Of a stretch of 64,000 bases of DNA, positions 1 through 64,000 are shown piece by piece. Every line of letters starts with the position of its first letter. The stretch's first letter is position 1. The translations under genes and the position numbers were made by a program. The stretch spans positions 3,362 through 67,361 of the forward strand of contig CAZSTG010000002.1 in assembly GCA_964609895.1 (NCBI GenBank). Reading direction: 5' to 3'. The DNA comes from an uncultured Gammaproteobacteria bacterium. Its GTDB lineage: Bacteria > Patescibacteriota > Microgenomatia > UBA10105 > UBA927. Under the pieces are notes generated by a model. The model did not search any database. It was not told where the DNA came from and saw only the letters and a program-made list of their open reading frames with translations.

Positions 1-315
1 CTGTATGGTTACGGTTGGTGCAGTGAGGTCACCTGCCATACTTGCCGGTATATCGGAAGCAAAAAACGGGGTCGGGGTCGGGGTAGCATTGGCAAGTGCC
101 AGATTTTTTTCAAAATCCTCGGTAAAATTTGCGCTCATGGTGGCCGCTTCCGTTTCTGACAGTGTTTGCGGTTGTTCCTGCCACGACGGCTCAATTTCCG
201 CACCCGTCGTTTTTTCCCGTTCCTTGAGAAAGGAGGGAATGATGATGGCCGACCACAATCCAAGCGATATGCAAAGAAGTATGATGCTGACGAGGCGGAT
301 GGTATTTTTGCTCAT
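1..315 (-). CDS. Hypothetical membrane-anchored protein, 5' part only (continues beyond window start)
   Basis: ATG at 315 overlaps the stop of the upstream gene (ATGA coupling). An N-terminal hydrophobic segment (LVSIILLCISLGLWSAIII) is followed by a Thr/Pro-rich region. The frame stays open to position 1. Confidence 0.4.
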   Translation of the reverse strand, partial: MSKNTIRLVSIILLCISLGLWSAIIIPSFLKEREKTTGAEIEPSWQEQPQTLSETEAATMSANFTEDFEKNLALANATPTPTPFFASDIPASMAGDLTAPTVTIQ

Positions 316-3212
316 ATTCTTTTGTTGATGATAAAGAGAAAGGGAACAGGAATCAAGAGGAAACCGATCCATTCCAGAAGTTGCGGCAGAAAAAAGATGA
401 CAATGGTCATTTGTTCATTGGTCTTGATTGGGTTATTGGTCGGATTTGTTATTGTCCAGCCATTTGCCCAGTTGTTGATGAGGACGTGGTTTGTTAGTTC
501 TTTTCCAAACAAAAATGGTGCGAATTCAAAAAGCTGTTGCGGAATTTTTTTGGATTTTTTGGTATAGGCATGCCAGCCGGAATCAAATGCCTGAGAGAGG
601 ACAAGGGTGGACGGCTCCTGTATTTTTTGAGTGATTTGTGCACTGTAATAGGCTGGATTTGGGTGGTGTAGTGCAGGAAGCGTCACCGTTTCTTCTTTGA
701 CAGCACCAAACTGTATTTTTGTATTGACAATGGTGTTATATGGAATTTGGATGAGCCGGATTTTTGCTATGTCGTTTATCGTTGCTTCCTGTCCGATGGA
801 AAGATTATCAAATGTTATCGTATATCCCATGCCGAATGCATCCATAGGAGGGATGACAAAGTAAGATGTTTGCCATGTGGTGTCCGTTATGTTTTTTCCT
901 GTGACAAATGTTTCCATGAATGTACGTTTCGTGTCTTTATTGGTTATAGAAACAGAGAGTCTTCTTCCTGTGATATGGCGCGTTTCAATTGCAAGTAAAT
1001 ATCCTTGTCGTTGAGCAATCAAAGGAAGGTAAATATCCAGACAGTTACTCGCTTTTTTGCTGAAAAACCGTTCAAATGTTTTATTCTGCTCCTGCATATG
1101 GTCGCGTGTATATACCTCAACGCGTAATGGGTCGCATGACCGTACGGTTTGTTCAAATGGATTGGTGACTGTGCTGTCATAGACGACGGTATCGGGATTG
1201 ACAGGCACTGTGGTGGAGTTGCCGATTTGTACCGTATTCGCTGCTTCATAAATCGGAAATGCGCGTTCACTTTGATCACGACCTGTAAATACTGTTCGTT
1301 CCGGATAAAAAATATCGTAGGCTGCAGTTGTATCTGTTTTATATATACCTGTTGCAGTGGCCGCAACGTCATTGTCATTAAAGGAATATGCTGGTCCTAT
1401 ATTTGGAACGTTTGTGACAACAGTCACCGGTGAAGCAACAGCTGTCTGCACGTGATAGAGGGTGATGCGGCCGAATTTTTCCGCTTTTTGTATTTCCGGC
1501 AGTTTTGTAAGTACCGTATCGAATTGGGTTAGATACAACGCCTTGTCATTTACCGCATGAATAATGTGTTCATCGAAAAGAATCCAGTGAATATCGTATT
1601 TTTTTACAATTGCTCTGAATTGTTCTGCGTTGCTTGCATATACAGCCTGTGTAAGTTCCCAATATACATTTTCATTTTTGTCGCTCCATGGATCAAACGC
1701 CCTATCAATGGTTGCCTGTGGGATACCAAACCATGTAAATCCTGATCCGATAACACCCCACCTATATTGTGTCCACGCCCAATACCACGGCATTGGATAG
1801 ATGAGGACGCGTTCGGATACCGGCCGTTTTTGAAAGAAAGAAAATACATCAAAATATTCCTGTGGAATGCGTACTCGTAGATTTCTGAATACAAAATTTC
1901 CGGTAAATGAGGGTAGTGTTGTTGCGCCGAGCAGAAACAGTGTGGTAAGGAAAAGGCCGAGTGTGACCACTAATGTCCGTTTTTTTGTCAAGAGTTTTGT
2001 GATCGTTATGATTCCGGAAACCGCCATGAGCCCTGTGGTAAGGGCAAACAAAAAGAAAAATTTGGTAAATACGAAACGGAAAATATCCCCAAAAAGTGGA
2101 ATATATGCGCGGAGAAAATCAACTGCCTGCCTGATAACCGGTATATCGTTGCCTATGAAAAATACGGAAAGACAGTATAAGCATGCAGCAACACACCACC
2201 ATAACCCAGAGGAAATTCCACCGATGACGCCGATAAAAGCGATGCCAAAAAGTATCCAAGAAAATGTTGTCATATATGGAGATGCATTGTGTGAAATCCA
2301 CGGAAGAAGCATGAAATTAACGCTCGATGTAGTGAAGTCATATTGCATGTATTGCATAGAAAAACTGTTCATTAAAGCAACACTTGTAATATCACCAAAT
2401 GCCCTGTTTTTTTGGAAGGTGTCTTCCGTTGAAATCTGATTGTTCTTAGACTCGGTGATGGTACTCGCGCCATGGAGTGTTGCGTATGCAAAAGGGATAC
2501 CCCAAAACGCGTTGACGCAAAATGTAATGACGAGCATGATGATACAAGTCTTCCATGCGCGCATGTTGGAAGCGACGAGTTTTCCGACAAGGAGTACTGT
2601 AAGCACCATACAGTACACGATAAACACCGTAGGAACATGTGCCTGCGGAGTGGAAAGAAAAGAGACAATGGTAAAGAGCAGAAAATGCTTTTTCGTCGGC
2701 TGATCAAGGAGCTGGATTGCAGTGCGTATGAGCCATGGTAATGCCGCAAAATGCGTGATAAACACCTCAAACGGTAGATAATACATCTGTACCGTTGCAA
2801 AGCAATATTGATAGACAAGTGTGCCTATGAGTGAGAGAAGCGCGCTCATGTTTTGTTTTTTTGTGAGATACCGGAGGAGCGTGTAGATACCAATTCCTCC
2901 TACAAGATGGGTAAAGAAAATGAAAAAATAGCGAAGTAAGTGCTGTGGTAGTACAAATGATACGAGCCAGAGAAAACAATAATGGACAAGATTTGCCGCG
3001 TGTGACATGCCATCCATCAGTCCGAGTCCGCGGTATTCCTGCCAGACAGAGGAGAGTGTACGGTTCAGATTAAGTGAAAAATTGAATTCAGGAAACATGT
3101 TGTCCCAGCCGACAACATACGTATTCGGGGAAAAGTTTGTGAGAAAAAGGATTGTTTCAAGAGCAATGATGATACACACGGGCCACCATTGATTGAGGGT
3201 TCGCTTGATCAT
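312..3212 (-). CDS. Large polytopic membrane protein with C-terminal extracytoplasmic domain (YfhO/ArnT-like glycosyltransferase-like; family uncertain)
   Basis: 966-aa ORF with roughly 12 hydrophobic helices in the N-terminal 450 aa and a WDNMFPEF motif near the start. It sits next to a GT2 gene. Confidence 0.55.
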   Translation of the reverse strand: MIKRTLNQWWPVCIIIALETILFLTNFSPNTYVVGWDNMFPEFNFSLNLNRTLSSVWQEYRGLGLMDGMSHAANLVHYCFLWLVSFVLPQHLLRYFFIFFTHLVGGIGIYTLLRYLTKKQNMSALLSLIGTLVYQYCFATVQMYYLPFEVFITHFAALPWLIRTAIQLLDQPTKKHFLLFTIVSFLSTPQAHVPTVFIVYCMVLTVLLVGKLVASNMRAWKTCIIMLVITFCVNAFWGIPFAYATLHGASTITESKNNQISTEDTFQKNRAFGDITSVALMNSFSMQYMQYDFTTSSVNFMLLPWISHNASPYMTTFSWILFGIAFIGVIGGISSGLWWCVAACLYCLSVFFIGNDIPVIRQAVDFLRAYIPLFGDIFRFVFTKFFFLFALTTGLMAVSGIITITKLLTKKRTLVVTLGLFLTTLFLLGATTLPSFTGNFVFRNLRVRIPQEYFDVFSFFQKRPVSERVLIYPMPWYWAWTQYRWGVIGSGFTWFGIPQATIDRAFDPWSDKNENVYWELTQAVYASNAEQFRAIVKKYDIHWILFDEHIIHAVNDKALYLTQFDTVLTKLPEIQKAEKFGRITLYHVQTAVASPVTVVTNVPNIGPAYSFNDNDVAATATGIYKTDTTAAYDIFYPERTVFTGRDQSERAFPIYEAANTVQIGNSTTVPVNPDTVVYDSTVTNPFEQTVRSCDPLRVEVYTRDHMQEQNKTFERFFSKKASNCLDIYLPLIAQRQGYLLAIETRHITGRRLSVSITNKDTKRTFMETFVTGKNITDTTWQTSYFVIPPMDAFGMGYTITFDNLSIGQEATINDIAKIRLIQIPYNTIVNTKIQFGAVKEETVTLPALHHPNPAYYSAQITQKIQEPSTLVLSQAFDSGWHAYTKKSKKIPQQLFEFAPFLFGKELTNHVLINNWANGWTITNPTNNPIKTNEQMTIVIFFLPQLLEWIGFLLIPVPFLFIINKRI

Positions 3213-3229
3213 ATGTCAGGACAAAAGAG

Positions 3230-4210
3230 TTATCCGTTTATAGTATATCGGATTTTTGGAACTTGGATATGTGGAAACAGATGCGCTAAGCGGGCAAGTA
3301 TTTTCTTTATCTTTTTTATCGGAGAGTTCATGCCGCGAAATCCCATGTAGAGCGGTACGATGATTTGTTCAGGAAGGAGTGAAACGATGATAAACTGCAT
3401 GGTCATAATCACTAAACTGGTGAGTGGGATAGCATAGTGCAATTTTTTAATCGCTTCCATACGAATGTGTATGGAATTCATGAATTTCTGCTTCGGGTGC
3501 TGCAATGACAAATTATTTCCATGAATACGGTATTTCAGCAGATATTCCGGAAGATTGGCAAATTGACCGTACGGAAGCAGGGAAAAGAAAGTGTAATAAT
3601 CGTCGTTTACATCCCATTTCATGGCATAGATTTTGTTTCTGTCCGGCAGCATGCTTCTCCTTAGCATGACGGAGGGGTGAATCATCGGGTGAAGAATGCC
3701 GTACATCCGGTAAATTTCTTTATTGGAGGTTGGCATGTTTTTCGTTCCCGTAATTTTCCCGTTTCCGTCGATGATCCTTGCTTGTGTGCCCACGAGTATA
3801 GTGAGCGGGTGGGCGAGGAGATACGCAACCTGCTTTTCAATTCTTGTGGCATAGGAAACGTCATCCGCGTCCATGCGTGCGATGAATTCGCCTTTTGCAT
3901 ACGGAAGAGCAAAGTTTGTCGCTCCGTTTCCTGCTGAGTTCGTCTTCACCTTTGTTCGGAAGATCCGTATTTGTTTCGGATAGCGTTTTTTATATGACCG
4001 GATGATCTTCCAGGAGTTGTCGGTTGAACAGTCATCCACGATCAGAAGCTCAAGACGTGTATAGGTTTGTTTGAGAATACTGTCAATTGCTTCCGGCAAA
4101 AAGCGTTCGGTATTATGTACCGGCATAATGACGGAAACGAGTGGCGTAGTCGCGTTTGACGCGATTCGTTTTGTCTTTTTCATATGTTTTTTGTTAGTTT
4201 TTTGTGTCAT
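3230..4210 (-). CDS. Family 2 glycosyltransferase
   Basis: VSVIMPVHNTERFLPEAIDSILKQTY...LLIVDDCSTDNS...ARMDADDVS is a GT2 N-terminal Rossmann fold with DxD motifs. A C-terminal TM segment is present. Confidence 0.85.
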   Translation of the reverse strand: MTQKTNKKHMKKTKRIASNATTPLVSVIMPVHNTERFLPEAIDSILKQTYTRLELLIVDDCSTDNSWKIIRSYKKRYPKQIRIFRTKVKTNSAGNGATNFALPYAKGEFIARMDADDVSYATRIEKQVAYLLAHPLTILVGTQARIIDGNGKITGTKNMPTSNKEIYRMYGILHPMIHPSVMLRRSMLPDRNKIYAMKWDVNDDYYTFFSLLPYGQFANLPEYLLKYRIHGNNLSLQHPKQKFMNSIHIRMEAIKKLHYAIPLTSLVIMTMQFIIVSLLPEQIIVPLYMGFRGMNSPIKKIKKILARLAHLFPHIQVPKIRYTING

Positions 4211-4516
4211 ATATTCGCTTTAGCCAGCAATACGTTGTGTATAAAAACGCCTGCCTTCGTTTTAGTACTTGGTATCACTGGCTAGAGTGATGCGCGAATA
4301 TAGAGGATTATTTTTTGATTTTCCGGTTAAGGAAAGAAAAAATAGTCATATATTCGCGCGGATCACACATTCGTGAAGTTTAGGGCGACATAAGTCGCAA
4401 ACTAGAAACTTCTTGTGCACCTTATGTAAGGTGTTGTCTTCGTTGATAAAAATTTCTATCAACGTAGTACTATTCAATTGTTTTGGACCGTCGCGTACGC
4501 GTCGGTCAATCATGGT

Positions 4517-5959
4517 TTAGTTCGCAGGCTGCCAGGAAATACCGGCTGAGAGACGATCTTCGCCATGATAGGTAAACGTTCCTGCCGGTACATTGAAGTA
4601 CTGGCATGATCCGTCAGGGCTGGATAATGTGGCTTCGCCGGTGACGTTTCCGTTACAGAATAAAACTGTTCCAGGTTTCGTCGTGGTGAAGATGATGTTC
4701 TTCAAGGTTCCAAAATCTTGCATCATGGAAACCATTGAGGGTACCATCATGATCTCAACACCTTCAGGGCCTGCCCACGTCGCGGTATCTCCGGAGATCT
4801 TCCAATAACCGGTATATTCCACGATTTGTGCTTCAGTCATTCCCGCCCAGCCGCTTGCTGTAAATCTGACTCCGAATCCTGCGATTGGTGAGTTAGCATT
4901 GTCTTGAATAACATGCCACCCAGCATTGATTGCAACACGTTTTCCGCATTCACCAGCCTTTACGCCGAGAATATCGGATAATGGTGTGCCATCAAGCGTT
5001 CCCAAGGCGCATGTTTCCAACTGAGCTTCTTTGCCCAGATAGAAAATGACTTTGGTGATATCACCGTTTCGCATCAGATCCAGAGGGCCGGGGTCGCCGT
5101 TTCCAAAATTGCCGTCAGCTTCCGTGATGTCCTCTGAACCATCAGTTGGTCCGTACCACATCATAATGCCTTTGTCGATTTTGGACGTGTCCCAGCAAAG
5201 CCCTGCGCAAATCTCCGGGAAACCGTCTTCACCAGCCGAATACATTTCCGGTTGATCGGGAAGCGGTTCACCCCAAATTTCTTCTGCAAGTGCTTTGTTG
5301 TCGTCACTGGAAGCTACAGGAGTAGCTTCTGGTGTTTCGGCAACATCAGGTGCTTCGGTTGCATCAGGTGCTTCGGTTGCATCGGGTGCTTCGGTTGCAT
5401 CAGGTGCTTCGGTTGCATCGGGTGCTTCGGTTGCATCTGGTGCTTCAGTCACTTCGGCAGCAGGCGCTTCCGTTGCTTTGCCTTCTGGGGTTGTTGCATC
5501 GCGGCCGGACCAGCGGATGATGATGGCTCCGATGACAGCGATTACAAGGAAGAACAAAATCCAGTTACGCAGTTTACGGTGTTCAGCCCAGAATGCTTTC
5601 CAACGTTGACCGAATGTTGGTTTTTCAACCTCTTCCTGCTCTTCGTCGTCAGGATCAGTGTGAGCAGGTACAGGGGGAACGGGTGCTGGAATGGGAGCAG
5701 CATCAACGGTCAGGACGAATTCCTTTTCCGCCAAAACCTTGTTGGTTTTATCAAGGATTTGGTAGATAATCGGGAAATCTCCGGCTGTTTCGGGTGTGCC
5801 GACCAAGACAGTGCCTTCGAACAGTCTCATGCCTTTAGGCAGAACACCGATCACGTTGAACACGGCGCCAGCTGGAAGACCAGCAATATCAAATTCCTGC
5901 TGATATTCCTCTCCAATCTTGCCTTTTGGCAAGGTCGTGCTATTGATAACAGTAGCCAT
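4517..5959 (-). CDS. Single-pass membrane protein with N-terminal putative Ig-like domain, (PDATEA)x7 tandem repeat linker and ~290-aa C-terminal domain of unknown function
   Basis: Start chosen at MATVINS (ATG at 5959) with a GGAGGA RBS. A TM segment (WILFFLVIAVIGAIIIRW) and seven copies of EAPDAT from an 18-nt DNA tandem repeat are present. Confidence 0.65.
   Translation of the reverse strand: MATVINSTTLPKGKIGEEYQQEFDIAGLPAGAVFNVIGVLPKGMRLFEGTVLVGTPETAGDFPIIYQILDKTNKVLAEKEFVLTVDAAPIPAPVPPVPAHTDPDDEEQEEVEKPTFGQRWKAFWAEHRKLRNWILFFLVIAVIGAIIIRWSGRDATTPEGKATEAPAAEVTEAPDATEAPDATEAPDATEAPDATEAPDATEAPDVAETPEATPVASSDDNKALAEEIWGEPLPDQPEMYSAGEDGFPEICAGLCWDTSKIDKGIMMWYGPTDGSEDITEADGNFGNGDPGPLDLMRNGDITKVIFYLGKEAQLETCALGTLDGTPLSDILGVKAGECGKRVAINAGWHVIQDNANSPIAGFGVRFTASGWAGMTEAQIVEYTGYWKISGDTATWAGPEGVEIMMVPSMVSMMQDFGTLKNIIFTTTKPGTVLFCNGNVTGEATLSSPDGSCQYFNVPAGTFTYHGEDRLSAGISWQPAN
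5348..5473. repeat. 18-nt tandem repeat (ggtgcttcggttgcatca) x ~7 inside CDS
   Basis: Direct reading of the sequence shows near-identical 18-mers in tandem that encode PDATEA repeats on the minus strand. Confidence 0.85.
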
Positions 5960-6417
5960 TGTATCCTCCGATATATGGTTTGTTGCTATGGTATTGTTTT
6001 GTTTTACCCAAAAGTCGTAACAAAACAATGGTTTTTACTTTTACCCTAACGGGACAGTGAGTAAAAACAGATAGTATCGATAGTTGTATTGGGCATCGAT
6101 TTCCCAGACAGCGCCTGACACAGTAGGTATCAAGCGGTTTCTGGGAACGATATTCCAAGAACCATCAAAACCGTATGGTTGGAAGATAACAATTGAATAG
6201 ATATTGTGAATGTGCAATTCGTACTAACTCGGTATGTTCAGCGATAAACGCGATTGCTTATGTTTAAACAGTACCTCGTTCGTACGACCCGACCTTTTTT
6301 ACGGGTCAGGAACAGATAGTGAAGTCCTCACTACCTGCTTCTGACCATCACCCTACGGGTGTCGTCACCCGTACACTGTTTTTTGATGATTCAAAACAGT
6401 TACGAATTGACAAAAAA

Positions 6418-6445
6418 TAAACCGGCTGTTACGCCGGTTCTTTGT
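6418..6445. terminator. Bidirectional rho-independent terminator (aaccggc-tgtta-gccggtt with flanking A/T runs)
   Basis: A 7-bp GC-rich stem has an A-run upstream and a T-containing run downstream. It lies 3' of minus-strand gene 6501..7151. Confidence 0.5.
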
Positions 6446-6500
6446 TAAAAAATTGTTCGCTATCACCGGCAGGAATAGTGAACACTATTTTTATGTGTGT

Positions 6501-7151
6501 TTATTTATTTTTTTTCAAAAGAGCGATACCAATACCCCCAAGTGACAGGAAGGGGATCATGGCAATGACATCGTTAAATCCCGCAACAGGCAAGGTTGTT
6601 GCGCCATTGATTCTGGTTGTCATACAAAATTCTGCTGTGTCATCATCACCGTTTGGCCGAGCTGGTGCCGTCACAGTTGCATAGTTTGATGCACAGAAGA
6701 AGCTTTGATCGTTCGCGAATGCATTTTTGTCGGCAACCCGTGCGGTCACTTCAATTTCCTGTGTGTCACCAGCGGGGAGGTTGTCGAGTGTCATGACAAG
6801 TCTTCGTTTTCCTGCATCATACTCGCCTTTGACAGTTGAGCCTGTGTAAGTCAGATAGTCGGGTAATTGATCGACGATTTTGACGGATGAAAATGTTTCA
6901 CCGCTTGTGTTTTTGATAATGAGTTTGAATACAATGATGCCATCCGGAGAAAATGTTGGATCGGTTGATCCAAGATTTTCTACATAAGAATTTGTTATAG
7001 GATTTTTAACTTCTTTATCAATGGTCAGATCTGTCGGATAGTTGCATGTGGTGCCATACGAACCGTATGTGCAGTCGGCAACCACTGGAGTTGCGAAAAA
7101 GCTTGTTAGAGCAAATACAAATGCTGCAAGACAAAAAGTTATGTGTTTCAT
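6501..7151 (-). CDS. Secreted surface protein with DUF11-like repeat domain and C-terminal LPVAG sorting signal (sortase substrate)
   Basis: An N-terminal signal peptide (MKHITFCLAAFVFALTSFFATPVVA) is present. The C-terminus reads TTLPVAGF, then a hydrophobic stretch, then KKNK, which is the classic cell-wall sorting signal architecture. Confidence 0.6.
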   Translation of the reverse strand: MKHITFCLAAFVFALTSFFATPVVADCTYGSYGTTCNYPTDLTIDKEVKNPITNSYVENLGSTDPTFSPDGIIVFKLIIKNTSGETFSSVKIVDQLPDYLTYTGSTVKGEYDAGKRRLVMTLDNLPAGDTQEIEVTARVADKNAFANDQSFFCASNYATVTAPARPNGDDDTAEFCMTTRINGATTLPVAGFNDVIAMIPFLSLGGIGIALLKKNK

Positions 7152-7242
7152 AATTTTTTACAAAAAATCTCCTTACATCAGGAGAGGTTGACAGTATAAC
7201 ATAACTATAGGATTATGTCAAGTCTCTCACTGTTTTGACACG

Positions 7243-7971
7243 TTATTTGATTTTTTCGGTTTGTACAAGATCAGCTAATACCAGCAATCGCTCAGTGGTG
7301 GATCCCGGCGGCCAGCAGGTCTGGAGAATGAGCATTTGTTTGCCTTCCATGGGCGCCATATAAGAAACAGCTTCAGGAGATACCACCCGTTTTTCTGTGA
7401 GTTTGTAGGTGTATTCCGTTCCTTTATATATAAGGACGATGAGGTCTCCTTCTGTGAGATTTTTCAGGAGGTAGAACACCGCATTGAGGTCTTTGACAAA
7501 CCATTCATAGTTGGTGGAATGGGAAAAGATATAGACAGCGCCCTGTTCATTGGGAAAATAACTCGTTGCGGCATGCGCGACGCCTTCCTGCAGTGCCTTG
7601 CTGTACTGTTCTTGGTTTGTCGGATCTACGGCGGGTAAAACCGGCGTATTGATACCGATTTTCGGTACAATGAGGCTGAATTCCGTATTGACTGGGGTAA
7701 TGACGTTGCCTTCAGGATCAATCAGTGGATTGAATATCAAAGGAACTGCCGTCGGCATGGGTTTGTTGTCATTGAATTTTGAAGCGATGAAATGTATTGC
7801 GCGCGGAATCTGATATCCGAGTTCCTGACTTGCTGAGGGCAATACGGAATGTGTAATGCCGCCGAAGGCAAGTGCAATAAGTCCAAGACCGATAGTTTTC
7901 CAATTTCGGGCGAGTTGGTTTCGTTGTGCTTTCTTATTCCGATAGGATAAATAGGCAGTATATGCTTCCAT
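7243..7971 (-). CDS. Sortase-family transpeptidase
   Basis: An N-terminal TM anchor is present. The C-terminal motif reads LILQTCWPP...TTERL, the TLxTC catalytic Cys followed by the conserved Arg. The gene is adjacent to the LPVAG substrate gene. Confidence 0.55.
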   Translation of the reverse strand: MEAYTAYLSYRNKKAQRNQLARNWKTIGLGLIALAFGGITHSVLPSASQELGYQIPRAIHFIASKFNDNKPMPTAVPLIFNPLIDPEGNVITPVNTEFSLIVPKIGINTPVLPAVDPTNQEQYSKALQEGVAHAATSYFPNEQGAVYIFSHSTNYEWFVKDLNAVFYLLKNLTEGDLIVLIYKGTEYTYKLTEKRVVSPEAVSYMAPMEGKQMLILQTCWPPGSTTERLLVLADLVQTEKIK

Positions 7972-8030
7972 ATGACCCCTTTTTTGGGTAAGGACGGAAG
8001 TATAGCAGAAAGACCTATAATTTGCAACTC

Positions 8031-8085
8031 GGAGAGGGTCTGACCCTCGCGCGAAGCTAATTTTTCGAGGGTCAGACCCTCTCCA
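8031..8085. repeat. REP doublet (BIME-like): GGAGAGGGTCTGACCCTC - spacer gcgcgaagctaattttt - GAGGGTCAGACCCTCTCC
   Basis: Two inverted copies of the 15-nt palindrome GAGGGTC(A/T)GACCCTC are present. The same element recurs about 10 times in the window. Confidence 0.85.
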
Positions 8086-8091
8086 AGGAGT

Positions 8092-8577
8092 TTAGGAAGC
8101 TTTTGCTTTGCCTTGCCATTCAAGCTTGACGTCTTCATTAACGACTTGTTCTGCCAGTTTGACTGCAGCGTCATAGTTGCCGACGCGTATATAACTGGCG
8201 ACCATATCACTTGCTTTGTTTGCTATATTCTTTTCGTAACTTTGTGCGTAGGGCAGAACGATGGGGGAAAGCTCCGCACAGCTGTCATCCAGTTTGAAAA
8301 TAGCCTTGTAGAGCTGTTCCCAGTTCATACCGGGTTGCAATAGTTCGAGGGTCACTTGCGAGATCTGCTGGCCTCGTGCTTCGGTCATGGTGCCCGCAGC
8401 AACACTCTGTTTGATGAGTTCCACCACTGCAAGTTCTATTTCTTCTCGTACATCATCGGGAGACATATATTCAGTATGAAGTATTTGCAACATGGTAGCA
8501 AGTATAGCGGTTGATTTTACTATAGGGCTTATAGCATACTCCGAACATCTCGTTTTTCCTTTGTTGTCGTGCGACAA
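8092..8577 (-). CDS. Hypothetical protein
   Basis: ORF with no recognisable motif. The real start may be an internal Met. Confidence 0.45.
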   Translation of the reverse strand: MSHDNKGKTRCSEYAISPIVKSTAILATMLQILHTEYMSPDDVREEIELAVVELIKQSVAAGTMTEARGQQISQVTLELLQPGMNWEQLYKAIFKLDDSCAELSPIVLPYAQSYEKNIANKASDMVASYIRVGNYDAAVKLAEQVVNEDVKLEWQGKAKAS

Positions 8578-8672
8578 CGTTTTTTAAGGGGAAAAGTGAT
8601 ATTTTGCTCTTTGCCAACGTTTGAGATCATATTGTTTCATTCCGTCTACATTATTAGGGAAGGATTCGTATC

Positions 8673-9074
8673 ATGAAGAAGACAATTAAACAATATGTGT
8701 ACGATTTTGCAACAAAGAAGTTGACTGAGGTAACGCAGGCGCCTTCGTTCATTCCGGCAGATGTCCAAAAGCAAGTAATTGCTGCGGTAGAACAAAGCAA
8801 AGAAAAGCAACTGTTTGTATACTTTTGGAAGAAAAATGAGCGGATGATGGGTGTCTGTCTTACGGGAAAAGAAGTCCCTACTGACATTCTTCCATCAGTT
8901 ATTGAAGATGCCGAATCTAGGCATAGAAGTAGTTCTATAACCACCGATTTGCTGTCTGTCTTGTTGGAACTGGAACTCGTTTCTTCCTTGGCTGGGCTTC
9001 TGCAGGAATTTGAACCTGATTGCGCTACGTGCAAAAGCATCACGTGTCGAAAAAGCCCTATGTACAAGAAATAG
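8673..9074 (+). CDS. Hypothetical protein
   Basis: ORF divergent from 8092..8577. A C-terminal CATCKSITC cysteine cluster is present. Confidence 0.4.
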   Translation: MKKTIKQYVYDFATKKLTEVTQAPSFIPADVQKQVIAAVEQSKEKQLFVYFWKKNERMMGVCLTGKEVPTDILPSVIEDAESRHRSSSITTDLLSVLLELELVSSLAGLLQEFEPDCATCKSITCRKSPMYKK

Positions 9075-9218
9075 ATTTGTCTCAAACAATGTATTCTGTT
9101 GATTTTTGATCTCCCGTCTTGGCAAAGACAAACCAGTATGTATATTGGTAGATTTTTTATTGGTTTTGACCACGCCGCTTGCGAGAAGCAATTTTTGCAA
9201 AGGCGTGGTTATTTTTTT

Positions 9219-9273
9219 GGGAGAGGGTCAGACCCTCTCTTTTTTGAAGCTACGCGAGGGTCAGACCCTCTCC
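9219..9273. repeat. REP doublet (spacer tcttttttgaagctacgcga)
   Basis: Same palindrome pair as at 8031 but with the type-B spacer. Confidence 0.85.
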
Positions 9274-9319
9274 AAGGGTTCTTTCATCATCTGTGCGTAT
9301 ACGGTATACTAAGATTCTT

Positions 9320-10606
9320 ATGACAAACCTCGCATATGAAAAAACAGTGTTTCCCAACGGTGTACGACTCCTCTGTATTCCCATTTTGGGCGTTGAGAGC
9401 ATGGCAACATCGGTCATGGTAGGTGTGGGAAGCAGGTACGAAACAAAAGATATCAATGGTATTTCTCATTTTCTTGAACATATGGTGTTTAAAGGGACGC
9501 AAAAATTCCCGACGACTGATGATGTGAATTTCATTGAACGTTTAGGTGGCCTCCAAAACGCCTACACAGACCTCGATGTGACGTGCTACCACAATAAAGT
9601 ATTAGGTGAGGATTGGAAATCGGGGCTCGAGATAAACAAAGAACTTGCCTTGTATCCACGACTTGAAGAGCAATATGTGGACAAGGAACGAAACGTGATT
9701 TTAGAGGAAATGAAAAAGTATGAGGATGAACCGGCGATGAAAGTCGGAGAGCTCTTTCATACGATGCTCTATCCTGATACGCAACTTGGCATGCGAATTA
9801 TTGGAGAAGAGGCACCACTTCGGGCTGCCACCGCACAAACACTCAAAACATATCATGATGCATGGTACCAGCCGGAACGCATGGTGGTTGTGATGGCGGG
9901 GAAGTTGCCGGACGAATTGAAAACGGCGTGTAAGGAGGCTGTTGCTTCATGGTTTGGGGAAATCCCAGCAAAAAAGACAGGAGACATTGAACGGGTTGTT
10001 GATCATCAAAATGCACCTCGTGTGGCATTTGTTACAAAAAAAGATGCAACACAGGCTCATATTACCTTAGGACTTCGTACATTTAATAGGTATGCAGAGG
10101 ATCGGTTTGCCGCAAATGTCTTTAATTTACTGTTTGGTGTGTCGTTTACATCACGACTGTTCAAAGAAATTAGAGAGAAAAAAGGATTGTGTTACACCAT
10201 CCGTTCTTCGTCTGACACGTTTGAAGATGTTGGGTATTGGTCGATTTATGCAGGGGTTGCAACAGACAAAGTGCAAGAAGCAACTGCGGGAATTATGCAA
10301 GAAATTAAGAAGGTGTATACAGAGGGTGTGACAGATGAGGAAGTAAAGATCGCGATCAAACGCCTCAAAACGATGCTTGCGTTTCGTGCAGAGGATCCGG
10401 AGTTTGCAACAGAATGGTACGGTCGGCAGGAACTCTATCACATGCCAATCATGTCACTTACCGACTATATGGAACGCATTGCCAACGTGACAAAAGAAGA
10501 AATTAATGCGATGGTTAAAAAATATTTTGTTGCAACTAATTTGAACTTGGCAGTTGTGTGGAATAGACCGGAAGATACAAGTTTGGTAGAATTATTAAAA
10601 ATTTAA
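9320..10606 (+). CDS. M16-family zinc metallopeptidase (insulinase-like)
   Basis: The HFLEHMVFKGT inverted zinc-binding motif (HxxEH) is present and the length fits an M16B peptidase. Start chosen at MTNLAYE downstream of the REP. Confidence 0.85.
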   Translation: MTNLAYEKTVFPNGVRLLCIPILGVESMATSVMVGVGSRYETKDINGISHFLEHMVFKGTQKFPTTDDVNFIERLGGLQNAYTDLDVTCYHNKVLGEDWKSGLEINKELALYPRLEEQYVDKERNVILEEMKKYEDEPAMKVGELFHTMLYPDTQLGMRIIGEEAPLRAATAQTLKTYHDAWYQPERMVVVMAGKLPDELKTACKEAVASWFGEIPAKKTGDIERVVDHQNAPRVAFVTKKDATQAHITLGLRTFNRYAEDRFAANVFNLLFGVSFTSRLFKEIREKKGLCYTIRSSSDTFEDVGYWSIYAGVATDKVQEATAGIMQEIKKVYTEGVTDEEVKIAIKRLKTMLAFRAEDPEFATEWYGRQELYHMPIMSLTDYMERIANVTKEEINAMVKKYFVATNLNLAVVWNRPEDTSLVELLKI

Positions 10607-10622
10607 CTGAAAAAGGAGTCAT

Positions 10623-11045
10623 ATGATTGAAAAAACAGTCGTGCTTATTAAACCAGATGGAGTATTACAGCACATTACAGGAGAAATCATTAAACGATTT
10701 GAATCTGCAGGGCTTACGGTTGTGGGTCTGAAATACGTACAACTCACGCAAAGTATTCTTGATGTTTGGTACGCCCATCATAAAGAAAAGCCATTTTTCC
10801 CGAGTCTTTGCGAACAGATGATGGCAACACCGGTCGTTGCAATCGTGTTATCCGGTGAAAACGCAGTACATCAGGTATTTGATATCTGCGGCCCGACAGA
10901 TCCAGCAGAAGCTGCTCTTGGTACAATCAGGAAAGATTTTGGTGTGGACAAACCGCATAATGTGGTACACCGTTCAGACAGTGTTGAGGCAGCCGAGAAA
11001 GAAATCGGTCTGATTTTCACTCCGAGCGAGATTTTTGCGCTGTAA
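10623..11045 (+). CDS. ndk: Nucleoside diphosphate kinase
   Basis: LIKPDGV...NVVHRSDS contains the NDK active-site His motif. The ORF is 140 aa. Confidence 0.9.
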   Translation: MIEKTVVLIKPDGVLQHITGEIIKRFESAGLTVVGLKYVQLTQSILDVWYAHHKEKPFFPSLCEQMMATPVVAIVLSGENAVHQVFDICGPTDPAEAALGTIRKDFGVDKPHNVVHRSDSVEAAEKEIGLIFTPSEIFAL

Positions 11046-11104
11046 CGGATGCATATTGCATTATTCCATTATTGATTTATACTCCGTGGGTATAAGGAGT
11101 ATAT

Positions 11105-11464
11105 ATGGGGTCACCAGATAGAGCGCCGGTTTTTCATTTGGCAGAGGCTGTTGTTGATCCGCTTGCGCCTCCAAAATCAGATCAGGAATTGTTGGCGCGG
11201 ATACAAGAAAAACTGCACCCAACCGGAGTTGCTGGTCCTCGAGCATTTAGCGTTTCCTCCTTTGAGCTTGCCGATGATGAGGCAAATCACAATCCGCATA
11301 AATCAGATGAAGAGCGTGTGGTTGATCCGTTATTTCCACCAAAAACAGATAGAGAACTCGAGAGAATCACTGCTTTACAAAATACCACAAGCGAGCAACA
11401 GGTTATAAATGAAGATGAATATCGAGCAGCAGTTGGACTTCCGCCACTTCTTGTCGGTTCCTAA
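11105..11464 (+). CDS. Hypothetical small protein with two internal VVDPLxPPK(S/T)D(Q/R)EL repeats
   Basis: An internal duplication is visible in the translation and in the DNA. Confidence 0.45.
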   Translation: MGSPDRAPVFHLAEAVVDPLAPPKSDQELLARIQEKLHPTGVAGPRAFSVSSFELADDEANHNPHKSDEERVVDPLFPPKTDRELERITALQNTTSEQQVINEDEYRAAVGLPPLLVGS

Positions 11465-11659
11465 CTATCTCGGTTTTTCCTGTTGGCGATGTTGTTTGAG
11501 TACGGGATATTCTTTTTGTGGAGGGAGCACTGGTGGTTTTATTTGTTTTTCTGGCAGCTTTGGTTGTGGTGGCAGTTTTGGTTCATATTCGGCACATGTC
11601 ATACAAAAAGCATACTGGAAGACACCGAGTTTCTGCAAGAGAGAAAAGAAGAAAAGTTA

Positions 11660-12310
11660 TTACTTGATAATCTCTAGCTTCCGGAAAATAGGAAGAATAA
11701 ATTCAAATGGAAGACCGATGACGTTGGTGTAGCTTCCGTCGATTTTCGTAATCAGATCCCACGGTGCTTCGTTGACAGTGTACGCTGCGGCAAACCGCGA
11801 AAAATCATACCGGTTGATATATTGGTCAAGTTCCACAGTCGTCATTTTTCGCATGGTGACTTTGGTTGTTTCAATACCATCCCACATTTTTTTTACCGTA
11901 AGACCATGGAGGTACATCACTTTGACAGCTGTTGTGAAGGTATGTGTTTTTTCCATGAGCTCTTTGATCATGGCCTTTGCCTCTTCTTTTGTGTTGGTTT
12001 TTCCGAATGTCTTTTTGCCTAAAATTGCCATGGAATCGGCAGCGATAATAAGTGACCGGCTGTCGATGGGAACATTGAAAACACGGGGATTTTTCACTAT
12101 TTCTTCTGCTTTGGCGAGCGCCCGTTTTTTGATGGTTTTGGTGGGATCCGGATCAGTAATGGCATCCTCATTGACATTGGAAACCACTGTCCGGAACGGC
12201 AGACCGAGTTTTTCCAACAGCATTTTGCGACCCAGTGACTGGGAGGCCAAAATGATCTGAATTGGTTTTTCCTCTAAGGGAATGTGTTGAGGTTTGAATG
12301 AGAGGTTCAT
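11660..12310 (-). CDS. maf: Maf-like nucleoside triphosphate pyrophosphatase
   Basis: IILASQSLGRKMLLEKLGLPFRTVVSNVNE matches the Maf N-terminal signature (ILAS.S.RR..LL...G..F.V..S..DE). Start trimmed to MNLSF. Confidence 0.75.
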   Translation of the reverse strand: MNLSFKPQHIPLEEKPIQIILASQSLGRKMLLEKLGLPFRTVVSNVNEDAITDPDPTKTIKKRALAKAEEIVKNPRVFNVPIDSRSLIIAADSMAILGKKTFGKTNTKEEAKAMIKELMEKTHTFTTAVKVMYLHGLTVKKMWDGIETTKVTMRKMTTVELDQYINRYDFSRFAAAYTVNEAPWDLITKIDGSYTNVIGLPFEFILPIFRKLEIIK

Positions 12311-12398
12311 AATTCGGGTATTATACCGCAAAAACGACCTCAAAGCTAGGAGGGAAAAGCGAGCTTTACAAGGAGTGGCCTTACGAGGCTAATATTTG

Positions 12399-12471
12399 TC
12401 GGGATGGAGAGACTCGAACTCTCGACCTCTTCGTTCCGAACGAAGCACGCTACCAACTGCGCTACATCCCG
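12399..12471 (-). tRNA. tRNA-Pro (anticodon CGG)
   Basis: The reverse complement folds as a cloverleaf: acceptor CGGGATG/CATCCCG, anticodon stem CTTCG/CGAAG, loop TTCGGAA and T-loop TTCGAGT. Confidence 0.8.
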
Positions 12472-12524
12472 CGTAAATCAATCGTATTGTACGAAACAAT
12501 GAGGTAGAATACAATCAAGAAGTT

Positions 12525-12599
12525 GCCTTCGTAGCTCAATGGATAGAGCAGGCCCGTCCTAAGGGCAAGATAGGGGTTCGATTCCCTTCGAGGGCGCCA
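12525..12599 (+). tRNA. tRNA-Arg (anticodon CCT), CCA encoded
   Basis: GCCTTCGTAGCTCAATGGATAGAGCA... has anticodon loop GTCCTAA, T-arm GGTTCGATTCC and a 3' GCCA end. Confidence 0.8.
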
Positions 12600-12635
12600 C
12601 GTCAAACATGGCTGTCGCGTTCGACGCGACGCACG

Positions 12636-13844
12636 TTACCTGATATTAATTGCGTAGAGATTGGGTAGTGTGGAAGCTGTTGGAATGAGATTTGTTAAAA
12701 TCACCAGTTTGTTTGCACTTGTCCACGGCGCAACAAATGCATCCCAGAACGGTCCTGCGTAGAGCGTTTTTCTGTTTGTCCCGTCATAGTCCATCGCTTC
12801 AATCATATCTTTGGAGACGGTGATAAGATGGCGGGAAGTTGGCATCCATTGGAGATCAAGCGTTGCTGCATCACCGATGAGATAATTCCGATCTTCTTTG
12901 ATATCGTACGTATATATACTATATGGTTTGATATCCCGTACATCTTCTGTCGGATTGGTGCCGATAAGGGGCGGGTCAATAATTTGCGGGATGGTTGCCG
13001 CTGCAGTTGCCGTATATAAAATATTCCGTTCGTCCGGAGAAAATGCGATGATGCTCATGGACTGCGTCGCAATCTCAATCAGTTCTGGTGCGAGGGTAGA
13101 GAGTTTTTCCGTTTCTTTGGTTTTGGCGATCGTTTCCCATTCTTTGATGACGTCGCGTTTGATATACACGGGTTTGGCAAACTCATTGAGCTTATCTGTA
13201 TCAATGAGATAGGAGGCAGTTGTTTTTTGTGCGGTCGGAACATCAATCATGAGCTGTTTATTGTCGGGTGACCATGAAAGAACTGCCTGTGACACATCCA
13301 TTGTTTCGTTTTTCAGAATCTGTTTGGCATCACGGTTGAGTCCCAGTGGCTTGTCCACAAGATCCAAAATCCAAATACCCGCACGCTGCATAATTTGCGC
13401 ACTGTTTGTTGTTTCCAGAATAGGAGGGACGACGTAGGCAAGTTTGGATCCGTCGGGGGAAAGCACGGGGTTGAAGACACCACTTGTTGTAATGGCAGAG
13501 AGGGATGGATTGGTTGGATATAATGTTCCGTTTGCCTGTGCAACGACTTCACCCTGCACACGGATGTATTTTTCCCACGATTGGTAGCCTTCTTTTGCAA
13601 ATGTGATGGTGTACCATCCCGGTTTGACCGTGATAGTGGTGTTGGTTGCCCCGACTTTTTTTCCATCAATGAATATGGATGCGCCGATGGGATCGGAGGT
13701 GGCGCTGATGAGTCCTGTGGAGCCGATGGTTTTTTGTTTGAAGTTGAAGCGATACCCTCTGCCGTATGCGATGACGGCAAGTGACACAACCGCGATGAGA
13801 CAAACAGTAAATATGGAAAGCGCAGTGTTTTTGAATTGAACCAT
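12636..13844 (-). CDS. Membrane-anchored PEGA-domain / TolB-like beta-propeller protein
   Basis: A TM segment follows MVQFKNTALSIF. A PEGA-like segment (IFIDGKKVGATNTTITVKPGWYTITFAKEGYQSW) is followed by repeated SPDGSKLAY / SWSPDNKQL / AFSPDERNILY motifs typical of WD40/TolB propellers. Confidence 0.55.
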   Translation of the reverse strand: MVQFKNTALSIFTVCLIAVVSLAVIAYGRGYRFNFKQKTIGSTGLISATSDPIGASIFIDGKKVGATNTTITVKPGWYTITFAKEGYQSWEKYIRVQGEVVAQANGTLYPTNPSLSAITTSGVFNPVLSPDGSKLAYVVPPILETTNSAQIMQRAGIWILDLVDKPLGLNRDAKQILKNETMDVSQAVLSWSPDNKQLMIDVPTAQKTTASYLIDTDKLNEFAKPVYIKRDVIKEWETIAKTKETEKLSTLAPELIEIATQSMSIIAFSPDERNILYTATAAATIPQIIDPPLIGTNPTEDVRDIKPYSIYTYDIKEDRNYLIGDAATLDLQWMPTSRHLITVSKDMIEAMDYDGTNRKTLYAGPFWDAFVAPWTSANKLVILTNLIPTASTLPNLYAINIR

Positions 13845-13900
13845 AGTGAAATTATGTGGCCGGTATAGGATAGTATACAACGAAAGTATGGTAGAATGAA

Positions 13901-14926
13901 ATGAATCTGAAAACTCGTATGAATTTTTCTTCAAAACGCATCGGTATTGATCTTGGGACGGCAAACAGTCTCGTGTGGTTATCAGGCGAGGGAGTGGTAC
14001 TGAATGAGCCGACTGTTGTGGCTGTCACCGCGGATGATTCCCGTGTGGTTGCGGTTGGCAATGAAGCAAAAGAGATGCTTGGAAGAACGCCGGGGAACAT
14101 TGTGGCGACGCGGCCTATGCGCGACGGGGTGATTGCGGATTATCGGATTACCGAGGCGATGCTTGCATATTTTATCGACAAAACCGTGGGGAAAAACAGG
14201 TTTTTTAAGCCTGAGGTTATGATTTGTGTACCGACGGGATGTACCCAAGTGGAACGCAGGGCGGTGATGGATGCCACGCTTTCAGCAGGAGCCAAAACCG
14301 TATATCTCATCGAAGAACCGCTCGCCTCCGCAATCGGCGCAAAAATTCCCATCGCACAGGCATCAGGACACATGATTGTGGATATCGGCGGCGGATCTAC
14401 AGAAGCAGCTGTTATTTCTTTGGGTGGAGTTGTGGTGCACAAAAGTGCCCGAGTGGCCGGAAACAAAATAGATGAGGCAATTGCCCAGTATGTGAAACGG
14501 ACATATAACCTCATTATTGGAGAACGCATGGCGGAAACGATCAAAATTACGGTAGCAACGGCTGTAGAGGATGAGCCGCGCAGCATGGAAATCAGGGGGC
14601 GCGACGCCGTTTCCGGCATGCCCCGCATGGTGACCCTTACCAGTCGCGAATGTGTCACTGCCATTATGCCTGTCTTGCATCTGATTGTGGGTGCGGTGAA
14701 AGCAGTATTGGAGGATACGCCGCCGGAGCTTGCGGCCGACATCATTGACAAAGGCATCATCATGGCTGGTGGCACAAGTACACTTCGAAATCTTGATAAA
14801 CTGATGACGCAGATGACTGGTGTCGTGTGTCACGTTGCCGATGATCCGCTTTTGTGTGTTGTTCGAGGGACGGGAGTGGCGCTTGAAAATATTGAACTGT
14901 ACAAACGCAGTGTCAGTAAAAAATAA
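13901..14926 (+). CDS. mreB: Rod-shape determining protein MreB
   Basis: IGIDLGTANSLV...NEPTVVAV...MRDGVIAD...DIGGGSTE are the actin-fold phosphate and adenosine motifs of MreB. Confidence 0.9.
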   Translation: MNLKTRMNFSSKRIGIDLGTANSLVWLSGEGVVLNEPTVVAVTADDSRVVAVGNEAKEMLGRTPGNIVATRPMRDGVIADYRITEAMLAYFIDKTVGKNRFFKPEVMICVPTGCTQVERRAVMDATLSAGAKTVYLIEEPLASAIGAKIPIAQASGHMIVDIGGGSTEAAVISLGGVVVHKSARVAGNKIDEAIAQYVKRTYNLIIGERMAETIKITVATAVEDEPRSMEIRGRDAVSGMPRMVTLTSRECVTAIMPVLHLIVGAVKAVLEDTPPELAADIIDKGIIMAGGTSTLRNLDKLMTQMTGVVCHVADDPLLCVVRGTGVALENIELYKRSVSKK

Positions 14927-14948
14927 TCCTGTTTCGCAGGACAGGTCT

Positions 14949-15743
14949 ATGAAATTGACGAAGAAACAACTACTTGATGTCACCATTACGATTGATACTA
15001 AGGCAACAATTCTTTCTTTTATTGCAGACTATGTGCGCGGGGGGAGCGACTCGGGCAAAAAAACACCGCTTGTGATTGCAACACCGAACCCCGAACAACT
15101 GGTAGAAGCATCTGTTAACAGGGAATTTTTGTTGGCACTGAACCGGTCCGATGTCGCCATTCCCGACGGTATTGGGATTGTATTCGGTATGCGATTGCTT
15201 CATGGCATCAAATTGTCACAGATTTCCGGTATAGATTTTTTGGCTGATCTCGTCCGTCTTGCCAATAAACAGCACTGGACGATCGGATTTGTTGGCGGAA
15301 AAAACGATGCGGCGCACAAGGCGCTTATTACCCTTCAGTCTTCCTATGTTGAATTACATGGGTGGAGCGAACAGCCAAAGGAATTTTCTCGCGTGGAGGA
15401 GATTATGTCGTCTGACATGAGTAAGATCGTCCGAAGAATCATCGACAGCCAGACACGGTTTGTGTTTGTGGGGCTCGGTGCGCCCAAACAGGAGTTTTTT
15501 ATTGATATGCTGAAAAAGCAACTGATACAGGAACATACTCCACCGGTTGTTCTCATGTCGGTCGGCGGGTCGTTTGACATGATTGCGGGAAACATATCGC
15601 GTGCACCGGCATGGATGAGGAATCTGCATGTGGAATGGTTCTATCGGTTGATGCGCGAGCCGTGGCGGTGGAAACGGCAAACAGCGCTCTTTCAATTTCT
15701 TTGGCAATTACTTTTCTATCGTTCCAGAAACGCTCGTTGTTGA
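14949..15743 (+). CDS. WecB/TagA/CpsF-family glycosyltransferase
   Basis: VIATPNPEQLV...FVGGKND...LGAPKQEFF...WFYRLMREPWRWKR is the WecG/TagA family signature. Confidence 0.8.
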   Translation: MKLTKKQLLDVTITIDTKATILSFIADYVRGGSDSGKKTPLVIATPNPEQLVEASVNREFLLALNRSDVAIPDGIGIVFGMRLLHGIKLSQISGIDFLADLVRLANKQHWTIGFVGGKNDAAHKALITLQSSYVELHGWSEQPKEFSRVEEIMSSDMSKIVRRIIDSQTRFVFVGLGAPKQEFFIDMLKKQLIQEHTPPVVLMSVGGSFDMIAGNISRAPAWMRNLHVEWFYRLMREPWRWKRQTALFQFLWQLLFYRSRNARC

Positions 15744-16892
15744 TGCGAGGATGGTGTGGAAAATCTCCATGTACTTTTTTCCAATAACGTCCCATGTAAG
15801 GGTTGTAGCAAGATGCGTGCAGTTGTCGGTTATGGTTGTGCGGTATGTTGTGTCGAGACGGAATTTGGTTATGGCAGTTGCAATTGCCTCGCCGTTTTCA
15901 AATGGGACAAAACACGCATTCTGCTCGTTTAGAACAGAAGTTGCGTAAGCAAACGGTGTCGTGATAATGGGTTTTCCAGCACCGATGAAGAAAGAGAGTG
16001 GTCCGCTTGCTGTGTAACTGCGGTAAATATATGGAACAATGCCAATGTCAGCTGCTTGAATATATGAAAACAACTTTGTTTGTGAGACAAAATCCAAATC
16101 AAACACCACCATGTCTTCAAGGTGCTCCTGATCAATTGTTTCTCGGAGTTTTTTAAAATATGCCTGGCTTGTGGTGGTTGGGAGTGTTGTTCCTGCATAT
16201 ACAAAGACGACAGGTTCTTTTTGTTGTTTGCAGATTTTGATGGCCTCAATGGTTGTTGCGGTTCCTTTGTTTGGATGAAAAAAACCAAAGCTGAGCGCGA
16301 TGAATGCATCTTGTTTAAGATGAAGTTGTGTACGAAGTATGTGGGTTTCAAGCGTTTGACTGATGTGGGGAACAGGATGGGGGAACACACAGATAGTGTC
16401 GTTAGGATATCCGTAATCAACAAGCGTTTCTTTTGCTTTTGGCAAGAACGTAAAGATTTTGGCAATATGACTTTTAATTGATTTAAAAAACAGCTCTCGT
16501 TCTTCTGTATAATGCGCGTCACTGTCAACAGGAACTGTATGGGCAACAAGGATGATGGGTTTGGTAACGTGTTGAATGAGTTTTTGAATATATGTATTTT
16601 CCGATCCTCCGCCGTATGAGGAAAATTCATGTTGAATGACAAGGAGATTGATGGGGGATTCGTTGATAGCTGTTGCAGCGTCAAGATATTCTTGTAACTG
16701 TTCTTTGTGAATGATGGCAAGTGGTTTTCGTACGTCTCTATCTGGGTTTTTGTCGTCGTCGACAATGATGATGCGAGAAAGTGTTACTGAGGGGTCAACT
16801 GTGCGAAGGGAGGTTTCAAAATGCTCACTAAATTCTGCAATGCCACTTACCGATGGAGGGAAACTGCCGACAATACCGATGTGCATATGCAA
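15708..16892 (-). CDS. Family 4/1 glycosyltransferase
   Basis: The GT-B architecture is recognisable and the N-terminus reads MHIGIVGSFPPSVSGIAEF. Confidence 0.7.
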   Translation of the reverse strand: MHMHIGIVGSFPPSVSGIAEFSEHFETSLRTVDPSVTLSRIIIVDDDKNPDRDVRKPLAIIHKEQLQEYLDAATAINESPINLLVIQHEFSSYGGGSENTYIQKLIQHVTKPIILVAHTVPVDSDAHYTEERELFFKSIKSHIAKIFTFLPKAKETLVDYGYPNDTICVFPHPVPHISQTLETHILRTQLHLKQDAFIALSFGFFHPNKGTATTIEAIKICKQQKEPVVFVYAGTTLPTTTSQAYFKKLRETIDQEHLEDMVVFDLDFVSQTKLFSYIQAADIGIVPYIYRSYTASGPLSFFIGAGKPIITTPFAYATSVLNEQNACFVPFENGEAIATAITKFRLDTTYRTTITDNCTHLATTLTWDVIGKKYMEIFHTILASTTSVSGTIEK

Positions 16893-18035
16893 ATCATATC
16901 ATATTTTGATGCACGAAGAGACAAAATATTCTATGATATATATATGAATATATCTTCCTTGTCTGCTGAATTGGGGCAACAACATCAGCTTATTGAAATG
17001 AACCGTATGCAAGTGATGATGAAACGGTTTGGCATTATCACAGAGAAAGTTGCTATTCATCCTGTTGAGGCATTGGGATATGTCGTTCAATCAAACAACC
17101 AAGAAATGGTGAGAGAAAAAAAGAATGTATTGGTGTTGTTTGATTTTGATGATGTGTTGAACAAAACCACAGAAGGAAAGAATATCCTCATTGAGGAAAT
17201 GGATGCATATATAAAAGCACACAATAGTACTCTTTCTCCTGAAGATACAAAACATATGGTTTCGTCTGTTGAGACATTTTCTTCATGGAAAGATGGCGAT
17301 ATGAAAAAAGATATTGCCCATCCGCAGGCACAACTTATGGCAATGCAATATCTTCTTGATACGGTACGCCATAACAGTGGTGATTCTGGTGCAACACTTC
17401 AGGAAGGACTTCGTGTGCTTGATCGCATAAAAAAACAACAAACGCATAACGAGGCAACCTACCAAGAAGGTGATCCGTTTCGTTTTACTCCACAAGGAAC
17501 ACTGACAAAATTACAAGACAAGCATGTGTGGGACAAAGAATTGGAAGACATATATCTGCATTCATTTTTTGGTCCTTTGCCAGTTGCCGACATGATTTCT
17601 GAGATGAGGAGTATGCATGAATTAGGAATTGCTGTTGGTATTTTTACCACAGGTGATCCAACAGGACAAATCATGCGTGTGTGTGAGTTGTTTAAGGCAA
17701 ATGGACACCTTCCTGTTGACGCGCTTTGGCTTTCCAAAGGTGACAAAGGAACATTGTTAAAAGATTTGGCAACAGATGGGCATATGCCGCAGGTTGATAC
17801 TATTATTGTTATTGATGATAATCCAGATGTGCTTGATTCTGTTATTGCAGTCAATGAAACAATCAAAGGACCAACAATTGCAGGGGTGCGGTATCGATTA
17901 CCCGGTGGATACGCAGAACAAAAACAATGGAAAGCACGTGACCCAAATATACAAATAGATGTGCCAGAAGCAATATCACTTGGTGGGTTTGTTGGACTGA
18001 TACAATCAATTCACCAAAAGATACAAACAAAATAA
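16887..18035 (+). CDS. HAD-superfamily hydrolase-like protein (possible trehalose-6-phosphate phosphatase analogue; start uncertain)
   Basis: HAD motif I (LVLFDFDDVLN, DxDxV) and motif IV-like (IIVIDDNPDV) are present. The gene lies immediately upstream of otsA. Confidence 0.45.
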   Translation: MQIISYFDARRDKIFYDIYMNISSLSAELGQQHQLIEMNRMQVMMKRFGIITEKVAIHPVEALGYVVQSNNQEMVREKKNVLVLFDFDDVLNKTTEGKNILIEEMDAYIKAHNSTLSPEDTKHMVSSVETFSSWKDGDMKKDIAHPQAQLMAMQYLLDTVRHNSGDSGATLQEGLRVLDRIKKQQTHNEATYQEGDPFRFTPQGTLTKLQDKHVWDKELEDIYLHSFFGPLPVADMISEMRSMHELGIAVGIFTTGDPTGQIMRVCELFKANGHLPVDALWLSKGDKGTLLKDLATDGHMPQVDTIIVIDDNPDVLDSVIAVNETIKGPTIAGVRYRLPGGYAEQKQWKARDPNIQIDVPEAISLGGFVGLIQSIHQKIQTK

Positions 18036-18067
18036 ATAGAAACTGTTTATACTAAATTCATCTGCCT

Positions 18068-19618
18068 ATGTCTATTTCAAAATCCTTCAAACACCGTGTG
18101 ATACAATATGGCTATTATTCAGTTTCCCGTTCGATTATGGCTGCCCTGAAAACTCCGAAGGATCTTACGGTATTTGCAAAAGAATCGCTGGAAGGACGAA
18201 AGTTTATCGTCGCCATTCAGCGTGAGGCATACATTCACACCAATACCGCGCAGGGAATAGTTGTGGAAAAAGCGGCGGGCGGCGCACATAGTCTTCTGGA
18301 TGGTATATTGCAGGCAACGGGAGGTGTGATGGTTGCGCTTGCGGCAGGAGATGCAGACAGTCAGGTTGTCGACAAAAAAAACAGGGTAAAAGTGCCTCCG
18401 GAAAATCCGAAATATACCTTAAAGCGTGTATTTATCAAAAAAAAGGAACTTGAAGGATTCTATTACGGATTTGCTAATCAGACACTCTGGCCGCTGTGCC
18501 ATGCGGTTTTTGTCAAACCGATTTTCCATAATTCATGGTGGCAGGATTATGTGGCAGTCAATCAGAAATTTGCCGATGCCATTGCAGAGGAGCTGGACGG
18601 AGACAACGGGTTTGTTTGGGTGAATGATTATCACCTTGCATTGCTGCCGACCATGCTTCGCAGAATGAAACCGAAGATCAAAATCGGCGTCTTTTGGCAT
18701 ATTCCGTGGCCAACATACGAAATTTACCGGATTTGTCCATGGAGAAAAGAACTCGTTGCGGGACTCTTAGGAGCTGACTTTATTGGCTTTCACCGCGGGT
18801 ATCATGTCGATAATTTTGTTGAATGCACAAGGCGTGATTTGGAAAGCATTGTGGATACGGAACCGCGATCTATTACCTATAAAGAACATACGACCAAGGT
18901 AACGAACGTGCCGGCTGGCATTGATTATAAAGAAATTATGGATGAAATCGGCAACAAACGCCCGACGAAACAGCTGATAGAAGAAGACTTTGATTTTACC
19001 TATGAGCAACTTGGTATCAGTGTCGACCGGATCGATTATACAAAAGGCATTCCTGAACGGTTGAAAATCATCGATCATTTTTTTGAAAAATATCCTGATT
19101 ATATAGGCAAATTTACCTATCTGATGATCGGCGCACCGTCCCGTGTCCATATTCCCGCGTATAAGGCTATCAATCATGAAATCGACGATCTTATTGAAAA
19201 AATCAACTGGAAATACGGCAAAGAGACATGGCTCCCGATTCAATATATCAATAAAGTTATTCCCCGCGAGAAGATATTCCTCTATTATCATTTGGCGGAT
19301 GTATGCATGGTGACGTCACTCGATGACGGGATGAATTTGGTTGCAAAAGAATATGCAATCTGCAGCAAGGAGGATAAGGGGATGCTCCTGTTGTCCAAGT
19401 TTACGGGTGCTGCCAAAGACATGAAATCCGCAATGCTTATCAACCCGTATGATATAGAAGGTTCGGCCATTGCACTGTATCATGCGTTGACTATGGATGC
19501 GGCGGAAAAGGAAAAACGGAACAGAGATCTGAAAAAGGTGCTTGCAGAAAACAATATTTACAAATGGGGCATTGAATTTATGAAAGACACCCTAAGCGAA
19601 GCAGGGGAAAGTCTCTAA
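18068..19618 (+). CDS. otsA: Alpha,alpha-trehalose-phosphate synthase (GT20)
   Basis: YYGFANQTLWPLCH, VWVNDYHLALLP and FWHIPWP...GADFIGFH are OtsA hallmark segments. Confidence 0.85.
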   Translation: MSISKSFKHRVIQYGYYSVSRSIMAALKTPKDLTVFAKESLEGRKFIVAIQREAYIHTNTAQGIVVEKAAGGAHSLLDGILQATGGVMVALAAGDADSQVVDKKNRVKVPPENPKYTLKRVFIKKKELEGFYYGFANQTLWPLCHAVFVKPIFHNSWWQDYVAVNQKFADAIAEELDGDNGFVWVNDYHLALLPTMLRRMKPKIKIGVFWHIPWPTYEIYRICPWRKELVAGLLGADFIGFHRGYHVDNFVECTRRDLESIVDTEPRSITYKEHTTKVTNVPAGIDYKEIMDEIGNKRPTKQLIEEDFDFTYEQLGISVDRIDYTKGIPERLKIIDHFFEKYPDYIGKFTYLMIGAPSRVHIPAYKAINHEIDDLIEKINWKYGKETWLPIQYINKVIPREKIFLYYHLADVCMVTSLDDGMNLVAKEYAICSKEDKGMLLLSKFTGAAKDMKSAMLINPYDIEGSAIALYHALTMDAAEKEKRNRDLKKVLAENNIYKWGIEFMKDTLSEAGESL

Positions 19619-19644
19619 GTATGGATGTATGATACGATAGAACA

Positions 19645-20820
19645 ATGATACGTTTAGGTATTATTAATTCCAACTATGTCACGATAAGCAAAGGGACAAA
19701 AAAGGGCACTGAAATCTTCAGTTATATTCTCATTCGGAATCTTGCGCGCCAAGCCAAACGATACAATCTGCATATGACCGCATTTGCATCGGGCGATTCC
19801 GTGCTTCCGGTGAAGCTGTTGAGCGTCAATTACCAGTCTTCTTTAAAAGACCATGATATCGGAGAGCGGCATCATAAGACGTATGAACTTGCACTTCTTT
19901 CCAAGGCATTTAACATGCAGGAGGAGTTCGATTTATATCATGTCAATATCGGCAATGGAGATTCTGTTCTTCCCTTTGCCCCATTTGTGAAAAAACCCAT
20001 TCTAGTGACCATGCATGGAAGTTTTCTTGAGGAGAATTACAACAAAAAATATTTGTCATTGTTTAATAATCTGTCGAATGTGTATTTTGTGTCTCTTTCT
20101 TCGGCGCAGCGTCTGCCACTTCCGCATTTGAACTATATTACTACGATTCCGCACGGGATAGACATAAAACGGAATTGGAAATTTGATCCAGCCGGTGGAA
20201 AACACATGATATGGGCGGGGCGTGCCATAAAAGAAAAGGGCATCAATGAGCTGCCCATTATCGCCAAAAAAGTCCGGAAAACCATAGAAGCGTATCCCAT
20301 GGTGAAACAGGATTCGCCGAAATGGATCCAGGAGCTGGTTGAACGTCGTCGTCGGCCGATTGCCTTTTTTAACGTGAATGAGCCGGTCAACCGTCATGAT
20401 CTTGGGGCAAAATATCAGAAAAGCAAAATGTTGCTTTTTCCGATTCAGTGGGAAGAACCGTTCGGTTATGTTGTAATAGAAGCCCTTGCAAGCGGCACGC
20501 CGGTTATTGCATACGCACGGGGGTCGGTGCCTGAAATTATTGAAGATGGGGTGACAGGATTCATCATTAATCCGACACCTTCCGAAAAGAAAGGCGATTT
20601 TCTTATCAAAAAGACCGGCATTGACGGATTTTCGGAGGCCATTGAACGGATTTATGCGATGCCAGATGGAGAATACCGGCGTATGCGCAGAGCATGCCGG
20701 CAAAAAGCGGAAACCTGTTTTGCCGTGCAGACCATGATCAAACGCTATATAGAAACATACAAAAATGTGCTTCTTGACTGGAAAAAGAAGCAAGTGGCAT
20801 TTCGGAGGAAAGTACGGTAG
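19645..20820 (+). CDS. Family 4 glycosyltransferase
   Basis: The EPFGYVVIEALASGTPVIAYARGSVPEIIEDGVTGF GT-B nucleotide-sugar binding motif is present. Confidence 0.8.
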   Translation: MIRLGIINSNYVTISKGTKKGTEIFSYILIRNLARQAKRYNLHMTAFASGDSVLPVKLLSVNYQSSLKDHDIGERHHKTYELALLSKAFNMQEEFDLYHVNIGNGDSVLPFAPFVKKPILVTMHGSFLEENYNKKYLSLFNNLSNVYFVSLSSAQRLPLPHLNYITTIPHGIDIKRNWKFDPAGGKHMIWAGRAIKEKGINELPIIAKKVRKTIEAYPMVKQDSPKWIQELVERRRRPIAFFNVNEPVNRHDLGAKYQKSKMLLFPIQWEEPFGYVVIEALASGTPVIAYARGSVPEIIEDGVTGFIINPTPSEKKGDFLIKKTGIDGFSEAIERIYAMPDGEYRRMRRACRQKAETCFAVQTMIKRYIETYKNVLLDWKKKQVAFRRKVR

Positions 20821-20829
20821 AATACCATC

Positions 20830-21174
20830 ATGGCGAATACACCTTTTCATGAACATAAATTGTGGCAGGATGCGTATGTTGGTTTGATGGACGTCCATGA
20901 AGCATTTGATAGCCAAAAAGACGGCGACAATGAAGAAATCGCCGAACAAGTGTTGGATAGCGCAACTGATGTCACAGCAAAGATTGCCGATGGGTTGTCA
21001 CGTCTTGATAGACGGTTTGGACGACAAATTTTGATGGATACCATTGGACTCATTGCTGTGGTGAGAACACATCTTGCTGTTGCATGGGGCAGAGGGTTGG
21101 TCGATGATGAGTTGTTCCGTGCACTGGATGGGAAATACGACACCTTAGGCGTCGCACTTCAGAACCTCCGGTAA
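20830..21174 (+). CDS. Hypothetical protein
   Basis: ORF with no motif. A REP element follows immediately. Confidence 0.4.
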   Translation: MANTPFHEHKLWQDAYVGLMDVHEAFDSQKDGDNEEIAEQVLDSATDVTAKIADGLSRLDRRFGRQILMDTIGLIAVVRTHLAVAWGRGLVDDELFRALDGKYDTLGVALQNLR

Positions 21175-21180
21175 CCATCT

Positions 21181-21234
21181 GGAGAGGGTCTGACCCTCTC
21201 TTTTTTGAAGCTACGCGAGGGTCTGACCCTCTCC
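21181..21234. repeat. REP doublet (type-B spacer)
   Basis: ggagagggtctgaccctctcttttttgaagctacgcgagggtctgaccctctcc. Confidence 0.85.
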
Positions 21235-21274
21235 GGCATTTGCTTCCTACCTTTATTGTTTTTATACTAGGTGT

Positions 21275-21721
21275 ATGACCGTCTTTCTTGGTGCAGATCA
21301 TAAGGGGTTTCAGTTAAAAGAAGTATTGAAACCGTATGTGACTTCTTTGGGATACACCGTCGTTGACTGTGGTAATGCCGTATTCGATCCTCACGATGAC
21401 TATCCGGATTTTGCATTTGCTGTTGCCAAGGAGGTCATGAAGCTTCCTGAATCGCTTGGTATTGTTATATGTGGGTCTGGCGCTGGTGTATCCATTGCTG
21501 TTAATAAAATTGATGGCATCAGAGCAACACTTGCAGTGACGCCTGAACAAGTGCATGATGCTAAAAGTGATGATGATGTGAATGTGATTGCACTTGCAAG
21601 TGATTATCTTGATGAGGAGCAGGCAAAAGCAATTGTTTCCATGTTTTTGAAAACTCCATTTGATCCGCAGGAACGGTTTGTTCGTCGGATTAATAAAATT
21701 ATCGCGAAAGAACAGGAATAA
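21275..21721 (+). CDS. rpiB: Ribose-5-phosphate isomerase B
   Basis: The RpiB/LacAB fold is recognisable from ADHKGF...CGSGAGVSIAVNKIDGIRA and the ORF is 148 aa. Confidence 0.85.
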   Translation: MTVFLGADHKGFQLKEVLKPYVTSLGYTVVDCGNAVFDPHDDYPDFAFAVAKEVMKLPESLGIVICGSGAGVSIAVNKIDGIRATLAVTPEQVHDAKSDDDVNVIALASDYLDEEQAKAIVSMFLKTPFDPQERFVRRINKIIAKEQE

Positions 21722-22099
21722 TTATGTGCGTGCGGGGAGTGCATCAATAATCTTCGCAAGCCCTGCAAAACCTGTCGGACTTGCATCAATAAAAATAGGT
21801 GCTTTTTTTGGAAATTCGTTGATGGAAAATCCAACAACTGGCACGTCAGGCTGTTTTTCTTGCGCTAAATTGGCTAACTCAATGCCTTCTGATCCGTCTT
21901 TGATCCATGGACTGATGTTTGCATCGATGATGAGCGCATCAACATCTTCTGGTAAATGATTAATCAATTGTTTACCTTCTTCCATGGTTTCCACCACGTG
22001 CGCAACTCTATGTCCGCCTTTCGTTAAATGGTGGCGCATTAGGTCGATATTTGTTTGGTCGTCTTCAATGATAGCGATAGTAGCGCGTTCAGGACACAT
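21722..22099 (-). CDS. Stand-alone response-regulator receiver domain protein
   Basis: IAIIEDDQTNIDLM...ALIIDANI matches a CheY-like receiver with acidic pocket and phospho-Asp context. No output domain follows. Confidence 0.65.
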   Translation of the reverse strand: MCPERATIAIIEDDQTNIDLMRHHLTKGGHRVAHVVETMEEGKQLINHLPEDVDALIIDANISPWIKDGSEGIELANLAQEKQPDVPVVGFSINEFPKKAPIFIDASPTGFAGLAKIIDALPART

Positions 22100-22205
22100 A
22101 GATGTTTTTATATTTTTCTATCCTACCTGAATACCCATTCACTTGTATAGAGAGCATTTTTTCTTCTTGCATGTTTTGCGGCAATCCTGAATACTTATAA
22201 GTGTT

Positions 22206-22856
22206 ATGGAAATCATTGCAGGAATTCTGGAAACGGATGTTAAAGAGCTTGAGCGGAAAGCGACACTTGCCGTCGCGCACGTGGACGCATTACAGATAGA
22301 TATCGGAGACAACACAATTTTTCCCTGCAAGACGGTGCATGACATCGCCTTGCTTGCTCCTGCGGTCGAACGCCTTGTCAAGGCGGGAACGAAAATGGAA
22401 GCACATCTCATGGTCGCCAAGCCGGATGAATATCTGGCGGCGCTTGCGGAGGCGGGTTTTACCCGTGTGGTTGCCCACGTTGAATGTCACGATCCGCGCG
22501 AGTTTTTGGCGGAAGCGCGGACACATGAGTTCGAAGTGGGGCTCGCGATCGATGTGGATACGGAATTTGAGGCACTCGAACCATTTCTTGAGGAGGTTGA
22601 TTTCGTATTGGTGATGACCGTCGAGGCGGGGGCGAGCGGGAATATGTTTGAAGAAGCAGCAGTTGAAAAGATTAAGACAATTCACCGCAACTTGCCTGAT
22701 GTGCCTATCGAGGTAGATGGCGGAATGACGCCGGATACAGTAAAAATGGTGACGGAAGCTGGTGCGACTCGGATTGTGTCAACAAGCTATCTTTTTAAAA
22801 ATGAACAGGATATTGCTTCGGCCGTCGATGCGCTAAAATCCGCGCAACAGGGATGA
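22206..22856 (+). CDS. Ribulose-phosphate 3-epimerase-family (TIM-barrel) protein
   Basis: The C-terminal IEVDGGMTPDTV...AGATRIVSTSYLF matches the Rpe phosphate-binding end. The N-terminal metal ligands are diverged. Confidence 0.6.
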   Translation: MEIIAGILETDVKELERKATLAVAHVDALQIDIGDNTIFPCKTVHDIALLAPAVERLVKAGTKMEAHLMVAKPDEYLAALAEAGFTRVVAHVECHDPREFLAEARTHEFEVGLAIDVDTEFEALEPFLEEVDFVLVMTVEAGASGNMFEEAAVEKIKTIHRNLPDVPIEVDGGMTPDTVKMVTEAGATRIVSTSYLFKNEQDIASAVDALKSAQQG

Positions 22857-22882
22857 AGAGGTAGTGTATACTGATACTACAT

Positions 22883-24808
22883 ATGCTGCTTCCTGCCATT
22901 AAAAAACTTTCCAATCGGTTGCGTTTTGATGTTCTCTCGATGACGACTACCGCGGGTAGCGGTCATCCGACTTCATCACTTTCCGCTGTTGAGCTGATGG
23001 CGATGCTGTATTTCAAGTATTTGAGGCTTGATACAGATAATCCGAAAAACCTTTCCAATGACCGTGTTATTTTTTCAAAAGGCCACGCATCGCCGCTTCT
23101 GTATGCACTCTTTCATGTTGCGGGAATTATTTCGGACAAAGAACTTGGCGACTATCGTCAGTTTGGAAGTGTACTAGAAGGACATCCAACGCCACGATTT
23201 CCATTTGCAGATATCGCAACGGGCTCTTTGGGTCAGGGACTTGCGATAGGACTGGGCGAAGCGCTTGCAGGAGCACCGCGCGTGTTTGTGTTGTTAGGTG
23301 ACGGGGAACTGTCAGAAGGCGCCATTTGGGAAGCAGTGATGGCTGCGGGATATCATAAAACACAGAACCTCATTGCACTTGCTGATATTAATGCACTCGA
23401 ACAATCAGGTGGTACGATGGACGCATGGGATACGGAAGCGTATCGCAAACGATTTGAAGCATTTGGATGGGCAGCAATTGTGGTTGATGGCCATGATCTA
23501 AAAATGCTTGATACAGCGTACCAAAAGGCAATTGATTATCGTGGTGGACCAACTATTATTCTTGCCAAAACAAACAAAGGACACGGCATATCGTTTTTAC
23601 AAAATAAACATGGGTGGCATGGGAAAGTGCTTTCCAAGGAACTGCTTGTGAAAGCGCTTGCAGAACTGGGTGATGTCGACACATCATTTGAAGGGATTAT
23701 CAAAAAACCTGAGAGCACCAAAGAACACGCGATGACAAGACGCGATGATGCATTTGTACGGAAGAACACAGTATATGAAAAACCGACAACAACGCGTGAG
23801 GGGTTTGGAAAAGCGCTCGTGCGACTTGGTACGCGGGACACCCACATGATGGTGTTGGATGGAGATTTGGAGAAGTCTACGTACACACAGTTGTTTCATG
23901 AAGCATTTCCGAAACAGTTTTTCGAGTGTCATATTGCAGAACAACTTATGGTTGGTATTGCTGCAGGTATGGCTATTTGTGGGAAGTATCCTGTCATTTC
24001 TTCCTATGGGAGTTTTCTCACACGTGCCTTTGATCAACTCAGAATGGCAGCACTCTCTGGCATGTCCCTGATGGTCAATGGATCGCATGGAGGCGTGTCC
24101 GTTGGTCCAGATGGCGCGTCACAAATGGGACTTGAGGATATTGCGTTGTTTCGAACACTGCCAAACTCTATCGTTTTAAGTCCTGCAGATGCGGTATCAG
24201 CCGAAAAACTGACCGAATGTATTTATGGGTATGACGGCATTGCCTATATCAGAACAACCCGTCCGAATCTGCCGATACTATATGACGGGAAAACGGAATT
24301 TGCAATCGGCGGCAGTCACGTGTTTACAGAAACAAACATGCACCGTGCTGGAAATAAAACTGGCAGTTCCACCAAGCCCGTCACTTCGCTTCCCACAAAA
24401 TCAAAGCTTAGCTTTGAAAAGATTGTGACGATTATCGCAACGGGTGTGACCGTACATGAAGCACTGAAAGCACAAAAAGAATTAGAAGCCAGCGGCACGC
24501 CAACACGCGTCATTGATTGTTATAGCATCAAACCGATTGATGCGCAAGCAATTCGAAATGCGGCGGCTGTATCCAAACAACTGATTATTGTGGAGGATCA
24601 TTATCCTGAAGGCGGGTTAGGCGAGGCAGTATTTACCGCACTTTCAGGCACAAATTCGGAGAGGGTCAGACCCTCGCAGGGTCAGACCCTCCAGATGAAT
24701 AGTACGCATTTAGCCGTGTATAAACAGCCGATGTCGGGAACTGCGGAAGAACTGCTCCGATATGAAGAGATTGATGCAACGGCAATAATTAGGAATGCGA
24801 TAGTATAA
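22883..24808 (+). CDS. tkt: Transketolase (full length, TPP-, Pyr- and C-terminal domains)
   Basis: SGHPTSSLS...FSKGHASPLLYA...GSLGQGL...VLLGDGELSEGAIWEA is the TPP-binding N-domain. HIAEQLMVGIAAGMA is the Pyr domain and GGLGEAV the C-domain. A REP element lies in frame near the 3' end. Confidence 0.9.
   Translation: MLLPAIKKLSNRLRFDVLSMTTTAGSGHPTSSLSAVELMAMLYFKYLRLDTDNPKNLSNDRVIFSKGHASPLLYALFHVAGIISDKELGDYRQFGSVLEGHPTPRFPFADIATGSLGQGLAIGLGEALAGAPRVFVLLGDGELSEGAIWEAVMAAGYHKTQNLIALADINALEQSGGTMDAWDTEAYRKRFEAFGWAAIVVDGHDLKMLDTAYQKAIDYRGGPTIILAKTNKGHGISFLQNKHGWHGKVLSKELLVKALAELGDVDTSFEGIIKKPESTKEHAMTRRDDAFVRKNTVYEKPTTTREGFGKALVRLGTRDTHMMVLDGDLEKSTYTQLFHEAFPKQFFECHIAEQLMVGIAAGMAICGKYPVISSYGSFLTRAFDQLRMAALSGMSLMVNGSHGGVSVGPDGASQMGLEDIALFRTLPNSIVLSPADAVSAEKLTECIYGYDGIAYIRTTRPNLPILYDGKTEFAIGGSHVFTETNMHRAGNKTGSSTKPVTSLPTKSKLSFEKIVTIIATGVTVHEALKAQKELEASGTPTRVIDCYSIKPIDAQAIRNAAAVSKQLIIVEDHYPEGGLGEAVFTALSGTNSERVRPSQGQTLQMNSTHLAVYKQPMSGTAEELLRYEEIDATAIIRNAIV
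24658..24692. repeat. Truncated REP pair inserted in frame within transketolase C-terminal domain
   Basis: ggagagggtcagaccctcgcagggtcagaccctcc is translated as SERVRPSQGQTLQ in the tkt frame. Confidence 0.8.
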
Positions 24809-24813
24809 TAGGG

Positions 24814-25152
24814 GTGCGTATGGGAAAATCAGAAAAGCCTTTTCCAGTTGCGCCTTCGCCGCTTCAAACGCCTGAACAACTGACTCCATTTAAGGAAATT
24901 ATGCGGTATCTCGGTCAATATGGGACAGATATTACTGAGTCCCTTCATGGAGGTATAAAGATAACAGAACACACGCCCGAAGGGGATATTACGAGTATCG
25001 TCGGCGAGGTGGATGATGATCTTCCGGAAAAACTGCCAGAAGAAATTCTTTTCAGTTCATTGTCCGAAGGTGCACAAAAACTTTATTTCCGGCTTGAAAA
25101 AGAGGGAAAGGTGCCAAAATTGCGATCACACGAAGCTTCAGAAGGTATATAA
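24814..25152 (+). CDS. Hypothetical acidic protein
   Basis: ORF only. Confidence 0.35.
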   Translation: MRMGKSEKPFPVAPSPLQTPEQLTPFKEIMRYLGQYGTDITESLHGGIKITEHTPEGDITSIVGEVDDDLPEKLPEEILFSSLSEGAQKLYFRLEKEGKVPKLRSHEASEGI

Positions 25153-25161
25153 TGAACGCTT

Positions 25162-26172
25162 ATGTATACCCACGCTGTGTGTGGCGGAACATTTGATCAT
25201 TTCCATAGCGGACATGCCGCTCTGCTTACTCGTGCGTTTCATCTTGCCGGTCGCGTCACTATCGGCATTACCACAGACATCTATGTTCGGCAAAATAAAT
25301 ATGATGAAGAGCGTATGTCTGGTGTTGCCTGTCCATCCTGTTCATCACCTCCTATACAGTCATTTGCCAAGCGGAAACAACAGATAACAGTATGGTTGCG
25401 TGATCGGGGATTATCTGATCGTGCAACTCTTGTCCCGATTGACGACGTGTACGGTCCGACCATTCAAAAAAAAGCCGGTGCGCAGTCCATGGATGTTATT
25501 ATCGTATCTTCTGATACCCACGCCGGTGCATGTAGTATTAATGAAAAACGGAAACAACTCGGGCTTCCTGTTTTAGCTCTTCAGATTATTCCTATGGTGC
25601 CGGCGCAGGATACCAGACCGATATCAGCAACCCGTATCCGAAAACACGAAATTGATACGGAGGGGAGGTTAGTGCTGCCTGACAGCATGCGAAGTGAACT
25701 CGCTGTTCCGTTTGGAGCGGTAGTGAGGGATGCAGATGTGCGATCCGTAATCAAGAAAGATCGTGATGCACTGGTTATTGCCGTCGGAGATAAAACAACG
25801 AAACGACTGGTGCAACACGGCCTTGTGCCGTCGCTTGCCATTATTGACATGCAGGTGGAACGCCAGCCGTATATGTGGGAAAAAGCATTGTGGGACATGT
25901 TGCCGGCGTCAAAAAAAGAGTTTGTCAGCGGTCCAGGGTATATTGGCACATCTGTTGTTGCTGCGCTTGCGGCTTGGTCAACAAATCCCGAGCCAACCTT
26001 GTTTGTGATTGAAGGGGAAGAGGATTTACTGGTATTGCCTGTTATTGCACAAGCGCCGCACAACGCGGTTGTGTATTATGGACAACCTGGGGTTGGTATG
26101 GTGCGGGTTGTGGTGACGAACGAGAAAAAAAAGATGGTAAGAGCGATTCTTACTCGTTTTTTGATTCCGTAA
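25162..26172 (+). CDS. Phosphopantetheine adenylyltransferase-like nucleotidyltransferase fused to a C-terminal ~170-aa domain (possibly DUF359/GTP-dependent dephospho-CoA kinase-like)
   Basis: N-terminal CGGTFDHFHSGH (archaeal-type HxGH nucleotidyltransferase) and ISATRIR (ISSTxIR-like) motifs are present. The C-terminal half is unassigned by eye. Confidence 0.55.
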   Translation: MYTHAVCGGTFDHFHSGHAALLTRAFHLAGRVTIGITTDIYVRQNKYDEERMSGVACPSCSSPPIQSFAKRKQQITVWLRDRGLSDRATLVPIDDVYGPTIQKKAGAQSMDVIIVSSDTHAGACSINEKRKQLGLPVLALQIIPMVPAQDTRPISATRIRKHEIDTEGRLVLPDSMRSELAVPFGAVVRDADVRSVIKKDRDALVIAVGDKTTKRLVQHGLVPSLAIIDMQVERQPYMWEKALWDMLPASKKEFVSGPGYIGTSVVAALAAWSTNPEPTLFVIEGEEDLLVLPVIAQAPHNAVVYYGQPGVGMVRVVVTNEKKKMVRAILTRFLIP

Positions 26173-26188
26173 TATGCTTCTCAGTTTT

Positions 26189-26554
26189 TTAATTTAAAGG
26201 GGAGTCTATCGCTTTCAGGCAAACTTGGCTTTCCACACAATACACATTGTCCGTGTTTTTTACAGGTATTTTTTCACCGACAATAACAGAGGTGTTTGGC
26301 AATAAAGGGACTTCTTCGAGTGGTGTATCATTTTTTGTTCGTACATAGGCTATGTGCGTTTCCTCTTCCCAATGAATTGTTAACGGTGAGTTTGCATTTG
26401 GTTTACTTGTACAACTCCGAGTGAGTGTTTCTATAAGATCGGATCCGTTTGGATTTGGACGCCTTATTTCAAGAGGTGACATGGATGTAAGTATAGCGAC
26501 ATGTGGATTTTTTGCAATTTTTTGTCTTGACACTCGTTGTCTAATACGTGACAC
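26189..26554 (-). CDS. Hypothetical protein
   Basis: ORF divergent from the galT-like gene. Confidence 0.3.
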   Translation of the reverse strand: MSRIRQRVSRQKIAKNPHVAILTSMSPLEIRRPNPNGSDLIETLTRSCTSKPNANSPLTIHWEEETHIAYVRTKNDTPLEEVPLLPNTSVIVGEKIPVKNTDNVYCVESQVCLKAIDSPLN

Positions 26555-27414
26555 TTAGATATATGGCAATGTATGTTCCTGATTGTAAAACCCAAAGGTG
26601 GGTCATTATTTCTCCTGCAAGAAGCGATCGTCCGACGGTGGCGCAAAAACCCGACGTATATCATGTTTGCCCGTTTTGTGCGGGTAATGAACAAGACACG
26701 CCACCGGAGGTGTACCGGTTGGGGATAGGAGCACCGGACACTGCAGGATGGGAAGTGCGGGTCGTGCCAAACAAATACACCATCACTGATATTCATGAAG
26801 TGATCATTCATTCTCCTAGCTGTACGGATGATGTGGATACATTGCCGGTTGAGCAGGTACGGAAAATATTTTTTGTCTACAGAGACAGATATCGTGCACA
26901 TGAGACGGACGGGCAGGTGCTGATTTTCTGCAATCACGGGGCAACTGCGGGAGCAAGTCTCAAACATCCGCATAGCCAACTCGTGGTTATCCCGAATCAG
27001 ATTAATCTGGATTCGTTGACCATTGAACCGTTCAAAAATATTGTCGAAGAATCTGCACATTATGTTACCTATTGTCCAGATTTTTCTCAGTGGCCGTTTG
27101 AAACGTGGATTGCGCCGAAAACTGCAGGAAAAAAATTCAGTGAAGTGACCGACAGTGAACTTCCGGAGCTTGCATCTTGTGTAAGCAGGGCGCTGCGGAA
27201 GATAAGCAGTGCATTAAAAGGCCATGAACTGCGGTTTAAACAGGCAAATGAGCCTTTTGTATTCAATTACTATATCTATCATGGAAAAGATTGGTTTATC
27301 CGTATTATTCCGCGTTCCATTCATAGAGCGGGCTTTGAACTCGGAACAGGTTTGAATGTCAACGTTATCGATCCTGTGGATGCTGCAAAGGTGTTGCAAA
27401 AAGTGGCGGTTTGA
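26548..27414 (+). CDS. Galactose-1-phosphate uridylyltransferase-family (HIT-like) enzyme
   Basis: CPFCAGNE (zinc-binding CxxC) and KHPHSQLVVIP (HxHxQ nucleotidyl-His motif) are present. Confidence 0.8.
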   Translation: MTLRYMAMYVPDCKTQRWVIISPARSDRPTVAQKPDVYHVCPFCAGNEQDTPPEVYRLGIGAPDTAGWEVRVVPNKYTITDIHEVIIHSPSCTDDVDTLPVEQVRKIFFVYRDRYRAHETDGQVLIFCNHGATAGASLKHPHSQLVVIPNQINLDSLTIEPFKNIVEESAHYVTYCPDFSQWPFETWIAPKTAGKKFSEVTDSELPELASCVSRALRKISSALKGHELRFKQANEPFVFNYYIYHGKDWFIRIIPRSIHRAGFELGTGLNVNVIDPVDAAKVLQKVAV

Positions 27415-27691
27415 CCCCTGAATGGTCAACGATGAGCGTTTCGTGGTTTTTCCATGGAAACATTTTCATTTCCCCCTGTAGTACACGTCCTACGATGTCA
27501 TTGTGAATCGTGCCTGACGTTGTGTCATAGAGCGTGACACATCCTATTGGTGTTGCACCATGAATTGCCAGAATGTTGTTTTCCGGTGATTGCAGCGATG
27601 TGTGGTTTTCAGTATCAGACACTGTACCAACTGGAAAACCTAATCGTTCCGGATGATCCGTTGGTTTGATGTAAATATATGCTTCCGTCAT
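27365..27691 (-). CDS. Hypothetical protein
   Basis: ORF in tandem with 27712..28080. Confidence 0.35.
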   Translation of the reverse strand: MTEAYIYIKPTDHPERLGFPVGTVSDTENHTSLQSPENNILAIHGATPIGCVTLYDTTSGTIHNDIVGRVLQGEMKMFPWKNHETLIVDHSGVKPPLFATPLQHPQDR

Positions 27692-27711
27692 GGGAGTGCG
27701 CTCTGTTTTTG

Positions 27712-28080
27712 TTATGATCCTTTGATGAAAATGCCAGGAATATTTGTATATTGATCATGCGCATCAAGTTGGGCATGATGGGCGCCTTGGTAATCATAGA
27801 TAGTGCCACCTTGTCCAGATTTTTGGGCATCAATTTGGAGATTATATGATTGTCCATTTCCGTGTTCTAAGACAAGGGTTGCGAGTTCGTTAGCGAATGT
27901 AATGTTTTGATTAATTCGTTCATCATCAGAAAACGGAAGTGGCGTGTGGTTTAGTTTTGTGCAACGACGTGATGCATCCCAATTAAGACGAAATACGTTG
28001 GGATTTATTTCAACATTTATTGTCATAGCACCCCAAATACGGATTACACCTGTCCTTTTTGTTGGAGTCCCAATAGCCAC
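27712..28080 (-). CDS. Hypothetical protein
   Basis: ORF only. Confidence 0.35.
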   Translation of the reverse strand: MAIGTPTKRTGVIRIWGAMTINVEINPNVFRLNWDASRRCTKLNHTPLPFSDDERINQNITFANELATLVLEHGNGQSYNLQIDAQKSGQGGTIYDYQGAHHAQLDAHDQYTNIPGIFIKGS

Positions 28081-28244
28081 ATGACCGCTTCTTTTTTGTA
28101 GCGTCTGTCACCTCTGGAATTGATGCGAATTGCAGGTAGCTTGCCCCGTTTACCCCAACGTTTGATTGTAAGAGGGGAAACACGCAAAATTTTTGCGACT
28201 TCCTTTACAGTTAATAAATCTGGCCATTCATCACCCATTGCCAT
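28044..28244 (-). CDS. Small excisionase/MerR-type helix-turn-helix DNA-binding protein
   Basis: LLTVKEVAKILRVSPLTIKRWGKRGKLPAIRI matches the HTH_17/excisionase-family pattern. Confidence 0.6.
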   Translation of the reverse strand: MAMGDEWPDLLTVKEVAKILRVSPLTIKRWGKRGKLPAIRINSRGDRRYKKEAVMWLLGLQQKGQV

Positions 28245-28408
28245 AGGATCTCCTTTTTTTCCGGGCAAGGAAACGTATATATGTATCGTTTGCAGTCAAA
28301 CAATATCATGTGATGTCGGACATTGTCAATGGATGAAAATGTTTTGTGGATAAGTTGTGTGGTAAAAAATATTTTGCGACGTGAAAAAAGAATTTTTCTT
28401 TTTTGCAA

Positions 28409-28437
28409 CAAAAAATCCCCCAAAGGGGGACTTTTTG
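28409..28437. terminator. Bidirectional rho-independent terminator (aaaaaa-TCCCCC-aaa-GGGGGA-cttttt) downstream of rplL
   Basis: A perfect 6-bp GC stem is flanked by A- and T-runs. Confidence 0.75.
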
Positions 28438-28513
28438 TATATACTCTTTACTTCTTTCGTGAAAAATTACTCGAGCATTTGTCCCGACTGAGTCGGGATC
28501 TCGAATATATTTT

Positions 28514-28897
28514 TTACTTGAGCTCGGCTTTTGCACCGGCAGCTTCAAGTTTTTTCTTTGCTTCTTCTGCTGTGCTCTTGTTGACACCTGTTAAGACTTC
28601 TTTCGGAGCAGACTCAACGAGTGTTTTTGCTTCTACAAGTCCAAGTGTTGGAACGAGTTCACGGACTGCTTTGATTGCACCAATTTTGTTGGCGCCTGCA
28701 TCTGTGATAACAACATCAAACACTGTTTGTTCTTCTTTTGCTTCACCTTCGGCTGCTGCTGCAGGTCCTGCTGCTACTGCGACAGGTGCTGCGGAAACGC
28801 CGAATTTTTCTTCAAGTGCTTTTACCAAATCGGAAAGTTCAAGAACGGTCATTTCTTCAACTGCCGACAAGATTTCGTCTTTTGTAAGTTTTGCCAT
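28514..28897 (-). CDS. rplL: 50S ribosomal protein L7/L12
   Basis: [34 protein letters not shown]...[17 protein letters not shown]. Confidence 0.95.
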
Positions 28898-28985
28898 AAT
28901 ATCTTGTCACCACCTTTCTTAGAAACACTTAATAAGTTTTTCGAATTTAGTGTTTCTTATCCGCCTTTGGCGGAAAAAGTTTTTT

Positions 28986-29501
28986 TTACGCTGTTTTCTT
29001 TGCCTTGACACTGTTCAAAGCCCACACCAGTTTGTTCATGTTCCATGACAGAGCATGATGCAGATTGGCAATAGGGGCTTTGAGTTGCCCTGCAAGCTGA
29101 CCAAGTAACACTTCTTTGCCAGGAATGCTCGCAAGCTTGGAAACGTCTTTGTCAGAAAGCACAGTGACTCCGAGAAGTCCTGCTTTTGTTTTGCCGACAT
29201 TTGCCGCTTTGAAGAACTTCAACAGTTCTTTGAGTCCTGAAACTTCATCTTTATAGCTGAATATTGTGGCTGTTGCCTGTTTGAGCACGTCTTTGAGCTG
29301 TGCCGCGTTTTCACCAAGTGCGCGTTCCATGAGTTTGTTTTTGGTCACCATGAATTCCGCGTCAACGAGCCGCATTTTTTTGCGGAGGTCTTCGAGTTGT
29401 TTGTGTTTCAGTCCGATATAATCGGCAAAAATGATGGATTTCGATTTTGCAATCTTATCCGTCATTTCTTGCACTGCATCGATTTTCTTTTGTGTTGCCA
29501 T
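28986..29501 (-). CDS. rplJ: 50S ribosomal protein L10
   Basis: The sequence has L10-like composition and lies between rplA and rplL. Start chosen at MATQKK. Confidence 0.85.
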   Translation of the reverse strand: MATQKKIDAVQEMTDKIAKSKSIIFADYIGLKHKQLEDLRKKMRLVDAEFMVTKNKLMERALGENAAQLKDVLKQATATIFSYKDEVSGLKELLKFFKAANVGKTKAGLLGVTVLSDKDVSKLASIPGKEVLLGQLAGQLKAPIANLHHALSWNMNKLVWALNSVKAKKTA

Positions 29502-29650
29502 ATACATCCTTTCCAAAAAAATATCCCTCAGGTGAGGGATAGAATAGCAGTGTTACTATACTGCCTGTATTCAATCCCTCGGTAGGAATTATGGACATTG
29601 CTGTCCGCCTACTGTCTCAAGGACAATGCTTATTTATACCATGGTGCGCC

Positions 29651-30499
29651 TTAAAGCGCAAGCTTGATGCCTGGTCCCATGGTCGTTGTGATCGTCACTT
29701 TGACGAGTTTGTTTTTGCCCATGGCACTCAGCACCGCCTGAATGTTTTCTGTCAGCTGCTTTTCTTCAAAGGACACTTTGCCGACTGCCATATGGACAAT
29801 CGGGTTGTCTGGTTCGCTTTTGTAGTTGACTTGTCCGTTGGATAATTCTTTCACCCGCTTGTCGATTTCTGTCGTTACTGTGCCGGTTTTCGGATTCGGC
29901 ATGAGGCCTTTTGGTCCCAAAACACGCGCAACTTTGGCAAGTTTCGGCATCATGGACGGGTGTGCAACCAATATATCAAAATTGATTTTTCCCGCCGTTA
30001 TTTCTTCTATGAGTTTGTCGTCTGCTACTGCCACACGTACCTGTTTCCCTGTTCCGTGCGGGAGCGTGACGCTGCCGCGGATGTCTTTTTTGTCTCCCAG
30101 TGTTAACGGGTTGATGTTGATGTGCAGTTCAACAGTGCCGTCAAATTTGGTGACGCTGGTTAACTTGACAAGCTTGAGTGCTTCCGGAAGAGAATAGGAC
30201 TTGTTTTTGTCGACAAGTTTTGCCGCTTCCTGATATTTTTTTCCGTGCTGTCTCGGTCCTGACACTTTCTTTTTTTTGTTTTCTTTTGCATTTTCGCCGT
30301 TTTCAACCTTGTCCATCAGTTCCCGCACTTCCGGTTTGAGCTCATCACCTTCGACGAGAACGGTGCGCTCGCCGCCTTTGAGGTTCACACCTTCGACTTT
30401 GGCTTTTTTGGCTTTTTTGCCTTCGCGCCTCGCGTCAGCTTTCCGTTTTTGTTCTTTTTCTGCCGCTTCATCACCAAGAATAACTTTTCGTACTTTTCC
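29651..30499 (-). CDS. rplA: 50S ribosomal protein L1 with ~80-aa Lys-rich N-terminal extension
   Basis: SVTKFDGTVELHININP...GPKGLMPNPKTGTVT is the L1 core. It is preceded by a KKAKKAK-rich extension. Confidence 0.9.
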   Translation of the reverse strand, partial: GKVRKVILGDEAAEKEQKRKADARREGKKAKKAKVEGVNLKGGERTVLVEGDELKPEVRELMDKVENGENAKENKKKKVSGPRQHGKKYQEAAKLVDKNKSYSLPEALKLVKLTSVTKFDGTVELHININPLTLGDKKDIRGSVTLPHGTGKQVRVAVADDKLIEEITAGKINFDILVAHPSMMPKLAKVARVLGPKGLMPNPKTGTVTTEIDKRVKELSNGQVNYKSEPDNPIVHMAVGKVSFEEKQLTENIQAVLSAMGKNKLVKVTITTTMGPGIKLAL

Positions 30500-30506
30500 C
30501 ATATGA

Positions 30507-30932
30507 TTACTCCGTTTTAATACCCATGCTTCGTGCAGTTCCTGCAACGACTTTCATGGCTGCTTGTACGTCTGTTGTGTTGAGATCCGGTAATTTGTCT
30601 TTGGCAATTTGTTCGACCTGTGCTTTGGTAAGTGTCGCAACGATTTCTCGTCCCGCTTTACCACCTGCTTTGTCAATGCCCAGTGTGCGTTTAATCATGG
30701 CCGCTACCGGTGGAAGCTTGGTGACAAACGTAAATGTGCGGTCTTCAAAGACGGTGATGACTGCAGGAATGATTTGTCCTTTGAGTTTGGCGGTTCGTTC
30801 GTTGTAGGCCTTCACGAATTCCATGATCGGAAGTCCGTGCTGACCAAGAGCAGGACCGACCGGCGGGGCTGCGTTTGCTTCGCCTGCTTTGAGATTCAGT
30901 TTAATAAGTGTTTTGACTTTTTTCGCTGCCAT
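30507..30932 (-). CDS. rplK: 50S ribosomal protein L11
   Basis: [34 protein letters not shown] is the invariant L11 N-domain. Confidence 0.95.
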
Positions 30933-31247
30933 ACCAAGTAGTGAAATTTCGACCATTGCCTTTTATGCGGTCAAAATCTCAACATCCTTTCGTTAATGAA
31001 TAATACTCTTCACCCCCAGATTTGTCTAGAATTCGGGCAATGCGGGAACGCATGTCGAAATTCTACTACCTGGTTGGGAAAACTTGGTTTCGAAGGGAAA
31101 TAGAAGAAATATCTATGTTCGGTTCGAAACGGTTTTCGTTTCTCCCTCCATACAAACGTACAGAAGTGAAGAAGAGTATAGCAAATGTGTGTGGGTTCGT
31201 AAAGGGGGAGGATGGGAATGGAAAAAGATGATTCTATTGCGCCGAAG

Positions 31248-31268
31248 TGATATAATTATAGGCTGTTA
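31248..31268 (+). promoter_or_regulatory. Extended -10 promoter module gTGaTATAATtataggctgtt (copy 1)
   Basis: A TGnTATAAT extended -10 sits roughly 130 bp upstream of CDS 31395. An identical 21-mer recurs at 32228. Confidence 0.5.
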
Positions 31269-31394
31269 TAAGAGGTTTGACTATTGGATACGTGAAAGGG
31301 AGGGAAATTGCACATTTCCAAGTGAATATACGTTCGAAGAAGCTTTGTTTCTACCGTCGGGTACCATTTCATATTCAAAAAAGAGAGGAATAGA

Positions 31395-32024
31395 ATGAGT
31401 GCAGCATGGGATATGACGAAAGAGATCGAGCGTAGTAGACAGTCGGTAACATTAAAACAAAGGCAATTGCTTTACAAAACGGAGCTAAAAAAGCTGTTCG
31501 AGGATCAAAGAAAAAAACTTATCCAATTTGATATTGATTTTCTTAATGCCAAAACGAAGAAATTGGATACAGGGCTTTCATCTATCAAGCAGCAGCTGGT
31601 AAAAGCAGGCTTTCAAGTGACGTTGACAGTTGAAATAAATCCATTATTGGCGAATATCGAAAAAATAGAACGGATAGAATATCCAGGTGAACCTGCAGAT
31701 TACGATGATGACCGTCATAAATGCTATATGTTTTATGAAGACCCGAGTAAGAAACGCTCCCGAGTTTTGAACTTAACAAGAAAATGGGTGTTGAATATCG
31801 TCAATGCTGCGGGGGATAGTAAATCAATTGCGATTTTTGCAATCATGGCTTTCTATCACGAAGAAGATTGCAAAGACCTGCAAGAGTCAGCTTACTATTC
31901 GGATCCAAAAGTATATATGAGTTTTCCCAGACGTATTGTATATACGACCGAGCGCGGAGGGAAATATTCGTTAACTACAGAGGATGTTGAAGTCATCAGA
32001 AGTGAGGTTGCGGAGTTTATTTAG
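31395..32024 (+). CDS. Hypothetical protein (island gene A)
   Basis: 209-aa ORF with an RBS-like gagaggaa upstream. No motif recognised. Confidence 0.5.
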   Translation: MSAAWDMTKEIERSRQSVTLKQRQLLYKTELKKLFEDQRKKLIQFDIDFLNAKTKKLDTGLSSIKQQLVKAGFQVTLTVEINPLLANIEKIERIEYPGEPADYDDDRHKCYMFYEDPSKKRSRVLNLTRKWVLNIVNAAGDSKSIAIFAIMAFYHEEDCKDLQESAYYSDPKVYMSFPRRIVYTTERGGKYSLTTEDVEVIRSEVAEFI

Positions 32025-32227
32025 CTGATTAGATCTTCGAACGCGAAGAGTGAATGAGAGAGAAAATCAGGCCGTTCATCCACAACGCGGATGGAATTCT
32101 CTTGTTTGTTTTCCCTCATTTATATCATGGGCTTGCTCACTGATTGCGTGTACCCACACGTATATGCAGCATATGCATAGATAACCAGTGAGTGTTTTTT
32201 TGGGAAAATAGGAGCATTTGATGCTCC

Positions 32228-32248
32228 GTGATATAATTATAGGCTGTT
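32228..32248 (+). promoter_or_regulatory. Extended -10 promoter module (copy 2)
   Basis: This 21-mer is identical to the one at 31248 and lies upstream of CDS 32415. Confidence 0.5.
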
Positions 32249-32414
32249 TTCGGAGATTAAGCCACGGGAAGAATTAGGGAGAGGAGTTGCACATTCACAT
32301 ACATGTTCGAAATGAAGGAAATACGTCAACCATATGTTGACATATATCACGTTCACTGTTTTTTGCCGGTCGATGGAACTATCGACTAACCTGTATCTTG
32401 CCAAAGGAGAAGAA

Positions 32415-33116
32415 ATGAACGCAAAAGGAAAGAGCGGTTGGAATCTTGGTACGGCAATTGCCGAAGTAACAACGGCAAAACATACTGTCGATACACGACG
32501 TCATGCGCTAGACGCTTGCGGCGAGTACGAACGACAGCTTGTTCAGGCAGCGTCTGTTGTCAATGGTGAAGGTCGACCCATTGCTGAAGCAGATATGAGT
32601 ATGCTCACCGGTTCGTTCATCCTTGAATGTACGAAAGCAATACAAGCATTCGTCCGAGAGATGCGCCGCAATGGGCTGCCTGCGTCTATGGAGTTTCAAC
32701 CGGTGCAAAGACGGGAAAATGAGGTAACAAATCAGCGTCGTGCGCGAAGCTTTGCGGGTGATCACCGTCCGCCGTATCTATTGGTGACATTTGCCAAGGA
32801 CAATCCGGTGCTTGAAGATACGCTTAGTTATTTTTTACTTACGCCATCCGTTGGGTGGTTGATCACTGTCCGTATCGGGGGTATGAGGAAAAAGTTTGCA
32901 TTGCATGCAACTGTTGGTTTTCCATACCCTGAATCATTTGCGGGTGACCTGAGTGCTCATATCCCTCAAGATGCAGACGAAAATAAGCGATATCAAGCAT
33001 TTCCACGCTCCATTGTGTTTTTCTTTGGGGATCCTTGGAATCAACAGTATACGGATTCCCTTGAGGGCATAGAGCCATGGCTACGACATTGGTTGAATGA
33101 AATAACACCGATATAA
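32415..33116 (+). CDS. Hypothetical protein (island gene B)
   Basis: ORF with a GGAGAAGAA RBS before MNAKGKSGW. No motif recognised. Confidence 0.5.
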   Translation: MNAKGKSGWNLGTAIAEVTTAKHTVDTRRHALDACGEYERQLVQAASVVNGEGRPIAEADMSMLTGSFILECTKAIQAFVREMRRNGLPASMEFQPVQRRENEVTNQRRARSFAGDHRPPYLLVTFAKDNPVLEDTLSYFLLTPSVGWLITVRIGGMRKKFALHATVGFPYPESFAGDLSAHIPQDADENKRYQAFPRSIVFFFGDPWNQQYTDSLEGIEPWLRHWLNEITPI

Positions 33117-33351
33117 GATTTTGAACATGAATAAACGGAAAGAAATTCCTTATAAGGAATGCATAATACTTGCATTGTTGGTGTTCCTTTGCGAATTTTT
33201 TCTTTTCGTCAATTTTTGACCCCCGCCAAGGTATTGGTACTTTTTGGTGGGGGTTTTGTTTTGGAAAAAATAGGGAAAAGAGAAAAATTTCTGTCGGTTT
33301 TAGCACAAAGGGTTCAACCGACAGACGGTAATGGTAAAAACGTAGAATTCG

Positions 33352-33885
33352 CTATCCACCGATTTCATTGAGTAATCCAATGCATGCGGTGAATAACCGG
33401 TCTTTTGATGCGTGCGCAGGTGTCTGTCTCATGATGTTTGCCAGTGTTTCCGATGCAAGTTCAATTTCCGACAGCGGGCGGGTGACTGTGGAATGCATCA
33501 AAAACAACCGGAGTTGTATAAGCCGTTCTTCGAGCGGAATGGTGTCAGTTGTGACAAACTTCGGAAGGGTTTGTTCCAGAATGAAACAGACTGCGTTGGT
33601 ATAGCGTATTTTATCGCTTCGTTGTATGGTAAAACCCGGTAATTGATGCAGCAATCGGTTTCTTGGGTCGCTTGTGTTTTTTTCGTCAAGGTGCTTGGCT
33701 GATGGTGACAACAGAATCGTATCGATCGCAAAAACCGCGCCTTGCATGGGTAAGAGTTTTGCGCAGACGATAAGCTCCCGTGTGAGTTTTTGGTCAAGCT
33801 CCCTTTCTTTATGTGTGACTTCGTAATGCACACATGAGAGTAACTCGTACAACTGATTAAGTGACAGTATCATGAATTCCTCCAT
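33352..33885 (-). CDS. Hypothetical protein (island gene C)
   Basis: 177-aa ORF only. Confidence 0.45.
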   Translation of the reverse strand: MEEFMILSLNQLYELLSCVHYEVTHKERELDQKLTRELIVCAKLLPMQGAVFAIDTILLSPSAKHLDEKNTSDPRNRLLHQLPGFTIQRSDKIRYTNAVCFILEQTLPKFVTTDTIPLEERLIQLRLFLMHSTVTRPLSEIELASETLANIMRQTPAHASKDRLFTACIGLLNEIGG

Positions 33886-34118
33886 ATATTTTGATTAAGA
33901 ATGATCTGACGGGCAGATAATGCAAATAGGTGTGCGTTGACAATACTTGCACATAACTGCCTGCCAGATGCCCTTGGAGGATTGAATATCTACGTTTTGT
34001 TAAAGAGCGCATCTATCACCCTAAATATGACAATCGGCAAGCAAAATATGCCGTCAGGGTGCGATGATACCTGTATTATAGTGCTGCGTAGAAGAAAGTC
34101 AAAAATAGCCTATAATAC

Positions 34119-34147
34119 TTGACAAATCAGGATAAATGGCCTATAAT
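34119..34147 (+). promoter_or_regulatory. Perfect sigma70-type promoter TTGACA-17 nt-TATAAT
   Basis: ttgaca(34119-34124), a 17-nt spacer, then tataat(34142-34147). Confidence 0.6.
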
Positions 34148-34186
34148 ATGCTTCTTAGTGTTTTGCCTGCCGGTGAGATATGAAAA

Positions 34187-34209
34187 GCGCCGTCAGCGGC
34201 GCTTTTTTT
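34187..34209 (+). terminator. Rho-independent terminator GCGCCG-tca-GCGGCGC + T7, ~35-50 nt downstream of the consensus promoter
   Basis: A GC-rich hairpin is followed by TTTTTTT. Confidence 0.6.
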
Positions 34210-34387
34210 GTGCCTCAGGCATGGCTGAAACATATCTAGCGAAGCTAGATGCTCTTTACCAACCAGGTGAGAAGTATATTTTTGGTTTTAGGCAACATAC
34301 CGGCATGGGAATGATGTCTGTCGTTCTTGTACTGGTATGTTGTTTCAAAAAACTAAAAAAATAATTCATGAATTGGAGAAGAAAAAA

Positions 34388-34588
34388 ATGTTAAAAGGAT
34401 GTGTTGTCATCGTTGTTCTGCTTGTGATTCTTGCGATCATCAGTTGTTGTTGTGTCTTGCCAGTAGCGTTTGCATTGGGATGTGATCCAGATTTACCGGG
34501 ATCTACTGACAAGAACTGTTCTGTTGAGGGGGGATTTACTGGAATGTTTCGATTTGGAATCAATTCGATTTCTAGCGCAAATCCGTAG
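34388..34588 (+). CDS. Small hydrophobic Cys-rich membrane peptide (hypothetical)
   Basis: The ggagaag RBS precedes MLKGCVVIVVLLVILAIISCCCVLPVAFALGC. Confidence 0.35.
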   Translation: MLKGCVVIVVLLVILAIISCCCVLPVAFALGCDPDLPGSTDKNCSVEGGFTGMFRFGINSISSANP

Positions 34589-34615
34589 ACAGCCCTCCCC
34601 AGCTGTTTTTTTAAA

Positions 34616-34650
34616 AAAGAGTCTGCCGATTGCTGACAGACTCTTTTGAT
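34616..34650. terminator. Bidirectional terminator (agagtctgccgattgctgacagactct with flanking T/A runs) serving nusG on minus strand
   Basis: A 10-bp stem has T-runs on both strands. Confidence 0.6.
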
Positions 34651-34760
34651 CTTTTATTGGATCACATTTTTTAGTATTTTCTGTTTCTCTTTTCACCTGG
34701 TTGTCTTTTTTCCACTACAACCACTTCCGTAATTTTTCCAGAAAAAATCCTGATTGAAGT

Positions 34761-35510
34761 TTACAGTTTTGCAACCTGCAAGAAATCGAGTTCCACCGGT
34801 GTTTCCCGTCCGAAGATGGAAACAAGGACTTTAACTTTACCTTTTTCTTCATCCAGTGAATCGACCGTTCCCAAAAAGTCCGAGAACGGGCCGTCGGTAA
34901 TCTTGACCGCTTCACCGACGGAGAAGCTTGTTTTGTATTTCGGAGCTTCCAATGCCATAAATTTCATGATTGCCGCGACTTCGGGTGCACTGATGGGGGT
35001 CGGTTTGTCTCCTGTTCCCACGAACGCAGTCACTCCCTGAGTGGTTCTGACCGCGAGCCACGAGATGTCGTCTAAGATCATGCGAACCAAAATATACCCC
35101 GGAAAAATCTTTTCCTTTTGTTCTTCTTTTTTGCCGTGTTTAACCGTAACGATATTCCGTGTCGGCACGATGATGTCAAAAATCTGATCCTTGAGTTTCA
35201 TCGTATCAATGCGTTGTTTCAATGTTGTTGCGACCTTGTTTTCATGTCCTGAATAGGTATGGACGACATACCATTTTGCATTTTCCGGTACATCGGTTCG
35301 GAGTACGACCTGCGGTTCTTCTTTGGTGATATCAAGTTTTTTTGTGGCTGCTTTTTTGGAGTCAACAACGGGTTTTGCCTCTTCTTTTTTCTCTTCTACC
35401 ATAGGGGTGGCTTCCATAACTGGGGCTTCTGTAACAGGTGTTTCTTCCACAGGAGTATTTTCATTTGTCATTGGCAATTTATCATTTAGCATTGCGTTTG
35501 TGTCATCCAT
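34761..35510 (-). CDS. nusG: Transcription antitermination factor NusG with ~70-aa acidic/Pro-rich N-terminal extension
   Basis: WYVVHTYSGHENKV is the NGN domain. The C-terminal KOW domain reads FSVGEAVKITDGPFSDFLGTV. Confidence 0.9.
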   Translation of the reverse strand: MDDTNAMLNDKLPMTNENTPVEETPVTEAPVMEATPMVEEKKEEAKPVVDSKKAATKKLDITKEEPQVVLRTDVPENAKWYVVHTYSGHENKVATTLKQRIDTMKLKDQIFDIIVPTRNIVTVKHGKKEEQKEKIFPGYILVRMILDDISWLAVRTTQGVTAFVGTGDKPTPISAPEVAAIMKFMALEAPKYKTSFSVGEAVKITDGPFSDFLGTVDSLDEEKGKVKVLVSIFGRETPVELDFLQVAKL

Positions 35511-35512
35511 AA

Positions 35513-35722
35513 TTATCTCCTAAAAATAAGAGCGGTTATACGTAAAAATGTGCTGTCTAAGATACCGATGAACACTCCGACAATGACGGATATCACAATG
35601 ACAACCACAGTCAGTTTCAGTGTTTCGGCTCTTGTCGGCCACGTTACCTTTTTAAGTTCTGCCATCACTTCACGAACAAATTGTCTTGGTGACGGTAGTT
35701 TGGAAACTGCAGGATTTTCCAT
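35513..35722 (-). CDS. secE: Preprotein translocase subunit SecE
   Basis: FVREVMAELKKVTWPTRAETLKLTVVVIVISVIVGVFIG is the typical SecE single-TM pattern. The gene lies directly upstream of nusG. Confidence 0.85.
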   Translation of the reverse strand: MENPAVSKLPSPRQFVREVMAELKKVTWPTRAETLKLTVVVIVISVIVGVFIGILDSTFLRITALIFRR

Positions 35723-35823
35723 ATTTTTCCCTAACTAAAGACCCCTCCCGGGGTCACTGGTAACGATCATAACAAAAACAGCGTTGTTTGTAAAGTACAG
35801 TGGACAGGTCATTGGCATATATG

Positions 35824-37542
35824 TCAGTCAAAAGGACTGCCATTCGGATCTTTTGCCTTACAGTCGTCGACAAATAACTGTGATGTGCGGCCGACAGGGG
35901 AACAGCCTGATGCGGACACGTTGCCGCGGGCGACAACTTCCTGATACGTTCCCCTGATGTTGCTTGGAAAGCATCGGTTGTCGTTTTTTCCCTGATCAAG
36001 TGCGAATGTTGTACACCCCACTCCTCCCGCTGCGTATGAGCATAACAGATCATAGGTAGAATTACGTACGGGATAATGATAGATGCACAGCAGTTGTTCA
36101 CATACAGTACTGTTTCTTCCGACACCAACTCCTTTTTCAACGTCGAATGTACATCCCATCGGCTGCGCGCCGATCGCTCCCGCCGCAGTTTCTTCTATCC
36201 AAAGCGCAACAAGATAGGATGGATTCCATCCCATTTTCACGGCCCATTCCTCAATGGTTTTGTAATAGGCAAGGACATTTTCTTTCGCCTGTTGTTCTTC
36301 AGGTCGTCCTTTAATCCATTGAGCGGCAAAATCAGCAACCGCTTCCACGTTTTGAATGGTGCAGCTAGTAGTATGCATCGGGATACTGAATCCCAGAACA
36401 CTGTCATTGGAAGATCCGAATCCGCTATATTTGGATGGGTCGAGTGTTACACCTTCAAATGTTGCGTCGCACGATTGTGATTCAGGTGTCGCGGTCGGGA
36501 CGTCCTGTTTGCATTTGTCGGATAATCCGTATTTGTCTCTGAGAGCCTTGGGAAGGATTGCACATTTCATGTAATTGGTGGCATCTTCCACTGCCTTGGT
36601 GCCCAGTGTGTGTGTTTTAATGGTCTGATTATTGCTGAATGCATTGTCTTGTTCACCGCTGGTTTCGTCTCCTGTGATGGTATGTGAGATATGCGCATAT
36701 GTTTCCACGACGCCGCCTGCTTCCTTTACCCGTTTCTGTTCCTCTTCGTTTTTGAGATACGACAGATCACCACCCGCTGCGCAGCCGGTAATCAGACAGT
36801 CCATGCTTTCCGCATAGGGAGTAAGCTGTCTGGATGCAAGTGTTGCCTTGACAACACCTCCGGTTCCGAAAATGCTTTTGAACAACTCAAGCAGTCCGCC
36901 GGTGTTAAAAAATCCTCCCGTTGTTTTGACTGTTTTTGTCTCCTGTGTGTCACCTGTATCCGTTTCATCGCAGAGCGGTGCACGCGCAAGCTCCAGAGGT
37001 TCACGATCTGTGTTGTAATTGTAGTCTCCGTCTACCGGCGAAATGGAATATCTGCTGGTAATTGCAGCGGCAAAGCGCGATGCCTGATCAAGTGTGGAGA
37101 GTTCCGGAATGATTTCTGTTGTATATGCTTGTTTGCTTTCCTGTTCGACAATACGGTTGTTTTCGTTTGTTTTACAATAGCGGGCGCGCCCCGAAATATA
37201 CAGGTTTTTTTCCTGATCAATTGTTTTTTCTTTGATGACATAAGGGGTGAGAAACCGTACGCCGCTCGCAAAAAAATTGGCAATGGTTTCCAGTTTTGGC
37301 ACATTGAAATCCGCGCCCGTCGTCAGATTGACGTCTTTGATGGTTATGGTTACGGAAGGTGCTGTCCCGCCGATGGAAAACGGCACGGAGTTATCAAGCA
37401 GTTCATTGAGCGCTCCTCCTGTTTCGATCTGCCGGACTGCAGGGGAGGTAGGGATCGGGGTTGTTGTTTGTGCGCACGCCTGCTGTTCAGGTATAACGCT
37501 CAGAAAAAAAAGGACAGCGACGGCACAAAAAAACCGTTTCAT
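35824..37542 (-). CDS. Large secreted Cys-rich hypothetical protein
   Basis: Start chosen at MKRFFCAVAVLFFLSVIPEQQACA (signal peptide). Upstream in-frame residues overlap galU on the other strand. More than 20 Cys residues are present. Confidence 0.6.
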   Translation of the reverse strand: MKRFFCAVAVLFFLSVIPEQQACAQTTTPIPTSPAVRQIETGGALNELLDNSVPFSIGGTAPSVTITIKDVNLTTGADFNVPKLETIANFFASGVRFLTPYVIKEKTIDQEKNLYISGRARYCKTNENNRIVEQESKQAYTTEIIPELSTLDQASRFAAAITSRYSISPVDGDYNYNTDREPLELARAPLCDETDTGDTQETKTVKTTGGFFNTGGLLELFKSIFGTGGVVKATLASRQLTPYAESMDCLITGCAAGGDLSYLKNEEEQKRVKEAGGVVETYAHISHTITGDETSGEQDNAFSNNQTIKTHTLGTKAVEDATNYMKCAILPKALRDKYGLSDKCKQDVPTATPESQSCDATFEGVTLDPSKYSGFGSSNDSVLGFSIPMHTTSCTIQNVEAVADFAAQWIKGRPEEQQAKENVLAYYKTIEEWAVKMGWNPSYLVALWIEETAAGAIGAQPMGCTFDVEKGVGVGRNSTVCEQLLCIYHYPVRNSTYDLLCSYAAGGVGCTTFALDQGKNDNRCFPSNIRGTYQEVVARGNVSASGCSPVGRTSQLFVDDCKAKDPNGSPFD

Positions 37543-37635
37543 AAATCTTGGTTTATCATAACAAATTGACATTCTGTTTGCACGACGGATACAATTGAGG
37601 AACGATTGAAATATCTGCAAGGAGGAGGGCAGTGT

Positions 37636-38514
37636 ATGGAACCACGAAAACCGATTCGAAAAGCAATTATTCCCGCAGCCGGATTCGGCACGAGGTTTTT
37701 GCCGCAGACCAAAGCCATGCCGAAGGAAATGCTGCCGATTGTCGATAAACCGGTGATTCAATATGTTGTCGAGGAACTGGTGGAGTCCGGTATTACGGAA
37801 ATTATCATTGTCACGGGGTGGCACAAACGCGCAATCGAAGATCATTTTGATTATCCCAATGAGCTGATCCAGACGCTCAAAGATCAGGGAAAAGAGCAAA
37901 TGATTGAGGCGGTTAAACGGCCGGCGGAACTTGCCAACTTTGTGTATATCCGGCAAAAAGGGCCGTATGGTAACGGAACGCCGGTACTTTGTGCAAAAGA
38001 CGTCATCGGCGATGAGCCGTTTGTCGTGATTTGGGGAGATGAGTTTATTTACAGCCGTCCCGCGCGTGCAAAGCAGTGTCTGGACGTGTTCGCAAAATAC
38101 GGTGACCCCGTCATTTCCGCAATTCGTGTGCCGAAAGAAGATGTTTCCAGATACGGTATCGTGGAAACGGTGGATGTTGAAAAAAACGTCGGACAGATCA
38201 AACGGTTGATTGAAAAACCATCCATTGCAGAAGCACCGTCCAATTTAGCGGCGCACGGGTGTTATGTGTTGACCCCTGATATTTTTCCGATTCTTGAACA
38301 TGTCAAGCCGGGGAAAAGCGGAGAGATTTGGCTGACTGACGCGATACGGGAACTGATGAAGACGCGGCCTGTATATGCCTGCGAAGTGCAGAATGCGAAA
38401 TATTATGACACGGGAAATAAACTGGAATATCTGAAAACCGTTGTGGAATTCGCGCTCAGTCATAAGGATTTGAACGGAGATTTCCGTGATTATCTGAAGT
38501 CATTGAAATTATAA
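37636..38514 (+). CDS. galU: UTP--glucose-1-phosphate uridylyltransferase
   Basis: KAIIPAAGFGTRFLPQTKAMPKEMLPIVDKPVIQYVVEE is the GalU N-terminal signature. Confidence 0.9.
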   Translation: MEPRKPIRKAIIPAAGFGTRFLPQTKAMPKEMLPIVDKPVIQYVVEELVESGITEIIIVTGWHKRAIEDHFDYPNELIQTLKDQGKEQMIEAVKRPAELANFVYIRQKGPYGNGTPVLCAKDVIGDEPFVVIWGDEFIYSRPARAKQCLDVFAKYGDPVISAIRVPKEDVSRYGIVETVDVEKNVGQIKRLIEKPSIAEAPSNLAAHGCYVLTPDIFPILEHVKPGKSGEIWLTDAIRELMKTRPVYACEVQNAKYYDTGNKLEYLKTVVEFALSHKDLNGDFRDYLKSLKL

Positions 38515-38519
38515 CCGAC

Positions 38520-39050
38520 ATGAAACGATCCATTGCCAAACTGAAAGGGCTCGGCTATATCATCTGGCACGCCAGACACATGCTCTATCATCTGCTTATC
38601 GGCCTTGTGTGGGCATGGTTTTTGCGCGAAATGTGGGATGTATTCAGTTGGAAAATTGTTTTACTTTCCGTGTTCGGGTCATTTTTTCCTGACAGCGAAC
38701 ATCTGGTGTATTTTCTTATTTCAGGAAAGAAAGATGAATATTCCAAACAGGTGAAGGCGTTTTTCAAGGCCAGAGAATGGCGGGTATTGACGTCATTTAT
38801 AGAAACAGGGCATAAATACAACACGAACCTTTCCTATCATAATGTGTATTTTGTGGTATTCCTGATGATTCTCACGATTATCTGTTTCTTGATAGACTGG
38901 GAAGCATGGATGGCGGTTTTAGGCGCAATGGTGTTGCATTACCTTTTTGACATTGCGGATGATTATCATACGCTTGGATATTTGAATGACAATTGGAAAC
39001 GATGGGGAAGTAAGAACAAGAAACCTACAGCTTCACGTACACAAAAATAA
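38520..39050 (+). CDS. Hypothetical polytopic membrane protein
   Basis: ORF with about 4 hydrophobic helices. Confidence 0.45.
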   Translation: MKRSIAKLKGLGYIIWHARHMLYHLLIGLVWAWFLREMWDVFSWKIVLLSVFGSFFPDSEHLVYFLISGKKDEYSKQVKAFFKAREWRVLTSFIETGHKYNTNLSYHNVYFVVFLMILTIICFLIDWEAWMAVLGAMVLHYLFDIADDYHTLGYLNDNWKRWGSKNKKPTASRTQK

Positions 39051-39516
39051 GCGTGCATATAATGGCACTTTCGATACGCATCACCGGATGAGTGATATAG
39101 GTTTTGATAAATACTTTTTTGTCTTCAAGATGCATATCTTTGACGGAATGCAGGATGTTAAAAAACCTTGTGCTGAACGGATAGAGCCATCTGATGCCAC
39201 TTCTCATATCAATGGTATCGAAAAGAAAATGACTGATCACACCGACAGTGAGTATATGTATATATGGAAGAATAGCTGGATAGAACGCTGCAATGAAGTA
39301 TGAAGCTCCGATGATACAGAACCAGAAGAGCGGTGTGTGCAGGAGACTTTCCCTGTGATTTTTGGACATGGGGATATATAACACATCAAAATCCGGCAGG
39401 TTTGCCGCAATCACGCCGATGGGATAGATCATAGGAGATGCTAGGGGAATCATCCCTGTATCAACGGATATTTTTGCAAGAACAATACCAAATAACGTGT
39501 GTGTAAGTGTTGTCAT
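39025..39516 (-). CDS. Membrane-bound metal-dependent hydrolase-like protein (YdjM/DUF457-like)
   Basis: MTTLTHTLFGIVLAKI...PDFDVLYIPMS fits a His/Asp-rich small inner-membrane hydrolase pattern. Confidence 0.5.
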   Translation of the reverse strand: MTTLTHTLFGIVLAKISVDTGMIPLASPMIYPIGVIAANLPDFDVLYIPMSKNHRESLLHTPLFWFCIIGASYFIAAFYPAILPYIHILTVGVISHFLFDTIDMRSGIRWLYPFSTRFFNILHSVKDMHLEDKKVFIKTYITHPVMRIESAIICTLIFVYVKL

Positions 39517-39587
39517 AATAAAATAAAATAGTGTTATCGGATAATAATTATACTCGGGAAAAACCCACCTCTTTCTTCATCGCGCGT

Positions 39588-40184
39588 TTATTTATTGGGA
39601 GTAAAGGTGGACACAAGTGTGTCAAAAATCTGTATACTTTCCGGCGTTGCCTTGTTTTTTCCGGAATCATAAATTAGCAGATAGTTTGTGTTGTCGACAA
39701 GGATCGGGCCGATATGGATGACAGTGCCCGTATTGGAATACCCTTTGACTCTAGTGGTACGCTGTCCTGCTACCGTTACCTGTTTGACCACATCTCTTGT
39801 TGTGATGAATTTTATATTCGGATCAGTGTTTTTGGGGTAGGAAACAACGAACATGGAATATCCTGCATCGGGCGGAGTCCATGTGTCCAAGAGAACCTGC
39901 GGTTTTATTTCATTGCTTTTGGTTTGTAATTCCGTCGGATATTTTGCGGCATAGCTCACTCCCGCGAATCCTTTCCACGCCGTTGTATCCAGATTCCCTT
40001 GGTCGGGCGAGGTATCTGCCTGTGCTCCGCCACGCATCTGGGATGCGGTATTTTTTTGTTTCTGTGCAGCATACAGCCAGAAACTGAGTGCAAGAGACAG
40101 GAATACTGCAATAACAATAATAGCGGTGGTTTTTTTTGAGGTACTGCCCGATGTATGTTTCGGGTCGACTGCATTGTCTTCCAT
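39588..40184 (-). CDS. Hypothetical membrane-anchored secreted protein
   Basis: An N-terminal TM (AIIVIAVFLSLALSFWLYAA) is followed by a soluble domain. Confidence 0.45.
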   Translation of the reverse strand: MEDNAVDPKHTSGSTSKKTTAIIVIAVFLSLALSFWLYAAQKQKNTASQMRGGAQADTSPDQGNLDTTAWKGFAGVSYAAKYPTELQTKSNEIKPQVLLDTWTPPDAGYSMFVVSYPKNTDPNIKFITTRDVVKQVTVAGQRTTRVKGYSNTGTVIHIGPILVDNTNYLLIYDSGKNKATPESIQIFDTLVSTFTPNK

Positions 40185-40226
40185 ATATCAATAACTATAC
40201 TCATTCTTCCGTATTGTGTCTAGTCT

Positions 40227-40297
40227 GCAGGGGCGTCAGGATTCGAACCTGAAAGAGCGGTTTTGGAGACCGCCATGATACCGTTTCATCACGCCCC
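40227..40297 (-). tRNA. tRNA-Trp (anticodon CCA)
   Basis: The reverse complement folds with acceptor AGGGGCG/CGCCCCT, anticodon stem GCGGT/ACCGC, loop CTCCAAA and T-loop TTCGAAT. Confidence 0.7.
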
Positions 40298-40321
40298 TAA
40301 CGGATTTCATTATATCAGGAA

Positions 40322-40816
40322 TTACGGTATGAGCGTGAGGGAGTTTATCATGGCGTTAAACCCCATACCAATGCCCGAAATAAGGATATCCATACCCGTT
40401 TTCGGATGAGTGAGCAGGAAAACATCAATCGGTCTACCATCTTTGGGTGTTGCGGTGTGATACAGGATGCCCGACATACTGCCAATCTGTACTGTTTCTT
40501 TGTTATCTTCGGAAACGGCAATACTGGGAATATCTTTTTGACAGGCAAGGACAATCGTATCAGTGTCGGATGTAAACGTTGCGCTTCGTGTTGCTTCTTT
40601 CACTTGAAAGGATTCGGGGTAAGAAAGAGAAACACCACAATCAAGGTTGGTGTATGGACGCATGTTCAACAGTTTGGGAGTTGGAGATGCTGTTGGCGTT
40701 ACAGCGGGTGTTGCTGCAGTAGGTTCCTGATTGATTTTTTTCCCGACATTAAATCCGACAAGAAGCGAAGCGATAACTGCGAGGAGCACGACTAGAATAA
40801 AAGTATTTTTATGCAT
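40322..40816 (-). CDS. Hypothetical secreted protein
   Basis: A signal peptide/TM (MHKNTFILVVLLAVIASLLVGFNV) is present. Confidence 0.45.
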   Translation of the reverse strand: MHKNTFILVVLLAVIASLLVGFNVGKKINQEPTAATPAVTPTASPTPKLLNMRPYTNLDCGVSLSYPESFQVKEATRSATFTSDTDTIVLACQKDIPSIAVSEDNKETVQIGSMSGILYHTATPKDGRPIDVFLLTHPKTGMDILISGIGMGFNAMINSLTLIP

Positions 40817-40934
40817 ACGTAATACAGGTTGTTTGTATTATAGCGAATATTTTTTACCCCTGCAGATGCGTTTTTATCAAACAATTTCACGATGGAAAAT
40901 GCGTATTTGAAGCTAGATCAAAGCTAGCATTTCA

Positions 40935-40985
40935 CGAGGGTCTGACCCTCTCTTTTTTGAAGCTACGCGAGGGTCTGACCCTCGC
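40935..40985. repeat. REP doublet (type-B spacer), preceded by degenerate gaagctagatcaaagctagc
   Basis: cgagggtctgaccctctcttttttgaagctacgcgagggtctgaccctcgc. Confidence 0.85.
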
Positions 40986-40993
40986 AAAGGGGA

Positions 40994-41167
40994 TTAGTCT
41001 AAGTGACCGGTTTCCTTATGCTCCGTATGTTTTTTGCAGTGTCTGCAGTATTTATTGAGGTGCAATTTTTCCGGAGTATTAATTTTATTCCGTTTTGTTA
41101 TATAGTTGGTCGCTTTGCACACGGTGCAGACGAGTCCAATGAGTAGCCGTTGATCTTTCTTTGCCAT
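40994..41167 (-). CDS. rpmG: 50S ribosomal protein L33
   Basis: MAKKDQRLLIGLVCTVCKATNYITKRNKINTPEKLHLNKYCRHCKKHTEHKE (57 aa) has the L33 zinc-ribbon pattern. It is absent from the ORF track because it is shorter than 60 aa. Confidence 0.8.
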   Translation of the reverse strand: MAKKDQRLLIGLVCTVCKATNYITKRNKINTPEKLHLNKYCRHCKKHTEHKETGHLD

Positions 41168-41209
41168 AAGAACCGTATTATATCGTATTTGATGATGCGC
41201 GCCAAGGGG

Positions 41210-42148
41210 TTAGTCGAGCAGGTTGTTTTTGACGATGGCATCAGCAATTTTTGTAGCCATCAGCGCACGGCCTTTATCTGAATAATGGATATGATCACCG
41301 CTGTTTATATAGGTGAGATTTCCATTGCCGTCGGGCAAGAGTGAAGGATGATAGGCATCAGCAAGCGGTAAATGTTCACCGTTTGCAAACCGGACGGTGT
41401 TTTCCAGATATTTTTTTATCGTTGTTGTGCGTTGCCACTTCTCAATGACGGAAAATGAAAGACCATATGCACCGTCGCCAAACCGATTTGCATTCGGCGC
41501 GATGGTTGCCGCCATGACGATTTTGGCGTTCGGCAGATGTGCCTTGATGGTATCCACAGTTTTGGCAAGGAGGAGCCAGTGGGCATCAATTGTACCCGCG
41601 TCATCACCAAATGGATTGTATCCGAATGATTCCACAACCACGATGTCGGGATTTGCGGACACAAGCGGTGCATACGACGTGCCAAGATACGTGTATCCGT
41701 TGGTGATGCGCTCGATGCCGTATTGTATACCGGTGCCGCCAACGCCATAGTTTTTGATGATGAATGTGGTGCGTGGAAAACGTTTTTTGAGTGCTGTTTG
41801 GAGTGTGGGTGCGTTTGGTCCCATGGTGTCCATCATGGAATCTCCGAGGAGTGCAATGGTGACAGCACCTTTTTTTATTGCGCTGTTTTGCTGTTTTGTC
41901 TGCGGCGTCGGAATGACCGAGGGTTTAACAGGACCGATAAATGTGGTGGTGCCGAGGACTGCAGGTGCAGTAGTGGGAATGGGTGTAGATGTCGCCATTA
42001 ATTCCCCAAACGAAGATGCTGCTGATACGGGTTGTGCGAATAATACGAACGTAATGAGCGTCGTGATGAATACGAGAATGGCATGCATGGCATATTCCAT
42101 GATACGGGTCTTGAGGAAAGCAATCAACTCGTTATGCGCGTTTTGCAA
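41210..42148 (-). CDS. SGNH/GDSL-family hydrolase, membrane anchored
   Basis: VTIALLGDSMMDT is the GDS(L) block I. Block V-like (DHIH) is present near the C-terminus, and an N-terminal TM is present. Confidence 0.7.
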   Translation of the reverse strand: MQNAHNELIAFLKTRIMEYAMHAILVFITTLITFVLFAQPVSAASSFGELMATSTPIPTTAPAVLGTTTFIGPVKPSVIPTPQTKQQNSAIKKGAVTIALLGDSMMDTMGPNAPTLQTALKKRFPRTTFIIKNYGVGGTGIQYGIERITNGYTYLGTSYAPLVSANPDIVVVESFGYNPFGDDAGTIDAHWLLLAKTVDTIKAHLPNAKIVMAATIAPNANRFGDGAYGLSFSVIEKWQRTTTIKKYLENTVRFANGEHLPLADAYHPSLLPDGNGNLTYINSGDHIHYSDKGRALMATKIADAIVKNNLLD

Positions 42149-42518
42149 GTTTTGCTTTTACTTCTTTTGCGCCGAAATAGTCTTTGCAAAACTTAGTGGT
42201 GAGTTTCGCATCAAACCATGCGCAGGAAAAAATATTCAAATATACAGCCTTTTTGTATTCGGAAAAATGTGCGGTGACGGAACTGGTTTCAATCAGTTGC
42301 ACAAGAGAAAACCCCGAGGTGATTGGATTTTCATGTCCGAAATGGGGGATGAGTGCTTTGCCGTATCGTTTCATGTGGATGACGTGATCACAGAGTTCGA
42401 TGACAAATTTCCTGATTTTTGAGCGTGAGGAAATGGTTGCAAGATTGCAACCATACAGATTTAAGGTTAATTCCTGTCCGAACAATTCACTATCTTCTTC
42501 TCGTGGTGAGTGTAACAT
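42132..42518 (-). CDS. S-adenosylmethionine decarboxylase proenzyme (SpeH-type, pyruvoyl-dependent)
   Basis: LVQLIETSSVTAHFSE matches the ES|S autoprocessing site motif of class-1 AdoMetDC. Start trimmed to MLHSPR. Confidence 0.75.
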   Translation of the reverse strand: MLHSPREEDSELFGQELTLNLYGCNLATISSRSKIRKFVIELCDHVIHMKRYGKALIPHFGHENPITSGFSLVQLIETSSVTAHFSEYKKAVYLNIFSCAWFDAKLTTKFCKDYFGAKEVKAKLAKRA

Positions 42519-42644
42519 AAAAATATTTCCAAAAATAAAACAATAAAATAAAAAACGTGAGCAGTACGTCTTATGTATAAGTGTCAAGGAAAAGAAACGT
42601 GCTGTCAAGAGAGGAAAACAATTTTGGATGAAAAATATTCGTTG

Positions 42645-42716
42645 AGCCCGGGGGGAGAATCGGACTCCCGACCTTTTTCTTACCAAGAAAACGTTCTACC
42701 ACTGAACTACCCGGGC
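42645..42716 (-). tRNA. tRNA-Thr (anticodon GGT)
   Basis: The reverse complement reads GCCCGGGTAGTTCAGTGGTAGAAC...TTGGTAA loop...GGGAGTCCGATTCTCCC. Confidence 0.8.
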
Positions 42717-42845
42717 AACATTGGTCTTCATTTTATCAAAATTTCCAGCCTTTGTATTGTTGACTTTTTTTCTCATGAACAATACAGTGGTGGAGCGCAT
42801 GATTTTTCAAAAATCTTCGACTAATCATATATCAGGAGATATACT

Positions 42846-43787
42846 ATGAACAATATTTTGGTGACAGGAGCGTTCGGACAGATTGGCAGTGAGCTGGTGC
42901 CAGCATTGCAGAAAAAATTTGGTGTGGAGCATGTGGTGGCAATCGGGCATCACAACATTCCAAAAGATTTCAAAGGCATTGTGGAAATTGCGGACGTCAG
43001 TGAGGGAGAAAAACTGGAAGCCATCATCAAAAAATATTCCATTGATACGGTCTACCATCTTGTGTCGCTTCTTTCCGCCAAAGGGGAAGTGGATCCGTTG
43101 TTGACGTGGCAGGTGAACATGGGTGGGCTAAAAACTATTTTGGATTTGGGAGTGAAGTACAAACTGCAAATATTTTGGCCAAGTTCCATTGCAGCATTCG
43201 GCCCCACGACACCGCGGGTTGAAACTCCGCAGCGGACAGTATTGGAACCAACCACGATGTACGGAGTGACCAAAGTTGCGGGAGAACTCATGGTTTCCTA
43301 CTACCATAAAAAATATGGGCTTGATGTTCGGTCTATCCGGTACCCAGGACTTATCAGTTTTAAAACACCCCCAGGTGGCGGCACGACGGATTATGCGGTG
43401 GCCATCTTTTATGATGGGCTGCAAAAAGGAACATATGAATGTTTTGTCCGTCCGGATACGACACTTCCCATGATGTATATGGATGATGCGGTTAGAGGAA
43501 CGATGGAACTCATGGATGCAGACCCGACGAAACTGACCGTGACGACGAGCTACAATTTTGCGGCCATCAGTTTTACAGCGGAAGAATTAGCTAGGGAAAT
43601 CCAAAAACATATAAAAGTCGAAGTAACCTATGCGCCGGATGCACGTCAGGCAATCGCTGACAGCTGGCCGCAGTCCATTGACGATGGAGCCGCACGGACA
43701 GACTGGGGATGGAAGCATGAATTTACGCTTTCAAAAATGACAACAGTGATGATTGCGGAACTACAAAAGAAGTTTGGAATGGTCTGA
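42846..43787 (+). CDS. NAD-dependent epimerase/dehydratase-fold L-threonine 3-dehydrogenase-like enzyme
   Basis: MNNILVTGAFGQIGSEL is the Rossmann GxxGxxG motif. The ORF is 313 aa with a YxxxK catalytic region and lies in an operon with kbl. Confidence 0.75.
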   Translation: MNNILVTGAFGQIGSELVPALQKKFGVEHVVAIGHHNIPKDFKGIVEIADVSEGEKLEAIIKKYSIDTVYHLVSLLSAKGEVDPLLTWQVNMGGLKTILDLGVKYKLQIFWPSSIAAFGPTTPRVETPQRTVLEPTTMYGVTKVAGELMVSYYHKKYGLDVRSIRYPGLISFKTPPGGGTTDYAVAIFYDGLQKGTYECFVRPDTTLPMMYMDDAVRGTMELMDADPTKLTVTTSYNFAAISFTAEELAREIQKHIKVEVTYAPDARQAIADSWPQSIDDGAARTDWGWKHEFTLSKMTTVMIAELQKKFGMV

Positions 43788-43788
43788 T

Positions 43789-44139
43789 ATGCAATATATT
43801 TTTACGAAAGATCAATCGCCGAAGTTTGAAAAACACGGTGTTTCCATGTGGCAACTCGGCGGTACCCTTGAACAACCTGAAAAAATAATCTATCAGGAAA
43901 CGATGAAGGGGCATGACGAAGAATTTCTCAATACGACAAGCACATTCAAATATTTTATTTTGGAAGGGAACGGCGAATTTATCATCTCCGGTCAGTCGTA
44001 TCCGGTTTTTGCAGGAAATGTCGTGATCATTCCGCCCAAGACCCCGTTTTATTACAAAGGGAATTTGAAGCAAATCCTTGTCACTGCACCAAGTTGGAAA
44101 GAAGGAACAGATGTACATATTAAAGATAGTATTTTATAG
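43789..44139 (+). CDS. Cupin-domain protein
   Basis: [30 protein letters not shown] is a cupin beta-barrel motif pattern. Confidence 0.5.
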
Positions 44140-44150
44140 AAAGGACAGAT

Positions 44151-45362
44151 ATGACAGATCCACTGCAACCGTTTTATGATCAGATTGAGACGATGAAAGA
44201 GAAGGGGCTCTATAGCACCATCCGTACGGTAGAGTCGCCGCAGGGCGCATGGCTCGCGGTGAACGGGAAAAAGGTTTTGAATTTCTGTTCCAATAATTAT
44301 CTTGGGCTTGCCGCGCATCCCAAAGTTCGAGCAGCAGCAACTAGTGCAATTAAAAAATACGGGGTCGGGCCCGGAGCAGTGCGTACATTATCGGGAACCA
44401 ATGTACTCCATTTGGCTCTTGAGGAGGAAATGGCGAAATTTAAGAAATGTGAAGCGGCACTTGTGGTGCAGGGAGGGTTTATCGCTAACATCATTGCTAT
44501 CCAGACCATCATGGGAAAAGAGGATATCGTGATTTCCGATGAACTCAATCATGCATCCATCATCGACGCGGTGAAAATTGCGCAGATTCAAAACAAGTTT
44601 ATTTATAAACACAACGACATGACGGATCTCGAAAAGAAGCTGCAGGAGATCCAGACATTGGCAGCAACCCCGAGGGCTGACGGATCAAAACGGCTGGTTT
44701 TGATCGTCACGGATGGCGTCTTTTCCATGGACGGCGATATTGCGCCGCTTCCTGATATCGTGCGTCTTGCCAAGAAATACGGCGCAATTACTATGACGGA
44801 TGATGCGCATGGTGAGGGAGTTTTGAGCAGCCATGGTCGGGGAATTGTGGATTATTTCCATTTGCACGGACAGGTGGATATTGAGGTAGGAACATTTTCC
44901 AAAGCGCTCGGCGTTTTGGGCGGTGTGATTGCGGGAAAGAAGGAACTCATTGAATACTACCGTCAAAAGGCGCGTCCATTTGCCTTTTCCACGGGACTGA
45001 CTGTTCCTGATACCGCAGCGCTCATTGCGGGAATAAAATTGCTTGAAAGTTCAGATACATTGGTGAAAAAAGTATGGGCAAACGGGAATTATCTGAAAAA
45101 GGAATTTCAAAAGCTCGGATTTGATACCGGCGTGTCAGAAACACCGATTACACCCGTGATGATTGGTGATGAAAATCTTGCTAAGACGTTCAGCGCAAAG
45201 CTTTTTGAACACAATGTGTTTGCAACGCCAATTAAGTTTCCGATGGTGGCTCTTGGCAAAGCACGCATCCGTGTGATGCCGTCAGCTTCTCACACAAAAA
45301 AGGATTTGGACTTTGGTATTGCCGCATTTCAAACGGTCGGCAAAGAACTTGGGATTATCTAA
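44151..45362 (+). CDS. kbl: 2-amino-3-ketobutyrate CoA ligase (glycine C-acetyltransferase)
   Basis: The protein belongs to the PLP-dependent AOS family: [11 protein letters not shown]...DDAHGEG...[12 protein letters not shown] with the PLP-binding Lys. Confidence 0.9.
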
Positions 45363-45366
45363 CAAT

Positions 45367-45419
45367 GGAGAGGGTCAGACCCTCTCCTGAAGCTAATTTT
45401 TCAAGGGTCAGACCCTCGC
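45367..45419. repeat. REP doublet (type-A spacer) filling kbl/hydrolase intergenic gap
   Basis: ggagagggtcagaccctctcctgaagctaatttttcaagggtcagaccctcgc. Confidence 0.85.
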
Positions 45420-45424
45420 AGGCT

Positions 45425-46426
45425 ATGAAACGATGGATGATTGTGTCTCTTATTCTGTGCGGCGTGATCGCCAGCGGCTTGGTGGGATGGTTTCTCTTTT
45501 CCAAAGAACGGCCCGTCCTTGTCAGTCCACTCAGTGGTATTCGGGAAAAGCCGCTTGAAAAATATTCCATACCGCGGTTGCGTATGAGACAATTTGTGCC
45601 GTCCACAATTGTGTTGGGTGAGCCGATAGCGACAGCGAGCGCATATACCGTGCACCCGTTTTCGTTTGTCAGTGATGGAAAAAAAGTGACGGGAATTGCC
45701 CATATACCAACGTCAACAAATCCTGAAAGAAAATTTCCTGTGATTGTACAATTGCGCGGGTATGTAGGTCGGGAAATATATACGGCGGGGATGGGAACAA
45801 CGCATAGCGCGGAAGTATATGCATCAAACGGGTATATTTCTCTGGCGCCTGATTTTTTAGGATATGGTGAATCTGATATGCCATCAACAAGCCCTATTGA
45901 AGAACGATTGGAAACGTATACGACCGCGTTAACACTTCTTGCATCTGTTCCGACCTTGCCATATGCCGATTTGACCCATATTGGATTGTGGGGACACAGT
46001 AACGGCGGACAGATAGCACTCACACTGCTTACGATTCTTGGTGATCGTGCAGTGCCAACGGTGGTATGGGCACCGGTGACGAAACCGTTTCCATATAATA
46101 TTTTGTACTATACAGATGAATTTGATGATCGGGGAAAGGCACTCAGGAAAGTGGTTGCGGATTTTGAGGCGGAGTATGACGCGGATGTGTATTCCATGAC
46201 ACAATATCTTGACGGGATTGCCGTCCCCATACAGCTTTCTCAGGGGACACGCGATGATGCGGTTCCTGTCGCGTGGAGCGATACGTTTGTAAAAACACTG
46301 GAAGAGAAGGAAAAAGACATTACGTATTTCACATACTCCGGCGCGGATCACAATTTAGCGGGGGGTGATGCATGGAATACGGCGATGACGCGCGATATGC
46401 AATTTTTCAAGAATGCATGGAAGTAG
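45425..46426 (+). CDS. Membrane-anchored alpha/beta-hydrolase (S9/dienelactone-hydrolase-like)
   Basis: An N-terminal TM and the IGLWGHSNGGQIAL nucleophile elbow (GxSxG) are present. Start trimmed to MKRWM downstream of the REP. Confidence 0.7.
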   Translation: MKRWMIVSLILCGVIASGLVGWFLFSKERPVLVSPLSGIREKPLEKYSIPRLRMRQFVPSTIVLGEPIATASAYTVHPFSFVSDGKKVTGIAHIPTSTNPERKFPVIVQLRGYVGREIYTAGMGTTHSAEVYASNGYISLAPDFLGYGESDMPSTSPIEERLETYTTALTLLASVPTLPYADLTHIGLWGHSNGGQIALTLLTILGDRAVPTVVWAPVTKPFPYNILYYTDEFDDRGKALRKVVADFEAEYDADVYSMTQYLDGIAVPIQLSQGTRDDAVPVAWSDTFVKTLEEKEKDITYFTYSGADHNLAGGDAWNTAMTRDMQFFKNAWK

Positions 46427-46435
46427 CCGTAAGGA

Positions 46436-46486
46436 AAGGGTCTGACCCTCTCCTTTTTGAAGCTACGCGAGGGTCAGACCCTCTCC
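46436..46486. repeat. REP doublet (type-B spacer)
   Basis: aagggtctgaccctctcctttttgaagctacgcgagggtcagaccctctcc. Confidence 0.85.
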
Positions 46487-46494
46487 AACAAAAA

Positions 46495-46521
46495 ACACGG
46501 AGGCGTGCCCCGTGTTTTTTT
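46495..46521. terminator. Bidirectional rho-independent terminator (ACACGG-aggcgtgcc-CCGTGT + T6)
   Basis: A hairpin with flanking A-run and T-run sits between convergent genes. Confidence 0.65.
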
Positions 46522-46542
46522 AGTTTTATATTTTTATTTCGT

Positions 46543-47049
46543 TTACGGTAGGGTCATCGTGCCGGCTGTACAGGACGCTGATGCTCCCTGATCGTCCGTC
46601 ACCATCGTTTTCATGGTGACTGCCGCGCCTTTGATGAGTTCTACTGCCTTGGTGGTGCATTGATATGTCTGTCCGCCGCGTTCGTCAGCCGGTTTTAATA
46701 CGGCATTTGTCTCTGATGTTGCAAGTATTTTTCCGTCCGCATTTGCTGTGACCGTAAATGTACAGGTGATGCTTTTGGTTGTCAGCAGTGCAGAGCCTTC
46801 TGCAGATAAGTAGTATTTTGGAAATCCGATCATCGGATTGTACCATTGCTTATCGCAGGAGAGCTTGGTAATCATGGTTTTTTCTTCTACGACCGGTGGG
46901 GTTGTACTGGTTGTTTCCGCAGGTGCAGCTTTTGGTTTTGGCCACAAAAGTACTCCCGCAACGATAACGGCAACTACGATGATAGCGCCGATGATATATA
47001 CGCTTGAGGTTTCACCCTCTTGATGTGTGTTCTGGGTTTCGTTTTCCAT
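46543..47049 (-). CDS. Hypothetical membrane-anchored protein
   Basis: N-terminal TM (VYIIGAIIVVAVIVAGVLLW). Confidence 0.45.
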   Translation of the reverse strand: MENETQNTHQEGETSSVYIIGAIIVVAVIVAGVLLWPKPKAAPAETTSTTPPVVEEKTMITKLSCDKQWYNPMIGFPKYYLSAEGSALLTTKSITCTFTVTANADGKILATSETNAVLKPADERGGQTYQCTTKAVELIKGAAVTMKTMVTDDQGASASCTAGTMTLP

Positions 47050-47106
47050 ATGTAGATACTATATATATAAATGAAGTTATTTTGCAAGAGGCGAGAGGAT
47101 TTGTTG

Positions 47107-47178
47107 AGCCGAGACGGGGATTCGGACCCCGGACCTACTGTTTACAAAACAGTTGCTCTACCACTGAGCTATCTCGGC
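47107..47178 (-). tRNA. tRNA-Thr (anticodon TGT)
   Basis: The reverse complement reads GCCGAGATAGCTCAGTGGTAGAGCA ACTGT-TTTGTAA-ACAGT ...GGGGTCCGAATCCCC. Confidence 0.8.
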
Positions 47179-47209
47179 AAGCAGTGTTGGTGTTTGATAC
47201 GCTCATGAG

Positions 47210-47294
47210 TGTCAGGACCAGGATTCGAACCTGGGTAGCCCGTTAAGGCGACAGTTTTACAGACTGTTGCGATTGTCCACTCTGCCATCCTGAC
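47210..47294 (-). tRNA. tRNA-Tyr (anticodon GTA), long variable arm
   Basis: The reverse complement has acceptor GTCAGGA/TCCTGAC, anticodon stem-loop ACAGT-CTGTAAA-ACTGT, a long variable arm and T-arm CCAGGTTCGAATCCTGG. Confidence 0.75.
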
Positions 47295-47501
47295 AATATG
47301 TGACAGTTGTCATTATATCGTAAACAAACGCTGCTTTCCATGACGTTTTTATGTGTGTAAATAAACTTGACAACGGGATTGATTTATTTTACGCTTACTA
47401 GTGCTCGGAAGGGATTTTTGTAAAGTTATTTTTTCTCTACAAATTTCTCATCAATGAGGTTCGCATCTGTTAATTTTTATCAGATGCTACAGGACCACAG
47501 T

Positions 47502-47526
47502 ATTGTGTACCCGAGGGTACACAATC
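47502..47526. promoter_or_regulatory. Perfect inverted repeat ATTGTGTACCC-gag-GGGTACACAAT upstream of arsR (candidate operator)
   Basis: An 11-bp perfect palindrome arm sits roughly 105 bp upstream of the ArsR start. Confidence 0.35.
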
Positions 47527-47631
47527 AGTCCTACCAATTAGTTCTAGACGGGAAAAACCTTTACAAACCCTTCGAGCGGAATTATTTTCTTCTCTTTCTT
47601 TCTGTTGTCGTTTTCGTGATACGATAGAGCT

Positions 47632-47955
47632 ATGCTTACCGGCGTGAGACTCAAGGAAAAATCGAGAATGTTTGAAAAAAAGATGCGGGGGCCTGCACAT
47701 ACGATCAGGCTTTCCATTATCTATCTTCTGGCACACGGCGAGCTGTCGCTGCATGAAATCGTTTTGGATATTGATAAACCGCAGAATCTTGTGTCGCATC
47801 ATATGAAAATTTTGGAAAAAAGCGGATGGGTGACAAAACGATCAGAAGGCAGGGAGGTCTATTATCATCTGATTGACCGAGGTTTTTTTGAACTGCACCG
47901 GATGCTTGTTGATACGCCGTTTTATCACACGAAACTGATGAAACGGTTGAAATAG
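47632..47955 (+). CDS. ArsR/SmtB-family transcriptional regulator
   Basis: IRLSIIYLLAHGELSLHEIVLDIDKPQNLVSHHMKILEKSGWV is the wHTH ArsR signature. Confidence 0.7.
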   Translation: MLTGVRLKEKSRMFEKKMRGPAHTIRLSIIYLLAHGELSLHEIVLDIDKPQNLVSHHMKILEKSGWVTKRSEGREVYYHLIDRGFFELHRMLVDTPFYHTKLMKRLK

Positions 47956-47958
47956 CAT

Positions 47959-47979
47959 GGAGAGGGTCAGACCCTCTCC
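47959..47979. repeat. Single REP palindrome GGAGAGGGTCAGACCCTCTCC between arsR stop and RAYT stop
   Basis: A 21-nt near-perfect palindrome. Confidence 0.85.
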
Positions 47980-48645
47980 TTATTCTTCATTGTCGAGAAG
48001 ATACGCGTCCATCGTCCATTCGACTTTTTTCTGTGCTTCGTCGGTGTCTTCGACAAATGATTTGTAAGACGTAAATGTTTGTTGTGATGGGATATTGGAA
48101 CTAAATGATGAAAGAATAATATGCGGATTGACCCATGAAATATTTTTGAGTCCTAGATATTGTGCATAAGATGAATGTGCTGTTACTAAATCAACACCGA
48201 GTTTTATGGGATTTCTATGAATGTATCGTGATATATGGAGGAAATATGCATCATCATCAATCAAAATTGCTTTGTAAACGCTTTCAAATAGTGCGCCGAT
48301 ACGTCGGTATTTTTTATTGAAATACATGGAATATCTTGTGCACACAGATTTGAGAAATGTATGCAGGGAATGTTCATCTTGCTGTTGTATCAGGAAATGA
48401 AAGTGATTGGGCATGAGGCAATAGGCCAGCATGGTGATGGTATCGGAAAAATTTTGGACAGGATCTTTTATGTGTGGACCAATCATTGCCGTCGGGATTT
48501 CTTTTTTCAGCGCCTCTTTAAGTATGTTGAGAAACCGCAGGTAATCTGATTCCTCGAGGAAAATATTCCGTTTCTCCACACCGCGATTGTAGACGTGGTA
48601 TATCCCGTCTAATACAAAAAGTCTTTTTGTATTTTTTCTGGGCAT
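47980..48645 (-). CDS. REP-associated tyrosine transposase (RAYT; IS200/IS605-like Y1 HUH transposase)
   Basis: The N-terminal GIYHVYNRGVEKRNIF, the HUH motif (MPNHFHFLIQ) and the C-terminal catalytic-Tyr motif SRYIHRNPIKLGV (YxxxNP) are present. The gene is flanked on both sides by the inverted REP palindromes. Confidence 0.8.
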   Translation of the reverse strand: MPRKNTKRLFVLDGIYHVYNRGVEKRNIFLEESDYLRFLNILKEALKKEIPTAMIGPHIKDPVQNFSDTITMLAYCLMPNHFHFLIQQQDEHSLHTFLKSVCTRYSMYFNKKYRRIGALFESVYKAILIDDDAYFLHISRYIHRNPIKLGVDLVTAHSSYAQYLGLKNISWVNPHIILSSFSSNIPSQQTFTSYKSFVEDTDEAQKKVEWTMDAYLLDNEE

Positions 48646-48672
48646 TATGTTCACTATATCACAGAATAGATT

Positions 48673-48726
48673 GGAGAGGGTCAGACCCTCTCTTGAAGCT
48701 AATTTTGCGAGGGTCAGACCCTCTCT
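48673..48726. repeat. REP doublet (type-A spacer) upstream of RAYT
   Basis: ggagagggtcagaccctctcttgaagctaattttgcgagggtcagaccctctct. Confidence 0.85.
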
Positions 48727-48875
48727 GGGGAGAATTGCTACTTGACGAAGTTTTATATTTTCTTTCATACTATATAGGTTCGTATGTATTCTGCCCGAAG
48801 ACAGTGCTATGAACTTTAATTATTTCAATAGTGCATATACGGCAACCACAGTTGCCGGATATTCTTTTCTTTTTT

Positions 48876-48900
48876 AAAGACCCGTACGGGTCTTTTTTTG
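48876..48900. terminator. Bidirectional terminator (aaAGACCCGtacGGGTCTttttttt)
   Basis: A hairpin with flanking A- and T-runs. Confidence 0.6.
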
Positions 48901-48913
48901 AGGAAGTATATTA

Positions 48914-48966
48914 GGAGAGGGTCAGACCCTCGCCTAGCTTCAAAAAAGAGAGGGTCAGACCCTCGC
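48914..48966. repeat. REP doublet, inverted orientation (spacer gcctagcttcaaaaaagaga)
   Basis: ggagagggtcagaccctcgcctagcttcaaaaaagagagggtcagaccctcgc. Confidence 0.85.
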
Positions 48967-49017
48967 TAAGAGGAAATTTGAGGCATATTGAAGAAAATAG
49001 CACTATAGGGTACAATT

Positions 49018-50718
49018 ATGAATATGGCAGAACGAGGATCGACATCAGAACCAATTCAGACTGGCAGTTATCGTCCTGATGGATATAAGCCAGCAACATT
49101 ATCACATAAATTAAAAAATGCGTTAGGTGTGCTGATTATCGGTGGAGGGCTCGCAACCGGTTGTGCTCCAAAAGAGGGTTTCCATCCTACACAGATGCCG
49201 ACTATGGGTGGTGAGACACCCGCTGCAACCTTGGTTGATCCGACACTTGCTCCGACAGAATATATCCTTCCTCCAGCGGCCGCAACAGAAACGTCTGTTG
49301 TGAGCACACCGACACTTCCGATAGAAACGCAGCCCGCACAGGTTCCTTTGGCACTCCCCGGAGTAGAATTTGGTGCCGGCGGACCCGACCTTGTACAAAA
49401 TCCGTTGACCACGGCGTTGCAAAAAGCCGTCAATACTGTGGGATTTGGTGTTGTTTACAGCGGTGAAAACAATGTGAGTGCGGAAACAGGACAAGTATGT
49501 TTTAGTGTTGTTCCGGAAAAACTGGTGAGCGACACCAATGTAAACGGAGAACAGCTTCTGAAAGATGCCACTTCGAAAACTGGTATTGCCGAATACGACG
49601 ATACGCAGGTACTTGGTGAGGTTTCCATTCCCAAAGACACGGAAACAGAAACATTTGCCTGTGTCCTTGGCTATGCGCTTCCTGAAAATACGATGTACCA
49701 AGACGGAACGCTTCGTCAGTTATTGGTACAAACGAACATTGCAGACGGATCCGTCGAAGTAATTGCTTCCATGCAAGCGGGGTTTTCCATGAATGATATT
49801 GTGGAAGTAAAAAATGGTGTTGTTTATGTGAACGGGGAGGTGCAGAACTGGACAGCATTTGAAGGTCAGCAACTTCCTGTGGAAAAAGATTATCGCGCGG
49901 ATTATGAAAAGGTGCAGGCTGATCCGTGGACGGCAACCGAAGCAGAGAAAGCAGGATATGACACGTATGTCCGTCAACAGCTTGCGGCAGCAGGTATCAA
50001 AGACGCCGAAACCTTGTCTGACTATGATCTTTTGGAAGCAGTGATTGAATATCAGCAGGCACTGATTGCTAAAGGTGGGTTGGAAAATCCTGCAGATTAT
50101 TTAGTTGAATTGCCGATTTCCCTTCATGAACTGATCCGGACGGATATGGATAATGTTGTTGCTGTACACCGTGAGCCAAGTCGGGATAATGCAAAATATG
50201 GCATCGGCGGAACTGTTAACCCAAGTCGAGAAGATTTACTTAATGAAATTACGAACATATTTCCGGATTTTTCCATATATGGAACAGTGATGCAGGCGAG
50301 CGCTCATGAGTATCAGATAAATGGTGATTTGATTCTATTATATAGAACTCCTGGTATGGATCCGAGTGTCGGCATTGGTGCGGTTTTAAAAATGTATGAT
50401 GGTGATAAGGTTGCGTATGCGGAGGCGTTAATTTCAACTTCAACTGCACCCATTAATTCAGGAGATTTGTGCATGGGAAATCAAGTAGGAGAGGAAGTTT
50501 TGCCAAAAGCGTGTCCGGTTGGTGCACAAAGAACTCAAGCATATATAAAGGATAAAAGTTGGGAACTTTTTGAATTGTCAGATTTATTAAAAATAATGTC
50601 GGAAAGCGACCATGTGTTACAATTGGAAATGACGAGCGATGGCTCACATAAAGCGGGTGCTCCAATGTGGTCGGATGGAATAAAGATAGCTACTGACATA
50701 ACTATATTAAATAATTAA
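49018..50718 (+). CDS. Large hypothetical lipoprotein/secreted protein
   Basis: A lipobox-like LIIGGGLATGCAP follows the N-terminal region. The ORF is 566 aa with no motif recognised. Confidence 0.5.
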   Translation: MNMAERGSTSEPIQTGSYRPDGYKPATLSHKLKNALGVLIIGGGLATGCAPKEGFHPTQMPTMGGETPAATLVDPTLAPTEYILPPAAATETSVVSTPTLPIETQPAQVPLALPGVEFGAGGPDLVQNPLTTALQKAVNTVGFGVVYSGENNVSAETGQVCFSVVPEKLVSDTNVNGEQLLKDATSKTGIAEYDDTQVLGEVSIPKDTETETFACVLGYALPENTMYQDGTLRQLLVQTNIADGSVEVIASMQAGFSMNDIVEVKNGVVYVNGEVQNWTAFEGQQLPVEKDYRADYEKVQADPWTATEAEKAGYDTYVRQQLAAAGIKDAETLSDYDLLEAVIEYQQALIAKGGLENPADYLVELPISLHELIRTDMDNVVAVHREPSRDNAKYGIGGTVNPSREDLLNEITNIFPDFSIYGTVMQASAHEYQINGDLILLYRTPGMDPSVGIGAVLKMYDGDKVAYAEALISTSTAPINSGDLCMGNQVGEEVLPKACPVGAQRTQAYIKDKSWELFELSDLLKIMSESDHVLQLEMTSDGSHKAGAPMWSDGIKIATDITILNN

Positions 50719-50784
50719 TTTCTTCAATTTCAAACTATTCATATTTCTCTTGATTATTCTCTTCATCACTGATACCGTAGAAGT

Positions 50785-52452
50785 ATGACCAAGTTGTCAT
50801 ATGGCATTATTACAGCTCTGCTTCTTTTAGTAACAGGTGTTTTATCGTTTAAACCGACTGTTGTGCATGTACAGGCCGTGTATCCATCTAGCACTCCGAC
50901 AACAGCGCCTACACGAGAGCCGGATGCATGTACCGGATCGGTTGATTGTAAAGATCCAAGTGTATATGAAGATGCTCCTGATTGTTGCTGTACTGGCTGC
51001 ACAAAAAGTGGTTCTAAAATAGTTGTGGTTGAATGTAGACCTCTCTACGATCTCACTCAGCCTTATGTAGTATGTTCAAATTCTTGTCAGGCAAGTACAG
51101 AGTGTGGGCCAACATTGGTGCCAACAGGATATTATGTCGGGTGTCAGTATTGTCCAGATACATTTGCTTGGACGTATATGCCGCAAGATGACTGTGGAGG
51201 AAGTGCATGCGGATGCGGGGAACGCAGGACAGTATCTGTGTGGTGCAACGGGACACATTGTTATGACACCTGTAGAGCTGACACCTCCTGTACCAATAAA
51301 TGCGGTGTTACGCCGGTGCCGACGTCCACACCGTACGATCCACCTGGACCGGATACGTATTACGGCACCTTGCAGGCAAAAGTGGTCACCGCGTCGGCAG
51401 AGGATCTCAGTTGCACTACCATTGCCGCATCAACAGATTATCTTGCAGGAACGCTTGTGACATTTTCTCCGTATATCGGTGAAGAAAAGCTTCTGACAGA
51501 CAGTGTCCTTACATGGACTAATGTTGCGACATCCGGAATGACTGTATACGGTATTTCCAGTACACCGCCTGGACAATATACACCGGGGAATGTGTGTGTC
51601 TCGTCAAACGGGGGCGCGTATACGCAGGCATCCGCAGGAACGCTGACGGCCAACGGCATTTTGAATTTTGTCATTGCCTACTTACCGCAAAGCGGATGGG
51701 TGCAGACTGTCGGCGGTGATGCATATGCCGCTTCTTCTCTTGTTTCCTCCATTCCTTCGACCATCACAACATATTTTAATCTTGCAGGTGCCATGGGAGA
51801 TGCAGGTATGGTGTCATACGGATCAAGCTATGATTTTGCTTTGAGTTATGCTAGTTTCGGCGAAGAGCTGGTATCGGAAAAGCAATGGTTAGTGCACCAA
51901 GCCAATACGACAACAAATTTTTATGAACATTTTGCGACACAGATGGATGTAGCAGGAAGCGCCACACCGATTGAAACGCTGGTTAATATCAGTAAGCCGA
52001 CGTCCTGTACGTCCTCGCCCTGCGTGTATTATGCAAACGGCGATCTGACTACGGATGCAGCCTCCGCGTGGGCAATTGATGCAGCGGAACAGACAGTTTT
52101 GTTTGTCAACGGGAATGTGACCATACACAGTAACATTACCATTGCCTCCGGTGGATTTTTTGCCATTGTAGCAAACGGCAATATCACACTTGATCCTGCG
52201 GTCACGGAACTTCAGGGAATATATATTGCGTCCAATGCAACCAATAATGCGGTATTTAGCTCCGGCAGCGGATCAACACAGCTTGTGGTGACGGGGTCGG
52301 TGATAGCGGACAATTTCGCGTTGGAGCGGGATCTCGTTTCACTGAATGCAACCACTCCGGGGGAGATCTTTCTGTTCAATCCACAGTTGTTGTTTACGAT
52401 GCCTGACGCGATGAAAGAAACCCCGTACATCTGGCAGGAAGTTGCTCCATAA
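50785..52452 (+). CDS. Large hypothetical secreted Cys-rich protein
   Basis: A signal peptide (MTKLSYGIITALLLLVTGVLSF) precedes a Cys-rich N-terminal module (CTGSVDCKD...CCCTGC). Confidence 0.5.
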   Translation: MTKLSYGIITALLLLVTGVLSFKPTVVHVQAVYPSSTPTTAPTREPDACTGSVDCKDPSVYEDAPDCCCTGCTKSGSKIVVVECRPLYDLTQPYVVCSNSCQASTECGPTLVPTGYYVGCQYCPDTFAWTYMPQDDCGGSACGCGERRTVSVWCNGTHCYDTCRADTSCTNKCGVTPVPTSTPYDPPGPDTYYGTLQAKVVTASAEDLSCTTIAASTDYLAGTLVTFSPYIGEEKLLTDSVLTWTNVATSGMTVYGISSTPPGQYTPGNVCVSSNGGAYTQASAGTLTANGILNFVIAYLPQSGWVQTVGGDAYAASSLVSSIPSTITTYFNLAGAMGDAGMVSYGSSYDFALSYASFGEELVSEKQWLVHQANTTTNFYEHFATQMDVAGSATPIETLVNISKPTSCTSSPCVYYANGDLTTDAASAWAIDAAEQTVLFVNGNVTIHSNITIASGGFFAIVANGNITLDPAVTELQGIYIASNATNNAVFSSGSGSTQLVVTGSVIADNFALERDLVSLNATTPGEIFLFNPQLLFTMPDAMKETPYIWQEVAP

Positions 52453-52504
52453 CAAAACATTTGTGAGGAGATGTCATACGTAGACTGTGTCAGACATGCA
52501 GAAG

Positions 52505-53308
52505 TTATCCCAGTGAAAAATGGAACAGCGACTGCGAAAGCAGCCAGAGGCCTTCGGACAATATCAGGATTGCGATGAGTATCTGCAACACTTTTACATT
52601 GAGATGCTTTGTGAGCGTTGGTCCAACGATTCCTCCCAGAAAAGCCCCGATGGTCAGATTAATGAGAAGATCGTAGGAAATGACTTTCCCAGACAAAAGA
52701 TAGATGATAAATCCGGTAATACAGATGGGAACTTCGGAGAGTGTTGTTGAACCGATGGATTTTTTTGCATGATTACCGGAGAGCACCTGTCCTCCTGTCA
52801 TCAAGGGACCAAAGCCGCCTCCGGAAATGCCTTTATTGAAGGCTGATATGATGGCAAGTCCGGTTATTTTTTTCCATGAAAAATGAAACCGGCGTTTTAA
52901 CAGAAGAACAATTCCTATGACCGTGACGAGGATGCCAATATAGAGTTTTAATATGTCTTTTGGCAGTTTTACTCCCAATACCGCTCCAACGATGGTTGCG
53001 CCGACCCCCAAGCATCCCACGAGAAGCGAGATACGGAGGTCTTTGGAAATAGAGAGATGTTTTTTTCCGTCATCACCGCTTGCCACGAGCGACGGAAACA
53101 GATCCGCTGTTTTATATTTATTATGGAAAAATGCGGCCATAAATCCGCCGACAGCTTGGGAAATCAGAATGGACGGCACAACGAGATTGGAAGAGAATCC
53201 AAAAATGATAAGGAGCGGCGACAGGATTGTCCCGTATCCCATGCCAAGCCCCGAATCAATGACCTCCATGATGAATGCGAGCACAATCAGTAACAATGCA
53301 TTTTCCAT
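52505..53308 (-). CDS. TauE/SafE (TSUP) family sulfur-anion transporter
   Basis: VLAFIMEVIDSGLGMGYGTILSPLL matches the DUF81/TSUP N-terminal signature. There are about 8 TM helices. Confidence 0.7.
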   Translation of the reverse strand: MENALLLIVLAFIMEVIDSGLGMGYGTILSPLLIIFGFSSNLVVPSILISQAVGGFMAAFFHNKYKTADLFPSLVASGDDGKKHLSISKDLRISLLVGCLGVGATIVGAVLGVKLPKDILKLYIGILVTVIGIVLLLKRRFHFSWKKITGLAIISAFNKGISGGGFGPLMTGGQVLSGNHAKKSIGSTTLSEVPICITGFIIYLLSGKVISYDLLINLTIGAFLGGIVGPTLTKHLNVKVLQILIAILILSEGLWLLSQSLFHFSLG

Positions 53309-53312
53309 ATAG

Positions 53313-55070
<1,758 letters not shown>

Positions 55071-55118
55071 TTATACAATAGATACCAGTATCCATTGCTG
55101 TAGAACGCGCAATGTCCC

Positions 55119-56285
55119 ATGAAACATCTTATCGTCATGCCTTTCGCATTTCCGTGGAACTGGTCTGCGGACTATGAAAAGGAAACAGCACAACAGTTGG
55201 CAAAGAAGCATATTGTAGTCGCGTTTTTGGTCGGAGAAGGGTTCACACTTTGGCAATTTTTTTTGCAGCCACACAAACTAATTGAATCTGTGAACGACCG
55301 ATTATATCTTTATAGACCGTTATATCTGCTTCCTTTTCAACGGTTTTCTGTAATCAGGAATATAAATTTTCGAATTGCATCACTCATGGTGCGCTTGTGG
55401 ATAGCCATGTCGCCTTGGAAAAATAAGCGAAAAATATATTGGTCTTTTTCTTTGCAACATGCGGTGTTTCCAAGCTATTTTGGGAAAAAGTATTTTCCTC
55501 TTTATGACTGTGTTGACGCGTGTGTTTCAGAAAATACGGCATTGCAACGCGCGTGGAAGCGAGATGAAAAGAAAACTATGGCTGAATCAGCAGTAGTTTT
55601 TGTGAATTCATCGACACTGTTCGCGCAAAAAGCAGGTCAGCACCCGCATGTGTTTCAGACAAGTGAGGGGTTATTTAGTCAGGAGATTTTTCAGGACGCA
55701 TATTTGAAAGAAGAACCCGACGATATATCGGTAATTCCGAAACCCCGCATAACATTCCTAGGCAACATAAATACCCGATTAGATTTTTTACTCCTTAACA
55801 AACTCATACAGATGACCCCTCAGTATTCCTACGTATTTATTGGCATGGAGGATGTTGGTTTTGCTGGCCATGCAACCGTTGATTTTTCCCAAGAAATTTC
55901 GCGACTGAAACACATGCCGAATTGCTATTTTTTAGGGAAGAAACTGAAAAATGAAATCCCTCGGTACATACAAAGTAGTGATGTGGGGCTGATACCATAT
56001 GATATTTCTTTAGCATTTAATCGGTATTGTTATCCAATGAAAATTTCAGAGTATTTCTATATGGGAAAACCGGTTTTGTGTACCAACATCGAAGAAGCGA
56101 AAAAACTTGTTCCGTATATCTCATTATTTCATACAGCGGATGAGGGGAAACGTCAGTTACAAAAATTAGTATCCACACCGTTACCACGTTCTTATATCCG
56201 CGCGATGCGTAAGATTGCCAAAAGCAATTCAATTGCAACAAAATGTCAGTATGTAGAAACGGTGCTGCAAAAACAGTGTAGGTAG
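55119..56285 (+). CDS. GT-B fold glycosyltransferase-like protein (family uncertain)
   Basis: C-terminal GLIPY...MKISEYFYMGKPVL resembles the GT1/GT4 E-x7-E region. Confidence 0.45.
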   Translation: MKHLIVMPFAFPWNWSADYEKETAQQLAKKHIVVAFLVGEGFTLWQFFLQPHKLIESVNDRLYLYRPLYLLPFQRFSVIRNINFRIASLMVRLWIAMSPWKNKRKIYWSFSLQHAVFPSYFGKKYFPLYDCVDACVSENTALQRAWKRDEKKTMAESAVVFVNSSTLFAQKAGQHPHVFQTSEGLFSQEIFQDAYLKEEPDDISVIPKPRITFLGNINTRLDFLLLNKLIQMTPQYSYVFIGMEDVGFAGHATVDFSQEISRLKHMPNCYFLGKKLKNEIPRYIQSSDVGLIPYDISLAFNRYCYPMKISEYFYMGKPVLCTNIEEAKKLVPYISLFHTADEGKRQLQKLVSTPLPRSYIRAMRKIAKSNSIATKCQYVETVLQKQCR

Positions 56286-56312
56286 TAAGTCTGATACAAT
56301 GCATACAATCAT

Positions 56313-57284
56313 ATGATCATTCCTCAATCAGCCATTATTGCCATTACACTCAACTGCAATTCACGGTGTACGATGTGCAATATCTGGCAAAATCATATCA
56401 AAAATGAGCTTACACCGGATCAGTATCTCAAGCTGCCGTCAACGCTTACTGACATTAATATTACCGGTGGAGAGCCTTTTTTGCGGCGAGATATTGTTGA
56501 AATAGTGCGTAATATGAAAACTGCGGCACCACGTGCACGGTTGATTTTGAATACGAACGGATTTATGACTCATAAGATCGTTGCTGACATGCGGCAGATT
56601 ATCGCCATTGATCCGCATTTTGCATTCCGCGTCTCTTTGGACGGAATAGGAAAGGTACACGACACAATACGGGGAATTCCGGGCGGATACGAAAAGTGTA
56701 TGGAAACGCTCCGTGCTGTACGAGCATTAGGAGTGAAGGATATCGGCATTTCATTTACCCTGATGCAGCAGAACATCGATGAATTGCCAAAAGTGCAGCA
56801 GGTGTGCAAGGAACAGGGATATGAGTTTTCTCTGACAGTGGTCACCAATTCGCCGATTTATTTTGGCGAGAAGAAAGAAGATTTTCGTCCGAAACGCAAT
56901 GTAAAACTGGATAGAATTCTCAAAACTGCCGCAAGAACACATTATCAGTCATATGCTCCGAAGGAAATTATCCGTGGGTGGTTTGTTTCCCGTTTGCTGT
57001 CGTATATACAAACCGGAAAGCGGGTGCTTCCGTGTTATGCAGGATCCGGATTTTTTTACATGGATTCCGTAGGTAACGTGTATACCTGCCATATGAAGCC
57101 GTGGATCATGGGAAACATTACCAAACAATCCTTTCCTGCGATACTGGCCAATCAACATTTTGCACCCCGTGTAGCCAGCTGTAATGACTGCTTCATGGTC
57201 TGTACCGTCAAATCCAGCATGCGGCATCATTTGTTTCAAGTGGCACGCGAAGCAGTGCAAGAGAAAATAACTGCGCATATATGA
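56313..57284 (+). CDS. Radical SAM enzyme with C-terminal SPASM/twitch-like Cys cluster
   Basis: CNSRCTMC is the CxxxCxxC radical-SAM motif at residues about 15-22. The C-terminus reads PCYAGSGFFYMDSVGNVYTCH...CNDCFMVC. Confidence 0.75.
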   Translation: MIIPQSAIIAITLNCNSRCTMCNIWQNHIKNELTPDQYLKLPSTLTDINITGGEPFLRRDIVEIVRNMKTAAPRARLILNTNGFMTHKIVADMRQIIAIDPHFAFRVSLDGIGKVHDTIRGIPGGYEKCMETLRAVRALGVKDIGISFTLMQQNIDELPKVQQVCKEQGYEFSLTVVTNSPIYFGEKKEDFRPKRNVKLDRILKTAARTHYQSYAPKEIIRGWFVSRLLSYIQTGKRVLPCYAGSGFFYMDSVGNVYTCHMKPWIMGNITKQSFPAILANQHFAPRVASCNDCFMVCTVKSSMRHHLFQVAREAVQEKITAHI

Positions 57285-58570
57285 ACGGGGGACATGTCAC
57301 CAACCGGCAGCACATGGGGGATATCAAAAAATATTTTACCGTCGGCATTGTGAGCGGTATGGTGGTGCTTGTTGTCACCAAAGCCTTGCAACTGGGACTA
57401 AAATTGATTGTTGCACGCCTTGGGGTTGAGGAATTCGGTTCGTATTATTATTTCATTTCTTTATACACATCTTTTGTCACTATTGCATCGCTTGGAATTC
57501 CGATGAGCATTACACGGTTTTTTTCCTATTACAGTGGAAAAAAGCAGGAACAGATGCGTGCGCACATCATTCAATCTGCACTGGTGCTCATGGGTATTAT
57601 TGCCGTTGTTTTGACGGGAAGTCTCATGTTTTGCGTATGGCGATTTGCCGGATATTTTACTGCCGCGGCATATACCACAAGTCTGTGGCTGCTTGTGTGT
57701 TCCATCCCATTTTCATTCCTGATTGTCAGCATGAAGGCAGGATTATTGGGGCAGCTGCAGATAAAAAAGAGCTATTGTATTGACGGACTTACGGCACTTA
57801 TTACATTTGGTTGTATTTCTCTTGCGCTTTTTGTTTTTCATGCGGGAGTTGCGGGAGCATTATATGCGTATGCACTCTCCATGCTTGTAACCGCCGCGAT
57901 CAGCGTTTATTTATTCCATTCCTACATTCCCTTTGCTTCATTCTCTTTTCGGATTTCAAAAGAATTTTTTCAGTATACGTGGCCGGTAAGTGTGTCGGAG
58001 ATTTTGACCGCGTCTTCTGCAATTTTCTATGTAACTGTCTTGAAATACTATGGTGGAACAGACGAGGTCGGTCTGTATGGCTTAGCTGTTACCCTTGCAT
58101 CCCTTGTGAATATATTTCCGCAGATCATTCTTCCTGTATTTTTTCCCGTCATTTCCAAGTTGTACAGCAAACACATTTCCATCCGTGAGGTGTATAAGAA
58201 AATTGTTCTATTATTGATTATTACATCGTTGCTATCTGCTGGACTAGTGTTATTAGGAAGCCGCTGGGGGACAGGGTTGTTTTTCGGTTCTTCCTATCTT
58301 CCGGCTCTTCCCATGGTGCCGTATCTTATTGCCGCATACACGGTGTACATTTTGTTTGTGTGGTATAACAGGCAACTTTTGGATATGGCAGGGATGACCA
58401 AGGTAAATTTGTTAGCAACTCTATTGCGTGTAGGAATAACAATTGTAAGCATTTTTTTGTTTCTTCCGCATATCACAGGCATGCAACTTGCTATTGCATG
58501 TGGGATAGGATGGATTAGTGAAGGAGCAATGTGTCTTACTGTTATTTATAAAAAACGACTTCTTCAATAA
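57281..58570 (+). CDS. Polysaccharide-biosynthesis flippase-like (MOP/Wzx family) membrane protein
   Basis: About 12 TM helices are present. The N-terminal IVARLGVEEFGSYYY pattern is typical of Wzx-type exporters. Confidence 0.55.
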   Translation: MNGGHVTNRQHMGDIKKYFTVGIVSGMVVLVVTKALQLGLKLIVARLGVEEFGSYYYFISLYTSFVTIASLGIPMSITRFFSYYSGKKQEQMRAHIIQSALVLMGIIAVVLTGSLMFCVWRFAGYFTAAAYTTSLWLLVCSIPFSFLIVSMKAGLLGQLQIKKSYCIDGLTALITFGCISLALFVFHAGVAGALYAYALSMLVTAAISVYLFHSYIPFASFSFRISKEFFQYTWPVSVSEILTASSAIFYVTVLKYYGGTDEVGLYGLAVTLASLVNIFPQIILPVFFPVISKLYSKHISIREVYKKIVLLLIITSLLSAGLVLLGSRWGTGLFFGSSYLPALPMVPYLIAAYTVYILFVWYNRQLLDMAGMTKVNLLATLLRVGITIVSIFLFLPHITGMQLAIACGIGWISEGAMCLTVIYKKRLLQ

Positions 58571-58586
58571 GCGTTTTTAGTGGAAA

Positions 58587-60110
58587 CTATCGTATGAACG
58601 ATTTTTTATCTTGATATATTCGTTCAATATATCCCCGCATGGACCAAAAGATGATCACCATAGGAAGAGAAACGTGCATCATGGTGAATAAATTGGCAAA
58701 AAGATAGAGCCAACTAATGGAACTGAGAGACGCAAATATAAGTAATTCATCATTCTTAAGTATACGTGCCAGACGCACGTCTATTTGCAGAAACGTTGCA
58801 AGCAGCCACGTGAGAACTAAAAATCCGATTACGCCATTTTCAGCAAGAACGGTCAGATACCAATTATGCGGATATGCATAGACATTTTGAAGAATTTTAT
58901 AGTTTGGTTCATAGACGCGTCCTCCATATCTGGAGTATACAATCTGCACATTATCCTTATAATTTCCTAATCCGACTCCGAGCAGCGGGTGCTGTATAAA
59001 TATGTCAATTGCTTGGTTGTACATGACAAATCTTCGTTCAACACTGACAACATCTTCGGAATAGCTTTTCATCAGAAATCGATCAATAATGGTGCTTTTA
59101 AAAAAGATTACGGATATGCCGAGATAGAGGGCAAAAAGTATTCCACCTATGGAGAGGAACCATTTAGTTATGACTTTTCTTTCTTTGGGTATGTATATCC
59201 ACATAAGAATAAATCCAAGACCATAGGTGAGGAATCTATACCGGTAGTTCACAAGAAAAATTGCGATTAAGGAAACGGAAAAAATTATGAGGCTAGCCCA
59301 GAAGAGTTTTTTTTGTTTCATTTGTTTGGCAAAAAGAAGTATCGCGATGATGCATGGAGTAAAATATTCGAAATCAATGATGGAAAAAATACGTCCTCTT
59401 GCCAAATCATGCGCAAAAACACTTCGTTCATACGAAGGGTACAGGACTTCTATGAGAGATGATCCTAAGGGTTTATCAATAAAAACAAGCAAGACCAAGA
59501 GAGAAGCACCGAGCATAAACCAAGGGTAGGTACTGATAATCCGTTTTGCCTCTGCCCATGAGAAAAACCAATAGGATAAGAACATGAACAGCAGGCCGGT
59601 GAAAGCAATATTTACATCCTGCAGAAAAAAGTTGCTGTTTGTCATGGAAAATACTGATAAAAGAAGGCTTATGACATAGAGGCAGACGGGATACAATGAA
59701 TACATTGACAGAAATGGAAGAATTTTTTTGGCAATGATTTGTATGCACACGGCTCCAACCAACAGAAGCGCAAAGAATTTTGCAAATCCTAATGTGGTAT
59801 TAAATCGGAGTATGGATGGTAGCCTCATCGGTCCAAAGAATGTCAATAGCAATCCACTGGTAAGAAGAGATGGCAGGAATGTGCCCCACTGAATTTTTTT
59901 TCTGTATATAACAACTCCCAACAATGCCAAAATGAGAGGCACAATGACAATTGCCGATCCTTTTGAAGGAAGGTATCCAAGTTCCGATAAGCTCGAAGTT
60001 GCGCCCGGATCATATGGTAAATCCTGAGGGAATTCAGACCGATAATTTGGAACTTGTTTTTGAAGATTATAGGAATTATCAAATCGATTCGGATATTGTG
60101 CGTTTTCCAT
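58587..60110 (-). CDS. Polytopic membrane protein, O-antigen polymerase/ligase-like (Wzy/WaaL-type) by topology and context
   Basis: The 507-aa ORF has more than 10 TM helices with a large loop. It sits in the glycan cluster. Confidence 0.4.
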   Translation of the reverse strand: MENAQYPNRFDNSYNLQKQVPNYRSEFPQDLPYDPGATSSLSELGYLPSKGSAIVIVPLILALLGVVIYRKKIQWGTFLPSLLTSGLLLTFFGPMRLPSILRFNTTLGFAKFFALLLVGAVCIQIIAKKILPFLSMYSLYPVCLYVISLLLSVFSMTNSNFFLQDVNIAFTGLLFMFLSYWFFSWAEAKRIISTYPWFMLGASLLVLLVFIDKPLGSSLIEVLYPSYERSVFAHDLARGRIFSIIDFEYFTPCIIAILLFAKQMKQKKLFWASLIIFSVSLIAIFLVNYRYRFLTYGLGFILMWIYIPKERKVITKWFLSIGGILFALYLGISVIFFKSTIIDRFLMKSYSEDVVSVERRFVMYNQAIDIFIQHPLLGVGLGNYKDNVQIVYSRYGGRVYEPNYKILQNVYAYPHNWYLTVLAENGVIGFLVLTWLLATFLQIDVRLARILKNDELLIFASLSSISWLYLFANLFTMMHVSLPMVIIFWSMRGYIERIYQDKKSFIR

Positions 60111-60113
60111 GGA

Positions 60114-60926
60114 TTACTCAACGGAGAGTATCTCGCCCTCGCTCAGATTATAATTAGTAAAAAGGAGCCATATACTGCTTCCTGTTTTTATATATTGTTC
60201 TTCCCTGTATACAAACTCTCCGTTTTGTTCGACCATTTTCAATTTGACCGTAAGATAAAAATCTTCATATATCGTACTTGCAGTTCTCACAAGCTGCCCG
60301 TTATTGTTTGCCGCTTCGGTGAGTGCGGGTGTCCGACTTTTTTCTAGTATTTCAGTGATAACGATTCCATCGCCGTCGACAATGGTGTCACCTACGTGTA
60401 TTGCATCAAATTCATACGGCCAGCGATTTTTATGACGTATATGGACGATTTTTTCAACGTACTGTTTATTGTATTCGCCGTCTTTATATATAGCCACAAT
60501 CATGCCTGGAAAAAAAGCATTATTCAGGTCTAAGCTGATCGGATCACCGATTGCCACAGGTTCACCTTTATACCGATACTGATTTGTTTTCTTGTTGTGT
60601 TGTACTGCCAAACGAACGGAAAGATATGCATCCCGTGTAGATCCACCTGCATCATACACATCAACTGCCATCACTTCTGCTGTCGCTTTGTTTGCACTAT
60701 TGTATTCTTTATCTCCCTTTTTAATGGAGAATGCTAGCCAATCAGGGGGTCTTGGTGTGACCCACCACCAGTTTCCAGGACTGCCCTTGACACGAACGAT
60801 AATATACTCCTGTTTTACGATGACTAACTTATACGTAAGAACGCCGCTTAATCCTAATACTGCACATATCATGATGAGTAAGCGAAGATGTTGCAGGAAA
60901 AATTTTTTTGCTTTTTTGATTTTCAT
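60114..60926 (-). CDS. Hypothetical membrane-anchored protein
   Basis: An N-terminal TM is present and no motif was recognised. Confidence 0.4.
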   Translation of the reverse strand: MKIKKAKKFFLQHLRLLIMICAVLGLSGVLTYKLVIVKQEYIIVRVKGSPGNWWWVTPRPPDWLAFSIKKGDKEYNSANKATAEVMAVDVYDAGGSTRDAYLSVRLAVQHNKKTNQYRYKGEPVAIGDPISLDLNNAFFPGMIVAIYKDGEYNKQYVEKIVHIRHKNRWPYEFDAIHVGDTIVDGDGIVITEILEKSRTPALTEAANNNGQLVRTASTIYEDFYLTVKLKMVEQNGEFVYREEQYIKTGSSIWLLFTNYNLSEGEILSVE

Positions 60927-60941
60927 TGGTCTATATATACA

Positions 60942-62156
60942 TCATCGAGTTTCCAATATCAAGCGATAGAACGCCTCATATTTTTTTGCAATGTATTGAA
61001 TAGTAAAGAATTTTTGTGCGTAGCGTTTTGCTTGTGTCCCAATGGTGCGTCTTTTTGATTCATGAGAAAGCAAATCGTGTATTGCTGCAGTAAGTGAATT
61101 GACGTCATTTGGCGGGATGAGAATACCATAGGTATTGTTTCTGATCGATTCTGGAGTTCCGCCGACATTGGTGGCAATGACAGAACAACCTGAGGTCATC
61201 CCCTCAATCACCGTTCTTCCGCATGGTTCGGACCATAATGAGGGAACGACTACAATTTTTGCTCTGCGGTAAAACTGTATCATGTGCGGGTGTTTGTGTT
61301 CGCTCATAATTTGTACAGACTGTTCTAAATGTAATGTCTGAATCAGCTGCTTATATACTGCGGTTTCACCGCCGCCGATGAGTGAAACGCGGACGTGTTG
61401 TCGTGCTGTCACCTGTTTAATTGCATAGAGCAATGTTTCAATTCCTTTATACCAAACGAGTTTTCCAACATAGAGAATATCGATATCCTTTTGCGTTTTT
61501 TTCATATGAAACCACGTGTTCGGAACGCCATTTCCAATGATGGACGTTTGTATGTGGGGAGCCATGTTTTTTAGTTTTTGTTCGACAAAATGACTTACAC
61601 AGATCGCATATCGTATATGGGACACACACCGCTTTCGCATATATTTCTTCATCTGGCCTTGTATGTATGGTATGAGGTTTTTTGGAGAAAGAATAAAAAA
61701 GTCCTTCCGACGGATGATTTTCGTTTTGCCGGTCGGGCGAGGAATTGCGTTTTGCCGTTCAAATAACAGATCGTTTTCTGGGGAGATAAGTCCGTAATCC
61801 TGAATGACCGCAACGAATGTATGGCAAAAGTATTTCCAATACGAAAGAAGTGAAATGCTATCAACATCGATAGCCTGAATGATATCCGCGTGTTGCAGGA
61901 ATGCATCAGATTTGAGATGTTGCCGTAACAAGAGACTGCGGATCGGCAGCAGGAGCGTTCGAAAGGGGACGGGATATAAGAATGGCGTTGTTTTTATACA
62001 ATACCCGTGCACATATTGTGTTTTTTGTTTCCCACCCGTATATATCGTAATTGTATGACCGCGTGCGACTAATTCTTTTGCGACTAGTTCTGTAAGTATT
62101 TCAGCACCACCGATATATGTTGAGGGCAAATAGCTGGAAAATATCGCGATATTCAT
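60942..62156 (-). CDS. Family 4 glycosyltransferase
   Basis: GGAEILTELVAKELVARGHTITIY is the N-domain and EPCGRTVIEGMTSGCSVIATNVGGTPESI the C-domain signature. Confidence 0.85.
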   Translation of the reverse strand: MNIAIFSSYLPSTYIGGAEILTELVAKELVARGHTITIYTGGKQKTQYVHGYCIKTTPFLYPVPFRTLLLPIRSLLLRQHLKSDAFLQHADIIQAIDVDSISLLSYWKYFCHTFVAVIQDYGLISPENDLLFERQNAIPRPTGKTKIIRRKDFFILSPKNLIPYIQGQMKKYMRKRCVSHIRYAICVSHFVEQKLKNMAPHIQTSIIGNGVPNTWFHMKKTQKDIDILYVGKLVWYKGIETLLYAIKQVTARQHVRVSLIGGGETAVYKQLIQTLHLEQSVQIMSEHKHPHMIQFYRRAKIVVVPSLWSEPCGRTVIEGMTSGCSVIATNVGGTPESIRNNTYGILIPPNDVNSLTAAIHDLLSHESKRRTIGTQAKRYAQKFFTIQYIAKKYEAFYRLILETR

Positions 62157-63274
62157 ATCTTTTTTGCGGATTCGGCAATCTCTTTATACACAGCGTATGT
62201 TTTTTTGGCACAGGCAGTCCATGAATATTGTGCTGCCCGTCGTATGCCCAGACTGCGGTATTTCTTCTGTGTTTTTTGATCATTAATCAGGTGTTGTATT
62301 GTTTTCATTTCTGCAGTTGTCGGAGGAAGAGAGATGTATATGCCGTTATTTTGAACCATTTCCATAAGTGCCGGAATATGACTGACAATGACAGGACAAC
62401 CGCACGCCATTGCCTCGAGTACGGTAAATCCAAACCCTTCTGCATAGGAGGGTTGAAGAAGTACCGTGGCTGCCGTATAGATTGGAGGTAAATCCTTTTC
62501 GGGAATTGAGCCTAAGTGCCGTATCCTCTGTGCAAACGGTGATGTCTGTATGAAGGCCTCTTGTTCCTTTGTCCACGGTTCACCAACTTTTACGAGATGG
62601 AGATTCCGGTCGCGTTTTGCAAGGATAAAAAATATGTTCAGTAACCCCTCAATATTTTTATTGTAATATGTTGTGCCTACATGCAGGAGATAGGTGTCCG
62701 GAAGCGCGTATTGCTTTTTTATTCGATGCAATACCTGTACATCAGTGCAGGGAGTAAATGTTGAAGCCACCCCTTCGGGGATAACGATAACTTGTTTTTC
62801 GGGAATATGGAGATACCGGATGATGTCTTGTTTTGTTGCTTCAGATACAGCGAGTATTCTTGCAGCATGTCGCATCCGTCCGACTCTCCAACGTTCTATT
62901 GCATGTTTTATCTGTTTTTTGATCGTCGGCTTAACATACTGCATCATCCAATACGGCGCAGTGAGGTCATGGCACGTGATAATTGTTTTTTTCGGATCGA
63001 GTACTGCAAGAAGATGGGCGTTTGCGTGGTCGGTAATATGATATACATCTGCATGCTTACCAAGAATTCCCATGGGGTTAACGATATAACGGAATACTTG
63101 CCTGATTTGTTTGTGGCGCGCCGAGAATAACTTGGATAGGGCAGGAAGTGTGACATGCGAGGTAATTGACAATGGTTTTTTGAGAGAGAGCAATGCGTTT
63201 TTGAGCTTGTCCGCATAGACATCCATACTCGTCCAATGCTCTTCTTTGTAGTCAGGTAAAAAAAGGACGTTCAT
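62153..63274 (-). CDS. Family 4/1 glycosyltransferase
   Basis: EGFGFTVLEAMACGCPVIVSHIPALMEMV is the GT-B motif. Confidence 0.85.
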   Translation of the reverse strand: MNVLFLPDYKEEHWTSMDVYADKLKNALLSLKKPLSITSHVTLPALSKLFSARHKQIRQVFRYIVNPMGILGKHADVYHITDHANAHLLAVLDPKKTIITCHDLTAPYWMMQYVKPTIKKQIKHAIERWRVGRMRHAARILAVSEATKQDIIRYLHIPEKQVIVIPEGVASTFTPCTDVQVLHRIKKQYALPDTYLLHVGTTYYNKNIEGLLNIFFILAKRDRNLHLVKVGEPWTKEQEAFIQTSPFAQRIRHLGSIPEKDLPPIYTAATVLLQPSYAEGFGFTVLEAMACGCPVIVSHIPALMEMVQNNGIYISLPPTTAEMKTIQHLINDQKTQKKYRSLGIRRAAQYSWTACAKKTYAVYKEIAESAKKI

Positions 63275-63357
63275 AATTGCATGGTAGAGTATAGTGATTT
63301 TCCGTGCATATTGCCTATGATGTTAGTTTCTTGAACATTATTGTACAATAAACCACA

Positions 63358-64000
63358 ATGAAGAGATCTGCAGTTTATATTGTTTATTCAAATTTGCTCC
63401 TCGGTGGTATTCCAACCAAAATTATTGATATTGCAAATGCGTTTCGTTCGTCAAAGACGACTGTCTACATAGTACTGCAAAAGGGAGCTCCGCAGGATTT
63501 ACGTTCATCCATAACAAACAAACACGTACATATTATTGATAGTCCATCACAAAATCCAGTCATATTTATGTTTTGGATATGGATGCGGCTTCTTTCTGAC
63601 AGGCCTTCGTCTGTACTTGCGTTTGTGAGTTCCTATGCATTACCCGTACTTTTGATAAAGACATTGTTTTTGCATGCAATGCGTGTTGTGGTTAGCGAAG
63701 ATCATTATACACAAACAATGCTGCAATCCATGAGATTTCCTGCACTGCAGCGTATAGGTATCCAATACTTGTATCCGAAAGCGGATAGCATCATTGTTCC
63801 AACGCATGAGATTAAACAACAGTTGCAATCATTTTTTGCTAGACCATTGTCTCAAATAACTGTCATTCGTAACTGGACACGTTTTTCTGCACCCGTCAAG
63901 CCGTTGAAGCAGACAATTGACATTGTTCATATTGGAAGATTAGTCCCTTCAAAAAACCCGATGCGCATCGTTCAATGCATGCATGCATATTGTACAAAAT
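63358..64000 (+). CDS. Glycosyltransferase (GT4-like N-domain), 3'-truncated by window end
   Basis: The frame stays open from ATG 63358 to the window end (MKRSAVYIVYSNLLLGGIPTKIIDIANAF...). It is not in the ORF track because no stop lies within the window. Confidence 0.5.
   Translation, partial: MKRSAVYIVYSNLLLGGIPTKIIDIANAFRSSKTTVYIVLQKGAPQDLRSSITNKHVHIIDSPSQNPVIFMFWIWMRLLSDRPSSVLAFVSSYALPVLLIKTLFLHAMRVVVSEDHYTQTMLQSMRFPALQRIGIQYLYPKADSIIVPTHEIKQQLQSFFARPLSQITVIRNWTRFSAPVKPLKQTIDIVHIGRLVPSKNPMRIVQCMHAYCTK

Follow-up and report, generated by a model that had tools for sequence, protein, structure and literature searches.

The 64,000-nt stretch of DNA analysed here (hereafter the window) contained one gene encoding a Y1/HUH transposase-like protein, with perfect palindromes on both sides of it and at other sites in the window. 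A preliminary description had presented this locus as a canonical REP-RAYT-REP layout in a genome unlike those of the Gammaproteobacteria. The features discussed below were the following.

8031..8084, minus strand: REPIN-like doublet upstream of a sortase gene (−25.5 kcal/mol, z −7.9)
9220..9273, minus strand: REPIN-like doublet between divergent genes (long hairpin, −17.5 kcal/mol)
21181..21234, minus strand: REPIN-like doublet between a co-directional 23S_rRNA_IVP-like gene and rpiB
24658..24694, no strand: tight REP doublet with a 16-bp period, in frame within the C-terminal domain of a transketolase
40933..40986, minus strand: REPIN-like doublet directly 3' of a small rpmG (L33) gene
45367..45420, minus strand: REPIN-like doublet filling a 62-nt gap between aminotransferase and hydrolase genes
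46433..46486, minus strand: REPIN-like doublet between convergent genes (long hairpin, −17 kcal/mol)
47959..47979, no strand: REP singlet GGAGAGGGTCAGACCCTCTCC, a perfect palindrome of 21 nt immediately adjoining the stop codon of the transposase gene, between convergent genes
47980..48645, minus strand: Y1/HUH transposase-like gene, RAYT-like class 2, assigned to the subclass 2.1/TIRYT type, 221 aa, single copy
48653..48661, minus strand: possible extended −10 element (TGATATAGT) of the transposase gene, between the proximal REP and the ATG, as read from the sequence
48673..48726, minus strand: REPIN-like doublet 27 nt 5' of the transposase ATG; period 33 bp, spacer AAAAT-TAGCTTC as read on the gene strand
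48914..48967, plus strand: REPIN-like doublet with the spacer TAGCTTC-AAAAA, about 190 bp beyond the preceding doublet

The transposase reading frame runs on the minus strand from an ATG at 48645 (MPRKNTK...) to a stop codon at 47980–47982. The coordinates given in the preliminary description were all correct, and the motifs it named were all present: YHVYNRG at residues 16–22, NHFHFLI with the HUH pair H81-F-H83, and RYIHRNP with the catalytic tyrosine Y141. The proposed Y1 transposase identity was borne out by Pfam PF01797 (Y1_Tnp), which matched residues 69–145 with 37.3 bits (gathering cutoff 23, E 3.4e-9); such a partial match is typical of class 2 proteins (PMC6006769). The distance from the HUH motif to Y141 was 58 residues, compared with a superfamily criterion of about 58–67. 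Both elements were invariant in an alignment of 31 homologues and aligned with the HUH motif and tyrosine of E. coli RayT, and Q88 and other residues were also invariant in the short forms of the family. An AlphaFold model (pLDDT 85.3, pTM 0.82) had the Y1 transposase fold, with 4er8, 2vhg/2vjv, 2xm3, 2f4f and 2ec2 as its best structure matches, and in structure comparison the model was nearer to RAYT than to IS608 or IS200 TnpA. The single protein had no match among PDB sequences, and the family profile gave marginal ISDra2 matches at most. The best homologue among GTDB species representatives was 51% identical.

On one side the gene is convergent with an HTH_5 gene ending at 47955, and on the other it borders a non-coding stretch, so that neither neighbour is tnpB. 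The element TGATATAGT at 48653..48661 is a possible promoter element for the transposase; a consensus promoter scan that required a −35 box did not list it, and a TTGACA box overlapping or 3' of the upstream palindrome was present at 31 of 80 related loci. The public ORF of the gene begins within a REP doublet, which shows that these repeats mislead gene callers.

Ribosomal protein L1 and the transposase homologues pointed to a host among the Gottesmanbacteria-like Microgenomates (Patescibacteria), in agreement with the earlier view that it was not a proteobacterium. RAYT-like genes had been recorded before in bacteria other than Proteobacteria (PMC5581495, PMC6006769), which makes the host by itself less of a surprise than that view implied.

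Judged from its sequence, the protein belongs with a group that has been given three names, TIRYT/TIRtron (PMC3733652), TnpA-Y1 subclass 2.1 (PMC6006769) and RAYT Group 1 (PMC5581495), and not with the E. coli or Pseudomonas RAYT groups, an assignment drawn from motifs and profile comparison. Class 2 proteins carry the tyrosine signature Y---NP and class 1 (IS200) proteins Y---Q (PMC6006769), and YIHRNP fits the former. Subclass 2.1 is described by NH[YF]H, FQ (or W[EQ]), Y[IV]HLNP, a tail with SS and a length of about 238 aa (PMC6006769). The window family shares NHFH, FQ for WQ, YIH[LR]NP and a conserved SS in the C-terminal tail, at about 225 aa compared with the subclass median of 238. With hhalign, a Rhodospirillum rubrum plasmid protein of the subclass 2.1 type (NHIH, WQ, YIELNP, WSSY) aligned over 173 columns covering core and tail (99.6%, E 1.9e-24), and E. 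coli RayT over 73 columns with E 0.018. When the RAYT label of the preliminary description was checked against the E. coli-type equivalog model NCBIfam NF047646, the window protein scored 47.7 bits, below the cutoff of 80, whereas E. coli RayT scored 179 bits. The same model matched all 31 family members, with a best E-value of 7e-13 vs. 4.6e-53 for E. coli RayT.

The repeat unit was a perfect 21-nt palindrome, GGAGAGGGTC[A/T]GACCCTCTCC. Its core, GAGGGTCWGACCCTC, gave 38 strand-matches (19 sites) in the window, compared with 0.05 in dinucleotide shuffles, and 16-mers of the palindrome were the commonest in the window at 10–11 copies each. The 19 palindrome copies lay at 10 locations, about 0.3 per kb, and comprised nine doublets and one singlet. 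Eight of the nine doublets had an identical 33-bp period and TAGCTTC spacer, the common form being 54 bp long with a spacer of TAGCTTC plus an A-run. Nine of the 10 locations were intergenic (coding sequence makes up about 87% of the window), and nearly half of the copies (9 of 19) fell within 3.6 kb around the transposase gene. The palindromes that bracket the gene are the same ones that are dispersed through the intergenic DNA of the window. The palindrome that the preliminary description had placed next to the stop codon (47959–47979), its doublet 27 nt from the ATG and its further doublet about 190 bp on were all recovered. It had also called the upstream doublet inverted. The outer ends of the doublets are indeed mirror images (GGAGA...TCTCC), but because each unit is itself a perfect palindrome the term is ambiguous, and all five copies around the gene share the same central base, A on the plus strand.

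In folding predictions the doublets formed single long hairpins, with minimum free energies between −15 and −25.5 kcal/mol and z between −3.9 and −7.9. The GTAG-like tetranucleotide expected 5' of the hairpin failed to appear: GTAG-like, GT[AG]G and CGTC motifs were present at the hairpin foot in none of the 19 copies on either strand. TAGCTTC, within the doublet spacer, was the sole conserved motif adjoining the palindromes. Seven of the eight 33-bp-period doublets share one orientation within a single replichore, and GC skew is positive throughout the window; this is a possible strand bias, a feature shared with IS200/IS605 elements. Rfam had no match at the palindromes or at a conserved non-coding element beside them. 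Within the window, the repeats correspond to canonical REPs in size (21 nt), copy number (19) and intergenic location (9 of 10 sites), and to REPINs in their mirrored pairing, fixed short spacer, folding into one hairpin and excess of doublets over singlets (nine vs. one). The window gene, single-copy and with dispersed REPs immediately on both flanks, also has the arrangement by which a REPtron is recognised.

Comparison with syntenic relatives was used to follow the repeats site by site. The singlet at 47959..47979 folds into a 9-bp stem with a 3-nt loop (−9.5 kcal/mol, z −4.2), and the relative L002 has a tight doublet in its place. The doublet at 48673..48726 forms one long hairpin of −15.9 kcal/mol, and L002 holds a 16-bp-period doublet at that position. 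The doublet at 48914..48967, the only one of the eight with a 33-bp period to carry its tag on the plus strand, was missing from the orthologous site of L002, where a 70-nt indel has TTCCTC at both borders. At 46433..46486, L002 has only one REP, with a difference of 35 nt. The doublet at 40933..40986, which is followed by TAGCTT tags without a REP, was missing at the syntenic sites of L095 and L096. The in-frame doublet of the transketolase encodes residues ~593–603 (...SERVRPSQGQTLQ...); L089 has a single REP there and is 12 nt shorter, and L096 lacks the insert. The doublet at 21181..21234 was identical at the orthologous site of L092, and L096 has an intergenic gap of 21 nt and no doublet. 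L084 has only the right-hand REP of the doublet at 9220..9273 and has the doublet at 8031..8084 with its first loop base flipped; the long hairpin of the latter is perfect because its central bases are T and A.

On a wider scale, the transposase gene was syntenic in a relative with a 75% identical protein, with conserved neighbours on both sides and different REPs. A second relative had conserved orthologous REP sites, or a singlet in place of a doublet. L095 and L096, in which L1 is 86–91% identical, had no REPs across 20 kb of synteny. Such sharp differences in REP content between close relatives indicate recent activity. At the same time, many orthologous REP sites were stable between relatives at about 80–88% nucleotide identity, and at these sites the REP sequence was perfectly conserved while the flanks diverged. 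Whole-doublet presence or absence was seen once (the 70-nt indel) and singlet/doublet differences several times, in neither case with a polarised direction. The indel at 48914..48967, with its 6-bp direct repeat TTCCTC, could equally be a slippage deletion in L002. It was the one clean filled/empty pair for the ends of a mobile unit, and is bounded by direct repeats; the other sites were too diverged. The exact 20-nt REP was found in JGI metagenomes on 10 stretches, five of which, on three contigs, came from one related sample (Ga0172375).

The bracketed arrangement recurred beyond the window. One genome-specific perfect hairpin was present on both gene flanks at 44 of 77 homologous loci from Patescibacteria (57%) vs. 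11 of 686 control ORFs (1.6%). The bracketed layout claimed in the preliminary description therefore stands and is recurrent, although it is not the GTAG-REP/RAYT arrangement of Gammaproteobacteria. Most related loci had few extra hairpin copies (0–5) within 10 kb on either side, so dispersal of the repeats is a feature of this lineage and not of the family. Hairpin type tracked protein similarity weakly (mean identity 0.471 vs. 0.452, permutation p about 0.008), and paralogues within a genome, which were 45–67% identical, had different hairpins (three genomes with two copies each). Across the 77 loci an intact tyrosine motif did not predict shared hairpins (Fisher p 0.5).

Family members were 181–246 aa long, mostly about 205–235, and helix A and strand 2 are separated by an insertion of about 25 aa that is particular to the clade. 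Among 80 related genes, NHFH was present in 71 and YIH[LRMKQ]NP in most (11 lacked the pattern); LFQ/LFE, YIH[LR]NP and the invariant S158 S159 were also present. The family includes SH3-fused, membrane-anchored relatives that have lost the tyrosine motif, with a conserved membrane ORF downstream of them, and two such loci had no flanking palindromes. These forms show clearly that at least one exaptation has taken place in the family.

With its domesticated-looking transposase gene, the window extends a system of a known kind, the TIRYT branch of REP/RAYT, to a host group that is new for it. We consider it probable that the locus is a REPtron-like unit of the TIRYT/TnpA-Y1 subclass 2.1 branch in a Gottesmanbacteria-like genome, in which a single gene, inherited vertically and encoding a nuclease-ligase for single-stranded DNA with intact HUH/Tyr catalytic motifs, is accompanied by its cognate family of non-autonomous repeats. 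The gene could instead belong to an autonomous IS200/IS605-type insertion sequence that transposes together with its flanking hairpins, the dispersed palindromes being solo ends or MITE-like derivatives. Confinement of the hairpins to the two flanks of the gene at most related loci resembles IS ends, full-length homologues were found on plasmids, and Group 1 is the most IS-like RAYT group except for Group 6, with 6.3% duplicates, some of them on plasmids (PMC5581495). We nevertheless regard an insertion sequence as unlikely. The tyrosine motif is Y---NP rather than Y---Q, the modelled structure lies nearer to RAYT than to IS608/IS200 TnpA, and one gene copy accompanies 19 repeats in 64 kb. The gene also keeps its position and neighbours in the relative with the 75% identical protein, within-genome paralogues are 45–67% rather than about 99% identical, tnpB is absent from both sides, and no family member was found on viral contigs.

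A similarly low probability attaches to domestication, in which the protein would bind or process REPs in a host function (e.g., replication-fork, recombination or transcript handling at hairpins), would spread the repeats no longer or never have done so, and some other process would account for their spread or persistence. Its single-copy, syntenic, housekeeping-like gene, the many stable orthologous sites at which REPs are perfectly kept between diverging flanks, the exaptation elsewhere in the family and the terminator-like REP hairpins followed by a T-run are all consistent with this. The invariance of the catalytic HUH, Tyr, Q88 and other residues in the short forms argues against it, as do the sharp differences in REP content among close relatives (none in L095/L096, singlet-doublet changes elsewhere) and the fixed doublet spacing, which suggests that doublets may replicate as a unit. 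Only two of the five T-run doublets are oriented to terminate the upstream gene, and terminator function as a general role was rejected as it fits some copies only. That the palindromes are ordinary host signals, placed beside the transposase by coincidence as intrinsic terminators or as operators of the neighbouring ArsR-type HTH_5 regulator, is close to refuted. A terminator scan did list GC-rich hairpins, some with T-runs after them, and the HTH_5 neighbour is conserved across the window, L001 and L002. Terminators of independent origin, however, would not have the identical 21 nt and the 54-bp doublet design in common at 10 sites. One copy lies in frame within transketolase, and palindromes are present on both flanks of the Y1 gene far more often than on those of control ORFs. 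The operator idea was rejected because an HTH_5 homologue lay within 10 kb at none of the 80 related loci.

For the REPtron-like unit, a mechanism can be modelled by analogy on E. coli TnpA-REP and IS608 TnpA, and by that analogy we infer that the transposase moves the repeats. A hairpin would be extruded in single-stranded DNA, probably on the lagging-strand template, and bound by the transposase. The HUH-bound metal and Tyr141 would then cut beside the hairpin, giving a 5'-phosphotyrosine intermediate, and strand transfer would rejoin the DNA, such that singlets or doublets are excised or copied to new, mostly intergenic sites while the transposase gene itself would stay immobile. The positions of cleavage, and a guide or cleavage-signal function that the TAGCTTC tag may have, are likewise inferred.

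Knowledge of REP/RAYT systems comes almost wholly from Enterobacteria, Pseudomonas and Stenotrophomonas (Groups 2 and 3). Group 1 (subclass 2.1/TIRYT) is the largest and most widespread group, and it has had no demonstrated repeat partner (PMC6006769), or 'moderately abundant TIRs' at most (PMC3733652). The window offers a gene of this type with clear, dense, doublet-structured repeats, turnover between close relatives and some relatives that are repeat-free. It offers a ready-made test of whether hairpins are mobilised by this group and of how a perfect palindrome is recognised without a GTAG guide. On a broader and more tentative reading, which we put below even chances, Patescibacteria (Microgenomates, Saccharibacteria) may contain an extensive clade of subclass-2.1-type Y1 proteins that had not been described before, with about 1,800 clusters at 50% identity (E<=1e-30). 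Its short, catalytically intact members would each be paired with a genome-specific perfect hairpin and, in some lineages including that of the window, would have driven REPIN-like expansion in a very small genome via a non-GTAG tag (TAGCYT), and a sister branch would have been exapted to membrane-anchored Y1-TM-SH3b proteins with loss of the Tyr motif and hairpins. If that is true, palindromic repeats are mobilised by proteins of subclass 2.1, a subclass reported to lack REP association. The repeats are also of practical and genomic relevance: metagenome assemblies of such bacteria are likely to be fragmented by them, and minimal candidate-phyla-radiation genomes tolerate about 0.3 of them per kb, including an in-frame copy in transketolase.

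Among the known systems, IS200/IS605 elements (TnpA, class 1) share with the window the HUH/Y1 fold, subterminal hairpins beside the gene and a presumed single-strand DNA chemistry. The window protein differs in having Y---NP instead of Y---Q and in being longer, with a tail; its gene is without tnpB, single-copy in the 64 kb and syntenic, and its hairpins are identical perfect palindromes on both sides that are also dispersed without the gene. E. coli RayT (TnpA-REP, subclass 2.2/Group 2) has comparable motifs (PEHMH for PNHFH, YIYINPVKHG for YIHRNPIKLG), and the E. coli REPtron and its BIMEs likewise combine a single gene with bracketing, intergenically dispersed palindromes and pairs joined by a short linker. 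Sequence similarity between the two proteins is marginal, however, and the C-terminal tail is longer in the window protein. In E. coli the REP palindromes are imperfect, contain a bulge and require a 5' GTAG, whereas the window stems are perfect and without GTAG.

The Pseudomonas REPIN-RAYT system (Group 3/subclass 2.5) is close in the form of its repeats, which are short perfect palindromes whose fixed-spacer doublets form one long hairpin and far outnumber singlets. It also has a single-copy gene, vertically persisting sites and lineage-specific repeat populations. Its protein is of another subclass (DH[LF]H, WQ, YI[VI]ANP) and its repeats are GTAG-tagged. Pseudomonas REPIN genomes measure 6–7 Mb, in contrast to the very small genomes of Patescibacteria, the host group of the window.

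TIRYTs provide the comparison for the flanks of the gene. The published TIRYT flanking-repeat motif is GGGGWSAS (PMC3733652), and AGGGTCAG, within GAGGGTCAGACCCTC on both sides of the window gene, agrees with it at seven of eight positions. The R. rubrum homologue has inverted flanking copies of GGGGTCAGACCCC, with the same core as in the window, and GGGGTCAG on both flanks. Inverted GGGGWSAS-type copies thus lie at similar distances from the gene in both, as GGGGTCAGACCCC in R. rubrum and (A)GGGTCAGACCC(T) in the window. Di Nocera described TIRs that are self-complementary, dimers, and TIR families of moderate abundance (PMC3733652), and Quentin et al. reported no REP-like sequences beside subclass 2.1 genes (PMC6006769). 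The system described here differs in its host, Patescibacteria being unreported in the three surveys (the terms Patescibacteria and CPR were checked in PMC6006769 alone, with no match). It differs further in that the flanking element is a perfect palindrome expanded to fixed-spacing doublets at about 0.3 per kb, a density in the window that exceeds the roughly 12 occurrences given for Group 1 flanking 16-mers (PMC5581495).

The transposase gene lay where the preliminary description had placed it. On re-reading, the minus-strand CDS at 47980-48645 encoded 221 aa starting MPRKNTK, and the motifs ascribed to its product were all present and catalytically intact: YHVYNRG, NHFHFLI (HUH = H81-F-H83), and RYIHRNP (Y141). 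As predicted, the protein matched Pfam Y1_Tnp above threshold; the NCBIfam RAYT equivalog was matched below its cutoff (47.7 vs. 80 bits). The same model was matched by 31 of 31 aligned homologues (best E-value 7e-13). Invariant residues in the homologue alignment included Y16, H17, Y19, N20, R21, G22, P79, N80, H81, H83, Q88, R140, Y141, I142, H143, N145, S158, S159, and W171. Transcribed toward the transposase gene is an ArsR-type HTH_5 gene (47632-47955, plus strand), the two being convergent; it was kept beside the transposase gene in two related loci (L001 and L002), while none was present within 10 kb of any of 80 more distant family members.

The flanking palindromes were also confirmed. 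A 21-nt perfect palindrome (REP), GGAGAGGGTCAGACCCTCTCC, adjoins the stop codon at 47959-47979, and paired copies (doublets) occupy 48673-48726, ending 27 nt from the ATG, and 48914-48967, ~190 bp beyond. The REP core, GAGGGTCWGACCCTC, gave 38 strand-matches in the window, corresponding to 19 places, compared to 0.05 expected from shuffles, and its 16-mers were the commonest of the window. These copies were dispersed over 10 sites:

REP sites in the window, by core start
8036/8069, doublet with 33-bp period
9225/9258, doublet with 33-bp period
21186/21219, doublet with 33-bp period
24663/24679, tight doublet with 16-bp period
40938/40971, doublet with 33-bp period
45372/45405, doublet with 33-bp period
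46438/46471, doublet with 33-bp period
47964, lone REP (singlet)
48678/48711, doublet with 33-bp period
48919/48952, doublet with 33-bp period

Nine of the ten sites were intergenic, though the window is ~87% coding, and 9 of the 19 copies fell inside 3.6 kb around the transposase gene. The public record of the transposase (P0001, 262 aa; 47980-48768, minus strand) begins 41 codons further upstream, its extra N-terminus including a translated REP doublet (...REGLTLAKLASREGLTLS...). Because every homologue begins MP(A/R)KN, we place the true start at 48645. An ORF at 45365-46426 likewise starts within a REP doublet (MERVRPSPEANFSRVRPSQ...). Directly upstream of doublet 40933-40986 lies rpmG (ribosomal protein L33; ~40990-41170, minus strand), which was too short for the 90-aa ORF list. 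Past this doublet (40790-40935), ~130 nt had no counterpart in the related loci L095 and L096 and carried two TAGCTT tags with no palindrome, which may be repeat remnants.

Oriented by their spacer, five doublets read GGAGAGGGTCWGACCCTCGCG-TAGCTTC-AAAAA-AGAGAGGGTCWGACCCTCTCC and three read ...CCCTCG-AAAAAT-TAGCTTC-R-GAGAGGG..., with outer ends (GGAGA...TCTCC) that mirror each other. As single-stranded DNA, the singlet had a folding energy of −9.5 kcal/mol. The doublets folded into one long hairpin (−15 to −25.5 kcal/mol; z-scores −3.9 to −7.9) and are therefore REPIN-like. A GT[AG]G/CGTC tag was found at none of the 19 copies. The central base on the plus strand was A in 13 copies and T in 6, and it flipped between otherwise identical orthologous copies (T at window 8041, A at 9783 of the related locus L084), a difference that flipping a perfect palindrome would produce. 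Of the eight 33-bp doublets, seven carried TAGCTTC on the minus strand, with window GC skew positive throughout; this bias is suggestive of strand-specific insertion, though not significant on its own.

Between the two doublets upstream of the gene, a non-coding stretch of ~130 nt (48770-48900, plus strand) was 84% identical in L002 (2062-2187). A sequence resembling a promoter (TTGACG...CATACT) lies at 48742-48771, a hairpin (CGGCAACCACAGTTGCCG) lies within the stretch, and its end resembles an intrinsic terminator (GACCCGTACGGGTC then T7). An Rfam search of the stretch returned no family at threshold. Possibly, the stretch encodes a small RNA. Elsewhere, five tandem 18-bp units (GGTGCTTCGGTTGCATCA-like) at 5344-5440 encode a 6-aa repeat inside ORF 4517-6028 (minus strand).

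Pairing of gene and hairpin recurred across 80 family loci taken from GTDB species representatives. Typically, the same hairpin stood 10-70 nt before the gene and within about 30 nt after it, with a sequence that varied from genome to genome (e.g., CAAGGTcgaACCTTG, AGGGCCtGGCCCT, AAAGGATtATCCTTT). Under a strict criterion, which required an identical perfect stem of ≥5 bp on either side, bracketing was seen for 44 of 77 family genes vs. 11 of 686 other ORFs of the same loci; at ≥6 bp the counts were 36/77 and 5/686. An RGG and matching CCY triplet was present in 38 of the 44 shared cores, and a TAGC[CT]T tag was four- to five-fold enriched beside the hairpins on the gene strand. In two-copy genomes, the paralogues shared 45-67% identity and had different hairpins, one for each. 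Few additional copies of the hairpin (0-5) occurred within 10 kb either side of family genes; therefore, the dense dispersal in the window is lineage-specific.

Comparison with relatives showed that the repeat population has changed recently. L002, whose homologue has 75% protein identity, is syntenic over window 46469-49838. It lacks the doublet of 48914-48967 (a 70-nt indel bounded by TTCCTC), has a singlet in place of doublet 46433-46486, has a tight doublet at the 3' end of the gene where the window has the singlet, and has an upstream doublet of 16-bp rather than 33-bp period. In another relative (Ga0172375), at 78-88% nucleotide identity, the orthologues of sites 8031 and 21181 held identical doublets with diverged flanks, and the orthologue of site 9220 held a singlet. 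In L095 and L096 (ribosomal protein L1 91% and 86% identical), no palindrome copy was found in 20.8 kb each, syntenic to window ~19.6-41 kb; repeat expansion is thus restricted to a sub-lineage. Neither locus had a different dispersed repeat family: L096 had no 12-mer at ≥3 copies, and L095 had a few at three copies, none palindromic. The transketolase gene (ORF 22883-24808, plus strand) carries doublet 24658-24694 in frame (...SERVRPSQGQTLQ...), exactly at the end of the Pfam Transketolase_C match (aa 589). It has two REP units in the window, one in the related locus L089 (four codons fewer), and none in L096, while L095 has a short, unrelated insert.

The transposase family is large, with >7,850 homologues collected; a profile search gave 1,808 clusters at 50% identity (E ≤ 1e-30). 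Named hosts were Gottesman-, Woese-, Levy-, Davies-, Curtiss- and Shapirobacteria and Saccharibacteria, and the window's ribosomal protein L1 shared 80% identity with its counterpart in a named Gottesmanbacteria MAG. Many contigs with clear Patescibacteria-family members were titled "uncultured Gammaproteobacteria" in TPA assemblies (L007, L009, L012, L014, and others), and two family-bearing contigs (L025 and L060) were titled Bathyarchaeia and Nanoarchaeia. These titles look unreliable, or else are a sign of transfer into DPANN-like archaea. Among the 149 best-matching family clusters, 57 were Microgenomates proteins of 340-470 aa encoded outside the window (P0130, P0141, P0162, P0197, and others), with a full N-terminal Y1 module, a transmembrane-like segment (55/57), and, at the C-terminus, a bacterial SH3 domain (of 10 proteins tested, 9 matched SH3_3). 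The RYIHxNP Tyr motif was retained in none of them. At two loci examined (L099 4001-5176 and L100 4001-5101), the genes had no flanking palindromes and were followed by a conserved ~208-aa membrane-protein ORF, among sugar-nucleotide genes. With at least 955 members (E ≤ 1e-10), these proteins look like an exapted, membrane-anchored Y1-like domain.

A subclass 2.1 REPtron whose protein mobilizes the repeats is probably the best overall explanation, and mobilization itself we consider somewhat favored. By analogy with E. coli TnpA-REP and IS608 (PMC8266576), the hairpin would fold at the replication fork, where DNA is single-stranded, the transposase would bind it, Tyr141 and the HUH-held metal would cleave beside it, and strand transfer would move or copy singlets and doublets. 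The TAGCTTC spacer may act as guide or cleavage site, the role of GTAG elsewhere.

An autonomous IS is unlikely given the Y---NP motif, the single gene copy in the 64-kb window, its stationary, syntenic position, the divergent paralogues, and the lack of tnpB. It is similarly improbable that the protein is a domesticated factor that no longer spreads the repeats: the stability of REP sites and the exapted relatives fit such a role, but the catalytic residues are invariant and repeat turnover is recent. That the palindromes are unrelated host signals is hardly credible, since the sequence is identical at all sites, one copy lies in frame, the flanking pattern is family-wide, and the HTH_5 neighbor is not conserved.

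In the literature searched, we found no link of REP/RAYT systems to Patescibacteria; one 2026 preprint merely mentions a KEGG K07491 match in a DPANN archaeon. RAYT-like genes outside Proteobacteria, Group 1/subclass 2.1, and TIRYT flanks with this motif are already published. In the scheme of Quentin et al. (PMC6006769), Y---NP defines class 2 (TnpA-REP-like). Its subclass 2.1, equivalent to Bertels Group 1, is recognized by the motifs NH[YF]H, FQ or W[EQ], Y[IV]HLNP or YIELNP, and an SS tail, with a median length of 238 aa; these authors reported no REP-like sequences for it. Di Nocera et al. (PMC3733652) described "TIRYT" genes flanked by a GGGGWSAS motif, the TIRs being sometimes self-complementary, dimeric, and moderately abundant. 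Our family fits the subclass 2.1 definition, with NHFH in 71 of 80 genes, LFQ, YIH[LR]NP, SS, and products of 181-246 aa (mostly about 205-235). The bracketing proposed for this non-proteobacterial host stood, with the subclass 2.1 branch in place of a canonical GTAG-tagged REP.

Full-length homologues with 24-30% identity exist in cultured bacteria. The family profile matched a Rhodospirillum rubrum plasmid protein (NHIH, WQ, YIELNP, WSSY) over core and tail (E 1.9e-24), whereas alignment to E. coli RayT reached only E 0.018, HUH and Tyr nonetheless aligning. A Legionella adelaidensis plasmid homologue is bracketed by inverted AGGGTCAGGCCTTGCCTTTT. The R. rubrum ATCC 11170 "transposase" (WP_011387744.1, plasmid NC_007641.1) is bracketed by TTAAAAGGGGTCAGACCCC and its inverted copy (L097 1446-1464, 2212-2230). 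This repeat is the GGGGWSAS motif of Di Nocera et al., and its GGGTCAGACCC core is common to the window REP despite only ~29% protein identity. From the motifs, profile match, and common flanking motif, the window element is very probably a subclass 2.1 TIRtron/REPtron. This branch, the largest of the RAYTs and the least understood, would thereby gain a clear partner repeat, and would do so in a minimal genome.
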